Origin: Rebecca billardiae RCC1528
Lineage: Eukaryota; Protista; Haptophyta
DNA: 64,000 nucleotides
Direction of reading: 5' to 3'
Assembly (NCBI GenBank): GCA_965240325.2
Contig: OZ251240.1
Coordinates: forward strand, 620,001 to 684,000
The translations under genes and the position numbers were made by a program. The notes below the pieces were generated by a model that saw only the letters and a program-made list of their open reading frames with translations, had not been told where the DNA came from and did no database searches. Below, piece after piece: positions 1 through 64,000 of the stretch (its first letter is position 1; each line of letters opens with the position of its first letter).

Positions 1-53
1 TCCTCCGCCTGCAGGGCGGCTGCGCGCGCGGTACGAACCGCGCGAGCATTGAC

Positions 54-2399
54 GTGCCCGCGTGTGGCACTTGCGGTGACGACACCGCGGCGGGGGCCTG
101 GATGGTCCTCGTGATCGACAACGTCGAGCACGAGCTCGATGATGATGGGAATGGAGACGATCCATACCCTTCACGGCATCCGCTGAGGCCGATGCTGCGA
201 GCGCCCCGACCATCCTCACGAGAGGACAGCCGGACTGGGCGCGAGGTGCTGCTCGACGACGGGCAGCAGCAGGTGATACACTCAAAGGACGTGTACATCA
301 TTGATGAGCAGTCGCTGGTCGAGGGGAGGCACACTCCATTCGCGGCCAGCGATGACAGTGCCGAGCCCGAGACTGAGCTGGGAGACGCCGCTGACGGCGA
401 GCTCACCGGCGAGGGCGACGAGCATTTTGAGATTGAGGACGGCGCGGCCGATGACGGCGGCGCTGCTGCTCATGACGACGGTGGCGCGGCGAGCGAAGCT
501 GCGCGACCGAGCGCCGACGGCGATGACGCCGGAGGCGATGACGACGCACGAGCTGGTGAGTCCGCGGCGCCCGAGCTGCCGCGCGACTACGACCCGATGC
601 GACGAGACCGAGCGAGGCGGAGCAGACCCGCCGCGCAGACGGTGCAGGCTGTGACCGAGGCAGCGTTCCAGGCCGCGGGCGAGGAACGTACCGAGGAGGA
701 CAGCTTCGAGGCATTCGCTGCGACGACGATCGCGCGGGTGAATGGTGTGCCGATCACCATCCCCACGACGTGGGACGAGGCGATGAAGTCGCCCGAGGCC
801 AAGCTCTGGATGCAGGCCTGCCACGACCACCTCGACGCGCACGGCGTGAGACACACGTTCTTCGAGGTGATTGTGCCGGACAACACGAGGACGATTCCTG
901 TCAAGTGGGTGTTCGACGTGAAGACGCTTCCCGATGGCGAAGTGATCAAGTTCAAGGCGCGGCTGGTAACCCAGGGGTTCCGCCAGCGCGAGGGCATCGA
1001 CTTCAATGAGGTGTTCGCCCCGACGATACGACCAGAACAGCTGCGGCTGATGCTCGCGGTCGCGCTCAAGGCCAAAGGCGTCTCGATGACGGACGCGGCG
1101 AGCGCCAAGATCGTGGAGATGCGACCCGCCGACGTGCGGCACGCATACCTGAACAGCGACCTGCCGGAGGGCGAGGAGGTGATGACACCGCTCCCGCCTG
1201 GCTACACCGCGAAGAGCTCGACGCCGCTCGGCTCGAAGGTGGTCGCGAAGTTTGTGAAGGCGCTCCCTGGCATGCGCCAGGCCGGGCGCGTGTGGTACCT
1301 ACACTTGCGGAAGTGTTTGCTCGAACATGGGTTCGAGCCGTGCCCGAGCGCGCCGTGCATCTACTCGAAGGCAGTCGATGGCGGCTACGTGTTCGTCGGA
1401 CACTTTGTCGACGACCTGCTGATGATGAACATCTCGAAGGACAAGTCCGCGTTGGACGCGCTGATGACGGCGTTGTTGACGCACTACGAGATGCAGGGCG
1501 AGGACTGCTTGAGCAAGTTCCTTGGCGCCGAATTTGAGACCACGGTGGACGGACTTTATACCCACCTGAACCAGTACATCGGTGATGTGTGCGAGCGCTT
1601 CCACCTGAGTGGAGAGCGCCACCCACCGACCCCCGAGTGCAGCGAGACGCGCGAGATCCCCCGCCCGCTGCAAGCCCTCCTGCTGCGCGCTGACCGCCAG
1701 CACTACCAGGAGATGACCAGTGCCCTCATGTACTGCATGACGACGTGTCGCCCCGACATCGCGCACGCCGTGAACATGCTGGCACGCCGGATGTCCAATC
1801 CCCGGCTCTACGACTTGACCGCCGCGAAGCGCACGCTCCGATACTTGCTCGGCACGCGTCGGCGCGGCATCCTCTTCCGGCACGCGACGCACGCACAACA
1901 CCCTGATTTGGTGGCGTACGCGGACTCGGACTGGGCGAACGATCGTGAAGATCGACGTTCTACGACGGGATACCTTGTTATGTACAACGGGGTCCCGATC
2001 TCGTGGCACAGCGGACTGCAGAGCGTGGTCGCGTTGTCTACGTGCGAGGCGGAGTACATCGCGCTGAGCGAGTGCTGCCGCGAGGTGATCTACCTGCGCG
2101 ACCTGGTCACGTTTTTGAACGAGCCGGTCGTGGAGCCCACGACGGTGATCTACGAGGATAACCAGGGCACGATCGATTTGACGAACAACCCGGTGCACCA
2201 CAAGCGCACCAAGCACATTGACGTGAAGTACCATTTCACGCGGCGCGCGCAAGCCGACGGCGCCGTGCTGATCCAGAAGGTGCCGACCGACGACAACCGG
2301 TCCGACATCATGACCAAGGCTACCGCGACGAGTACTTTTCTCAAGCACGTCGTGGCGATACTGCATGCTGTTCCACCACCTCCGCCGCCTTCGGCATGA
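54..2399 (+). CDS. Copia pol: reverse transcriptase (RVT_2) + RNase H; true start is upstream of the window
   Basis: Motifs KWVFDVK, KFKARLVTQGFRQREGIDFNEVFAP, HFVDDLL, YADSDWA..DRRSTTGY, VALSTCEAEYIA, YEDNQG, HKRTKHIDVKYHF. No internal stop. Confidence 0.95.
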   Translation: MPACGTCGDDTAAGAWMVLVIDNVEHELDDDGNGDDPYPSRHPLRPMLRAPRPSSREDSRTGREVLLDDGQQQVIHSKDVYIIDEQSLVEGRHTPFAASDDSAEPETELGDAADGELTGEGDEHFEIEDGAADDGGAAAHDDGGAASEAARPSADGDDAGGDDDARAGESAAPELPRDYDPMRRDRARRSRPAAQTVQAVTEAAFQAAGEERTEEDSFEAFAATTIARVNGVPITIPTTWDEAMKSPEAKLWMQACHDHLDAHGVRHTFFEVIVPDNTRTIPVKWVFDVKTLPDGEVIKFKARLVTQGFRQREGIDFNEVFAPTIRPEQLRLMLAVALKAKGVSMTDAASAKIVEMRPADVRHAYLNSDLPEGEEVMTPLPPGYTAKSSTPLGSKVVAKFVKALPGMRQAGRVWYLHLRKCLLEHGFEPCPSAPCIYSKAVDGGYVFVGHFVDDLLMMNISKDKSALDALMTALLTHYEMQGEDCLSKFLGAEFETTVDGLYTHLNQYIGDVCERFHLSGERHPPTPECSETREIPRPLQALLLRADRQHYQEMTSALMYCMTTCRPDIAHAVNMLARRMSNPRLYDLTAAKRTLRYLLGTRRRGILFRHATHAQHPDLVAYADSDWANDREDRRSTTGYLVMYNGVPISWHSGLQSVVALSTCEAEYIALSECCREVIYLRDLVTFLNEPVVEPTTVIYEDNQGTIDLTNNPVHHKRTKHIDVKYHFTRRAQADGAVLIQKVPTDDNRSDIMTKATATSTFLKHVVAILHAVPPPPPPSA

Positions 2400-2412
2400 T
2401 GTCGAGGGGGGG

Positions 2413-2715
2413 TGTTGTATTAATCCCGAATTTCCTACGTGCACGACGATTTCTTTTCGATCTTCTCCAGGCGGTTGGCTCCAACCGTCCGGATGGTCGA
2501 AGTATCCGGCACTGCCTGCAGAGCTGCAGGCGAAAGCTGCGCTGCCAGTTACGTATGGCGGCCGTTTGCCGCTCACCGCTTTTTGCAATCGTTTCTGAGG
2601 ACCGACACCGCCCGCTCGTCCGCACGGACGGCGCTGCTGACGACGTCCGCAGGGACACTGTCATAAGCCCCTGCGTGACCGGGGAACTGGTATGGCGGAA
2701 TAAACATCAAAATCA
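2413..2715 (+). repeat. Putative 3' LTR (~300 bp)
   Basis: Begins TGTTG directly after the PPT. AATAAA at 2699-2704. Candidate CA end at 2715, but the exact end is uncertain without the 5' LTR. Confidence 0.6.
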
Positions 2716-2730
2716 GGTGCACATACCCTG

Positions 2731-4399
2731 AATATAGGGCGTAACGGCTAGCATATTTACTTATTAGACTGAGCCTGAACTTATTGGAAACGGTATGTAA
2801 CGGTCGTCCTATATGTGACATATAGACCATGTCGACCTCACTTTGATAGAGCATCTCAGCGAGGTCGTTCTGAGTCCCCAGCAGCAGCAGGTCCCAACAT
2901 GCGATATAGGCTGTGTACTGGCAGGCTGTCAAATATGTAGTTTCCTAGAAGCCACCGATCGTTACATACCCACTGTGTATATAGGCGCCATGCTGATGAA
3001 TACAGCCTCGTCTGATCTCGAGCTGCGAGATACGTTTTCAGACTGTGTATACGGCCACGCGTACGGCGTATTGCAGACATAGTAGACCCAAAGCACCGGC
3101 CCCACGTCCTCAGCCCGGGAGTGCTCTCGATCATAGTCAAGGTTTAAAGTCACTCGAGCCAACCGTCACCGCTCCCTGGCCGAGACCTACGAGGCAGGTC
3201 AAATCTGTCGTCGTCTCAGTGCGGCACAGTGCCGAGCATGCGATTCGGCAGCAAACGTCTGCTCCAGGCGGTGGCTGGCGTGTCTGCACCAAACCAGGCT
3301 GGATGGGATTGGTCCATATAGGTACGCACTACCCTGTTCCGCGCTATTTCTGGGCTTAGGGGCGGATATTCGGCCTACAGAGGCTGATCCGGCGCTGTTC
3401 GGCGCTCCTGGCTGGCTGCACGGAGCCCAACGGCAAGCGCCGGCGTGTGCAAGGTGTCAAGATTGAGACGGTCTCTGACGCTCCCGCCGGTCTTGGGCGC
3501 ACCAGGGTGCATGAGGGCCCATCTGCATCTGCTTCTGCAGGCATGAGCGTCACAGGGGCGCGCTTGCAGGCACGGTCGAGTGCACGTCGGACCTGTCGAA
3601 TGAGCCAACCGCTGCCTGCGAGCACGTCCGCGACGTCCTGAGAGGCGAATGGGAGGCGCCCAGACGCCATCAGAGGGCACACGTGACCCATACCCAACGT
3701 ACTGACCATCGCAAGTGCCACGGCAGGTGCAAACACGGGCCCTACAAGCGGAACATGACAGTTGCGAGCTCCGCGGAGGTGTTGCGCGCGAGCTCGCGCC
3801 GGTCTGCTGACGGCGATTCCGGCGCAGCAGGGCAGGTTAGGCGAGTTGACCATGCACATACATACATGGGCACTTGGTGCGAGCATCGATCTCAACTGTG
3901 CGAGTTGATCATGAGCCACACCGTGCGGTAGCGTGACGGGCGCACGCAGCGCGCCAATTCAAGCCGGCCGACGCGCGCCGCGCACGGCGCGAGATGGCCA
4001 AGAAGCGGGTGGTGAGCCGCTGGTGGCGCAAAGGCACGGGTCAGTAGCGCCCACCAGCGTCACGCGCGCGCGCACCCGAGACCATCTCGGCGTCTCAAAG
4101 GTCGCGAGCGCGCGGCGGTCCACTGCCTCCGGCCGCTCGCGCTGGAGCGGAACCGAGCTCTGAGCGTCCGAAGGCGTGAAGCTCGATTTTCGAGCGGGGT
4201 CCGAGAAAAAGGCTCCGCGCCACCCTAAAAGGCCGAGGGCGGAGCGAAAATGCGACGCGACTTTGCTTTTCATTTTTAAATGGGCGGTTTGGCCCCCCTA
4301 CGTAAATATAGGGCGTAACGGTGACTACCCTATTTACTTATTGGAAGTGGTCTGTGCCCAATGTAACGACCATGTAACGGGCGTCTTAAACGTGACATA
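2731..4399. repeat. Degenerate ~90 bp direct repeat pair (2731-2822 and 4305-4399)
   Basis: Both copies read aatatagggcgtaacgg..tatttacttatt..atgtaacgg..gtgacata. Confidence 0.75.
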
Positions 4400-4528
4400 G
4401 GCAGGGTCGGCACAGACGTCACTAGTTCAGTCTATAGCATCACTTTGATGGTCTGATCGCCAGCTCGGCAGCCGCGGGGAGTAGTCGCTGCATCATCCCA
4501 GCTGCGTCGTCGATCTACAGTGTGGCTG

Positions 4529-5925
4529 TCACTGCTGCGCGATTGGTTGGCACCCAGCAGGGCAACTGATCGGCGCCTGCGAATCTGAAGAAGGGCTCTT
4601 GATGTTGAACGACCCGAAGAGAAGTGCCCATCGAGCATGAGCGTCGTCGCGGGGGCCTTGAGCACGCAGGCGCCGACCAGAAGCTTCAGGGGGTGTCGGC
4701 ACACATCCCTCTGGACAGACATGGTGCTCCTTGGGCGTGGGCTCTGGCGTGGGCTCTGGCGTGGTGGGCTCTGGCGTGGTGGGCTCTGGCGTGGGCTCTG
4801 GCGTGGGCTCTGGCGTGGTGGGCTCTGGCGTGGGCTCTGTCGTGGGCTCTGGCGTGGGACTTGGAGTGGGGGTAAGAGAGACCCGCACGAGCGTGTCAAT
4901 GCCAATGTCATGGTAGACAACGTCGTTCAGGTCGGCGCGGATGTAGTCATACAAGCCGTCATCCGCACGAACAACGTCCACTTCACCGTCGCCATCGACG
5001 TACACGAACGACGGGTTGTCCACAGTATCGTAAGGCCACCGAGCTGTTGCGTCCACACTGTCTTGGCCGCTACCACCTGCGCGGCGGTGCGGCATCCATG
5101 GTCCCGAACAAGCGCGCGCGCAGCACACGCCAGTCAAGGAATGCCATGCACGTGCCCCGCTTTCATTCATCAGCAGCACCACTGCTAGCAGGATGCGCAG
5201 CAGGCACAGACAGGCAGTGAGTGTGCAGGACACATAGCAGTCCAGTGGTGGCAATAGCAGCAGTACGCACCGAAGATGAAGTTGTAGACCCCGTTTCCGA
5301 ACCCAGAGATCGAAGACGGAAAACTGTAACCACTCCATAGGTAGTCGTCGCCGTCACCACCTGCCAGCATAATAAGGGGCGTGACAGGACAGTCGGATCA
5401 GTTGCTGGTTGGGTGCATTGACTGCAGTGAGAACGTCGCGCGACAAAAGCTCAGAACCAGTCAGACAGCAGGCGGCACACACGGGCGGCGCAGGGTGTCA
5501 CATGCGCGCATCTCACCATACAGGTAATTCTTCACCACGGGCCCGTCGTTCCCGATCCCGCCGAATATGTAGTCGTTGCCGGCCTCACCGTAGAGGCGGT
5601 TCACCACGTCGCCGAGTGTTTCAATTTGGTAGTCAGAAGCCGTTGCATCTCCTCCATCCAGCCGATCGTCGCCGGCGCTGCCGAAGATGACGTTCTCCAC
5701 GTCTCCACCGACGTAGCCGCCCCAGCCTCGCCCGGAGTCGCCGCCAAACACGTAAACCTGTTCGGCACCGTCCGGCGCCGCGTAGAAGTTCTCGGTGAGG
5801 GATGGAAAGCGATCCCCAAGCCATGCTGCGTCTATGCCGTCAGGCAGGTAGACGGAGTCGTGGATGGCCTCGCACAGCACGGCAGACGAGAGGACGACCG
5901 CGACGAGGGAGGTGATCGTGCGCAT
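4529..5925 (-). CDS. Secreted RTX/hemolysin-type Ca-binding-repeat protein with (EPTP)n stalk; exons 5925-5517, 5360-5271, 5076-4529
   Basis: Signal peptide MRTITSLVAVVLSSAVLCEA. Nonapeptide-like repeats GSAGDDRLD, GEAGNDYIF, GGDGDDYLW, GGSGQDSVD. Two phase-1 GT-AG introns join the frames. Pro/Thr/Glu repeat at ~4735-4875. Confidence 0.75.
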
Positions 5926-6200
5926 GGCAGGCACCAGCTCGAAAAGAAGGGGGCACCTGGACCCCGACCGATCGAAACCGCCCAGGACCAAGGCCCTTGC
6001 CAGGACGACCCGCGACTCGCGAGCGGTGTAACGTGTACAGCACCAGATTCTCCAGATTCTGTCGTGAATTCGCGAGCGAGTGCAGGGGCGTTCCCCGCAC
6101 TGGTCATACGCCAAATCGAACCGCGTTCCTATTGAAATTGTGAAATTGGCTTCCTCAATTTCAAGCGGGTACATTTGATTACGGCCCGCGCCAGTCCGGT

Positions 6201-6231
6201 AGCAATGCCCCCCCCAGGGGGGGGCATTGCT
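6201..6231. other. Perfect palindrome AGCAATG-C8-A-G8-CATTGCT
   Basis: 15 bp arms with a 1 nt spacer, in the divergent intergenic region. Confidence 0.85.
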
Positions 6232-6926
6232 TTCGGGAGCGTGTGGCAGGATCCCGGGAACGCCCTTATGATGGTCCTTTGCTTGCACCAGGGGAGAGAG
6301 GGAGGGGGTAGGGCAACCACTGGAGGGGGCGTGTCGGAGGTCACCCCGCGTCCGGGAGCGACCGAGAGCGGTCCGGGAGCCCCGAGAGCACGATGCTGGC
6401 CGGGTGCCGCCTCACGCGGCCTCGGCGGGGGCGAACAAGATCGACCTGTCCGGCCTCAAGCGCAGGTGCGAAGCCGCGCAGCACCCTCCCAGGTGGACTA
6501 CGTTCCTCTCCGAGCAGCCGACCCCGACGCTCGTCTTCTCCAAGTGGTGCGCGGGCGAGTCGACCGAGGAGGTCGTGGACGATTGGGCGCGGCGCGTGAT
6601 GGTCAGCGAGGACGGGCCCGTGTCCATCCGAGTGCGCGGCAACGGCAGCCGTGACGTGCGGATCGGGCCCGACATCGAGTGCCGTTGCTCCGACGACCAG
6701 ACCTCGGCGACGGGCAGAGGCCTCGATCATCGAGCGCGGGCTCGCGATCATCCGTGCGGTGGACAGCGCGCGGACCTGCGGCGGGCGCTCGGCGCTCGGG
6801 CTCTTGCAGCAACATCGCCTGTACCCCTCGATGGGGACGGCGTGCTCGCGAGCGCGCGTCGAGCCCGAGGCAGCTGCTCGCGGCGGGCCGCGCACGCGCG
6901 TCCCCGCCCCGGTGCGCACGGCAGAG

Positions 6927-8654
6927 ATGGACGCGGCGCGCGCGCGCCTTCCGCCGCACCTCCGCCTCGGCGTCACACTCGACGCCGTGCGCGCGTGGCA
7001 GGCGCGCCATCCCGAGGGGGCGTGGGAGCAGACGAACAAGCTGATCCCGCGCGACGCGCAGGGCCAGCTCAAGTTCCCGCCGAACGGGTGCTTCAACGGC
7101 TACGTCAACCAGGTGCTGCTCGAGCAGCATGGCCGCGAGCACGGGGGCGCGTACGCCGAGCTTCTGCAGCGCACAGGCTCGGAGCACGTCGGCCCCGCGA
7201 CCGTGTTCGTGAGCCTGGCGCTGGCCACGCCGCTCGAGGAGATCGTGGACGCGCTCGAGGCGTTCGTGGATGAGCAACCGCACCTCGAGCGCGCGAGCAC
7301 GTACTTCTGGCTCTGCGACTTCTGCATCCGGCAGTACGACGTGAAGGCCGACCTGCAGCACCTGGGCACGTGCGTGCGCGCGGCCGGGCACACGGCGCTC
7401 CACGTCGACCGTTGGGACGGGCCGACGGTGCTGCAGCGCGCGTACTGCGTGCAGGAGCTGTACAGCACGCAGGCGGGCGGCTGCCTGCTCGCACTAGCGC
7501 TGGGCGCCGGCCAGCGCGCCGCGTTTGAGCGCGCGCTCATCGAGGACTTCAGCTCCATCATGGGCGCGCTGTCGCGCGTCGACGTCTCCCGGGCGCAGTG
7601 CCGGAGGCGCGAGGATCAGGAGCGCATCCTCGCCGAGCTCGACGCGCTGGTGGGCCGCGAGCGATGCAACGCGCTGGTGATCGAGCTGCTGCGCGAGGCG
7701 CTGGCGCGCCTCGCGCAGCAGGCGCTGGCGAGGCTCCCTGCGGAGGCACAGGACACCTCCGCACTGATCAACCAGCTGGCGGCGCTGCTCGGCCAGCTGG
7801 GCAAGCACGCGGAGGCGGAGGCGCTGGGGCGGCGCGCGCTCGCCGCCAGGGAGCGCGTGCTCGGCGCGGAGCACCCGGACACCCTTGCGTCACTGAGCAG
7901 CCTGGCAAGCGTGCGCCGGCAGCAGGGCCAGCATCGGGACGCGGCGGACATGTACCGGCGCGCACTCGCCGGCCGGGAGCGCGTGCTGGGAGCGGAGCAC
8001 CCTGACACGCTCGGGCCAATGAGCAACCTGGCATGGGTGCTCGAGCAGCAGGGCAGGCTCGGAGAGTCGGCGGACGTGTACCGGCGCGTGCTCGCCGCCA
8101 GGGAGCGCGTGCTGGGCATTGAGCACCCTGACACGCTTGCGACGCTGCACAGCCTGGCGGTGGTGCTCCAGCAGCACGGCGCTGAGGCTGAGCTTGGGGA
8201 GGCGGAGGCGCTGCAGCGGCGTGCGATCGCCACCAAGGAGCGAGTGCTGAGGGCGGAGCACCCTTCGACGCTCGCGTCGCTGAAGCACCTGGCAGGGGTG
8301 GTCGAGCAGCAGGGCAAGCGCGAGGAGGCGGAGACGCTGTACCGGCGCGCGCTCGCCATCTGGGAGCAGTGGGAGCGCCTGGGTGCGGACCCCCGTGAGA
8401 CGCTCCACGACCGCCTCGAGGCGATGGACGAGCTGGCGGGGTTTCTCGAGCGGCAGGGCCAGGCCGCGGAGGCGGAGGCGCTGTACCGGCGGGCGCTTGC
8501 GGCATGGGAGCGCGTGGATGAGGGCGCGGAGCACGACACGGTCTTGGCACTGAAGCACCTGGCAGGGTTGCTCAAGCAGCAGGGCCGGGCCGCGGAGGTG
8601 GAGGCGCTGCGGCAGCGCGCTCGCCAGCTGGGAGCGCGTGATGGAGTCATCTGA
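6927..8654 (+). CDS. TIR/HET-like domain + kinesin-light-chain-type TPR repeat protein (5' exons at 6400-6840 possible)
   Basis: About six to seven ~42-aa repeats of the RERVLGAEHPDTLxSLxxLA type. N-terminal alpha/beta motifs ATVFVS, YFWLCDFCIRQ, GHT, LQRAYCVQE. Confidence 0.8.
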   Translation: MDAARARLPPHLRLGVTLDAVRAWQARHPEGAWEQTNKLIPRDAQGQLKFPPNGCFNGYVNQVLLEQHGREHGGAYAELLQRTGSEHVGPATVFVSLALATPLEEIVDALEAFVDEQPHLERASTYFWLCDFCIRQYDVKADLQHLGTCVRAAGHTALHVDRWDGPTVLQRAYCVQELYSTQAGGCLLALALGAGQRAAFERALIEDFSSIMGALSRVDVSRAQCRRREDQERILAELDALVGRERCNALVIELLREALARLAQQALARLPAEAQDTSALINQLAALLGQLGKHAEAEALGRRALAARERVLGAEHPDTLASLSSLASVRRQQGQHRDAADMYRRALAGRERVLGAEHPDTLGPMSNLAWVLEQQGRLGESADVYRRVLAARERVLGIEHPDTLATLHSLAVVLQQHGAEAELGEAEALQRRAIATKERVLRAEHPSTLASLKHLAGVVEQQGKREEAETLYRRALAIWEQWERLGADPRETLHDRLEAMDELAGFLERQGQAAEAEALYRRALAAWERVDEGAEHDTVLALKHLAGLLKQQGRAAEVEALRQRARQLGARDGVI

Positions 8655-8917
8655 GGTCGGCGCGGGCGCGCGGAGCAACATCAGCATACAATCGTCAATT
8701 GGCAATATAGCAGTATAACGCGCGCAGATTACACGACTACTACGTATATACGCGATCGTATTGGCGCCGAAGTGCCATCAGGCTCTAGACGACTGCAGTA
8801 GTAGCGCACGGGCGCGGCGGTGCAGCGGACGAGTGGCGGTGGCCGAAGCATCGCCCGGCGCCGCGGGGCCCGCATCAGCCGGCCATAGGCCCAGCTGCAG
8901 TACGGGCCACGCCGGGC

Positions 8918-9277
8918 TCAGCCGCCGAAGCGCACACGCAGCCGACGGCCGGAGTCGTCATCTGCCGGCAGCGCGCGCCACTGCCGCTCGGCCGCCTCGA
9001 GCGCGGCCGCGCCCTCCGCCGAGCGCAGGTACTCCCCGAGGGTCCTCGTCCGGTCCACCAAAAAGGTATTTTCCAGGAAGTCACGCTCGATGTCCGGGCC
9101 GAGGGCGCGCGCGGCGAGGAGGCAGTGCCGGAGGTACAGCGGCGCGGGCCGCAGCCGGGAGCTTCGCGCCCAGCCCCACACCGTCCCGCCCACGCTCTGC
9201 GCCAGCTGGGCGTACGCCTCCGCGCCCAGCGCCGCGCTCACCGTCTCATCGTCAGCCGCGATGCACATGGTGCCCCA

Positions 9278-9312
<35 letters not shown>

Positions 9313-10663
9313 TTCGCTCGGCGCTGCCGCCGCCGGCCGCGGCGGGCTCGCGCAGCGGCTCGAAGGGCACGCGCGTGAGCACGTACTCGCGCTCGCGCGC
9401 CTCGAAGTCCGCGCTCTCCGCCGCGGACATGCCCACGTCGAACGCGGCGCACACCATCGACGCGCCCTCGCACCGCTCGGCGGAGAGGGAGGCGAGGTCG
9501 AGCGGCGGAGCGTGCGCGCCGCCCTCCGCCGCCGCGGACGGGTCGGTGACGGCGGGCGCGAGGCCCAGGCGCACCAGCCCGGAGTGCGGGTGCGCGAACA
9601 CGCGCCGCCAGCCGCGCACGACCACCAGTCGAAAGCCACGCAGGCTCGGGAACGTGAGCCGCGCCGACGGCTCCGACAGCAGCGCGCCATAGCTGAGAAC
9701 GGTGAGCGGCGCGAGCGGCACGCGCGCGGCGCGCAGCAGCGTGCGCAGCAGCGCGGCGCGGGAGGGCTCGTGCGCGAGGAGGAGCGCGCGAAGGGGCGGC
9801 GGCCCGCCCGGCCGCGGCGCGCGCGCGCCCTCGCCCTCGCCGCCGCCGAGCAGCGCGTCCGCGCCCATCTCGGGGTGTGCGCCGCACAGCACCGCGCGCC
9901 CGGCGCCGACCGAGCGCGCAGCCGCGGCGAGCGCGCCGCGGGCGCCGCAGCCGCCAGCGTACGCGGGGGCCTCGTCGTCGTACCACGCGAGCGGCTCAAC
10001 CCGCGCGTGGGCGGCGCCATCCGCGCCGCCCGCTGCCGCGTCCGCGTCGAGCTCGAGGCACGGCCCCCCGTGGAAGTAGCAGCGGGTGGCGCGCAGCCCG
10101 TCCGCGCCGTCCGCGCCGTCGTCCCGTTGAGCTTCCCCTTCGGCTCCTTCGCAGGCGTCGGCTTGGGCAGCGCGCGCGCGCGCCGCAACGCGCGCCTCGT
10201 CGACGAAGCGCACGCGCGCGGCGCGCGCGCCCTCGTCCGATCCGTACACGAAGCCGCCGTACGCGCTCCCCGCCGCCACGCCGGGGAAGAAGCCGAGCTC
10301 GCGCTCGCCGCTCACCTCCAGAGCCGAGCCGCGCTCGAATGAGACTCGGCGCGAGGCAAAGTACGCGCCGGCGCAGAGGCCGATGTACGCGCCGCCGTCA
10401 GCGACGTAGGCGCGCACGCGCGCGCATGGATCGCCGTGCAGCTGCTCGCAGTACGGCAGGTCGCGGCCGCCGGGCATCACGAGCGCGAGCGCCTCCTGCG
10501 CCCACGCACCGCCTTCGTCCTGCATCTCGGCGCACGAGATCTCGCGCACGTCGATGCCGGGCGCGACGTGCGACGCGATGGCCGCGAGCGTCGCCGCGAC
10601 GCACCGCGGCGTGGCGCCTGGCCCTGAGTAGACGAGCACCGACGAGCCGCGCCGCCCACGCAT
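8918..10663 (-). CDS. Biotin-protein-ligase N-terminal (class I GATase-like) domain fused to a gamma-glutamylcyclotransferase-like domain
   Basis: VLVYSGPG, LVMPGGRDLPY, YIGLCAGAYFAS, GAHPE (BPL_N), then LSYGALLSEPSARLTFP..GWRRVFAH..EREREY (GGCT-like) in one uninterrupted frame. Confidence 0.8.
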
Positions 10664-10812
10664 GCTTCCTCCCACCAAAGGCGACCTCACACACGTCACA
10701 CCGCCATCGTGCCGGCTGATTGATCCAGACTTCCAGAGCGCAGGACTCCGCCACTCTCTCAACTCCGGAAGCCCGGACAGCGTTCACGGCCGTTGAGAGG
10801 CGGGGCGCAACG

Positions 10813-12551
10813 ATGTCGTCGGCTCCCAACGACCTCTCGCCGCAGGAGCAAGACCTGCTGCAGTGCGTGCGCGGCGTCGGGGCGCTCCCCCGCGCGCGCG
10901 GTGTGCCACCCGGCGCTCTTCCCCGCTCACGCCCCGTCCGCCCCGCCCCTGGCTTCGCGTGCCCCCGCCGCACACAGATACCTGGAGGACCTGCAGGCAA
11001 ACAACCCGGCCGAGTATGAGCTGCTGGTGCAGCGGATGCAGGAGGAGGCGCGCGCCAAAGGGGAGGGCGCGGCGGGGAAGGGCGGCGGCACCGAGTCGAT
11101 CACCGTCGTGCCGCAGCCCGGCTTCGTCGCGAAGACGCGCTCGCTCACCCACGGCGGCCGCAAGGTGTTCATCAACCTGTGCACCTCGGAGCACGTCGAC
11201 CCGTGCGGCGAGATGGCGGCGGACGCGGGCGACGGCGGCGCGCCGGAGGAGGCGCGCGTGCGCATCCCGCTCTCCCTCGGCCCGCCGCACGAGGACCTCG
11301 ACAAGGACGGCGCGGCGTGCACCGTGTACGACTGCGTGTTCCACCCGGACACGGTGCAGGAGGCGAAGAAGGACCGCCACTTCCGCGACTTCATGATGCA
11401 GCTCGTGCTGGCGAGCGTGCAGCAGAAGCACGGGGAGGAGCTCTCGGCGGAGCTGAGCTACCCCAAGCTGCGCTCGGGGTACAAGGGCGTCAGCCCGCTC
11501 CCGCAGTTCATGCGCGCGCGCAAGGGCCCGCCGCAGCCCGCGCCGCAGCCCGCGGCGGAGGGCGGCGGCTTCGAAGCGGCCGCGCACCCCGACGAGGGCG
11601 CGGGCGGCGCGGCCAAGATGATCGAGGAGCTTGGCGGCTCGGCGGAGGAGCGCGCGAAGCAGCAGCAGCGCGAGCGCCTCGCGCTGCCCGCCCCGGCGTA
11701 CGTCCTCAGGCCGCGAGATGCGGACGGCTCGCTGCTCGACGACGCGACCGCCCCGACCGGCGCCGACGCGGACGGCGCCGACGCGGACGGCGGTGCCGAG
11801 GGCGGCGGTGCGCGCGACGCGGACGACGACGTGCTGCGGCGCGTGCCCGCGCAGCTCGAGCTCAAGGCGCACCTGCCCGGCGTCTCCGCCGCAGACGCCG
11901 CCTCCGATCTCGAGGTCGAGATCTCGAGCACCGAGGCCGCGCTCACTGTGTGGGGCCGGTTCCACCTGTGCCTGCAGCTGCCGCACCGCGTGGCCACGGA
12001 GGCGCTCGAGGCGAGCTTCGAGGCGCAGCGCTGGTGCGCGCGTCCGCGCGCGCGCGCGCCCGCGCGTGTCAGCGCGTCTCCGCGCCCCCGCCAGCTCTCA
12101 CCGCCCGCCCGCCTGCCCTCGGGCTGCCCGCCGCCCCAACGCGGCCCCCCTCAGCGTGCTGAGCCTGCGGCTGCGCGTGCTGCAGCAGGAGGAGGCCCTC
12201 TCGGCGGAGTCGGAGGACGCCGCGCAGCGCCTGGCGCAGAAGGAGCGCGCCGAGGCGTGGGAGGCGCAGCTCGCCAAGGAGGCGCGCGCACGCAAGGCGG
12301 CGCAGCAGCTTGAGCGCAAGAAGCGAGAGGCGGCGGCGCGCCGGGCGGCCGCAGAGGCGGAGGCGGAGGCGAAAGCGTCATCAAAGCCATCCAGCGGTGG
12401 CGCGCGCGCGCGCGACGCGCCGCGCTTCGAGGACGTCACCGGCGAGGACGCCGTGGAGGAGGCTGCGCCGGCCGCCGACGCGCAGCACGCCGAGCCGAGC
12501 GCGCCGGCGCGCCTCGAGCTGCGCGTGGGAATCATGTACGAGCTCGAATAA
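10813..12551 (+). CDS. PIH1-domain protein (PIH1D1/DNAAF2-kintoun-like); introns 10863-10977 and ~12033-12154
   Basis: PQPGFVAKT, KVFINLC, RIPLSLGPPHEDLDKDG..CTVYDCVFHP. CS-like second domain and coiled-coil C-terminus ending MYELE. Confidence 0.88.
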
Positions 12552-12776
12552 AGATCTATCTGACAATGGTCTGCATGAGAGTCTGTCGTGAAGCCGGAGT
12601 CATCACTCGATCTCAGCGTGACAGCGTCAGGCCGTCAGCTCGCATGATCATCTGATGATCCGAGCGGCAGCGCAGTCCGCGACTGATCACGGTCGAGTGA
12701 TGATGATGTGATCTGACCGGCGACTCGCGCGGCTTCGTAGTTCGTCGTCATGTGACATGTCTCCGATTATAATTTA

Positions 12777-14581
12777 GGGGGTCCAAGCCAGCAGCCCGCC
12801 ACCGATTGGTGATATTTGACAACCATGCCATGTAGGCGTCTGATGAGCGTGACGCTTGCGGAGTCACCCTCAAATATGTCCCAGAGCCCAGCCCAGCGCC
12901 GCCAGAAGCACTAAAAACCGACTCCGCGTGTCGTCGCGCGGTCGCGCGCACACGCAGCGGCGCCCGCTGTGTCACATAGAGATTCAGTCGAATGTTACCT
13001 ACTTGTCATGGCAGCTAGATGACGATACGCGGTCGGACTTACTTATTGACAAGCGCTGCCCTCTATCCAAAGGATTTTATGGTGAAAATACCGAAAAAGT
13101 GGGGCACAATGCTGTGCGCGTAGACGTCCATGAAAAACTACTCCAAGATCGAGCACATTACCCATTTAATTATGGGAATTTACCCGCACATAAGCGCCAT
13201 GTTACCCACCATATATAGAATGCGGTTAATTTTGCCATATGTATTCAAGTGAGTGCCTATACATGGGTACCTTGCTCACTACTTGCTGGGTCATCCGAAT
13301 ACGGAGTACGGCGGCGCCGAGACGGCTCATGCCACTGGACTCAGCACATCAGTGAGTGCCGGCCCGCGAACGCGGGCCTGATGCCGGTGGCGGGCTGCAC
13401 GTGCTGCGGCACACGGCCAACTCCGCCACTGAACATGCCGCCACCATCCCGGCATGAGAGTCCTCTCCGCCGTCGAGGCTGGCGTGCGCAGACTAGCTCG
13501 CCATGTGCCGGGCGGCTTCCTTGCCCGTACTCAGGTGTCACAGGCACCGTCGCCGTTCGTCGTACCCCAGCCCACGCGAGGCCGCCGCCGGTCCACCTCT
13601 GCTGCGGCTACACCGCTTGCAGTCGTGGCTGCTCCAGCTTACCTCTGACTCTGCGAGCTGCTCGGTGGCGAGCGTTGAGCTCTCTGCCTCCACTGCCGCG
13701 CCCAGCAGCACTCCTGCCCCGAGCATCATGCAGTCCGCGCGCTGCTCCAAGACGGCCGCCAACAGTGGCGCAGGCACTCCCGAGACGAAGACACGGTGTG
13801 CAGATGTGGCAGCGGTCATAGCGGAGCTTGGCGGCGCGCGTTTGCTCCGCAGCAAGCTTGACGTTCGTGACAAGGTGCACGTTCTTCGCGTCAGCGCAGC
13901 TCGGCTGCTGCATGCAGCCAAGCGGCACGCCAAGTGGCACAACAAACAAGCCGACGCGTGCCGGCTGGAGCTTCTGGCGGTACTACTGTGAGCTGGAAGA
14001 CAGGCCCCGCACGTACACAGGGTCGCCCAGCTTGCTTACCACCCACGACTGCCGCGCACTCCCGTTTGCGAACGAGCGGCCAGCGATCGCGCGAGTGCAT
14101 GCGCAGCGCGTGGGGAGGTGAGCACTGCACGCACCAGGCCGAGCGCCGGGGGTCCATTCATGCTCATCATGGACAAGCTAAACCAGGTGTAAACCAGCGC
14201 GCAGCGTGCACGCTTCACCTGAAACCGGGGCTGCGTTGTCCGCGCTCATCCGGATGAGAGTTCGAACGGCGCGCAGAGCGGGGCTGTGAGGTTCAAGATG
14301 TCCGGTGAGAGCGAGCTGCCACGATCATTTGGTCGACCGCTGTCATGGTGGCCACCCTGACTCGCCCGCCCGCGCGCCTCTGACGCCAGAGCGCGCTCCG
14401 CCGCGCCGACGCGACGATGAAGTCCACCGCCCAGGCGTGCTACTCGCCCGATCTCGGGCTCGACCGTGCTCTGAACGGCCGCGGCCCGTGCTGCCGCAAT
14501 TCGAGGCAACAATGTTCGGAAATGGTCACCGCGAAATCGGGCAGTCGATTTTCGATTTTTAATTCCGCGGCTTGGACCCCC
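12777..14581. mobile_element. Non-autonomous TIR DNA transposon (~1.8 kb)
   Basis: 13 bp perfect TIRs GGGGGTCCAAGCC (12777-12789) and GGCTTGGACCCCC (14569-14581), each flanked by TA in AT-rich context. No recognisable transposase inside. Confidence 0.7.
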
Positions 14582-15201
14582 TAATTATATGATTTATAAT
14601 ATGACGACTAGTTAAGTATAGTTATATGACGAGCGGGTCGCTGCCCGCGGGGCCGCCGCCGGCAGCCGGCCGCGGCCGGCGGCCCGGGCCGGCCAGTGCC
14701 GCCTGCCGGGCCGCGCCCGCGGCCGGGCCGGAGTAGTGCCGAGTAGTCGCCAGAGTCGGCGGCCGGCGACCTCGCTGACGCTCGTCAGCCGGCACGGCCA
14801 CGGTATCGGAGTACTCAGAGTAGGCTGCAGCGCTCATCCGTACAACCGTACTCCCGGACCCGGTAGGTCTGGCGGTAGGACTTCGCGCCTACGCGGCCTA
14901 CGGCGCCTCTCAGACAGACAGTCACAGACTCACTCTGACTCTCCGCCGAGCGGAGTCCGAGTGAGTCCGTAGCGGCTCACTGAGACACTATATATATAGC
15001 CATATAGGCAGCGTAGGCTTCACTGCGTCGTACTGGCGTAAGGCCCGTAAGTCGACTCCGCCACTCGGAGTCCCCGTCCCACCGTCCGTGGCGGCGCAGT
15101 CTGGCACCGTCTTGGGAGTCGAGACGGTGATCCGTCACTCGTCTCCGTGCTCGCGTCGTCTCTCTCGTCGGTCGTCTCTCTGATCTCTACGGATGCTGGT
15201 A

Positions 15202-16476
15202 TTAGCAGACCTCCCTTGCCGTTTTCTGCCATTGCCTCTTCAGCTTCTTGCCGGTACTCTTGAATACAACTCTGACGAGGTGTGTACAGAGGTATGCTCT
15301 CATCGCTGTCCTCGTCGCATCACGCTCCGCCCCCACCAGCTCGTCTGATGCCATAATACCCGTCAGCTTTGGGCCAGCAGCACTGTCGCGATCGTGTCGA
15401 GGGTTGCCAGGGACCGAGGCGCGTGCCGTGCTGGAGTTCCCAAAGTCAGTGTGGCCCCGCTCCATGAACTCCGATGCGAGCTCACTCCACCGCAACGGGC
15501 GTGGCCCTTCAATGCCACACGAGAGCTCAAGCACACGTCCATGCAGCGCTGCATCCGCCGCGTACACTCCAACGGCAAGCTCAGCCACACGCCCACACGC
15601 CTGCAATGCCGTCCGGCTCGATGAGCAGAGTGTCTTAGACTTGTACTTGTACTCGTGGTGGATGCTTGAAGCGTTCTCAGCGGTGGCGAGCCCCAGCCAG
15701 CCAGGCAGGCTCGTCCAGGCCTCATATGGGATGAGGAAGTCCGTCCTGCGCGCATATTCCAGCTGCGGCACGAGGTGGCAACCCAAGTGCCACCGCCTGT
15801 GGAACGCGGTGACACGCAGATTGTCCAGCGCCCATTGCAACAAGCTCTCGCAGGTGCAATATTTCCGCACAAACTGCACACGCTCGTCGTCGGACCACGT
15901 ACGCCCAGATTTTCTCTTTGACCGCAGCTGCTGAATTTCCATTCTGCGAGTGCCCCAGTATGAATAAGCGCTGACTAGGCGATCTTGTGGCGAGCGGATG
16001 ATGGCATACGAACCGGGGACCCAGCTATCTGGAGGCACATGCCATAAGGGACAGTCGCCACGCACTCCCTTCGTGTGCATCAGCGACGGGTACAGCGACT
16101 GCGTCGTGGCCCGAGGCTCAGCTGGTGGGGCTTTCGCGAGGACTTTCCCAGCGTGTATACCCAGCTGATTCCACAGCGCATGCTCAAGCGTCGTGCCACC
16201 CGTCTTGGGAATGTGCAAGAGCTTGCGCAGGTCGATGCCAGGCACCACCCGGGCCTCCCGGGCATGATCGCTGACGTTGGATGGGCTTGGGCAGGTGATG
16301 TTGGCCCGCGAGGCGGATCTCACTTCAGGCGCGGCAGGAGCTGCCGCCAGCGCCGGGAGCAGCCCAGCGGCATCAGAGGAGACGAGAAAGAGCAGCGCCA
16401 GCGCCAGGATTGCGGATGGTAGATAGCACTTGTGCGTCTCGCGCCTTCGCGGCGGCAGCCATTGTTCCAAGTCCAC
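15202..16476 (-). CDS. Sulfotransferase family 2 protein, copy A (start codon problematic, possible pseudogene)
   Basis: 5'-PSB motif LHIPKTGGTT and 3'-PB motif IRSPQDRLVSAY. N-terminal TM anchor. Near-identical to 27037-28302. The ORF opens at GTG and the nearest ATG (16462) is out of frame. Confidence 0.75.
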   Translation of the reverse strand: MDLEQWLPPRRRETHKCYLPSAILALALLFLVSSDAAGLLPALAAAPAAPEVRSASRANITCPSPSNVSDHAREARVVPGIDLRKLLHIPKTGGTTLEHALWNQLGIHAGKVLAKAPPAEPRATTQSLYPSLMHTKGVRGDCPLWHVPPDSWVPGSYAIIRSPQDRLVSAYSYWGTRRMEIQQLRSKRKSGRTWSDDERVQFVRKYCTCESLLQWALDNLRVTAFHRRWHLGCHLVPQLEYARRTDFLIPYEAWTSLPGWLGLATAENASSIHHEYKYKSKTLCSSSRTALQACGRVAELAVGVYAADAALHGRVLELSCGIEGPRPLRWSELASEFMERGHTDFGNSSTARASVPGNPRHDRDSAAGPKLTGIMASDELVGAERDATRTAMRAYLCTHLVRVVFKSTGKKLKRQWQKTAREVC

Positions 16477-16569
16477 GGCGGGCCCTGTTAATAAATAAAT
16501 AATGTCGTCAGTCGCATTCGATCAAGCTGGTGGCGACCTGCCACCGTTACGAGCCATACTCATTCTATG

Positions 16570-16903
16570 ATTTAACGACACAGGTAGGACGACGCGGGTC
16601 TCCTGATTCGTCGGCGGCAGTGCCCGATCGTCGACACGAAGTCGGCGTTGGTGGCAGAGCATAGCCTGCACCGCGATCGTGGCACGCACGTTAAAACAAA
16701 TTATTATAAACTGTATCTGAGACAGCATCGAGTGATCATGGCGCGATGATGCTCATGCTACGGTATAGTAGTACTCAGTCTAATATTTAACGACACAGCA
16801 CGTAGGACGACGCGGGTCTCCTGATTCGTCGGCGGCAGTGCCCGATCGTCGACAAGAAGTCGGCGTTGGTGGCAGAGCATAGGCATAGCCTGCACCGCGA
16901 TCG
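16570..16903. repeat. ~110 bp direct repeat (16570-16679, 16785-16903) with an inverted partial copy at 28504-28559
   Basis: Shared core gtaggacgacgcgggtctcctgattcgtc. Confidence 0.85.
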
Positions 16904-17268
16904 GATCATCATTCATATTTCATCACATTGCTTGAGCGCGGCCTAAATGCGGCCTTGTGGTTGAGCTGCTGGAGCACGATCCACCTGCGCTGCGCGGCTC
17001 GCATGGCGGCCCTGCTGTGCCCCGAGCGAGGGCGATGGCGCAGGTCCGGATGTCAGCTGGCACTGGCAGTCTGGCAGCCGCTGGTACGGCAGCTGGTCAA
17101 CCGTCAAGCCTGCCCCGCGTGCTCCCCGGGCGGTCGCATACGCGCTTGCCGCTCGAGCCAGCTGGCTGGCTGGCGGCGGCTGGCCCAGCGCAGAGCGCTG
17201 CGCGCCGCTGCGGCGTGATCCAGGGTGCGCTTCGTCCACCGCGCAGAGTGAGAGTAACAGAGTTCATC

Positions 17269-17271
<3 letters not shown>

Positions 17272-17307
<36 letters not shown>

Positions 17308-17327
17308 TTCATATATATATATATATA
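17272..17327. repeat. (TA)n microsatellite; similar tracts at ~14989, 21468, 23487, 45915
   Basis: Direct reading. Confidence 0.95.
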
Positions 17328-17650
17328 CGGCCACGAGGAATTACCTACATTGCTACAACGCGGTCAGTATGTGATGCCGCGGATGATGATGGCTGATGAT
17401 GAGCTGCTAGCTTCGCTGCATCGCAGTCCAAGCAGCAGCAGCTATGCTCTGCCGACGAGCCGCCTGCGGCTACAATACCACGGTAGTGGGAATTTACCCA
17501 CGCCCAGCATATATACGTCGCCATGTGCCCATGTGCGCGCCCGCATGGCGACCGTCTGCGGGCGCCAGCGACGCCTATGGGTGGGGGGGGGGGGGGGGGG
17601 GGGGGGGCGTGCGGGCCCCGGTCCGCGCGCGCCACCCGCCGTCGCGCCCA

Positions 17651-19197
17651 TCAGCCCGGCACGTCGACCACCTTGCACTCGCCCTCCGGCATCGGGCCGA
17701 GTGTCTCGCCATTCTCGCGCAGCAGCTCCCGGAAGCGCAGCACGTCCTCGTTGTCGTTCTTGTGCACGGCGATGAGCGGCTTGGACGCGTCGGAGGCGTA
17801 CGCGTCGAGCCGCTCGCGCGAGATCCCGAGCGCCGCCTCCTGGATCGCGCCCCCGTTCAGGATGTGCGCGCGCAGCGCCTCCGGGTCGCCGCGCGTCGAG
17901 CGGATGATGTTGAGCGCGACCCCCTCCGGCGGCGGCTTGAGCTTCACGCCCGCCGCGCTCAGCAGCTCGCGCAGCTGCTGCAGCTCGGCCTCGTCGTTGC
18001 GCGTGACGACGGGCAGCTCGCGGAAGCGCGCGTAGTCCTCGAGCGGCGCCCTCGACTCGACGCCGATCGCCTCGAGGTTGAGCGGGCCCTTGCGCATGAT
18101 GTGCGCGCGCAGCTTCTCAATCAGCGTGGCCTTCTGCGCGGACGCGTCGCGCATGTTGAGCACGGACTGCACGAGCCAGTACGCAAGCATGATGCCGCAC
18201 GCGACGCAGCGGGGGACGAGGTCGAGCAGCTCGGGCCGGATGCCCTGCTGCGAGCGCTCCATCGCGTCGTACTGCGATTGCGCGCCTGCGTGCGCGGCCA
18301 CGGGCGCGGGGCGGGTGGTCGGCGCGGTGCGCGCGCGAGCGGCTGGGCGCACGTCGCGTGCGCTGGCGCACCGGGCTTGGAGAGCGTCTCGTACGCCGTG
18401 GCCGCGCGCGTGAACGCCGCCACCTTCGCCTCCTTCTCCTCCTGCGTCAGGTTGAGCTCGACGAGCTTGTCCGGGTGGTTCTCGAGAGAGAGCCGGCGGT
18501 ACGCCTTGCGCACGTCCGAGATGGGCGCGTACTTGTGGAGGCCGAGGGCGGCGTACAGGTCGCGGTGGTCGACGGAGGGGCAGCCGTTCGAGACGGCGCA
18601 CAGCGTCCTGAGCTGCCCCTCCGAGAGCGACGTGAGCAGCTCCGGCTTGCTCACCGCGACCGCGCCGAGCGTGGCGAACGGCGCGAACAGCAGCGTGGTG
18701 ACGGCGAGCAGCGCAAAGTGCAGCTTCGTCTTGGTCGGGCCGCCGATCCAGAGCGGGCGCTGCAGCTCAGGGAGGACCTGCAGAAACAGGATGAACACGA
18801 AGAACGAGCTGATCCCGTCCGTCTGCCACACGTACGCGACGCCGGCGAGGATCGCGACCGCGATCGCGGGCGTGCCCGCGGTCGGCGCCTTGCGCCGGAT
18901 GGCGGGAAAGACGAAGCACGAGAGCGCGTAGCTGCCGAGCATGTGCATTGAGCAGCCTAGGAAGTACGCGATCACGTAGATCCCGGCCGGGAAGAGCATC
19001 ACCTGCGCCAGCACCAGCGGGTGCGCGCCGAGGAAGGCGATCTGCAGGATATATGTGAACGCCGAGTTGAGCATCTTGCCCGCAAAGATGGTGACGACGA
19101 ACTGGAGCAGCGGCGTGTACCCGCCGCCCGAGGACCACGCCGAGTAGAGCGCGAGCAGCAGCGGCAGGTAGTTGAAGACCATCGAGAAGAGCCCCAT
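17651..19197 (-). CDS. Multi-pass membrane protein with DnaJ (J) domain; intron 18286-18371
   Basis: Several hydrophobic helices, then DLYAALGL..DVRKAYRRLSLENHPDK..AYETLS. A GT-AG intron restores the frame. Confidence 0.85.
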
Positions 19198-19458
19198 GGC
19201 GCAAGCCGCCAGCCGTCCACGCAGGCGACAGGCCGTGCGTCTGGACGCGAATCAAGATGGCTCCGTGGGAGGCTGGCGAGATGAGTTTACGAGCGCGGTA
19301 ATTGGTCGCGTTGCGAACGGCTGGCCCAGCGCTCGCACACCGGACCGAGGCCTCAGAGCCCGGACTGCCGCCGAACAACTCGAGGCTTCGGTAGTCGGCC
19401 GACGAAAGTCATTTGTGAGCCGGCCGCCTCGCTTGCGCCAACGACGAAGCGCGAAGTC

Positions 19459-19779
19459 ATGTCGGCGCGTGCGCTCGCACTCACGCTGGTCATCGGCACC
19501 CTCGCCGTTGCGGATGGCTACCGCACGACTGCATTCGGCCGCCCGCGCTCCCTGGCTGCCGCGCAGCCTCGTTCGGTGGCCGGGTGGCACGCCGAGCAGC
19601 GCCCTGTGATGATGATTGGCCGCCCAGAGGACGAGCCGGATGAGGCCTTCATCTCGACATGGGAGCAAAAGCCGGACGGGGAGAAGATCAAGAGCCCCGT
19701 CGTCATCGGTGGTCTTGCGGCCCTCCTCATCCCGTTCCTCATCGGCATCCTGGTCCTTGCCACAGGGGGTGGCCAGTAG
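19459..19779 (+). CDS. Small putative plastid-targeted single-TM protein
   Basis: Signal peptide, Arg/Ala/Ser-rich transit-like segment ending in M, short acidic domain and C-terminal TM helix. GC3-rich codons. Confidence 0.65.
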   Translation: MSARALALTLVIGTLAVADGYRTTAFGRPRSLAAAQPRSVAGWHAEQRPVMMIGRPEDEPDEAFISTWEQKPDGEKIKSPVVIGGLAALLIPFLIGILVLATGGGQ

Positions 19780-20373
19780 GATGCGCACGTACCGGCCCGG
19801 GCACAGCCGCCGAGGGGTGCCTCGCTCATCCTTGGGATGGGGGGTGGCACCCTGCCGGTATGATCCTGCTCTGCCCACACGCATGTTTGAGGTTCCCTCC
19901 GCATGGAGAGCCGTGTGCCCCGCTGCCGCCTCTCTTGGGCTTACCGACTACTCGGCGGTCCGACAGGCGCCGGCAACTCGTCGTCGTGACGCGCCGCTTC
20001 TTGTAGTCCGGACGGACAGGCGAATGCTATGATATCCTCGCCGACTCAGTGATTGGTTCTGGACTCAACGGGTGGCCGACTGGCCGTTCGTTGAAGGCAC
20101 GCAGATACTGTAGCCAGGCCCGGCAGCGGCAGCGGTTCACACTCCTGTCTCCTCCGCCCGCTGAGTCGTGGCGGCAGCAATACACTATACAGTCCGAAAG
20201 AAATTGTCGGATCACTCGCAGACTGATCAGGCTCCACAAGAAAAACAGCAGCAGCCCCGGCCGGTCGGCGGCAGTGGCAGCTTGGCTGGCTGCTCTTTTC
20301 CGCTGAGCGGCCACGTCGTGCAGCGACCGAACCGGCAGGAGCTCAACACCGAACTCTGCCGGTCGCCCGGTCC

Positions 20374-21321
20374 ATGTCCGCCAGGGGCATCGCACTGGCC
20401 GGGGTGGCGATCGGGGGGGCCGCCCTTGGCGCGGTGGTGGGGGCGCTCATCGCACACGAGTACTACACGAGGCGACAGAAGCATCTGGACATTCGCGAAG
20501 CGCTGCACAAGCTGCACCCGGGCCTGCTCGCGCGCGAGTCCACGAAGGGGAAGCCGCGGCGCAAGTCGTCTGCATTCATCGGTGGGACGGGGTTCACGCG
20601 CGTGGTGCGCGTGGTGCTGACGGGTGGACCGTGCGGTGGCAAGTCGAGCTCGCTCGCAAATATCATCCGCGTCGCGACGGACCACGGGTACGACGTCTAC
20701 GCCTGCCCCGAGTCCGCGACGATCATGTTCAACGGCGGCATGACGTTCCCGTCTGCGCGCGCGGACCAGATCAACTTCCAGGCGCAGCTCTTCCGCATCC
20801 AGCTGGCGGCCGAGCGCGCGTTCACGAGCATCGCCGAGCGTACCGGCCGGCCCACCATCCTGCTGATGGACCGCGGGCTCATGGACGGCAAGGGCTACGT
20901 CGAGTCGGCCGAGATGTGGAGCGCGATCCTCGAGAAGAACAGCGTGGACGAGGACTACATCCTCGGCAGGTACGACGCGGTGGTCCACCTGGTGACGGCC
21001 GCGGACGGCGCCGAGCGGTTCTATCAGCAGGGGCGCGTGAAGGACGACCTCGGGAACGAGGTCATCCGACACGAGTCGAGCGAGGAGGCGGTGAGCCTGG
21101 ACCGGCGGATGCGAGACGTGTGGGCGGCCCACCCGGAGCAGCACGTGATCGGCAACGATTTCCCGTGCTTCAAAGCGAAGACGCGCGCAGCGACGGACAC
21201 GGTGATGCGCCTGGCGAGGAAACTGCAGCCCGTGGGGAGCCCCATCAAGGCCTCCAAACGCTCTTCCAGCGACTCCATCGTTGACTCCATCCCAGAGGTC
21301 CCGGCAAACGGCAACGAGTGA
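20374..21321 (+). CDS. AAA_28 (NadR/TTD14-like) P-loop NTPase with N-terminal membrane anchor
   Basis: VVLTGGPCGGKSS, PESAT, LLMDRGLMDGKGY, RYDAVVHLVTAADGAE, RHES. Confidence 0.88.
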   Translation: MSARGIALAGVAIGGAALGAVVGALIAHEYYTRRQKHLDIREALHKLHPGLLARESTKGKPRRKSSAFIGGTGFTRVVRVVLTGGPCGGKSSSLANIIRVATDHGYDVYACPESATIMFNGGMTFPSARADQINFQAQLFRIQLAAERAFTSIAERTGRPTILLMDRGLMDGKGYVESAEMWSAILEKNSVDEDYILGRYDAVVHLVTAADGAERFYQQGRVKDDLGNEVIRHESSEEAVSLDRRMRDVWAAHPEQHVIGNDFPCFKAKTRAATDTVMRLARKLQPVGSPIKASKRSSSDSIVDSIPEVPANGNE

Positions 21322-22118
21322 CGATCCCCCGGCCGGTCCGCGGGCGCCGGTTCAACCGCGGCGGTGGCGGTGACCGGTCTGCGCCCAGACTGCGGGCGGT
21401 CATACTGCGTCTCTGAGCAGCATTGCATGCCAGCAGCAGGCGGGTCCATCTGACGCTGTGATGAATAATATATATATATATATATATATATTGAATATGA
21501 CGCGGTAGTACGACAATGAGCCGGTGTCACTTGAAGACTCACTTGTCCGTGTGAAGAGTATATTCAATATCGGCAATATAAGTTTATATATATGGCACTC
21601 TGAGAGTGGCATCACAGACTATCACTGTCAGTGTCACTGAGACGATCAGACACGGACGGTGAGAACTCGTAAGTCGTATCAATCACCGTCTCAGAGTCAG
21701 AATCACTCCCGAGGACTGAGTGACCGACTAGGTGTAGTAGCGTGTAGCAGTAGCAGTCCGTTTAATAGTCGGACGGACTCAGTCGACGTCGTCACGGTCT
21801 CAGCAGACTCTTCAGTTCAGAATCAGAATCACTAATCAGAGTCACAGACAGGCACCGACTCAGGTGCCCGTGCCACCCGCACCGTCCGACTCCGAGTCCG
21901 TGCGGCGTTCACAGGCTTCACACTGCGGTGACAGACTCATCAGCACAGACCGAGTGCCGTGATCCCGGACCCGGAGAAGGCAGAGACTGGAGAGGGCACG
22001 GAGGCCCGGGACGGCGGGACGCCGACTCTGTCACTGTCTGTCACTGACACTAGACGGGGCCGACTCACCGGGGGCTGACGGCGACGCAGCCGCCACGCAG
22101 CACACCGTAGCGTCTTAA

Positions 22119-32631: not shown

Positions 32632-33644
32632 CTACTCAGTGCTGGAGGGCAGCCTGGGTCGGACCTCCCCCTGTGCGCGGCGATGCCGACCGGCGAGCGG
32701 CACGTCGTCGTCGTCATCCTCCGTGTCGTCCACCTCCGCCACTCGCTGCGCCGGCTGCTGCGGCTTGGCCGCGCTGAGCGCGCGCGCGGCGTCGAGCGCG
32801 TTGGCTGCGCCGAGCGTGTGCGCGCGCAGCTCGGCGAGCAGCTGCTGCCCGAGCTCGGCGTCGCGCTCGTGCGCGCGCGCGCATGCGCCCGGCATGCACG
32901 CCCCGGGCGCACCGTGCCCCCGCGCCTCGTCGGCCCCGCCCGCTCCGGCCGCCGCCGCCGCGGGCTCGGGCTCAGCCGCGGGCGCGGCCGCCGGCAGCGG
33001 GTGCACCTCCGACGGCTTGGGCCGGCGTCGCGCGGCGCTGTTGCGGGGCGCGGCGCTCTGCGCCTCGGCCGACACGTCGCTCCCGTGCAGCGCGAGCAGC
33101 GCGCGCAGCCGCTCCCACTCGCGCCCGCACGCCGCCGCCGAGCGCGCGCACCTGCGCCAGAGCGCGCGCGCCTCGCGGCCGCGGCCGAGCACGGCGGCCA
33201 TCCTGCCTCTGTACAACAGGACGGCGGGCAGCGCGCGCGGGTCGAGGTGGGCGTGGCGCGCGTGCTGCATGGCGAGCGAGGCGCAGAGCGAGCGGAGCGT
33301 CGCCACGTCCGCCTCGCCGATCTCCCCGCCGCCGCCGCTCCCTCGCGCGCTGCCGCCGTCTGCGCGCAGCGCGGCGCCGCCGCTCGGCGCGCGGCCGCGC
33401 CGGCTGCTGTTGCTGCGCGCGTGCGCCGAGCTGGTGTCCAGGGCGTCGCGCGCGCGGCGGAGAGTGGCGAGCGGCGACGTGGCGGCGGGCGAGGGCGGCC
33501 GCGCGGCGTCCGCGCGCTCCCCGCCGCGCTCCCCGCCGCGCGACCACCAGGCCGCGCCCGGCCAGAGCGCTGCGCCGCCGCGCCGCACCGCGGCCGGTGC
33601 AAAGACAAGCGCGCCGCCGCCGCCGCCGCCGCCGCCGCTGGCGC

Positions 33645-33680
<36 letters not shown>

Positions 33681-36600
33681 GCGTCTCCTCGTGCTGCTCG
33701 AGCACCGACGCGCCCAGGTCGAGGAGCACGCCCACCCACTCGCGGCGCCACGTCTCCTGCATCGCCGTCGCCGACGCGGCCGCGGCCGCCGGGCCCCCCA
33801 GGCTGAGCGGCGGCTGCGGCGGCGGCGGCGGCTGCAGCGGCGGCGGCGGCGGCTCTGCGGCGCGCGCGCCGGCGAGACTGGCGCGCGCCGTGCCCCACAG
33901 CCAGCGCGCCGGCTCGGCGCGCGCGTGCGACCCGGCGCGCGCGGCGAGCCCCAGGCACGCCAGCAACGCCTGCACCCGCCCCCCGTGCGTGCGCGCGGCC
34001 GCGAGCGCCCGCAGCGCCTGAGCCTCAGTGCCCGTGGCCACACCTCCCAGCTGCGTCGCGGCGCTGAGCGCGCGCCGGCTCACGGCCCATGACGTTGGGC
34101 CGACGGCGCGGACGGCGCGGGCGCGGCGCGCCGCCGCGCGCGCGGCGGCGCCGCCGAGCTCGGCGGGCTTGGCGCCGCCGACGCCGCCGCGCTCGGCGGC
34201 GCCGCCGTCCGCGCCGTCCGCGCCCGCGCCGTCCGCGCCCGCGCCGTCCGCGCCCGCGCCGTCCGCGCCCGCGCCGTCCGCGCCGCAGAGAGCGAGTGTT
34301 AGCCGCGCCTCGCGCGCGCGCAGCAGGAGCAGGGCGCGCACCACGCGCGCCTCGGCGATGCGCGCGGCGAGCGCGGGCTCCGCCGCGCTCGCCTCCGCGC
34401 CGCCGCCCGCGCCGCCCATCCCCTCGAGCTGCGCGCACGCCGCAGCGCACTCGGCCGCGCGCCCCTGCCCAAGCGCGATCCATGCCGTGCGCGCGAGCGC
34501 GTGCGCGCGCGTCGCCATCTCCGCCGCGGCGCGCGCCGCGCGCTCGGCGCGCGCATACAGCGAGGCCGCGGCGCGCGCGGCCGCGGCGCTGCCGTCCGTG
34601 CGCACCACGCAGTCCGCGAGCGCGCACAGGCTCGGCGCGCCGCGCCACGGCTCGGCGTCCTGCGCGGCGGCGAGGCGGCGGCGAGGCGGCGCGCGCGAGC
34701 GCGCGGCGGCGCGCGCGGCGCGGCCGTGCCGAGGGCGGCGGCGGCGGCGGCGGCGGCGGCGGAGGGGCCGGATGCGCAGGGTCAGCGCGCGTGGCGGGCG
34801 CGGGCGCCGCGCGGGGCTCGGGGGGGCGCGCCGCGCGCGCGCGCATCCGAGTGTCGCCCGCGCGCAGTGCCCGCGGCGCGCGCGTCCCAGCGCGCCTCGG
34901 CCGCACGCGCACACACGGCACACGCGCACACACGGCACAGGCGCGCCCGCGCGCATGCCGTGTGCGCGTGCGTGCCTGTGCCGAGTGCGCGCCCCGAGCG
35001 CAGGCGCACAGCGCGTGCGCACAGCGCATGCGCACGCACCTGCTCCCACCGCCCGGCGACCTTGAGGCCGAGCTGCGCCGTCTGCACCGTCAGCGCCCAC
35101 CGGCGCAGCGGTGAGTCCACCAGCGCGCCCGCCAGCTCAGCGAGGCTGTCGGAGGCCACGCGCGCGTCCGCCGCAAAGTCGGTGCGCAGCAGGGCGCACC
35201 GCAGCTCGAGTGCGCGCAGGCACGCGTGCAGCGCGCGCGCCCAGTCGCCCGCGCGGTGCGCGCACGCCGCGCACGCGCGGTACGCCTCGATCGCCTGCGC
35301 CGTCGAGTGGCGCTGCGCGGCGGAGGGCGTGGAGTCGTGCACGCGCAGCGCGGCCTGCGCGCGCCGCGCGCGCGCAGGCGCGGGCGCGGGTGGTCGCGCG
35401 CGTCAGGCGCACTGGCGCGCGGCGCGTGGCGCGTGGCGGCGGCGCCCGACCGCCGTGGCGGCGGCGCGGCGGCGGCGGCGGCGGCGGCGCGCGGCGCGCG
35501 CACCAGCGCGTGCCGCTCGGCGCCGCTGGCCATCTGTCGGTGCAGCTGCGCGCCCACGTCGAGCGCCAGCCTGGCCAGCTGCGGCGGCGAGCGCGGCAGC
35601 AGCTCCAGAGGCGGGTGGCCCGAGAGGGCGAGCGCGTGCTCGAGGTGGGCGATGCCGGCGCCGTGCTCGCCGACGCCCAGGGAGGCGATGCCGAGGCCGT
35701 GCAGCGCGCGCACGCGCGCGCGCGCGAGCTCGCGCCCTTGCTCCGCGCCGGGGCTTGTTGGGCTCGGCGGGAGGCGCGGCGCGGAGGCGGCGCGCGCGCG
35801 GAGCGGCGCGCGCGCGCCGCCGGCCGCGCCCCGCCCGCCCGTCGCCGTCCGCGGCAGCGCGCCGTGCCGGCTGCCGAGCGGTCCGGCCGCCCAGCCGCGC
35901 GCGCCGGCCGCGGCGCGCGCCGCGGGCTGGGCGCCGCCCGTGTCGCTGCCCGTGCTCGAGATCGTGCCCGAGATCGAGCGCGGCGTGAGGGAGGGCACGC
36001 GCGTGGGCGACGGCGCGCGCTTCGGCGACGCGCCCGGCCGCCAGGGCAGCTGCAGCCCGCGCCACGCGTGCGAGGAGCCGAGGGCAGGAGCGGGCGGCGG
36101 CGCGCCCAGGTCGGCGCCCGCGCCGGCGGCGCCGCCTCCGCCGTCCAGCAGAGCCGCCGCCACCTCCGCCTGCTCCAGCGCCGCCTCGAGCAGCGCCTTC
36201 GCCTCCGCGCACGCGCCGCGCGCAAGCGAGTGCTCACCCGCCAGCAGCAAGTAATGCCCAGCCGCCTCCGGGCTGTCCGCGTGCGCATAGTGCACGCCGA
36301 TGAGCGCGTACGAAGCGTCCGTCGCGCGGTACGAGGTGGCGAGCACGTTGGCAGCAGCCGCGTGCATCACGCGCCGCTGCGCGCGCGTGAGCAGCGAGTA
36401 GCACACGAGCCGCACCGCGCGCGCGGGGAAGTAGTAGTCCGAGTCCACGGAGTCTGCGCCGTCGCCGCCGTCTGCGCCGAGACCGCCGCCGTGCTCGGCG
36501 GGCGCGCACGCGGCCAGGAAGCCCAGGGCGACCAAGGTGTCCAGGTCGCGCGCCACGCTCGCATCCGGGTCGTCCCCGACGTCGTCCGCGTCCGCGTCGG

Positions 36601-39137
36601 CGTCGGAGGCGTGGTGCGCGAGCTGGGCCTCGCCGCGCTCCGCGCCGCCGCCGTCGGCGCCGCGCCGCCGCCTCGCCGCGCCCGCCGCGCCGCCCTGCCC
36701 GCCGCCGCCGCCGAGCGAGGACGCCGGGCACATGGCGGCCACGACGTCGGCGGAGAAGGTCTCGCCCAGCACCGCGGCCGCCTTGAGAAGCATGCGGTGC
36801 CGCGGCGAGAGTCGGTCGATGCGCGCGGCGGTCATCGAGCGCATCAGCGCCGAGATTGTATCTGAAAGCAGCTCGGAGAGCGACGGGTCGGCCGCGTGCG
36901 CGCCGCCGCCCGCGCGCGCGGCCGCGGCGGCCGCCGCCGCCGCGCCGACCGCCGTGCCCGCGCGCGGCGGCGCCGCGCCGAGCGCCGCGCCGCCGCTCGC
37001 CTGCAGCCGCACAAGCCGGCCGAGCGCGCCGGCGTAGCTGCCGCCCGCGCCCGCGCCGAGCCCGCCGCCGAGCTGCACGTCGGGCGCGGAGCCGCTGCTC
37101 CCGGCGCGCAGCACGCGCGGCGGCTGGCCCCCGTCGAGCGAGCCCGCGCGCTCGGCGGCGAGGGCAGGCGTGCCGCCGCCGCCGCCGCTGCGGCGGCCGT
37201 CTGGCGAGCCGCCGTCGGCGTGTGCCGGCGCGGCGGGCGGCTCGTCGTTCGCCGGGCCGCACAGAATCGCCACCTCCTCCGCTATCTGCAGCACCACCAT
37301 CGCGTTGCCGCCCGCCACGGCGTCCATGTCGCGCGCCGCCGCCTCGAGCACGCGCGCCACTGCGCTCGGCGGCGGCGCGGCGCCGCCGCCCGCCGCCGCA
37401 CACGCCGCAGCCGCCGCCGCCTTTGGAGCGGGCGGCCGTGTGTGGCCCGCCAGCCCCGCCCAGCCCGCCCCGGGCTCGTCCGAGCCCGGCCCGTCGCCGC
37501 CGCCGCCGCCGCCGCCGTCGGGCGCGAGCACGCCGTCCGCGCTGCCTACGCTGAGCTCGCTGCCGTGGCGGCTGAACGCCGCCGCGCTCCGCCGCCCGCC
37601 GCCGCCGCCGCCGCCCGCTGACGAGCGGCCCGCCACAGAGGCGCGCCCGCCGCCGCCGCCGCCGTCGGGCCCGGGGCCAGCGCTCGAGTCGCGCGAGCGC
37701 GCCGGCCGCGGCGCGAGCAGACGCTCAAGCCCAAGTGCGCGCCTGCGCTCCTCCGGCACGCGCGCGCACACCGCGGCGCGCAGCAGCTCGAGAGCGTCGG
37801 CGTGGCCGAGCGGCCGCAGCGTGAGCGTGTGCGCGTGCAGCCGGCGGCGGATCGCGCGCAGCCGGTCGTGGTGCACGTGTCCCGCGCCGATCGGGCGCGC
37901 GCCGATAACGAGGCGCAGCGCGCCCGCCGCGCCCGCCGCCGCCGACGGCGACGCTCCCGCGGAGCTCGTCGGCGCCGCGCCGCCGCGCGCGCTCCGCACC
38001 GCGCCCAGCACTCGGAAGGTGGCGGTGTCGAGCTGGTGCGCGTCATCCACCAGCAGCAGCAGGGAGCCTGAGGTGCGCAGCGCGGCCGCCTCGATCACCG
38101 CGACGATGAGCTCGTGCAGCGCGAGCTGGCGCGCGGCAGGGGAGAGTGCGCGCGTCTCGGCGCGCTCGGGGATGGGCAGCGACAGGAGCGCGCCGAGCAG
38201 GGAGGCGTGCGCGAGCAACGACGGCCGCCGCGCAAACAGACTCGCCGCGCCCGCAGCGCCGCGCGCCGACGCGTCCGCCCACGCGCGCGCGCCGGGCGCG
38301 AGCGTGCGCGCGGGCGGCGCGGATGAGGCGGCCGCGCCGAGGCCGGACTCCTCCAGCCCCAGCCCCAGCCCCAGCGCCAGCCCCGCCGTCGGCGGCGCGC
38401 CGTCATCCGAGCCCGCGGCGGCGGGCGCGTGCTCCGCCGCACCGCCGCCGTCCGCCCGCTCCGAGTTGGCGGGCGAGCACACGTGCCTCGGCGTGAGCCG
38501 CGCGCCGCTCCGGTGTCGGCCGAGCGAGCCAGCGCTGCGTTCCCACGCGCCGTCCGCGCCGCCGCCGCCGCCGCCGTCTGCGCCGCCGCCGCCGCCACCG
38601 CCACGGCCGCCGTCGCCCTCGTCGGCGTCGCAGTAGCTGCTCACGGAGATGCGAGGCGAGTCGTCAGCGGACGCACCGCCGCCGAGGCCGAGCAGGGCGG
38701 ACCCATCGTGCGGGCGCGCGCCGCCCGAGCCGGCCGCGCCGCCGCCGCCGGCCTGCCCGGGCCACTGCTGCTTCGCGTCGGTGGGGAGGCGGATGAGCGG
38801 CGAGGTGCGCTCGAAGGTGATGATGCGCGGCTGCAGCACCGACATGCCCGACATCGAGTGCGACCGGCGCTTCGTGCGCCGCCGCTCGCCGCCCGCGCTG
38901 CCACCCGCGCCGCCGCTCGCGCCCGCCGCAGCGGGCGGTGCGGAGGAGGCGCCATCGCCCTCCGACGGGGCTTCGAGCGGCGGGCGCTCACGCTGCGCGA
39001 AGGAGCCGCTGGCCGAGGCTGCAAAGTCGCCACCGTGGCTCTCGCCCTCGCCGCCCTCGCTGCCCTCCATGCCCTCGCCGCCGAGCGCGGGTGCGGCGTG
39101 CATGCCGGCCTGGCGCGCCGCAGCGCCGCCCGCCGCC

Positions 39138-39173
<36 letters not shown>

Positions 39174-41247
39174 TACGGCGCGCCGCGCGACACCTCGCTG
39201 CGCCGCCTGCCCGCGTCCTGCTGCTTGCGGTGCGCCAGCCGCAGCAGGTCCGCGTACGTGTCCGCCATCGCGCTCAGCTGCAGCAGCTGCTTCGCGATCA
39301 GCCGCGCGCCATGGAACGGCGTGGCGTGGAAGCTCGGGTGCGCGCGCACAAGCACGGTGGTCGCGCTGAGGCTCTCGCGCGCGGCGCGGCCGCAGTGGGC
39401 GAGGATGGCGGACTTGCCCGTGCCGGCCTCGCCGAGGACGAGGAGCGCGCTCGCCTCGACGCCGGGTCGCTCGGCGCCCTCCCCGCCCGCCGCGCCGCGC
39501 GGCACGCCGCCCGACGGCGCGCCCACCCGCTGCGCCAGCCACCAGCGCACCGACACCATCTCCGCCTCTCGGCCAATCAGAGGGAGCGCGGGCGCGCCGC
39601 TCGCCGCCGACGCGGCTGCCGGCGCCTCGAGGCGGAGCTCGTCGTGCTCGAGGCGGAAGCTGGGCGTGTGCGCGTGGAAGAGGCCGTCGATTCCCTTCAG
39701 GCTCAGCGCCGTCGTCTCCGGCCGGAAGCGCACGCGCTCGCGCGCCAGCCGCTGCGTGTCACGGTCCACGAGCACCCCAACGTGGGAGGCTGGCTGCGCC
39801 GCCGCCGCGCACATCAGCCGGGCGGAGAGGTTGACAGTTGGCCCGTTGCACGTGAACTCGCAGCGCTGCTTGCCGCCCACGGGGCCGCAGAACACGTCGC
39901 CCGTCGTGATCCCGATCGACGCGCGCAGCTGCCTCGCGCCGCGGCCGAGCTCGAGCTCGGCGCCGCCGGGCGACGCGCCGGCCGCCGCCGCCGAGCCGTC
40001 GGCGGAGGCGGCCGGCGCGGCCGGCGCCGGCCTGAGCATCGACGAAGCGAGGCGCAGCCGGCCGACGTGCTGCTGCAGCGTGAGCGCGGCCTCGACGGCG
40101 CGGCAGGCGTCGTCGCCCTGCCGCACGAGCCCGAACGCGCAGAGGAAGTGCGTCCCCTTGTCGTCGCAGATCATGCGCAGCACCGCTCCCTTGAAGAAGA
40201 GCACCACCCTCTGCACGCAGCTCACGAGCGACTGCAGCGATTCAAACGCGCCGCGCGCCGGCTTCGCCATGAAGTCGAGGCGCGAGGGCAGCTTGACGAA
40301 CATGACGGAGAGCGTCTGGAACTCGGCGAGCCACTCGGACGGTAGCCCCGCGTCCACGCGCTGGCTCACGATCGGGCAGACCAGCGAGGCCAGCGCCGTC
40401 TCGCCGCGGTCCGCGAGCCGCGTGTGCGTCGCGAGCAGCAGCGCGCGACGCGCGGCACTCGGCAGCTGCTCCTGCTCCCGCGGTGCCCGCTGCGCCGCCG
40501 CCGCCATGCCTGCGGCGTCGTGCGCGTCCGCCTCGCTCGCGCCGCGCTCGTCGTCGCCGACGCCGCTCGCGCGGCTGGTCGCACGCTCCGCGCCCGCGCC
40601 CGCCGTCTGCAGCGGCCACTGCCGGCGCTCATTGCGCCGCAGCGCCGCGCGCCACCGCGCCGCCGCCGGAGGCGTGACACGCGAGAGCAGTGTGGGCAGG
40701 TGGCGCGCGGGCGAGGAGCTTGCCTCTCCGCCGCTGCCGCCCCAGCCGGGGCCAGCGCCGCCGCCCGAGTCGACGCTGCCGGCCGACGCACGTTCCGCCG
40801 CCTGCCCGCCCCTCGCGCCGCTGCCGCCGCCGCCGCCGCCGCCCGATTCGGCCGCGGCGCCGGCGTCTCCCTCCCACTGGCGCGAGATCTCGAGTAGCTC
40901 GCGGCAGCCGTCCGACTCGGCGGTGGGCGCGCCGAGCCGCGCCTGCCGCCAGCCGCCGACCACGCGCGCCACCGCCCTCGACACGAACACGTGGCCGGCG
41001 CTCGTGGCAGCCATCGCCCTGTTCATCTCGTCGAGCGCATCTCCCGCAATCACGTCCAGATACTGCGAGGAGTTGCCGCCGAGCACAAAGAGACGGGCGG
41101 CGCCGAGGCCCACGCCGGCGTGCAGACGCAGCGAGTGGCCGGCGATCGCCTCGTGCCGGTCGAACGAGGCCATCAGCAGGCTGAGGCAGCGGAGTGCCGT
41201 GTGCACCGTGCGCGCGTTGTTGGCGGCGGCGGCTGCCGAGCCGCGCG

Positions 41248-41278
<31 letters not shown>

Positions 41279-43078
41279 AGCGCTCGCGCGGCCGTCGGCC
41301 GCCGCGCCCGCGCGCGCCGCTGGCGAGCCGGCGCCGGCGCTGAACCGCCCGCGCGCGGCCGGCGAAGCGCCGGCGCTCGCGCCGCCGCCGATGCCGCCGC
41401 TCTCCAGCCGCCACACCACGATCATCGCGTCCCCCGCGAACTTGGAGATGTCGCCGCCGTGCGCGTCGATCATGTCGACAATGTGCCCAAAGTATTGCGA
41501 GAGCGCATCTGAGAGCACCTCCGCGCCCGACGCGCCGTGCGTGTGCGCGAGCGCGGTGGTGAGCTTGGTGAAGCCCGAGACGTCGACCATCGCGACGACC
41601 GCGCGGATCTCGCGCACCATGCACCGCTCCGCGCCCGCCTCCGCCTCCGCCGGCGCGCTCGGCGCGCGCGCCGCCTCCTCCGCCTCGCCGCCCGCGTTCA
41701 GAAGCTCGAGCGCGCGCGGCACGCTCGTCGCGAGCGCGTGGTCGAGCGCGTACGTCGGCACGAAGCGCGCGAGGTAGGAGCAGCGCGCGCCGGCGGTGGC
41801 GAGCTGGTACGGGATGGACTTGAGCTTGGAGACGAGCCCCGGGATCCGCGCGCTCAGCGCGTCCACCGCCGACGCCTCGCAGCACAGCAGCTGCGTGTCG
41901 GCCGTGGCCAGCAGAACCGCACTCGCGCGCGCACGCCAGCCGGGCGGGATCATGGACAGCTGGCCGAAGAAGGTGCCCGGCGCGTACTGCGCGTAGAAGG
42001 AGGGCTCGGCGCTGAGCCGCACCTCGCCCGAGAGCAGGAAGTACACGAGCTCGCCGTACGCGCGCTCGGGGAACAGCGCCGCGCCGCGCACCACGCGCGC
42101 GTAGCTCAGCAGCGGCGCGAGCGCGCTCTCGAGTCCGTGCACCTCCGCCACGTCCTTGAACCCCACCCACTGCCGGGCGAGCCGCTCGATCATGGACATG
42201 CGCAGCACGCGGCGCACGCCGGGGAACTCGCGCTTCATCTCGAGGCACATCGGCCCGTCGATGCGCAGCGCGGTGCACCTGCCGCGCGCGCGCACGGCGA
42301 CGGTGTACCGGCAGTCGAACACCTCGAGCATGCACGCCTCGCCCACGATCGTGCCCGCGCCCTTCGTGCGCAGCAGCTTGGGCGGCGTGGCGAGGTCGTA
42401 GATCGCGACGAGGCCGGAGGTGACGATGTACATGCTCGTCGCCACGCCGCTCAGCGTGAGCAGGCCGTCGCCGTCCTCGAAGCCCACATTCACCGCGCAG
42501 CGCCCGAGCCACTCGGCCCACGCGCGCCGCTCCGCGTCCGGCACCGCGGTCGGTGGGAACGTCGAGTGGAGGTGGCGCTCGAGGCCGTCGGCGAGCAGCC
42601 GCGCGCGCTCGGCGGCGACGTGCGCGATCAGCTTCGCGAGCGCAGCGTCGCCTGTCTCGCCCATCAGCCCGCGCCACGCCGGCTCGTGCACGCCCACGAG
42701 CGCGATGCGCGCTTCGGTCAGCGCGGTCGCGCTCGTGCGTGCGAGCGCAGCAGAGTCGAGCGCGACGAGCGGCTCGATGCCAAACGCGCTCGCGCTCGAG
42801 CTCGCATCGACGTCTTGCACGTGATACTCCCCCAGGTGCACGCGTGCGCTGCCCGAGAGGAGCAACGCGACGTCGCGCACAGGCTGGCCCGCCGACACCA
42901 GCACGTCACCCGCGCGCACGAGACGCACGCGAATCGCGCTCGGTGCGGCGGCGTCGGGCGAGTTGGTCGCGGGCTGGGTCGCCGCGAGCCAGTTGTGCAG
43001 CGACTCGCCCAGAGGCGCGTGCTCGTCCATCACCAGCGCCGCTGGGGCCTCCAGTGGCGCGCTGACGGGCTGGCGCAT
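32632..43078 (-). CDS. Giant soluble-adenylyl-cyclase (ADCY10-like) protein: cNMP-binding domains, 2 class III cyclase domains, P-loop NTPase, TPR-like helices; introns 35355-35503 and 34660-35039
   Basis: cNMP motifs (AFGIEPL, IVGEACML, FFGQLSM). C1: VDVSGFTKL..GGDISKFAGDA. C2: DDKG..FGL..SIGITTG.VFCG.VG...RCEFT..G.TVNLSARLM. Walker A GEAGTGKS, Walker B LLVDDAHQLD, ARIDRLS...LKAAAVLGETF. Confidence 0.88.
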
Positions 43079-43496
43079 GCGCTCCGCGCGGACGAGCGTC
43101 TCTGTGGCCCCGCCGTGCAGGCCACAAACTTCGTTCGCGCCCTTCGGGGGGTCCGCTGCAGTACGAGTTAGAGTCCTGAAGAACCACCCTGCTGCTGAAC
43201 AAGTCCTGCCACTGGGTCCTACACTGGTTCCGGTACAACACCGTCTCGTCAATCTGGTGGTACCTGTTTGAGTTGAGAAGCGGGTAAAAAGACGACAGTG
43301 GGTGATGAGGAATCCACTACACAGCCTTGTTTGGGATTCGGGAATCGTTCGCATCTTCTGTCGAAACCTACCATCATCAACGAAGTCATCAGCCAATCGT
43401 AGTGCAGAAACTTGCATCAAATTGCATCGCGGTCACACGGGCGTCGAGAGTTCGAGACCGTGCTGCACGAAGCTGTCCGCGACCGTCTCCGCGACC

Positions 43497-45899
43497 ATGT
43501 CGCAGGCGAACGAGCAGGGGTGGCGGACTGTGCGCGAGCAGCTCAGCGACGTGCGGCGTGCGGCGCGCAAGCGTCGGATTCTGCTCTCTGGGCCGCCCCT
43601 CGCGATCAGCTTGGTCCTCCTCACCGTTGGTGCCGTGCTGATCGTTGAATCGCTCACGGTTTTGATGAGCGCGCTCTGGATCGCGGGAGCGATGATGATT
43701 GCATTGTCGCTGCCGCTCGTGCTCCTGGCGCTGCTCCCGTCCGACAGCCGCGCCATCAAGTTTGCTGGCACCGCTATCAGCACCGCCGCTCTGATCCTCG
43801 GGTTCTATTGCCTCGGCCTGGCCCGGCTGGCGGCCGCGGCCTTCCGTACGCCCGCATGCAGCGCGACCGACCCGATCTACTCGGACTTCTTGCAGTATCT
43901 GGTGGTCGGGTGCTCGTGGATCGTTCTGAGCGCCTACGGCTTGTACAGCGTCGCGCAGGCGTTCCGTGGCCGGCTCTGGCCGAGCGCGCTCGGGCTGCGC
44001 CTCCACCGCATGCTGGGGATCGGGAACCTTGGCTTTGGCGCCGTCATCCTGTGGGGGACGGTGCAGCTCGTCCTGCGCTCGCCGCCCGTGTTCCGCACGG
44101 TGCACTTCGTGGGCAACGTCGTGCTGGGCACGTACGTCTCCGCGATCGGCGCGCTCGAGCTCACCAACGACGTGCGCGCGCGCCTGCACGGCTGGCTCGC
44201 CGAGCGCGGCGAGTTGATGTCCTCCGCCGCCGCGATTGCGGCGATGCTGCACAGCGAGGGCATCGAGGAGGTGCTGACGGGCGCGGCGTCGCGGATGCGC
44301 TGCGTGCGCGTGGACGCGCTCAAGCCGGACGACCTCCGCCGCAACGTCTACGCCCTCTCCACGCCCGCGCGCTTCGCCGACGTCGACGCGTTCATCACGC
44401 ACTCGCACCACGATCCACCCGCGCCCAAGTGGGCGGCGCTGCAGGCGTGGCGGCGGCAGTTTGTGCACACGCACGGCCGCGAGCCGACGGTGTGGCTCGA
44501 CACGTGCTGCATCGCGGTGGCGGAGGCGTGGACCGACGTTGCCAACCTGCCCTGCTACATCGCCGGCTGTAACGAGCTCGTCATCCTCGCCGGCCCCTCC
44601 TTCCTCTCGCGCATGTGGACGACGGTCGAGGTGTTCTGCTACACACACATGCGCGGCGCGACCGAGTCGATCACGCTGTACGAGCTGCCCGGCTTCGAGC
44701 GCGAGCGGGCGAGCGCGTCGTATGACGCGCACGCGTGCGTCGCCTCGCGCCGCGAGGACTACTTCCGACTGCTCGCGTGCATCGAGTCCGCGTGCGACGG
44801 CGGGATCGACGCGTTCAACTCTGAGATGCGAAGCCTGCTGCTGTCCGTGCCCGCTCGGCGCGCGGTCGCCGCCGCGGATGGCGGCGCTCCCGGGCCGTCT
44901 CGGCTGACGGCGGACGTCGCGCCGTTCGACGGCATCGTCCAGGTGGACCCCACTGCCGCCGACAACGGGGCCCAGCCCGAGCTCGAAAGCGGCGTCGCCG
45001 AGTTCGTGGTGCAGCCAGTGCCATCCGCGGGCGTCGCGCAGCAGCAGGCGGGCGGCGGCGGGCGAGCCGCCGCGCCGCAGCCGCGCGAGCTGGGGCTGTG
45101 GCGGCTCGTGCTGCACCGCCTGGCGGGGCGGCTGCCAGGGCGGGCGCGGCGGGCGCGTGGCGGTGACGACCATCTTGGCGCATCGCGCACCCGGGCACGC
45201 GTGGCCCGCCCTCCCGGCCCAGCCGCAGCTCAGGGCCGTTGCTCCCCGCGGGCGCGCGGCGTGGGCATCGCCCTCGTCGCTGCGTACGCCGTCGCCCTGG
45301 TGAGCGTGCTGGTGTGGGCGACCGCGCCCGCCGAGGCGGATTGCCGCGCGTGCGTGGCGTTCCTCGAGGAGCAGCTGCCGTCTGGCGGCGCGCGAGCCGG
45401 CGCGTGGCTCGCGCCCTCCTTCGCCAACCGCACGTCCGAGTACCCAAGTGAGTACCTCTTCTCGGGGCTGGGCGGATCGGCGCGCGCGGGCGAGAGCTCG
45501 TGGGGCGGCGCGCTGCGCGCATGCAGGGAGGAGGGCGGTAGCCTCGTCGCCATCGGCAGCGCCATCGAGGACCGCTTCGTGTACTGCGTGCAGCGCGTTG
45601 CGGCGTATGGCGCGTGGATTGGGTACACGCGTGCACGCCACGCCGATGCCACAGCCGGTGGCTGGGTGTGGGCGCGCGGCGCGCCGCTCGGTGGCAGCGG
45701 TGGAGGCACGCCAGCCTACCGCAACTGGGCGGAGGGCGAGCCCGCTGCAGACGGCGCGTGCGCGATCATCGGTGGGCAGCACCACGGCTGGTCAGCCGTG
45801 CAGTGCACTGCGCCTGCGCGCACATACTCCGACCTGCGCGCCTATGTGTGCGAGCGCGCGGCGCGGCCTGCACGTCGTCCCCCATCCTCGAGTGATTGA
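43497..45899 (+). CDS. 6TM + TIR-like domain + TM + C-type lectin domain protein (800 aa)
   Basis: Six hydrophobic helices. DAFITHSHHD..VWLDTCCI..LPCYIAGCNELVILAGPSFLSRMWTTVE. TM GVGIALVAAYAVALVSVLVWA. CTLD motifs SWGGALRAC..GGSLVAI..ED..WIG..YRNWAEGEP..C..W..VQC..YVCE. Confidence 0.85.
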   Translation: MSQANEQGWRTVREQLSDVRRAARKRRILLSGPPLAISLVLLTVGAVLIVESLTVLMSALWIAGAMMIALSLPLVLLALLPSDSRAIKFAGTAISTAALILGFYCLGLARLAAAAFRTPACSATDPIYSDFLQYLVVGCSWIVLSAYGLYSVAQAFRGRLWPSALGLRLHRMLGIGNLGFGAVILWGTVQLVLRSPPVFRTVHFVGNVVLGTYVSAIGALELTNDVRARLHGWLAERGELMSSAAAIAAMLHSEGIEEVLTGAASRMRCVRVDALKPDDLRRNVYALSTPARFADVDAFITHSHHDPPAPKWAALQAWRRQFVHTHGREPTVWLDTCCIAVAEAWTDVANLPCYIAGCNELVILAGPSFLSRMWTTVEVFCYTHMRGATESITLYELPGFERERASASYDAHACVASRREDYFRLLACIESACDGGIDAFNSEMRSLLLSVPARRAVAAADGGAPGPSRLTADVAPFDGIVQVDPTAADNGAQPELESGVAEFVVQPVPSAGVAQQQAGGGGRAAAPQPRELGLWRLVLHRLAGRLPGRARRARGGDDHLGASRTRARVARPPGPAAAQGRCSPRARGVGIALVAAYAVALVSVLVWATAPAEADCRACVAFLEEQLPSGGARAGAWLAPSFANRTSEYPSEYLFSGLGGSARAGESSWGGALRACREEGGSLVAIGSAIEDRFVYCVQRVAAYGAWIGYTRARHADATAGGWVWARGAPLGGSGGGTPAYRNWAEGEPAADGACAIIGGQHHGWSAVQCTAPARTYSDLRAYVCERAARPARRPPSSSD

Positions 45900-46239
45900 T
45901 TATTCAGTTTACTTTATATATAATATATATATATATATATACTCCATCCAGATGCAACGAGGAGGCGAGGCACATGCCGCGGGCAGGGCGGAGGAGCCAC
46001 GCCGTCCCCGGGACCACCCCTGCAGGCACCCCGCCACATCATCTGATCATGCCTTGAGAACTTGAGATCGATCTCGCGGAACTTATAATTAATTTAGGGT
46101 AATTTAGGCGGATGATCGGCTATGATATAGTTATAATTGATACTGTCTCTGCTGCTTTTTCTTGATGATCCGAGCTCGATCTCTCTCATCAGTCACTCTA
46201 CTCTCTATTATGAGTCTCTAACTCTCGTCTCTCTCTACT

Positions 46240-46258
46240 CTCTCGCTCTCTCTCTCTC

Positions 46259-46307
<49 letters not shown>

Positions 46308-46308
46308 C
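46240..46308. repeat. (CT)n microsatellite
   Basis: Direct reading. Confidence 0.95.
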
Positions 46309-46511
46309 TAATTATTACTCTCTATGCGTCTATAAAGTATAATGCTAGCTGCTAGTTAATATAGTTACCATTCAGGCGGGCATTGCCGGGTTGCACCCGG
46401 CAATGCTGCATTCACCCCGGTCCTACCGGAATGCAGGGCTCGCCCCGCTGGCCGCTCCGTGACCGTCAGCGCCGCGCGCCACACAGGCCACCACGACTTC
46501 ATTATCATCAA

Positions 46512-48405
46512 TACTGCTGCACGCATGATGGTAGTGACAGAGTACTGGCGGTACTGCTGCGCGCATGGTATGGTACTGCTGGGCGCGTGGTATGGCACTC
46601 ACATGGTCGTATGGTATGGTACTGCTGCACGCATGATGGTATGGTACTGCTGCGCGCATGGTAGCAGTATGGTAAGTACTGCTGCGCGCATGGTATGGTA
46701 CTGCCACGTGCATGGTACAGTATGGTACTGCTGCACGCATGTTGGTATGGTACTGGCGGTACTGCTGCGCGCATGGTATGGCACTGCTGTGCGCATGGTA
46801 TGGTACTGCTGCGTGCATGGTATGGTACTGCTGCACGCAAGAAACAAACAAGCGCGCAGGTGGTGGGAGCCAAGCAAGCAGACGCAAGCGCGCAGGTGGT
46901 GGGAGAAGCAAGCGCGCAGGTGGTGGGAGTGCTCGCAGGTGGTGGGAGAAGCAAGAACCAGCAGCTCGAAGCAGCAGGCACTCCGATGCGGCACCTCCCG
47001 AAGCTGCTGCATCCTTCTGACCGCCCGCGGTTTGCAGACGAAGCGTGGCCGCGACTACGAGCCGCACGCGCACGCGGTGCGCGCAGCGGTCATGGCGCTG
47101 GGTCCGGCGAGCAGCCGGGGTGAGGTTCAGGTACGAGGGGCACACACTATTCCGCATGCGCCTTGGCACCGACCACGCGCCGCATCCACTGGGAGATCTG
47201 CGGCCGCAAGAAGCGCGCGCCTTGGCGAGGGCGAAGCATCGTAGACCCGCCACCCGCCTGCGCAGTGCTTCCGCACCGCCGGCCGGGGCGGTCCGGCACT
47301 GCTTGCTTGGTATTTGTCCGGCTTCCTCAGCTCATACATCATCAGTCCTCACTCCTTCACCGATCACTGCGCACCGATCTCATGAAGGGAGCGAGCAACG
47401 GAGGAAGCTGAAGCACCTTCACAGGTCCTTGCTCTCTTGAAACAGTGAGGAACCGGAAGCAACCGAGAGGAAGCTGAACTGAGGAACCTTCACAGGTCCT
47501 TGCTCTCTCCGCAGCTTCATACTGTACGGTGTACCATGCACACAGCAGTACCATTGCCATACCGCATGCGCGCAGCAGTACCATACCATGCTCGCAGCTG
47601 AGTACCATACCATCATGCGCGCAGCAGTACGGCCATCATGCGTGCAGCAGTACCATACTACCATGCGCACAGCAGTACCATACCATGTGCGCAGCAGTAC
47701 CATACCATGCGCGCAGCAGTACCATACCATCATGCACGCAGCAGTACCATACGACCATGCTTGCAGCGCAGTACCATACCATGCGTGCAGCAGTACCATC
47801 CCTACCATGCGTGCAGTAGTGCCATATGGTACTGCCGGCACACATGGTATGGACTATGGTACTGCTGGGCGCATGGTATCCATGGCACTCACATGGCATG
47901 GTATGGCACCGCTGTGCACATGGTATGGTACTGCTGCAAGCATGGTAGTATGGTACTGCTGCACGCATGATGGTATGGTACTGCTGCTCGCATGGTATGG
48001 TACTGCGGCGCGCATGGTATGGTACTGCTGCGCGCACTGTAGTGTGGTACTGCTCGCTCGGTGTGCATGGTATATGGTACTGCATGGTATGTTATGGCCT
48101 ACTGCTGCGCGCATGGTATGGTACTGCTGCATGCATGGTAGGTACTGCTGCGCACATGATGGTATGGTACTGCTGCGCGCATGGTATGGTACTGCTGTGC
48201 GCATGATGGCGGTATGGTACTGCTGCACACATGGTGGTATGTACTGCTGCTGCGCGCATGGTATGGTACCGTGCCGCGCGGCATGGTATGATACTGCTGC
48301 ACGCATGATGGTATGGTACTGGCGGTACTGCTGCGCGCATGGTATGGCACTGCTGTGCGCATGGTATGGTACTGCTGCGTGCATGGTATGGTACTGCTGC
48401 ACGCA
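46512..48405. repeat. ~22 bp minisatellite (GCATGGTATGGTACTGCTGCGC) in three arrays: 46512-46840 (+), 47530-47825 (-), 47826-48405 (+)
   Basis: Dozens of degenerate units. Orientation flips at ccat|atgg (47825/47826). Confidence 0.92.
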
Positions 48406-48990
48406 AGAAACAAGCGCGCAGGTGGCGGGACGGCCAAGCAAGCAGACGCAAGCGCGCAGGAGTGGTGGGAGAAGCAAGCGCGCAGGTGGTGGGAGTGCTC
48501 GCAGGTGGTGGGAGAAGCAAGAACCAGCAGCTCGAAGCAGCAGGCACTCCGATGCGGCACCTCCCGAAGCTGCTGCATCCTTCTGACCGCCCGCGGTTTG
48601 CCACGAAGCGTCCGCAGACTCGGCGAGCCGCACGCGCACGCGGTGCGCGCAGCGGTCATGGCGCTGGGTCCGGCGAGCAGCCGGGGTGAGGTTCAGGTAC
48701 GAGGGGCGCACACTATTCCGCATGCGCCTTGGCACCGACCACGCGCCGCATCCACTGGGAGATCTGCGGCCGCAAGAAGCGCGCGCCTTGGCGAGGGCGC
48801 CACGAAGCATCCGGTAGACCCGCCTGCGCAGTGCTTCCGCACCGCCGGCCGGGGCGGCCCGGCACTGCTTGCTTGGTGTTTGTCCGGCTTCCTCAGCTCA
48901 TACATCATCAGTCCTCACTCCTTCACCGATCACTGCGCACCGATCTCATGAAGGGAGCGAGCAACTGATGTAAGCACCTTCACGGGTGTA
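46728..48990. repeat. ~690 bp direct duplication (46728-47420 and 48293-48990)
   Basis: Near-identical sequence, also visible as repeated translated text in the ORF track. Confidence 0.9.
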
Positions 48991-49685
48991 AGCACCTTCA
49001 CGGGTCCTTGCTCTCTTGTAGTGATATGAACCGTGGCGGTCCGGCACTGCTTGCTTGGTGTTTGTCCGGCTTCCTCAGCTCATACATCATCAGTCCTCAC
49101 TCCTTCACCGCGATCACTGCGCACCGATCTCATGAAGGGAGCGAGCAACTGATGTAAGCACCTTCACGGGTCCTGCTCTCTTGCCGAACCGTGGCGGTCC
49201 GGCACTGCTTGCTTGGTGTTTGTCCGGCTTCCTCAGCTCATACATCATCAGTCCTCACTCCTTCACCGATCACTGCGCACCGATCTCATGAAGGCAGCGA
49301 GCAACTGATGTAAGCACCTTCACGGGTGTAAGCACCTTCACGGGTCCTTGCTCTCTTGCCGTGAACCGTGGCGGTCCGGCACTGCTTGCTTGGTGTTTGT
49401 CCGGCTTCCTCAGCTCATACATCATCAGTCCTCACTCCTTCACCGCGATCACTGCGCACCGATCTCATGAAGGGAGCGAGCAACTGATGTAAGCACCTTC
49501 ACGGGTCCTGCTCTCTTGCCGAACCGTGGCGGTCCGGCACTGCTTGCTTGGTGTTTGTCCGGCTTCCTCAGCTCATACATCATCAGTCCTCACTCCTTCA
49601 CCGATCACTGCGCACCGATCTCATGAAGGGAGCGAGCAACTGATGTAAGCACCTTCACGGGTCCTTGCTCTCTTGCCGAACCGTG
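48859..49685. repeat. Tandem repeat, 5 units of ~158-182 bp
   Basis: Units start ccggcactgcttgcttggtg at 48859, 49041, 49199, 49376, 49534. Confidence 0.95.
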
Positions 49686-49702
49686 AGGAACGAGCCGGTG
49701 GA

Positions 49703-50790
49703 GCAAGGGCGGTCAGGGCTGCTAACTCCCAGTGCCGCGAGTGAGAGGAGGTTGGGTATCGATCAACTCGTGCGCCCTCGCGGCGCAGCGGCTATGTCTC
49801 CTGGGGCGCCGCCCTGGAGGGCGCGTGGGGTGCGCACGCCGCGTGCTCCTGCGCCCGCGGCAGCGGGCGCGGACACGGCGCGCGTGGTTGGTCGCATGCT
49901 AGACAGCACGTAGTACCCCCCCACGCCGCGCGCCGCGCTCGCCGGCGCCCTCGCCGTGCCTCAGGCCAGCCCGCGCCCGCGCGCCGCACCAAGATCCAGT
50001 TGTAGCCACGCGCCAGCCGCCGGCGCGCGCGCGGTGTGCGGTGCGGTCGGCGCGGGGCGGGCGCGCGCCCGGGGCGAGGCTCGTGTACGATCGGCGCGCG
50101 CCATGCCGCCACGCGTCGCCGAACACGAGCTTGATCACGTTCCACGCGGCTGCTGATGGGTGCTCGTCGAGCATTCCTCAGCCATCAGAAATGAGCTTGG
50201 ACAAGCGGCTGTGAGCGCGTCAGTGCGAGGAATGCGACGACTTGGGGACTCTTGCGCCATCATAGGATGCCAATCGTTCACACATCAGTGGTCTGCGCAT
50301 GTCTATCGCGCTTCGCTGCCTTCCCGTGATCGTCTCAACATGAGCATTTTCAAACTTGGCCAATGCACACTCGACAGCATGAAAACGCGTGCGCCGACCC
50401 ATGCGGGCGCCAGCGTGGCGGCGCGTGGCGGCATGGCGCGCGCCGATCGTACACGAGCCTCGCCCCGGGCGCGCGCCCGCCCCGCGCCGACCGCACCGCG
50501 CACCGCGCGCGCGCTGGCGGCTGGCGCGTGGCCACGGCTGGCTCTTGGTGCGGCGCGCGGGCGCGGGCTGGCCTGAGGCACGGCGAGGGCGCCGGCGAGC
50601 GCGGCGCGCGGCGTGGGAGGGCACTACGTGCTGTCTAGCATGCGACCAACCACGCGCGCCGTGTCCGCGCCCGCTGCCGCGGGCGCAGGAGCACGCGGCG
50701 TGCGCACCCCACGCGCCCTCCAGGGCGGCGCCCCAGGAGATCGATACCCAACCTCCTCTCACCGGCGCGGCAGAGTTCGCAGCCCTTGCG
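49703..50790. mobile_element. Fold-back/MITE-like structure: ~370-410 bp inverted arms around a ~300 bp spacer
   Basis: Left arm ~49703-50120 is the reverse complement of ~50417-50790 (e.g. gtgagaggaggttgggtatcgatc / gatcgatacccaacctcctctcac). The left arm carries an extra ~32 bp. Confidence 0.7.
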
Positions 50791-51691
50791 AGGAGGGATC
50801 CGACACTCCGGACCCTTGATCCGACCTTAGAATCATCATCATCACTACATCTCTTGCTGTTCCCGGGGACGTAGCTGGGGGAGTTGACTGACAGATTGCA
50901 CGAAAAACCGTTGGCCCCAATTGGGATCTGACTAAACTGTATTCCTCGGGATACCTATTGGAAGGCCATCAACCTTGTAAGAATCACCGGACTTCGCGTG
51001 TCCTACCGGAAAACTCGCTCCGCTCGCATGCTTGTTCTTACAGAACAACCAATGCGAGCGGGGCTCGCGATTATTACTCGCTCTCTATTTCTAATACTGG
51101 ACGCGCCGACAGTGTCAGTGACGTGACTTAATCAGTTCCGAGATATATACTGATGATGAGTACGACTCGCCAACGTACGACTGCGCGCGCTGACGATTTA
51201 TTTGTATACAGTGCCACCACGACGTGAGCTGCAGCCAGCAGTAGGACCCGGATGCACCAGCGCACCGCGCGGAGCACGAGCTGTCGCCAACACTGGACAG
51301 TGATGGATGCAGGATCGCGCTGCGGCGCGCGCCTGCGGCGCACGTCCGTCGTCTGCCGCATCTGCGTCGACCGAGTACCGTGTGGCCGTAGAAAGACACG
51401 AGTGACGAGTCTGGTCGGTCGCGATCCGTGCATCGCAAGTCGCCCACAGACTGAAGCTCACTCAGTGACGACTCGAGGGATGCCAAGTGGCTCTTGATGA
51501 ATGGAAGGTATGCTCGGGAGGCGCCGGCTCCCAGTGGGAGGAGTCGGACCGCCTGCGACACTCGAGTGGTGCGTGCGCTCGTGGCGACTTGCATGAGCGC
51601 CCATGGCGCAGCCTTGGGCACTTGGATGCTCGGCGTCACGGTCCACGGCCGCCGCCTCGGCTCGGCGGCCGCCGCTCTCGTCCGCGCGCGC

Positions 51692-53078
51692 TCACGCGCC
51701 CGTCTCGATGAACTTGCTCATCGCGGCGACCGTGCGCTCCTCAGAGGTGTACTTGACGACCTCGCCGCTCGCCTTCACGAGGTTGATCGTCGGGAACGAC
51801 TCGGTGTTGAAGTTGCTCTGCACGAAGTCGCGCTCCTCGTCGCCGCGGAACTTGTACACGGGCACCTTCGACGAGGCTGCGGGGCGCGCGCGCGGGCGTG
51901 GCGCGAGGCGCGAGGCGGTGGGCGGTGCGGGCGCGCGCACGCGCGAGCGCGCCGTTGGCGCGCGGCGCGCGACACGCACCAGCGAGCTTCTCGTACTCGT
52001 CCTCCATCGCCTGGCAGAACTGGCACCACGGCGCGTACACGACCATCAGCGCGTCCTCGCCCTTCCCCTTGAGCGCGAGCGCGTCGTCGGTGCTCTTGAG
52101 CTCGATCACGGCGTTGCTCTTGTCCCAGAGGTCGCGGTCGAACGTCTTCTCCGCGCCCTCGACGTGGATGCCGCACTCCGTCTTGGTGGAGCCGTCGGCG
52201 TTGGCGAGGCCGACGAAGCGGCCCTTGCGCTCGGACGCGTAGTCGAGCCACGCCGTCTTGTCACCCTCGAACGCGAAGTTGACGAAGCGCGTGCTGCCGT
52301 CCTCCGGGATCGGGATCGTGTCCTTGGCGTCGCCGATCGACGGGTACCCCTTGGCGTGCAGCGGGTGCGCCGACACCTTGTACGCGGCGATGTAGTCGAA
52401 GGTGTCCTCGAGCGTCCAGTACGCGAGCGGGTTGCACTTGGCGAGGCCGCCGCCGATCGGCGCGTTCTCGAACTGGTCGATCCACGCGCGCTCGAAGCCC
52501 TGCCAGCGCGTGCGGCCGTTGATCATGCAGTTGGTGTTGAGCTCCTTCAGGCCGCGCTGGAACGGCTCGACCTTGCACACCTTGTCGTACTGCTCGATGT
52601 TGACCTTCCACAGGTCGGCGCCGTACTTCTTGTCGTACGCCGCCTTGTCACCCACCGGGATGCCCTCCGCGCAGAAGACCTCCGCCTTGAAGCCGTACTC
52701 CTTCTCGATCTCGCGGAGGAACTCCATCGTCTCCGGGAAGAGGTGGAACGTGTCGACGACCATCACCTTGCACCTGCCGTCCTTGAGGTAGCCAAGGCGG
52801 TGCAGGAGGTGCGTGATCACGCAGTCGCCCGCGATCAGCGCGTTGGGGAACACCGCGTGGTCGTGGTTCTCGCACGCGATCTTGAGCGCAAACATGGCCT
52901 GCTCCTCGAGGTGCTTCAGCCGCATCTCCTTCGACTGCTGGATGTACGCCTCCTGGTCGAACATCGCGACGCGGGGCGAGGCGACGCGCGACGCCGCGCG
53001 CGGAGCCACGGCGCTCGACGCGACGCGCGGCGACAGGCTGAACGCCTGGGCGGCGAGTAGCAAGCTCGGCAGCATCAC
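51692..53078 (-). CDS. APR-B: Plastid-targeted adenosine 5'-phosphosulfate reductase, Fe-S-free (APR-B type), with C-terminal thioredoxin domain; intron 51877-51979
   Basis: VDTFHLFPET, KVEPF, NPLAYWT, HPLHAKGYPSIGD, ERKGRF, KTECGIH, then YAPWCQFC. Leader MMLPSLLLAAQA-F. Confidence 0.9.
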
Positions 53079-53645
53079 GCGGGTGGTCGCAATCTACTGC
53101 TCCACGGCCCCGTGCCGACGACGACGATGAAGATGCTGGGAGATTTCCGACGAGTTCCCTAAGTCGTTCAGACTCTCCGTGGCCCGCCTCTACTTGTCTT
53201 AGCGCAGTGCGTCACGGACCGTCACGACCGGCTCACGCACGTGCTGCCAACCACCACCACTTGTACGTGGTTGTGCTCGACAAGTACTAGGTGACACGTA
53301 TACGCACTGACAAGGCTATCACGGCACAGCAGTGACTGCATACGTGAATACACTGTGCAGATCATATTGAACTCCGTCGGCCGATGTTCTAGCCGAGACG
53401 AGTCGGCGACGTCCGGGCCGCGCGAATCAGTGCTGCTGGCGGCAGTCGGCAACGGACGTCGAGTGCGCGCACGCTGCGCGGCCGAGAGTCCCCGTGACCG
53501 TGAAGTACGCGGCCGTGAACTGCGGCGGTCCAAGCCGCCCGAAGCGCAGTATCGCAGAGGCGCCCGTCGGCACAGCCGTGGCGGACGGGCGGTGGCAGCG
53601 CTGGCTCGAGAGCCTCGAGACTCGGAGCGAGCGGCCGGGCGGCGG

Positions 53646-54967
53646 TCATGCCTCCATCTTGCGCACGCTCATGAAGGTGCGCACCATGTCGTCGGTCACG
53701 AGCGCGCGCGCCTTCTGGTGCGCCGCCACCATCGGCTGCAGCACCTTGACGAGCTCCGCTTTCACCTCGCCGCTCAGCATCCGGCCCGAGCCGTACTCGT
53801 CGCGGATGCGCTGCAGCTTGGCGTCGTCGAACTCGAAGAAGGAGAGGTACGCGTACGGCACGTCCACCTCCAGGTCGGCGCCGAGCCGGCGGTGCTCCTC
53901 CACCGAGTCGCGCCCGCCCGAGAAGGCGTGCTTGTTCACCTTGTCCTTGATCTGCTTGGGCGTGTCCGTCACGTAGATGGCCGAGTTCTCGTCAGAGGCG
54001 GACATCTTGGTGCCAAAGCCCTGCAGCGAGGGGAAGAAGCGCGAGTGGATGAGCGAGGGCTTGAGGAAGCCGAGCCTCGGCGCCACGTCGCGCGTCATGC
54101 GGAAGTACGGGTCCTGGTCGATGGCGCACGGGATGAGGCACGGCACGCGCTCGTCCTCGCCTGCACGCGCGCACGCGCGCACGCGCGCACGCGCGAGAGG
54201 CGGGTGGGTGCGCGCGATGAGCTCGGCCGCCGAGCGGGCGCGGGCGGGCACGCGCGGGCACGCGCGCGCGCGCGCGCACCGAAGATGTGGGTGAACGAGC
54301 TCGAGAAGGACGGCGCCGCCTGTATCGCTGGGAACGCGTGCTTGCCGATGTTGTCCGAGTCGTTGAAGCCGAAGATGCCCTTCACCTGCGAGTACGTGGT
54401 CGCCTTCATGATGCGCACAATGTTCGGGTACATCGCGCCCACGTACTCGTAGTCGGAGAAGATGAAGGTCTTGCCGATGTCGAAGCCGCACGCGATGATG
54501 TCCTTGCAGTTCTCGTGCGCGAGGCGGTGCGTCTCCGTCACCGTGAGCTCCTTCCACAGGAACTTCTCGTCGTCGGTCAGCTGCACGACCAGCGGGCAGC
54601 CAAACGCGTCCTGCAGCCACTTGGTGAACATGAAGGGGACGAGGTGGCCGAGGTGCAGCGCCTCGGAGCTGGGCCCGCGGCCGGTGTACAGGTACATCTT
54701 CCCGCCGCGCTCGACGTGGTCCAGGATGAACCCGAGGTCGCGGTGCGAGAAGAAGACGCCTCGCCTGATCCACGCGTGCGCTCGCCGGCCCGTCACGCGC
54801 TCGAGGCGCGAGATGACGTCCTCGGTGATCTTCGTCGAGCCAAACTTGACGATGAGCTTGTCGTAGTCGATCCCGCCCTTCTTCGAGGAGGACACGTTGA
54901 ACGGGTCGACGACGTCGTCGTCGTCCTCCTCAGCGCCCAGTGTGGCGCTGTCTGTGGGTGCCGCCAT
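53646..54967 (-). CDS. WARS1: Cytosolic tryptophanyl-tRNA synthetase; intron 54161-54279
   Basis: [66 protein letters not shown]. Confidence 0.97.
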
Positions 54968-55134
54968 GGATGCCACGTCCCAACCGGGCCGGACAAGGTC
55001 AAGAGCGCGCGCCGCCGCCGCCCGCGTCCGGACCACGCCCCCTCTCAACCACCGCGGCTGCCCAAAGCCTGCACCTTCGGCGTGCGCGCCCGGTTGCGAG
55101 CAGCGGGCCCGGAGTCGGGGCTCGGCGCGCGAGC

Positions 55135-56964
55135 ATGGCATCGATGGGGTGCAACTACCTCTACATGGCCCCTGCCATGATGGTCATCCCCCTCTTCATC
55201 ATCTCGGTCATCAACACGTTCGTCGCCGGGCCGCCGTTGGAAACGCTCGTGTTTGACAGCATGAACTCGGTCGCGCTCGACTACATGAGCACGAAGGTGG
55301 AGGACTCGCGCGTGACCGTCGCGGTGAACCCGTCGACCTCCGTCTCGCACTACTTCGTCTTCACGTGCTACGTGCCCGAGAGCTGGAAGTCCAGCGCGGA
55401 CACGCACGTGCCTCTCAGCGCGATCGTCAAAGCGTGGGACGGCGAGAAGCAGGACGGCGCGGAGACGCTGCTCTCCGCGGCGTCGCACTCGGGCGGCGCG
55501 TCCGGCCGGAAGGGCGCGCCAAAGGAGTACGGCCTGCAGCTCCTCCAGCCCCTCGACGGCTGGGAGCACTACGAGATCGACGTCTCGGCGGGCGAGGGCG
55601 AGGGCGAGGGCGGCACCCCCGCCAAGTTCCCCAAGATGGAGTTCCGCCTCACCTACGTGCCCCCGCGCTTCACGCAGACGCAAATATTCGTGCGCCTCTT
55701 CTTCTGCGCGGTCACGGTACGCGCGGGCGCGGGCGGGGTGTGGCTCGCTGCCAGCAGCACGCGTGGCTGCCCTCGGGCTGCGCGCGGCCGCTGCGACGCG
55801 CTAGGCGAGCGCGTGCGCGCGCGCGCGCGTGCGCGTGTGTGAGCTCACGCATGCCCCTCGCCGGCGCGCCCTCGCCCACCGCCGCCGCTCCCGCCGCCGC
55901 CCGCCCCCCCCCCCCCCCCCCTCTCTGCCGCGCGTGCGCCGCCTCGCCGCCGCCAGCTCCTGCTCATCATCGGCTACTGCTGCGCGATGGCGCGCTCCGA
56001 GTCGCCGATCGACCCGGGGCAGGCGTGGATCGCCGCGATCCTGCTGCTGCTGCTCGCGGTGAACGACCCGCTGTACGCGTACCGCGTGGCGGTGCTGGGC
56101 GACGAGAAGCTCGAGAGCGCGGCGACGGTCGGGCAGATTGTCTTCTCGGCCGCCATGTTCCTCTTCTGGCTGATCATGGCGGACGGCATGCAGCGGTCGG
56201 GTGCCAAGACGTGCCTCAACTTCTACCTGCTCAAGGTGTTGATCGTGGGCGCGTACACCGCGTCGGCGTGCGCGCTCTTCCTGATGCACGGCCGCATCCC
56301 GGACCGGCTCGAGGTCTCCTCCTTCACCGGCACCGACTCGGTCACCACCACGCTCGTCGTGACGGCCATCGTGTGCCTCAGCGCCATCTGCGCGTGGCTG
56401 GGCTTCCTGGTCGCGCGCGCCATCTACCACCTGGGCTGGAAGAACATGGAGTACATCTACACGGACAGAGAGAAGTCGTTCGTCGGGATGACGCTGGTCT
56501 TCATCCTGCTGTGGGTGTGCGGGCTCGTGTACCGCGCGGTGCACGGCCAGCGCGGCTCGTGGCTCATGCTGCAGCTGCCCTTCCTCGCGCTCTCCAACTC
56601 GTACCTCGTGCTCCTGGTCAACGCGTTCTGGCCCGGTGCGCGCACCCGCGGGCACGCGCCGCGGGCACGCGCCGCGGGCACGCGCCGCGGGCACGCGCCG
56701 CGCCGCGCGCCGCGCCGCGCGCGCGCGCGCAGCCGGCGGCGGCGTCTGGCGGCGGCGGCGGCACTCACCCGCACTGGCCGCGCGCGCGCGCGGCGCCTGC
56801 GCCCTCGCGCAGGCTCGGAGACGAGCATCTCCAACTCGATCGCCGCGTCCGGCCCGACCGTGGACGAGGCGGGCGGCGGCGAGCTGGGCGGGGCCGGCGG
56901 CGCGCAGAAGCTGCCCAAGGACAGGCAAGGGCTGCTGAGCGGGGAAGACGACGACGACGACTGA
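55135..56964 (+). CDS. TMEM181/Wntless-like multi-pass membrane protein; introns 55717-55956 and 56636-56812
   Basis: Luminal domain then TMs with QAW..ILLLLL..NDPLY, FLFWL, FYLLK, NSYLVLL...FWP. Confidence 0.78.
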
Positions 56965-57513
56965 GAGCCGTGCACGGGCCGCGCGGCGCGCTCTGTGGAC
57001 CGGCTGGCCCCACGCCGACGAGCTTGCCGTCTGCACGGCGTCCCCACCATGGAGCCTGCACGCATGGACCGGGGGCACACGGTCCGAACACACGCGCGCT
57101 CGCGCAGTCGATCATCAATCACCTGACTGAGTGCGCGCACGGCGGTCGAACATCAAGTGATGAGCTACATGAGGCGTGCGACTGAACGTGCAGCAGTGTG
57201 ACCTGTGTGCCCTGTCGCCACGACCGGGGCCACGACGCCTGTCGGATCGTCCTCTGTACTCGTCCGCCTCTGATCATCCATATCATAGCAGACCATAATC
57301 CATGTGCCTGAAGTAAATACGCAGCCTGAAGTTGCGGTCTTGAAGTTGCCTGTCGAGTAGTCCGACCGTCTACAGTAGTGCAAGTTGGGACCGTGCCATC
57401 AGGGTCAGCGCCCCAGGCGGGGCGCTGCTATTGTTATAGTGCTACTACTACGCGATCGACGCGCCGCCTATAGACGCGTATACAGTAACTAGCACCGCGC
57501 GTAAGTCAAAGTG

Positions 57514-58911
57514 TCATCCGCGCGGGTGGTGCGAGCGCATGAGCAGGTGATGGCCCTTCGTCATCGAGGTCTTGCGGCGCAGCCGCTCCGCGCGGCGCGT
57601 CTGCTCCCCGCCCTCGTCGAGCTGCGCGTCGAGCACCGCCGGCCAGCGGTAGATCCCCGCGCTCAGGTTGTGCTTGCGCTGGCGGTCGACGTGCGCGCGG
57701 TAGCGCATCGACGCGAGCACGACGCGTGAGACGAGCTTGGACTCGAGCCGCGGCGGCGGCGTGCGCGGGCGCGTGCGCCGCGCGCGCGCGCACGCGCCGC
57801 GGCGCACGAGCTCGCGGAACTCGGCGGCGGTCTCGCGCCCGTTGCGCGTCACGGTCAGGCTGCGAGCCATGCCGAGCAGCGGGAACGTGTACTGGTACGC
57901 GCGCTCCTCCTCCAGCCCGCGCGCGTGCTGCACGAGCTGGTGCCCGCCAAAGAGGGCGCTCAGCCATGAGGTGCCGCCCTGCACAGAGACGAAGCAGCGC
58001 GCGGCGCTCATCGCCGCGACGAGGATGTCGTTGTACTCGGTGCCCGGCGGCGCGAGCCGCTCGACGAGGTGCACCCTGCCGTGCCACGGGTGCGTCGCGT
58101 TCGCCGCGCGCCGCAGCAGCACCGACTTGTCGGCAAACGGCAGCGCCTGCTGCCCGGTCGCCTCTGCGTCCTGCGGCACGAGCGCGCCCGGCCGGTTGTA
58201 CAGCACGATGGCGCCAGAGCGGACGGCGGCGTCGACGATCGCGCTGAGCGCGTCGAGCGCGAGGAAGTTAGTCGGCTGCAGCGCCACGCTGCCCCGGCGC
58301 GTGATGAAGAACTCTCTCGTGTACTTGTTCGAGATCATCACGACCGGCGCGGTGCGCAGCTCGGCGGGCAGCCCGAGGGCGGCCGAGCGCGCGCCGAGCC
58401 GCGCGGCGTGGTACTCGCGCGTGGGCGGCGAGATCCAGTGGAGCGGCAGCGGATCGAGGATCATGTCTCGCCACTGCGCCAGCTCGGCCGACGGCGCGTG
58501 CGCCAGCGCCGAGAGCATGTTGGTGTCAGGCTTGCGCTTGCACGTCGCGTTCTCGACGTACTGCCGCGCAAACCAGTAGAACGGCGCCATGTGCCCGCAC
58601 CCCACGATGCGCGTCGCGCCGCCGGCGAGCGCGTGGTAGAACTCGAAGCCGAATGCCACCATCTCGTACCCGAACTCGCCCCGGAACGCCACGTCGAGGC
58701 GGTCGGCGGGCCGCTCGACGCGCTTCGCTGCCTCGGGGCCGCGGCCGTCGAGCTTCAGGTCGAGGCGCGTGTGCCACGCCTGGAGCTCCGCCAGCCGATG
58801 CCACATCAGCGCTGCGAGCTCGCTCTGCGATGGGGCGGCGGACCACCCGCCGGCGCCATCCACCCCCGCCCACGTGAGGACCACGATCACGAGCGCGTGC
58901 TTGGCTTCCAT
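57514..58911 (-). CDS. Secreted/Golgi protein of unknown function, possibly GT-B glycosyltransferase-like
   Basis: Signal peptide. Motifs FRGEFGYEM, ISNKYTREF, VLYNRP, ARCFVSVQGGTSWLSALFGG. Intronless with strong GC3. Confidence 0.65.
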   Translation of the reverse strand: MEAKHALVIVVLTWAGVDGAGGWSAAPSQSELAALMWHRLAELQAWHTRLDLKLDGRGPEAAKRVERPADRLDVAFRGEFGYEMVAFGFEFYHALAGGATRIVGCGHMAPFYWFARQYVENATCKRKPDTNMLSALAHAPSAELAQWRDMILDPLPLHWISPPTREYHAARLGARSAALGLPAELRTAPVVMISNKYTREFFITRRGSVALQPTNFLALDALSAIVDAAVRSGAIVLYNRPGALVPQDAEATGQQALPFADKSVLLRRAANATHPWHGRVHLVERLAPPGTEYNDILVAAMSAARCFVSVQGGTSWLSALFGGHQLVQHARGLEEERAYQYTFPLLGMARSLTVTRNGRETAAEFRELVRRGACARARRTRPRTPPPRLESKLVSRVVLASMRYRAHVDRQRKHNLSAGIYRWPAVLDAQLDEGGEQTRRAERLRRKTSMTKGHHLLMRSHHPRG

Positions 58912-59241
58912 GCTGGGAATCGTCAAATTCCGCCCAGATTCCGGTGGGCGTAAGGACCTCCACTCCCGACCGTCGGAACTCGCGGAATTGCAGAATGGAC
59001 AGCTGCCACTGCTCACCGACGACACCAGTCTTACTCTAGTGACTAGTCTAACTGACGCCTTTACTCGGTATACTCGCCCAACCGTCCGTCGGACGGCTCA
59101 CAGGCGTTCCTTCGCCTCAGCTGGTAGTCATGGCCGTGGCAGTGCGCACGCGTGACCGGCACTGCCTTGCGAAGGCAGTCGGCCGGCGCAGAGCCTCACT
59201 AGCCGTCCAGCAGCCCGGCCGAGGCGGGCCGTGCCGCGTCG

Positions 59242-60825
59242 CTAGCCGCGCAAGCGCTTCATCGTGCCCTCCATGATGGCCTCCGCCAGCGCGTACACGA
59301 GGGCGTGCTGCTCGTCCCACGCGGCCGCCTGCGCGGCCTTGTCCTTGCCCGCGCGGCGCAGCGCCGTGCCGAGCTCCGCGCACAGCCGCGCCGCCTCGCC
59401 GTCGCCGAGCGCCGCGGGCTCCTTGGCAAATCGCTTGAGCGCGTCGCGCGCCATCTTCTGCATCAGGATGCGCGAGTCTCCCTCCGCGAACTTGCAGCAG
59501 CAGAGGAAGTCGAGGTGGGCGAAGCCCGAGTCGCCCATCAGCGCGTACGAGCCCACCTCCTGCTTCAGCCGCCAGCACAGGTCGATCGACGCCTCGACCG
59601 CCTTCACCTTAGCCACGGCGATCGCGTGCGCCAGCGGCACGCCCGGCATCTGGCCGGCTCGCAGCAGCGGCGTCAGCTCGGCCTCGCACTGGCCCACGAA
59701 GCACTCCAGCCCGCCCAGGGAGGCGTCCGCCTCGGCGAAGAGCGCACGCAGCTGCGGGATGGAGGAGAGCGCGCGCTCGGGCCCGCCCTGCTCCGCCGCC
59801 GCGCTCCAGATCGGCTTGGCGTCGGCGTACGCGCGCGTGACACGGAAGAGCTCGCGCGCGTACGAGAGCGCCGCCTGCGCGACCGCCACGCGCCCCGAGT
59901 AGAGCCGCTGCCCGATCATGGCGAACGGGGCGAGGCCGGGCGTGGTGAGCGTGTACTCGGCGCTGGCCGGGTCGACGGCGCAGTGCGCGTTGAGCAGCGA
60001 CGCGTGCGGCACGCGCACGCGCTCGAAGCGGATCCACGCGTTGTCCAGGTCGTTGCCCGTCGTCTTGACGCCCATGTCTCCCACGGACACGCCCGCCGTG
60101 AGCTCGCCGCCGCGCCGCAGGTCGATCAGGAAGGCGTGCGGGCCCTTGCGCTCGCCGCGCAGCGTGAGCTCGGCGAGCACGACCGCCTTGTCCGCCGAGA
60201 ACCCCTGCGAGATCCAGTGCTTGCTCGCGCCGTCCGACGGCGTGTCGAGCACGAACTCGCGCGCCTCTGGATCGTACTCCGCGCGCGTCTGTACGACCAG
60301 GCCCGACTGCACGCCCGCCAGCCGCTCGGTGAGCGCAAAGCAGCCGAGCTGGCCGCGCGCCTGCGCGTCGTCGAGCGAGGCGATCTGCTCGGGCCCGCCC
60401 ACCGCCATCACCGTCCCGTAGCACAGGTTGTAGTGCACCGTGAACCGGATCCAGAAGCCGGGGCCGTGCGCGACCGCGTGGCGTGCGAGCAGCCGGTGCG
60501 CCTTGAAGAAGCGCTCGGGCCGGTCGCGGATGTCGGTGTGGCGGAGCAGTCCGGTGCGCACGAGGGCGCGCATCGCCTCGGCGGACTCGGCGTGCGACAT
60601 CGTCCCGCGCACGCCCTCCGTCGCCTCGATGAACGCCGCCTGCCACGCAGCCTCGTCCTCGATCGCGGGCTGCAGCTCAGGCGCGCCCGGCGCGCCCGAC
60701 GGCACGGCCTTGGCGTTCGGATGAAAGGCGGCGATGGGCGGCGGCGGAGCGCGAGCGGGAGCCGAGGAGAGGCACATCCGGTGGAGCGCCGGCATGCGAC
60801 GAGCGCCGCGCGCGACGAGCAACAT
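59242..60825 (-). CDS. Acyl-CoA oxidase/dehydrogenase superfamily flavoprotein
   Basis: GCFALTERLAGVQSG, KHWISQG, GDMGVKTTGNDLDNAWIRF, RLYSGR, KFAEGDSRILMQK. Arg-rich N-terminal presequence. Confidence 0.88.
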   Translation of the reverse strand: MLLVARGARRMPALHRMCLSSAPARAPPPPIAAFHPNAKAVPSGAPGAPELQPAIEDEAAWQAAFIEATEGVRGTMSHAESAEAMRALVRTGLLRHTDIRDRPERFFKAHRLLARHAVAHGPGFWIRFTVHYNLCYGTVMAVGGPEQIASLDDAQARGQLGCFALTERLAGVQSGLVVQTRAEYDPEAREFVLDTPSDGASKHWISQGFSADKAVVLAELTLRGERKGPHAFLIDLRRGGELTAGVSVGDMGVKTTGNDLDNAWIRFERVRVPHASLLNAHCAVDPASAEYTLTTPGLAPFAMIGQRLYSGRVAVAQAALSYARELFRVTRAYADAKPIWSAAAEQGGPERALSSIPQLRALFAEADASLGGLECFVGQCEAELTPLLRAGQMPGVPLAHAIAVAKVKAVEASIDLCWRLKQEVGSYALMGDSGFAHLDFLCCCKFAEGDSRILMQKMARDALKRFAKEPAALGDGEAARLCAELGTALRRAGKDKAAQAAAWDEQHALVYALAEAIMEGTMKRLRG

Positions 60826-61213
60826 CACGCGCGCGGGGCGGCAAACGGGCGAGGCTGGACGGACGGCGCGCGCCAAAACTTGGCACCGCACACGGCCACG
60901 AAACCCCGGCGGAGCCGGGGTTCGTCATCGAATTTCAGGATCAATCAACACAAACAAACAAATAATCAGCAGGTTGTCGATCGATCTTCTTCAATGACGA
61001 CAATGGAATGGTCCTCGGCGACCTCGCACGCACGGCTGTCGACTGTACATCTGACTACCCCGGCGTTAGACTGCCCTGAGGGCGACAGGGCATAGTATCG
61101 TCCGGGTCGTTTCGGTCAGCATCATTGCTGAGTTTGGCACGGTCCGAGTAAAATGATCTGCTGGCCAAAAAACAGGCCAGGCTTCGTAACGCAGCAGGCT
61201 GCTGGCAGCGAGA

Positions 61214-63264
61214 CTACTCGGCAAGCGGTGCCATGCCATCATGAACAGGCGTGTCCTTGGAAATGGCCAGAGCAGCAGCAGACAGGCGGCGGCGGCGAGC
61301 AGCGACGAGGACGAGCGCAAGGATGAGCGCGGTGCCCAGTGCGCCAGCGACAAGCACTGCCGCCGTACCCAGGGCGGCCTCGTCGTCTGACGCCGGCGCG
61401 AGGAAGCGGGACGAGGGCTTGAAGGCGTGCACGCCGGTCGGACAGTTGTTAAAGAGGAAGCAAATCACAGCCTTGTACACAACCAGCCGAACGGCTGCAC
61501 GCTGCTCGCGCAATCGACCGCGAGGGCAGTGCGGCAGACAAGACGTCGAGGTGGGGTGGGTGGCGGCTGAGCACGCGCGCGCGCCGCGCGGCTGCAGGCA
61601 GCCCGCATTCGGCCCGGCTCGTTGGGCGGGCGCATGCGCGAGCGCGTGTTCGCCGGGCGCAGGCGCGACTCTGGGGATCTCATGCCACACGCGCGCACAC
61701 CGTGAAGAAGCACACGGGGCCACAAGGCTGCGATGCTGGCGGCGGCGAGTACGGCGGTGGCGATGACGGCGGTGGCGATGGGACAGCTAGAAACACATAA
61801 TCGCCCGAGTCCGCGTCGACAAAGTCGCCGGCGTCCGCGTAGATCTTGTCGTAGTAACCATCGTTCGCGTAGATCTTGTCGTACTCGCCGTCGATCGCAT
61901 AGATTCTCGTGTAGAATCCATCGGACTTGTACGCGCTCTCGTGCCCCTCGAATGTTGCCCTGAAGATGTCAAAGCCAGCGCCCCCTGCGCGCAGGGCCGG
62001 GCAGACGCAGGCGCAGGTGCACGCGCGCCCACAGGAGCTTGGAGCGATAGCAGCACACAGCGCGCATGCATGCGCACCGCATCATCAACCATCACGGCAC
62101 CACTTCTTCTTCACGAGCGAGCGCGGCGTGCGTGTACCGTGAAGGTAGTTCTTGGAGTACTTGTCTGACTGGTCCACACTCAGGTAGTCGTCCCCATCTC
62201 CGCCTGTGCGGTGCGCAGGGCGTGCGGGTGGCAGGCAGAGGCGTGAGCACGATCGCATCGGATGTGCAACTGCGCAAGCAGCAGCAGCAGCAGCCGTGCA
62301 CTGCGCTACCCAGGAGGGCTCGACGCTGACGGACTGCAGCCAGGCAGTGCGCAGGCCGATCGCGACCGTCGATCGACCGATCGAGGCCGAGGGAACGCGC
62401 GCGCACCGTAGAACGTGTTGTACGTGATGCCCTCGGCCCGTTTGCCCGCGTAGAGTCGGTCGTTGCCATCCTCTCCGTAGAACACGTTGAAGGCCCTGCC
62501 TCCGTAATAAGTCCCCATATTGCCCGACACGTCAGGGCGTCCTTCGCCTCCCACAAAGACGTCGTTACCTGCACCGCCCTGCGTGCACGCGTGGGCATGT
62601 ACGCGCGGCGCGCGTGAGGGGAATGGCAGCAGCAGAGGGTGGGCAGTGTCAGCATTGGCGCAGCAGGCAGGGGGACGCAGGGGCGCGTGTGACCGATGGC
62701 GAGCTGGTGCATGTGTCTGCTGGCAAGCAGGCCGCGCGCAGGGGCACATGCAGCGCCGCTGGGACTGGCTGCGTCGCCCGCACATAGAAATAATTGAAGA
62801 CGTCGCCGCCGTCGTATCCCATGAGGCCGTTCCAGCCCACCTTCCCGCCGTAGCCTCCCTGGAAGAAGTCGTCGCCGGATGTCCCCGTGTACGTGTTGGT
62901 CCTATCCGCACCATCCTTCCCTGAGCCGCAGCAGTATTCCCCGCCGTCTTTGCCCGTGTACGTCACTTGAAGTGCGCGGCCGCGCCTGCGCAGCGCGTGC
63001 AGGCGACGACCAGCGGGCAAAGCACCGCAGGGGGGGGGCTCATCCGAGGCGCGGGCCCGCGGGCCTGCTGCAGCGCATCACGGTGGCTCGGCGCAGCGCG
63101 TACCACTGCTTCAGCGCGCGCATCCCCGTGGGGCTCGTCGGGCGGGGACGCCCCGCATGGCCCGGAGACGTCGCGGCGCGGTCGGCGACGGCGAGCGGCA
63201 GCATGCCACTCGCGAGGAGGACGAGCGCCCGCTGCACGGCGGCGCCGAATCCTGAGCTTCTCAT
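61214..63264 (-). CDS. Second RTX-repeat surface protein with SPPP stalk and C-terminal TM; exons 63264-63104, 62985-62784, 62578-62407, 62203-62138, 61984-61702, ~61501-61214
   Basis: Signal-like N-terminus. Repeats GTSGDDFFQ, GGAGNDVFV, GEDGNDRLY, GGDGDDYLS, GGAGFDIFR. GT-AG introns join the frames. TM followed by RRRR. Confidence 0.7.
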
Positions 63265-64000
63265 GGCGGCGTCGTGCACACCCTTGGTCGTGCAAGGCCT
63301 GGACACCGGGAGCCCGGCCCAGCCCGAGCGGCAGACCCCGCCAGCCGCCAAACCGGTCTCTGCTGGAGACCGTTTTCTCGGTGGCGCCACTGGCGCGAGC
63401 GCTCCCGGGGCTGTGCCGCCGCGCCGGCGGGGCTGCTGGCTCCGTTCGCCGCCAAGCGCCATGCCGGCCCCGCCCTGGAACGGCGCTGGCACACGAGACC
63501 GCGTACAGTACTGCGCGCCGTTGGATGCACTACGCAGCAGCTACGCTGTGCAGCGACTCGCGCGCTCCAACCTGTGGTGCCACGCGCTCGCGCGCTCGCG
63601 CGAACGCGTGTGTTCGAACGCACCTGTGCATGCTCGCACGCGAGAGGTCTGACTTGATGCCGACGAGCGTGGTGGCTCATGGCTCGCGAGAGGAGCCACA
63701 TGCCACACTCTTTCTCCCCGCCCCCGAGCCCTCTCTCGCGCGTGGCTGTGACAAGTACGCGCACGCACGTTCTGAGCGCCGCAGCGCAACATGGCGCGCT
63801 CACTCACACTTCGCGCGCACCATCTCCTGCCGCAGACGACCAGCCCGTGCGCGTCGCGCGCCTTGCCCGAAAGGTGTGCGAGCAGTAGACCCGAGCAGAT
63901 TGCCGGGCGCGCCGAGTAGTCTGCGCCCACGCCGCTGACCGGCGTGGGCGATGCAGGTTGGCGGCTCACCTTACTGTGCCGCTGGCCTCGGCGCAGCAGC

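What the first reader, a model, noticed from the sequence alone, without database searches (positions are those of the whole stretch)
43497..45899. Candidate lectin-sensing TIR receptor: 6TM-TIR-like-TM-C-type lectin in one intronless ORF
Seen: six N-terminal hydrophobic helices, then an alpha/beta domain (~44380-44850) with the TIR-like pattern F[IL]xHS..D / W.D / SRxWxxxE. The Glu (codon 44628-44630) sits where TIR NADases have their catalytic residue. A seventh TM (~45260-45320) and a complete C-type lectin domain (~45490-45860) follow. Counting helices from an N-in start puts the TIR-like domain in the cytosol and the lectin outside. Known: TIR domains hydrolyse NAD+ or scaffold signalling in animal, plant and bacterial immunity, and CTLDs are glycan sensors. 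Inference: a Toll-like-receptor analogue in reversed orientation that couples glycan recognition (virus, bacteria or prey) to TIR activity in an alga. I do not know a described receptor with this architecture.
Basis: partly seen in the sequence, partly recalled or inferred. Interest (0 to 1): 0.9.

Follow-up and report, generated by a model that had tools for sequence, protein, structure and literature searches.

The report
Algal membrane TIR-like protein with lectin domain
This very GC-rich, haptophyte-like alga has an intact gene for a seven-helix membrane protein with a TIR/HET-type immune-signalling fold inside the cell and a C-type-lectin fold outside, so it looks like a surface receptor of a large unstudied protist family, though no activity or transcript has been shown.

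Summary
It encodes six N-terminal TM helices and an alpha/beta domain (aa 291-455). A seventh TM helix (aa 586-612) and a Pfam-significant C-type lectin domain (aa 667-774, E 5.8e-10) follow.

The middle domain gets no Pfam hit itself. It belongs to a family of about 4,000 cluster representatives. Members weakly hit both HET and TIR_2. Its AlphaFold model (pLDDT 90.5) matches only TIR domains (RUN1, RPP1, SARM1; Z about 11). The WxxxE motif (W374, E378) and all 12 family-invariant residues are kept. Charge distribution puts the TIR-like domain in the cytosol and the lectin fold outside.

The same domain order recurs in two divergent relatives. A permuted order (lectin-TM-6TM-TIR-like) occurs in Emiliania huxleyi.

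- The lectin domain lacks the canonical Ca2+/sugar site (EPA and WSA instead of EPN and WND).
- The TIR-like domain is unusually divergent within its family.
- No RNA data could be obtained.
- NADase activity is untested.

The scan has already noted the same architecture at eight or more other loci of this genome. My verdict is a real receptor-like gene and a new architectural variant of TIR-family receptors. The mechanism is inferred only.

The parts
43497..45899 (+). Whole coding sequence, 800 codons plus TGA; apparently intronless
   Evidence: ORF list and translation. GC3 is high in this frame throughout. It aligns collinearly with P0001 from Met1 to the C-terminus.
43497..43583 (+). Basic N-terminal tail (aa 1-29), predicted cytosolic
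   Evidence: 6 K/R against 1 D/E in the last 15 residues before TM1. It aligns with the N-terminus of P0001.
43584..44162 (+). Six-helix transmembrane bundle (aa 30-222)
   Evidence: Hydropathy. AF2 model mab0959dfefad, pLDDT 85.5, helices 2-55, 58-78, 84-116, 126-156, 164-194, 197-222. No PDB fold match, best E 0.5. Only haptophyte Atlas clusters match. Sequence is poorly conserved, 18% mean column identity.
44163..44366 (+). Conserved helical linker between TM6 and the TIR-like domain (aa 223-290)
   Evidence: Helices 224-237, 240-252 and 256-266 in the model. The family consensus AAAxIAxLxG...RFRxV lies here.
44367..44861 (+). TIR/HET-superfamily alpha/beta domain (aa 291-455), predicted cytosolic
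   Evidence: AF2 model m58630392615a, pLDDT 90.5, pTM 0.86. All 50 top Foldseek PDB hits are TIR domains. VIA-align Z is 11.3 to RUN1 and 11.1 to RPP1 and SARM1. Family members hit HET (42 of 58) and TIR_2 (37 of 58, best 1.3e-6).
44616..44630 (+). WxxxE motif, W374-T-T-V-E378; Glu378 is the putative catalytic residue
   Evidence: Sequence. E is invariant and W is 98% conserved in 58 family members. The profile aligns this E to the Glu of the TLR15/TLR2 WCxYE motif. It lies in helix 83-96 of the model, straight after strand 71-75.
44862..45251 (+). Low-complexity Ala/Gly/Arg/Pro-rich linker (aa 456-585), basic towards TM7
   Evidence: Composition. GC3 is 0.78-0.92. It is not conserved and is shorter in P0001. 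It holds no Met codon.
45252..45332 (+). Seventh transmembrane helix (aa 586-612)
   Evidence: Hydropathy peak 2.48. Charges are 3 K/R and 0 D/E before it, and 1 K/R and 4 D/E after it.
45333..45494 (+). Juxtamembrane stalk with conserved AP-x-x-A-D/E-C-x-x-C motif (C616, C619) and an N-x-T sequon at N644
   Evidence: The motif is shared by the window protein, P0001 and P0009. The sequon was found.
45495..45854 (+). C-type lectin-like domain (aa 667-786), predicted extracellular or lumenal
   Evidence: Pfam Lectin_C E 5.8e-10. PDB matches include DC-SIGN CRD at E 1.6e-7. Cys676, 755, 770 and 785 and the WIG motif are present.
45738..45746 (+). E748-P749-A750 at the place of the EPN/QPD sugar- and Ca2+-binding triplet
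   Evidence: Sequence and alignment. The relative P0009 keeps EPN.
45789..45797 (+). W765-S766-A767 at the place of the WND Ca2+-binding triplet
   Evidence: Sequence and alignment. P0001 also has GWS at this place.

Best explanation
This is a real, intact, probably intronless gene. It belongs to a large, mostly haptophyte family of multipass membrane proteins whose core is a six-helix bundle followed by a cytosolic TIR/HET-superfamily domain. This member, like a minority of relatives, adds a seventh helix and an outward-facing C-type-lectin-fold domain. The topology of that part is the same as in animal type II CTLD receptors. Shown: the ORF, the domains, the TIR fold, the retained WxxxE motif, the conserved architecture and a charge pattern that fits the proposed topology. 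Inferred: the protein is a surface receptor. A ligand bound by the lectin-fold domain is probably not a simple Ca2+-dependent sugar. Ligand binding would cluster the protein, or repack helix 7 against the bundle. That would bring the TIR-like domains together, as all known TIR enzymes and adaptors require. The assembled TIR-like domains would then cleave NAD+ or make a cADPR-type signal through Glu378, or trigger HET-like cell death, as a response to virus, bacteria or non-self cells.
For: ORF, motifs and coding signal. CTLD. TIR fold: pLDDT 90.5; top 50 PDB hits all TIR; NADases AbTir, RPP1, SNC1, RUN1, SARM1 and SPARTA among them; Z 11.3, covering model residues 2-172; bacterial TIR_2/ThsB clusters at TM 0.55-0.60. 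Superfamily membership by sequence: HET 42 of 58, TIR_2 37 of 58; the only PDB profile hits are SIGIRR and TLR15/TLR2 TIR domains, aligned on betaA and on the WC..E motif. All 12 family-invariant residues are kept, including E378. Topology: one search gives 15 K/R on predicted inner loops against 3 on outer loops, and an acidic stalk with an N-glycosylation sequon after TM7. The architecture is conserved in P0001 (35% identity in the pairwise alignment, collinear end to end) and in P0009, with a shared juxtamembrane Cys motif. An independent permuted fusion, CTLD-TM-6TM-TIR-like, occurs in E. huxleyi proteins. It again places the CTLD on the opposite side from the TIR-like domain. The same TIR-like domain is also fused to other sensor-type modules: HNOB, IU nucleoside hydrolase and TPR. 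This fits a role as an output domain. No Met codon lies after aa 444, so a separate lectin gene could not start in frame inside this ORF. Literature: the catalytic Glu is widely conserved, and many eukaryotic TIRs are active enzymes (bioRxiv 10.64898/2026.04.20.719644). G. huxleyi TIR genes with multi-TM N-termini respond to virus infection (PMC12489294).
Against: No transcript evidence: no RNA run was listed, and no close orthologue was found for a selection test. The window protein itself gets no Pfam TIR or HET hit. Its TIR-like domain departs from the family consensus at 13 of 46 columns that are at least 80% conserved, against a median of 2. The departures include W304H, Q341V and C375T. 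It also sits on a long branch. The domain could therefore be a relaxed or non-catalytic copy. The CTLD lacks EPN and WND. The 130-residue disordered linker between the TIR-like domain and TM7 cannot carry a mechanical signal. The position of E378 relative to catalytic Glu residues rests on motif and profile alignment and on offsets in structural ranges, not on a residue-level superposition. A conserved Glu does not guarantee activity: TLR2 has it and is inactive in vitro (bioRxiv 10.64898/2026.04.20.719644).
Confidence: 0.5

Rival explanations
1. The cytosolic domain works like a fungal HET domain or an adaptor TIR. It would be a non-enzymatic assembly or death module used for self/non-self recognition between algal cells (gametes, strains), not for pathogen sensing. 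The lectin fold would recognise a polymorphic surface protein.
For: More family members hit Pfam HET (42 of 58) than TIR_2 (37 of 58). The family's invariant HSxxD, WxDxxC and RLWCxxE blocks resemble the three HET blocks. HET mediates allorecognition death and its biochemistry is unknown (PMC10197012). The CTLD lacks the sugar site, as protein-binding CTLDs do. The scan notes many paralogues in this genome. The window copy is fast-evolving.
Against: The best sequence score of any member is to TIR_2 (1.3e-6, against 3.1e-4 for HET). All structural matches are TIRs, headed by NADase TIRs. The Glu is invariant in 58 of 58 members, as expected for a catalytic residue. PDB holds no HET structure to compare with, so the structural ranking cannot tell the two apart.
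Confidence: 0.22
2. It is a housekeeping surface protein, not an immune one. The lectin fold would bind the alga's own scale, coccolith or matrix polysaccharide or protein. The multipass core would signal cell-surface status, or merely anchor the protein.
For: CTLDs without EPN/WND serve many non-immune roles. The 6TM bundle is poorly conserved (18% column identity) and has no known fold match, as expected of an anchor. The head-to-head neighbour is a cNMP-binding cyclase, which could hint at general signalling.
Against: The TIR/HET superfamily is overwhelmingly tied to conflict and death systems. The family is large, diverse and shuffled with varied sensor domains, a pattern typical of immune repertoires. 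Haptophyte TIR genes with TM regions respond to virus within 0.5 h (PMC12489294).
Confidence: 0.15
3. It is a gene-model artefact. In a 72% GC sequence, long ORFs arise easily. The ORF would merge two genes, read through an intron in the low-complexity linker, or be an untranscribed decaying paralogue.
For: No RNA evidence. The linker is low complexity. At 45087-45230 the GC3 excess over GC1 and GC2 is lost. A 798-aa shadow ORF exists on the minus strand. A scan note on a paralogue speaks of a two-exon gene. The TIR-like domain is divergent.
Against: GC3 is at least 0.76 throughout and collapses exactly at the ORF ends. The collinear architecture, with TM7 and the CTLD, is kept in P0001 and P0009 at 28-35% identity. 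No in-frame Met is available for a separate lectin gene. The CTLD has no signal peptide of its own, so TM7 is needed to export it. All 12 invariant TIR-family residues and all four CTLD cysteines are intact.
Confidence: 0.08

Closest known systems
Toll-like and IL-1 receptors (ectodomain - one TM - cytosolic TIR)
   Same: An outward ligand-binding domain is coupled across the membrane to a cytosolic TIR-fold domain with a WxxxE-type Glu. The profile of the family aligns to the TLR15/TLR2 and SIGIRR TIR domains.
   Different: No LRR or Ig ectodomain. There are seven TM helices, not one. The TIR-like domain lies in a cytosolic loop upstream of the ectodomain. There is no Pfam-significant TIR match. 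It is an analogue, not a member.
Enzymatic TIR domains: SARM1, plant TNL/TIR-only proteins (RUN1, RPP1, SNC1, L6), bacterial AbTir, Thoeris ThsB, SPARTA
   Same: These are the best structural matches (Foldseek E down to 1.9e-4; VIA Z 9.5-11.3 over the whole domain). There is an invariant Glu four residues after a conserved Trp at the start of alphaC.
   Different: Sequence identity is only 8-16%. The family has extra invariant residues (HSxxD, K, WxDxxC, LP, C) not typical of TIR. The domain is membrane-tethered at both ends. Activity is untested.
Fungal HET domain (PF06985)
   Same: 42 of 58 family members give sub-threshold HET hits. The three-block pattern is similar. HET is itself reported as a remote TIR relative that keeps the Glu (PMC9153377, PMC10197012). 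A second, TPR-linked copy in this window mirrors fungal HET-repeat proteins.
   Different: No hit reaches the Pfam threshold. The window copy lacks the Gln of the WxDxxCxxQ block. The domain is membrane-embedded, not soluble or NLR-linked. The host is an alga, not a fungus.
Gephyrocapsa (Emiliania) huxleyi TIR-domain genes responsive to EhV infection (PMC12489294)
   Same: They are haptophyte proteins with an extracellular region or multiple N-terminal TM helices, followed by a TIR domain with the conserved Glu. They were proposed to be receptor-like.
   Different: That paper reports no lectin domain and no TIR-TM-ectodomain order. I could not check whether its genes belong to this very family, because no supplement is held.
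Animal type II C-type lectin receptors (DC-SIGN, CD23, Dectin-like)
   Same: The topology is cytosolic N-terminal signalling part - TM - stalk - C-terminal CTLD. DC-SIGN and CD23 CRDs are among the best sequence matches.
   Different: The cytosolic part here is a whole 6TM-plus-TIR-like module, not a short ITAM or internalisation tail. The EPN/WND Ca2+ site is absent.
Bacterial Lectin_C + TIR_2 proteins (ESM Atlas cluster, 51 members, Bacillota)
   Same: The same two Pfam families occur in one protein.
   Different: Feature score is only 0.67, with 80 of 256 shared features, so they are probably unrelated fusions. They are about 465 aa, and no 6TM core was seen. I did not examine them further.

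Membership tests
TIR superfamily (Pfam TIR PF01582, TIR_2 PF13676, ThsB_TIR PF08937) | Flavodoxin-like fold: five parallel strands betaA-betaE alternating with helices | tested here: met
   In the AF2 model (pLDDT 90.5), DSSP marks four main strands (aa 8-12, 42-44, 71-75, 102-106) alternating with helices, plus a short terminal strand at 163-165. All 50 top PDB hits are TIR domains. Z is up to 11.3 over model residues 2-172.
TIR superfamily (Pfam TIR PF01582, TIR_2 PF13676, ThsB_TIR PF08937) | Sequence match to a Pfam TIR model at or above its gathering score | tested here: not met
   There is no TIR hit for the window protein even at E<=1. The best family member reaches E 1.3e-6 to TIR_2. 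Every TIR_2 score I saw printed for relatives was below the 28-bit cut-off.
TIR superfamily (Pfam TIR PF01582, TIR_2 PF13676, ThsB_TIR PF08937) | Catalytic Glu at the start of alphaC, usually as W-x-x-x-E (enzymatic TIRs) | tested here: met
   W374 and E378 are present. E is invariant in 58 of 58 members. It aligns to the Glu of the TLR15/TLR2 motif. It lies in helix 83-96 after strand 71-75. Its offset from the start of the SARM1 alignment agrees within 2 residues with E642. No residue-level superposition was possible.
TIR superfamily (Pfam TIR PF01582, TIR_2 PF13676, ThsB_TIR PF08937) | NAD+ cleavage or cyclic ADPR-isomer synthesis, dependent on self-association | not testable with these tools
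   This needs a biochemical assay.
HET domain (PF06985) | Pfam HET match at gathering score, with three conserved blocks | tested here: inconclusive
   42 of 58 family members give weak HET hits (best E 3.1e-4). The window copy gives none. The blocks HSxxD, WxDxxC and RxWxxxE are present, but the Gln of block 2 is Val341 here.
C-type lectin-like domain (PF00059) | Pfam match above gathering score, four core cysteines and the WIG motif | tested here: met
   40.3 bits against a cut-off of 22.6. C676, C755, C770 and C785 and WIGY are present. PDB CTLD matches.
C-type lectin-like domain (PF00059) | Ca2+-dependent carbohydrate site: EPN or QPD triplet plus WND triplet | tested here: not met
   The window protein has EPA (aa 748-750) and WSA (aa 765-767). 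P0001 lacks both triplets too. P0009 keeps EPN only.
Toll-like receptors | LRR ectodomain, single TM, C-terminal TIR | tested here: not met
   There are no LRRs. There are seven TM helices, and the TIR-like domain precedes the ectodomain.
Unnamed protist 6TM + TIR/HET-like family | Six-helix bundle, conserved helical linker, then a domain with invariant H, S, D, K, W, D, C, L, P, C, G, E | tested here: met
   The profile search finds 3979 representatives. All 12 invariant residues are present. The N-terminal regions align. Atlas neighbours are haptophyte clusters at TM 0.76-0.81 and at feature scores 0.95 and 0.93.

The most novel reading that the evidence does not exclude
Haptophytes and other marine protists may possess a large, independently invented class of pattern-recognition receptors. 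In it, an exchangeable ectodomain (here a C-type-lectin fold, attached on either side of the core) would gate a multipass membrane TIR/HET enzyme. That enzyme would make an NAD+-derived second messenger, or kill the cell, on contact with virus or bacteria. The six-helix bundle could itself be the effector, for example a channel opened by the TIR product. That would also give the long-enigmatic HET-type domain a biochemical function.
Probability: 0.15. Interest if true: 0.85.

Novelty: new variant of a known kind. Interest (0 to 1): 0.6.

Why it matters
Haptophyte blooms and their collapse under giant-virus attack shape ocean carbon and sulphur cycles, yet no algal virus or microbe sensor is known. 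A membrane protein with a recognisable ectodomain wired to a TIR-type output is a concrete, testable candidate. The E378 mutant, ectodomain pull-downs and knock-outs are all ordinary experiments. The family also sits between TIR and fungal HET in sequence space. It could therefore show what HET-type domains do chemically, and how TLR-like receptor logic arose more than once.

Tried and rejected
- **Direct sequence searches of the middle domain.** Pfam found nothing and PDB phmmer gave only noise (14-3-3, E 1.7). Only profile and structure methods revealed the fold.
- **RNA evidence.** The look-up of sequencing runs listed no run, so read laying was never used.
- **Close orthologues for a selection test.** The metagenome-contig scan gave one weak CTLD-only hit, L004.
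- **Homologue searches.** Two further homologous-protein searches, on the CTLD region alone and on the window+P0001 profile, added nothing new.
- **Viral contigs.** No relative of the TIR-like domain was found. The BFVD fold search gave only a Tetraselmis virus TIR/WD40 protein at E 1.9e-4.
- **PADLOC defence models.** There was no hit for the window domain. One relative gave ThsB at E 0.024.
- **Fold of the 6TM bundle.** No PDB match: the best is a designed six-helix barrel at E 0.5, and GPCR rows are at noise level. I rejected a GPCR or channel assignment as unsupported.
- **Second PDB attempt for the Glu.** phmmer with relative P0046, meant to get a residue-level alignment to an NADase TIR, found nothing.
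- **Upstream in-frame ATG at 43305.** I rejected it as the start. GC3 is at non-coding level there, and P0001 aligns from Met1 at 43497.
- **Minus-strand 798-aa ORF, 43389-45785.** I rejected it as a GC-rich shadow of the plus-strand gene.
- **Synteny with P0001.** Its neighbours are cyclin-domain genes, and none are shared with the window.
Full report
**Observation**

The plus strand holds an ORF that is open from 43302. An in-frame ATG lies upstream at 43305. Third-position GC there is at the non-coding level (0.44-0.72). It rises to 0.76-0.98 from about 43470 to about 45800 and then falls to about 0.45. The N-terminus of the best homologue aligns from Met1 at 43497. The high GC3 persists through the Ala/Gly/Arg/Pro-rich linker (aa 456-585), so nothing suggests an intron or an intergenic gap. 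One 150-nt stretch (45087-45230) loses the GC3 excess. The 798-aa ORF on the minus strand is the usual shadow of a GC-rich gene.

- FITHSHHD at aa 299-306
- WLD at aa 333-335
- SRMWTTVE at aa 371-378
- Glu378 = gag at 44628-44630

**Membrane parts and topology**

Hydropathy finds six helices within aa 27-222 and one more at aa 586-612. An AlphaFold model of aa 1-295, built on 45 homologues, gives a six-helix bundle followed by a three-helix linker (pLDDT 85.5).

Counting Lys and Arg, the predicted inner segments carry 15. These are the N-tail, loops 2-3 and 4-5, and the stretch after TM6. The outer loops carry 3. The 15 residues before TM7 hold 3 K/R and no acid. The 15 residues after it hold 1 K/R and 4 acids. 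An N-x-T sequon follows at N644.

This supports N-in, the TIR-like domain in the cytosol and the lectin fold outside or lumenal. No dedicated topology predictor was available, so this remains a rule-of-thumb result.

The bundle has no significant PDB match (best E 0.5). In the ESM Atlas it resembles only haptophyte clusters. Its sequence is weakly conserved (18% column identity).

**The middle domain**

Pfam and PDB sequence searches with the window sequence alone find nothing. A profile of five homologous domains finds 3979 cluster representatives at E<=1e-3 and 756 at E<=1e-30 in 1.84 billion proteins. Most are 450-550 aa, with the domain after about 300 N-terminal residues. That is the same 6TM-plus-domain core.

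Of 58 aligned members, 42 give weak hits to Pfam HET (best 3.1e-4), 37 to TIR_2 (best 1.3e-6) and 10 to TIR. The profile's only PDB sequence hits are the SIGIRR and TLR15/TLR2 TIR domains. They are aligned on the betaA motif and on the WC..E motif.

The AlphaFold model of aa 291-470 is confident (pLDDT 90.5, pTM 0.86). It shows alternating strands and helices. All 50 best Foldseek matches in PDB are TIR domains, headed by AbTir, RPP1, SNC1, SPARTA, RUN1 and SARM1. VIA-align gives Z 11.3 (RUN1) and 11.1 (RPP1, SARM1) over nearly the whole model. Atlas neighbours are haptophyte clusters at TM 0.76-0.81, then bacterial TIR_2/ThsB clusters at 0.55-0.60. The fold is therefore TIR.

**Catalytic residue**

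Twelve residues are invariant in the 58-member alignment, and all are present here: H302, S303, D306, K311, W333, D335, C338, L351, P352, C358, G366 and E378.

E378 lies four residues after W374, in the helix that follows the third strand. This is the place of the WxxxE motif of enzymatic TIRs. That statement rests on my knowledge of SARM1 W638/E642 and AbTir W204/E208, and on the general statement in bioRxiv 10.64898/2026.04.20.719644.

In the VIA alignment to SARM1 (model 5-170, chain 561-687), the offsets of E378 and E642 agree within two residues. I could not do a residue-level superposition.

One caution applies. The window copy departs from the family consensus at 13 of 46 columns that are at least 80% conserved, against a median of 2. 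It is second only to P0004. The changes include W304H, Q341V, L373M and C375T. It also sits with P0001 on long branches. A conserved Glu does not prove activity either: TLR2 has it and is inactive in vitro (same preprint).

**The lectin domain**

Lectin_C matches aa 667-774 (E 5.8e-10). PDB matches include PLA2R, DC-SIGN, the mannose receptors and CD23. The four core cysteines and the WIG motif are present.

Sugar-binding CTLDs have EPN or QPD, and WND. This protein has EPA (aa 748-750) and WSA (aa 765-767). P0001 lacks both motifs too, while P0009 keeps EPN. Canonical Ca2+-dependent monosaccharide binding is thus unlikely, so 'glycan sensing' is not supported. The ligand may be a protein or another surface.

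**Is it one gene?**

No RNA run was listed, so this rests on comparative and sequence evidence.
- P0001 (722 aa, GC-rich metagenome contigs, one ORF) aligns collinearly from Met1 to the last CTLD cysteine at 35% identity in the pairwise alignment. The alignment includes TM7 and a juxtamembrane AP-x-x-A-D/E-C-x-x-C motif.
- P0009 (563 aa, N-terminally incomplete, from a less GC-rich organism) has the same TIR-like - linker - TM - Cys motif - CTLD order.
- No Met codon lies after aa 444. A separate lectin gene therefore has no in-frame start, and the CTLD has no signal peptide other than TM7.
- The Atlas holds haptophyte clusters with feature scores of 0.95 (710 aa, 56 members) and 0.93 (576 aa, 116 members, 22% with Lectin_C).

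**A permuted version**

P0142 is 757 aa. Its cluster includes UniRef100_A0A7S3T5T7, named a C-type lectin domain-containing protein of Emiliania huxleyi. It has an N-terminal CTLD (SP-D CRD, E 1.2e-5), one TM helix, a basic loop, six more helices and then the TIR-like domain.

P0173 (858 aa; Lectin_C at 82-166, E 3.7e-5) has the same order. Its cluster includes the E. huxleyi CCMP1516 fragment EOD18331.1.

In both orders the lectin fold ends up on the opposite side of the membrane from the TIR-like domain. This is independent support both for the N-in/C-in topology of the six-helix core and for a functional coupling.

On a quick tree of the 58 domains, the window and P0001 pair (SH-aLRT 95) while P0142 lies elsewhere. 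One origin of the label is not excluded by starred branches.

**Other partners of the domain**
- P0004 joins it to an inosine-uridine nucleoside hydrolase domain.
- P0003 carries a second, HET-like copy at its N-terminus.
- An Atlas cluster joins it to HNOB.
- P0005 is a tandem duplicate of the whole 6TM-plus-domain unit.
- This very window holds a TPR_10/TPR_12 protein whose aa 179-354 match the family profile (hhalign probability 96.9%, E 1.6e-10).

A domain shuffled among sensors in this way behaves like an output module.

**Mechanism**

All of this section is inferred. TIR domains act only after self-association, which is established for SARM1, plant resistosomes, bacterial filaments and TLR adaptors.

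Here the TIR-like domain is tethered on both sides. The N-terminal tether is a conserved helical linker to the bundle. The C-terminal tether is a 130-residue disordered segment to TM7 (65-75 residues in relatives). A mechanical relay through that segment is implausible.

I therefore favour ligand-driven clustering, or repacking of the lectin-bearing helix against the six-helix core. This is consistent with that helix being attachable on either side of the core. The assembled domains would then use E378 to cleave NAD+ or make a cADPR-type signal, or act as a HET-like death module.

I put the receptor-with-TIR-output reading at about 0.5. The rivals are:
- HET/adaptor-like allorecognition, 0.22
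- a non-immune surface role, 0.15
- a gene-model artefact, 0.08

**Comparison with what is known**

It works like a TLR or a type II C-type lectin receptor, but it is a member of neither. It has no LRR, it has seven helices, it gives no threshold TIR hit and it has no sugar site.

It is a member of an unnamed protist 6TM-TIR/HET family. A 2025 paper on Gephyrocapsa huxleyi reports virus-responsive TIR genes with multi-TM or extracellular N-terminal parts and a conserved Glu. It reports no lectin fusion (PMC12489294), and its supplement is not held. I found no paper describing a CTLD-TIR membrane protein in algae.

The organism was not identified. The nearest relatives and Atlas clusters are haptophyte. 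No near-identical protein is in the collections, so it is not E. huxleyi CCMP1516.

**Earlier notes of this scan**

The same 6TM-TIR-TM-lectin layout was noted at eight or more other places of this genome. Three follow-ups reached conclusions like mine. I treat these as leads. They suggest a paralogous family here, which I could not inspect.

**Verdict**

It is a new architectural variant of TIR-family receptors. Interest is moderate to high because it gives a testable candidate for pathogen or non-self sensing in ecologically dominant algae.

Noticed in passing
window:6651-8654 (+): A 667-aa ORF. Its aa 179-354 match the same TIR/HET-like family profile (hhalign probability 96.9%, E 1.6e-10; it keeps FWLCDFCIRQ and a ...CVQE Glu). 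Six or more TPR_10/TPR_12 repeats follow. It has no TM helices and no NB-ARC hit. It resembles fungal HET-repeat proteins.
   Followed up: partly
window:35093-43420 (-): A giant GC-rich ORF (2776 aa as listed) with two cNMP_binding domains, an adenylate/guanylate cyclase domain and a weak AAA_16 match. It lies head-to-head with the receptor gene. The listed ORF ends only 77 nt from ATG 43497, though its real start is probably further in. No functional link was tested.
   Followed up: partly
window:46222-48197: Downstream of the gene lie a (CT)42 microsatellite and several arrays of a 22-nt unit (GGTACTGCTGCGCGCATGGTAT and its complement). These create many spurious ORFs on both strands. A short (TA)n run follows the stop codon directly at about 45915-45945.
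   Followed up: partly
P0004 (metagenome protein, 1137 aa): An inosine-uridine nucleoside hydrolase domain (E 9.8e-8, just under the Pfam cut-off), six TM helices and a very divergent copy of the TIR-like domain lie in one protein. This is a possible hint that the family handles nucleoside or nucleotide chemistry.
   Followed up: no
P0005 (1110 aa) and P0003 (883 aa): P0005 is a tandem duplicate of the whole 6TM + TIR-like unit, from a low-GC organism. P0003 carries an extra soluble HET-like block (..LSYGW....FWDFGC....RGWCVFE..) in front of its 6TM + TIR-like unit.
   Followed up: no
ESM Atlas clusters (no ids): A haptophyte cluster of 89 members joins a heme-NO-binding (HNOB) domain to this TIR-like fold (TM 0.79). 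A bacterial (Bacillota) cluster of 51 members combines Lectin_C with TIR_2.
   Followed up: no
window:28719-29771: A scan note calls this a SLATT/DUF4231-like membrane effector. My single attempt to translate the plus strand hit three stops. I did not pursue it.
   Followed up: no
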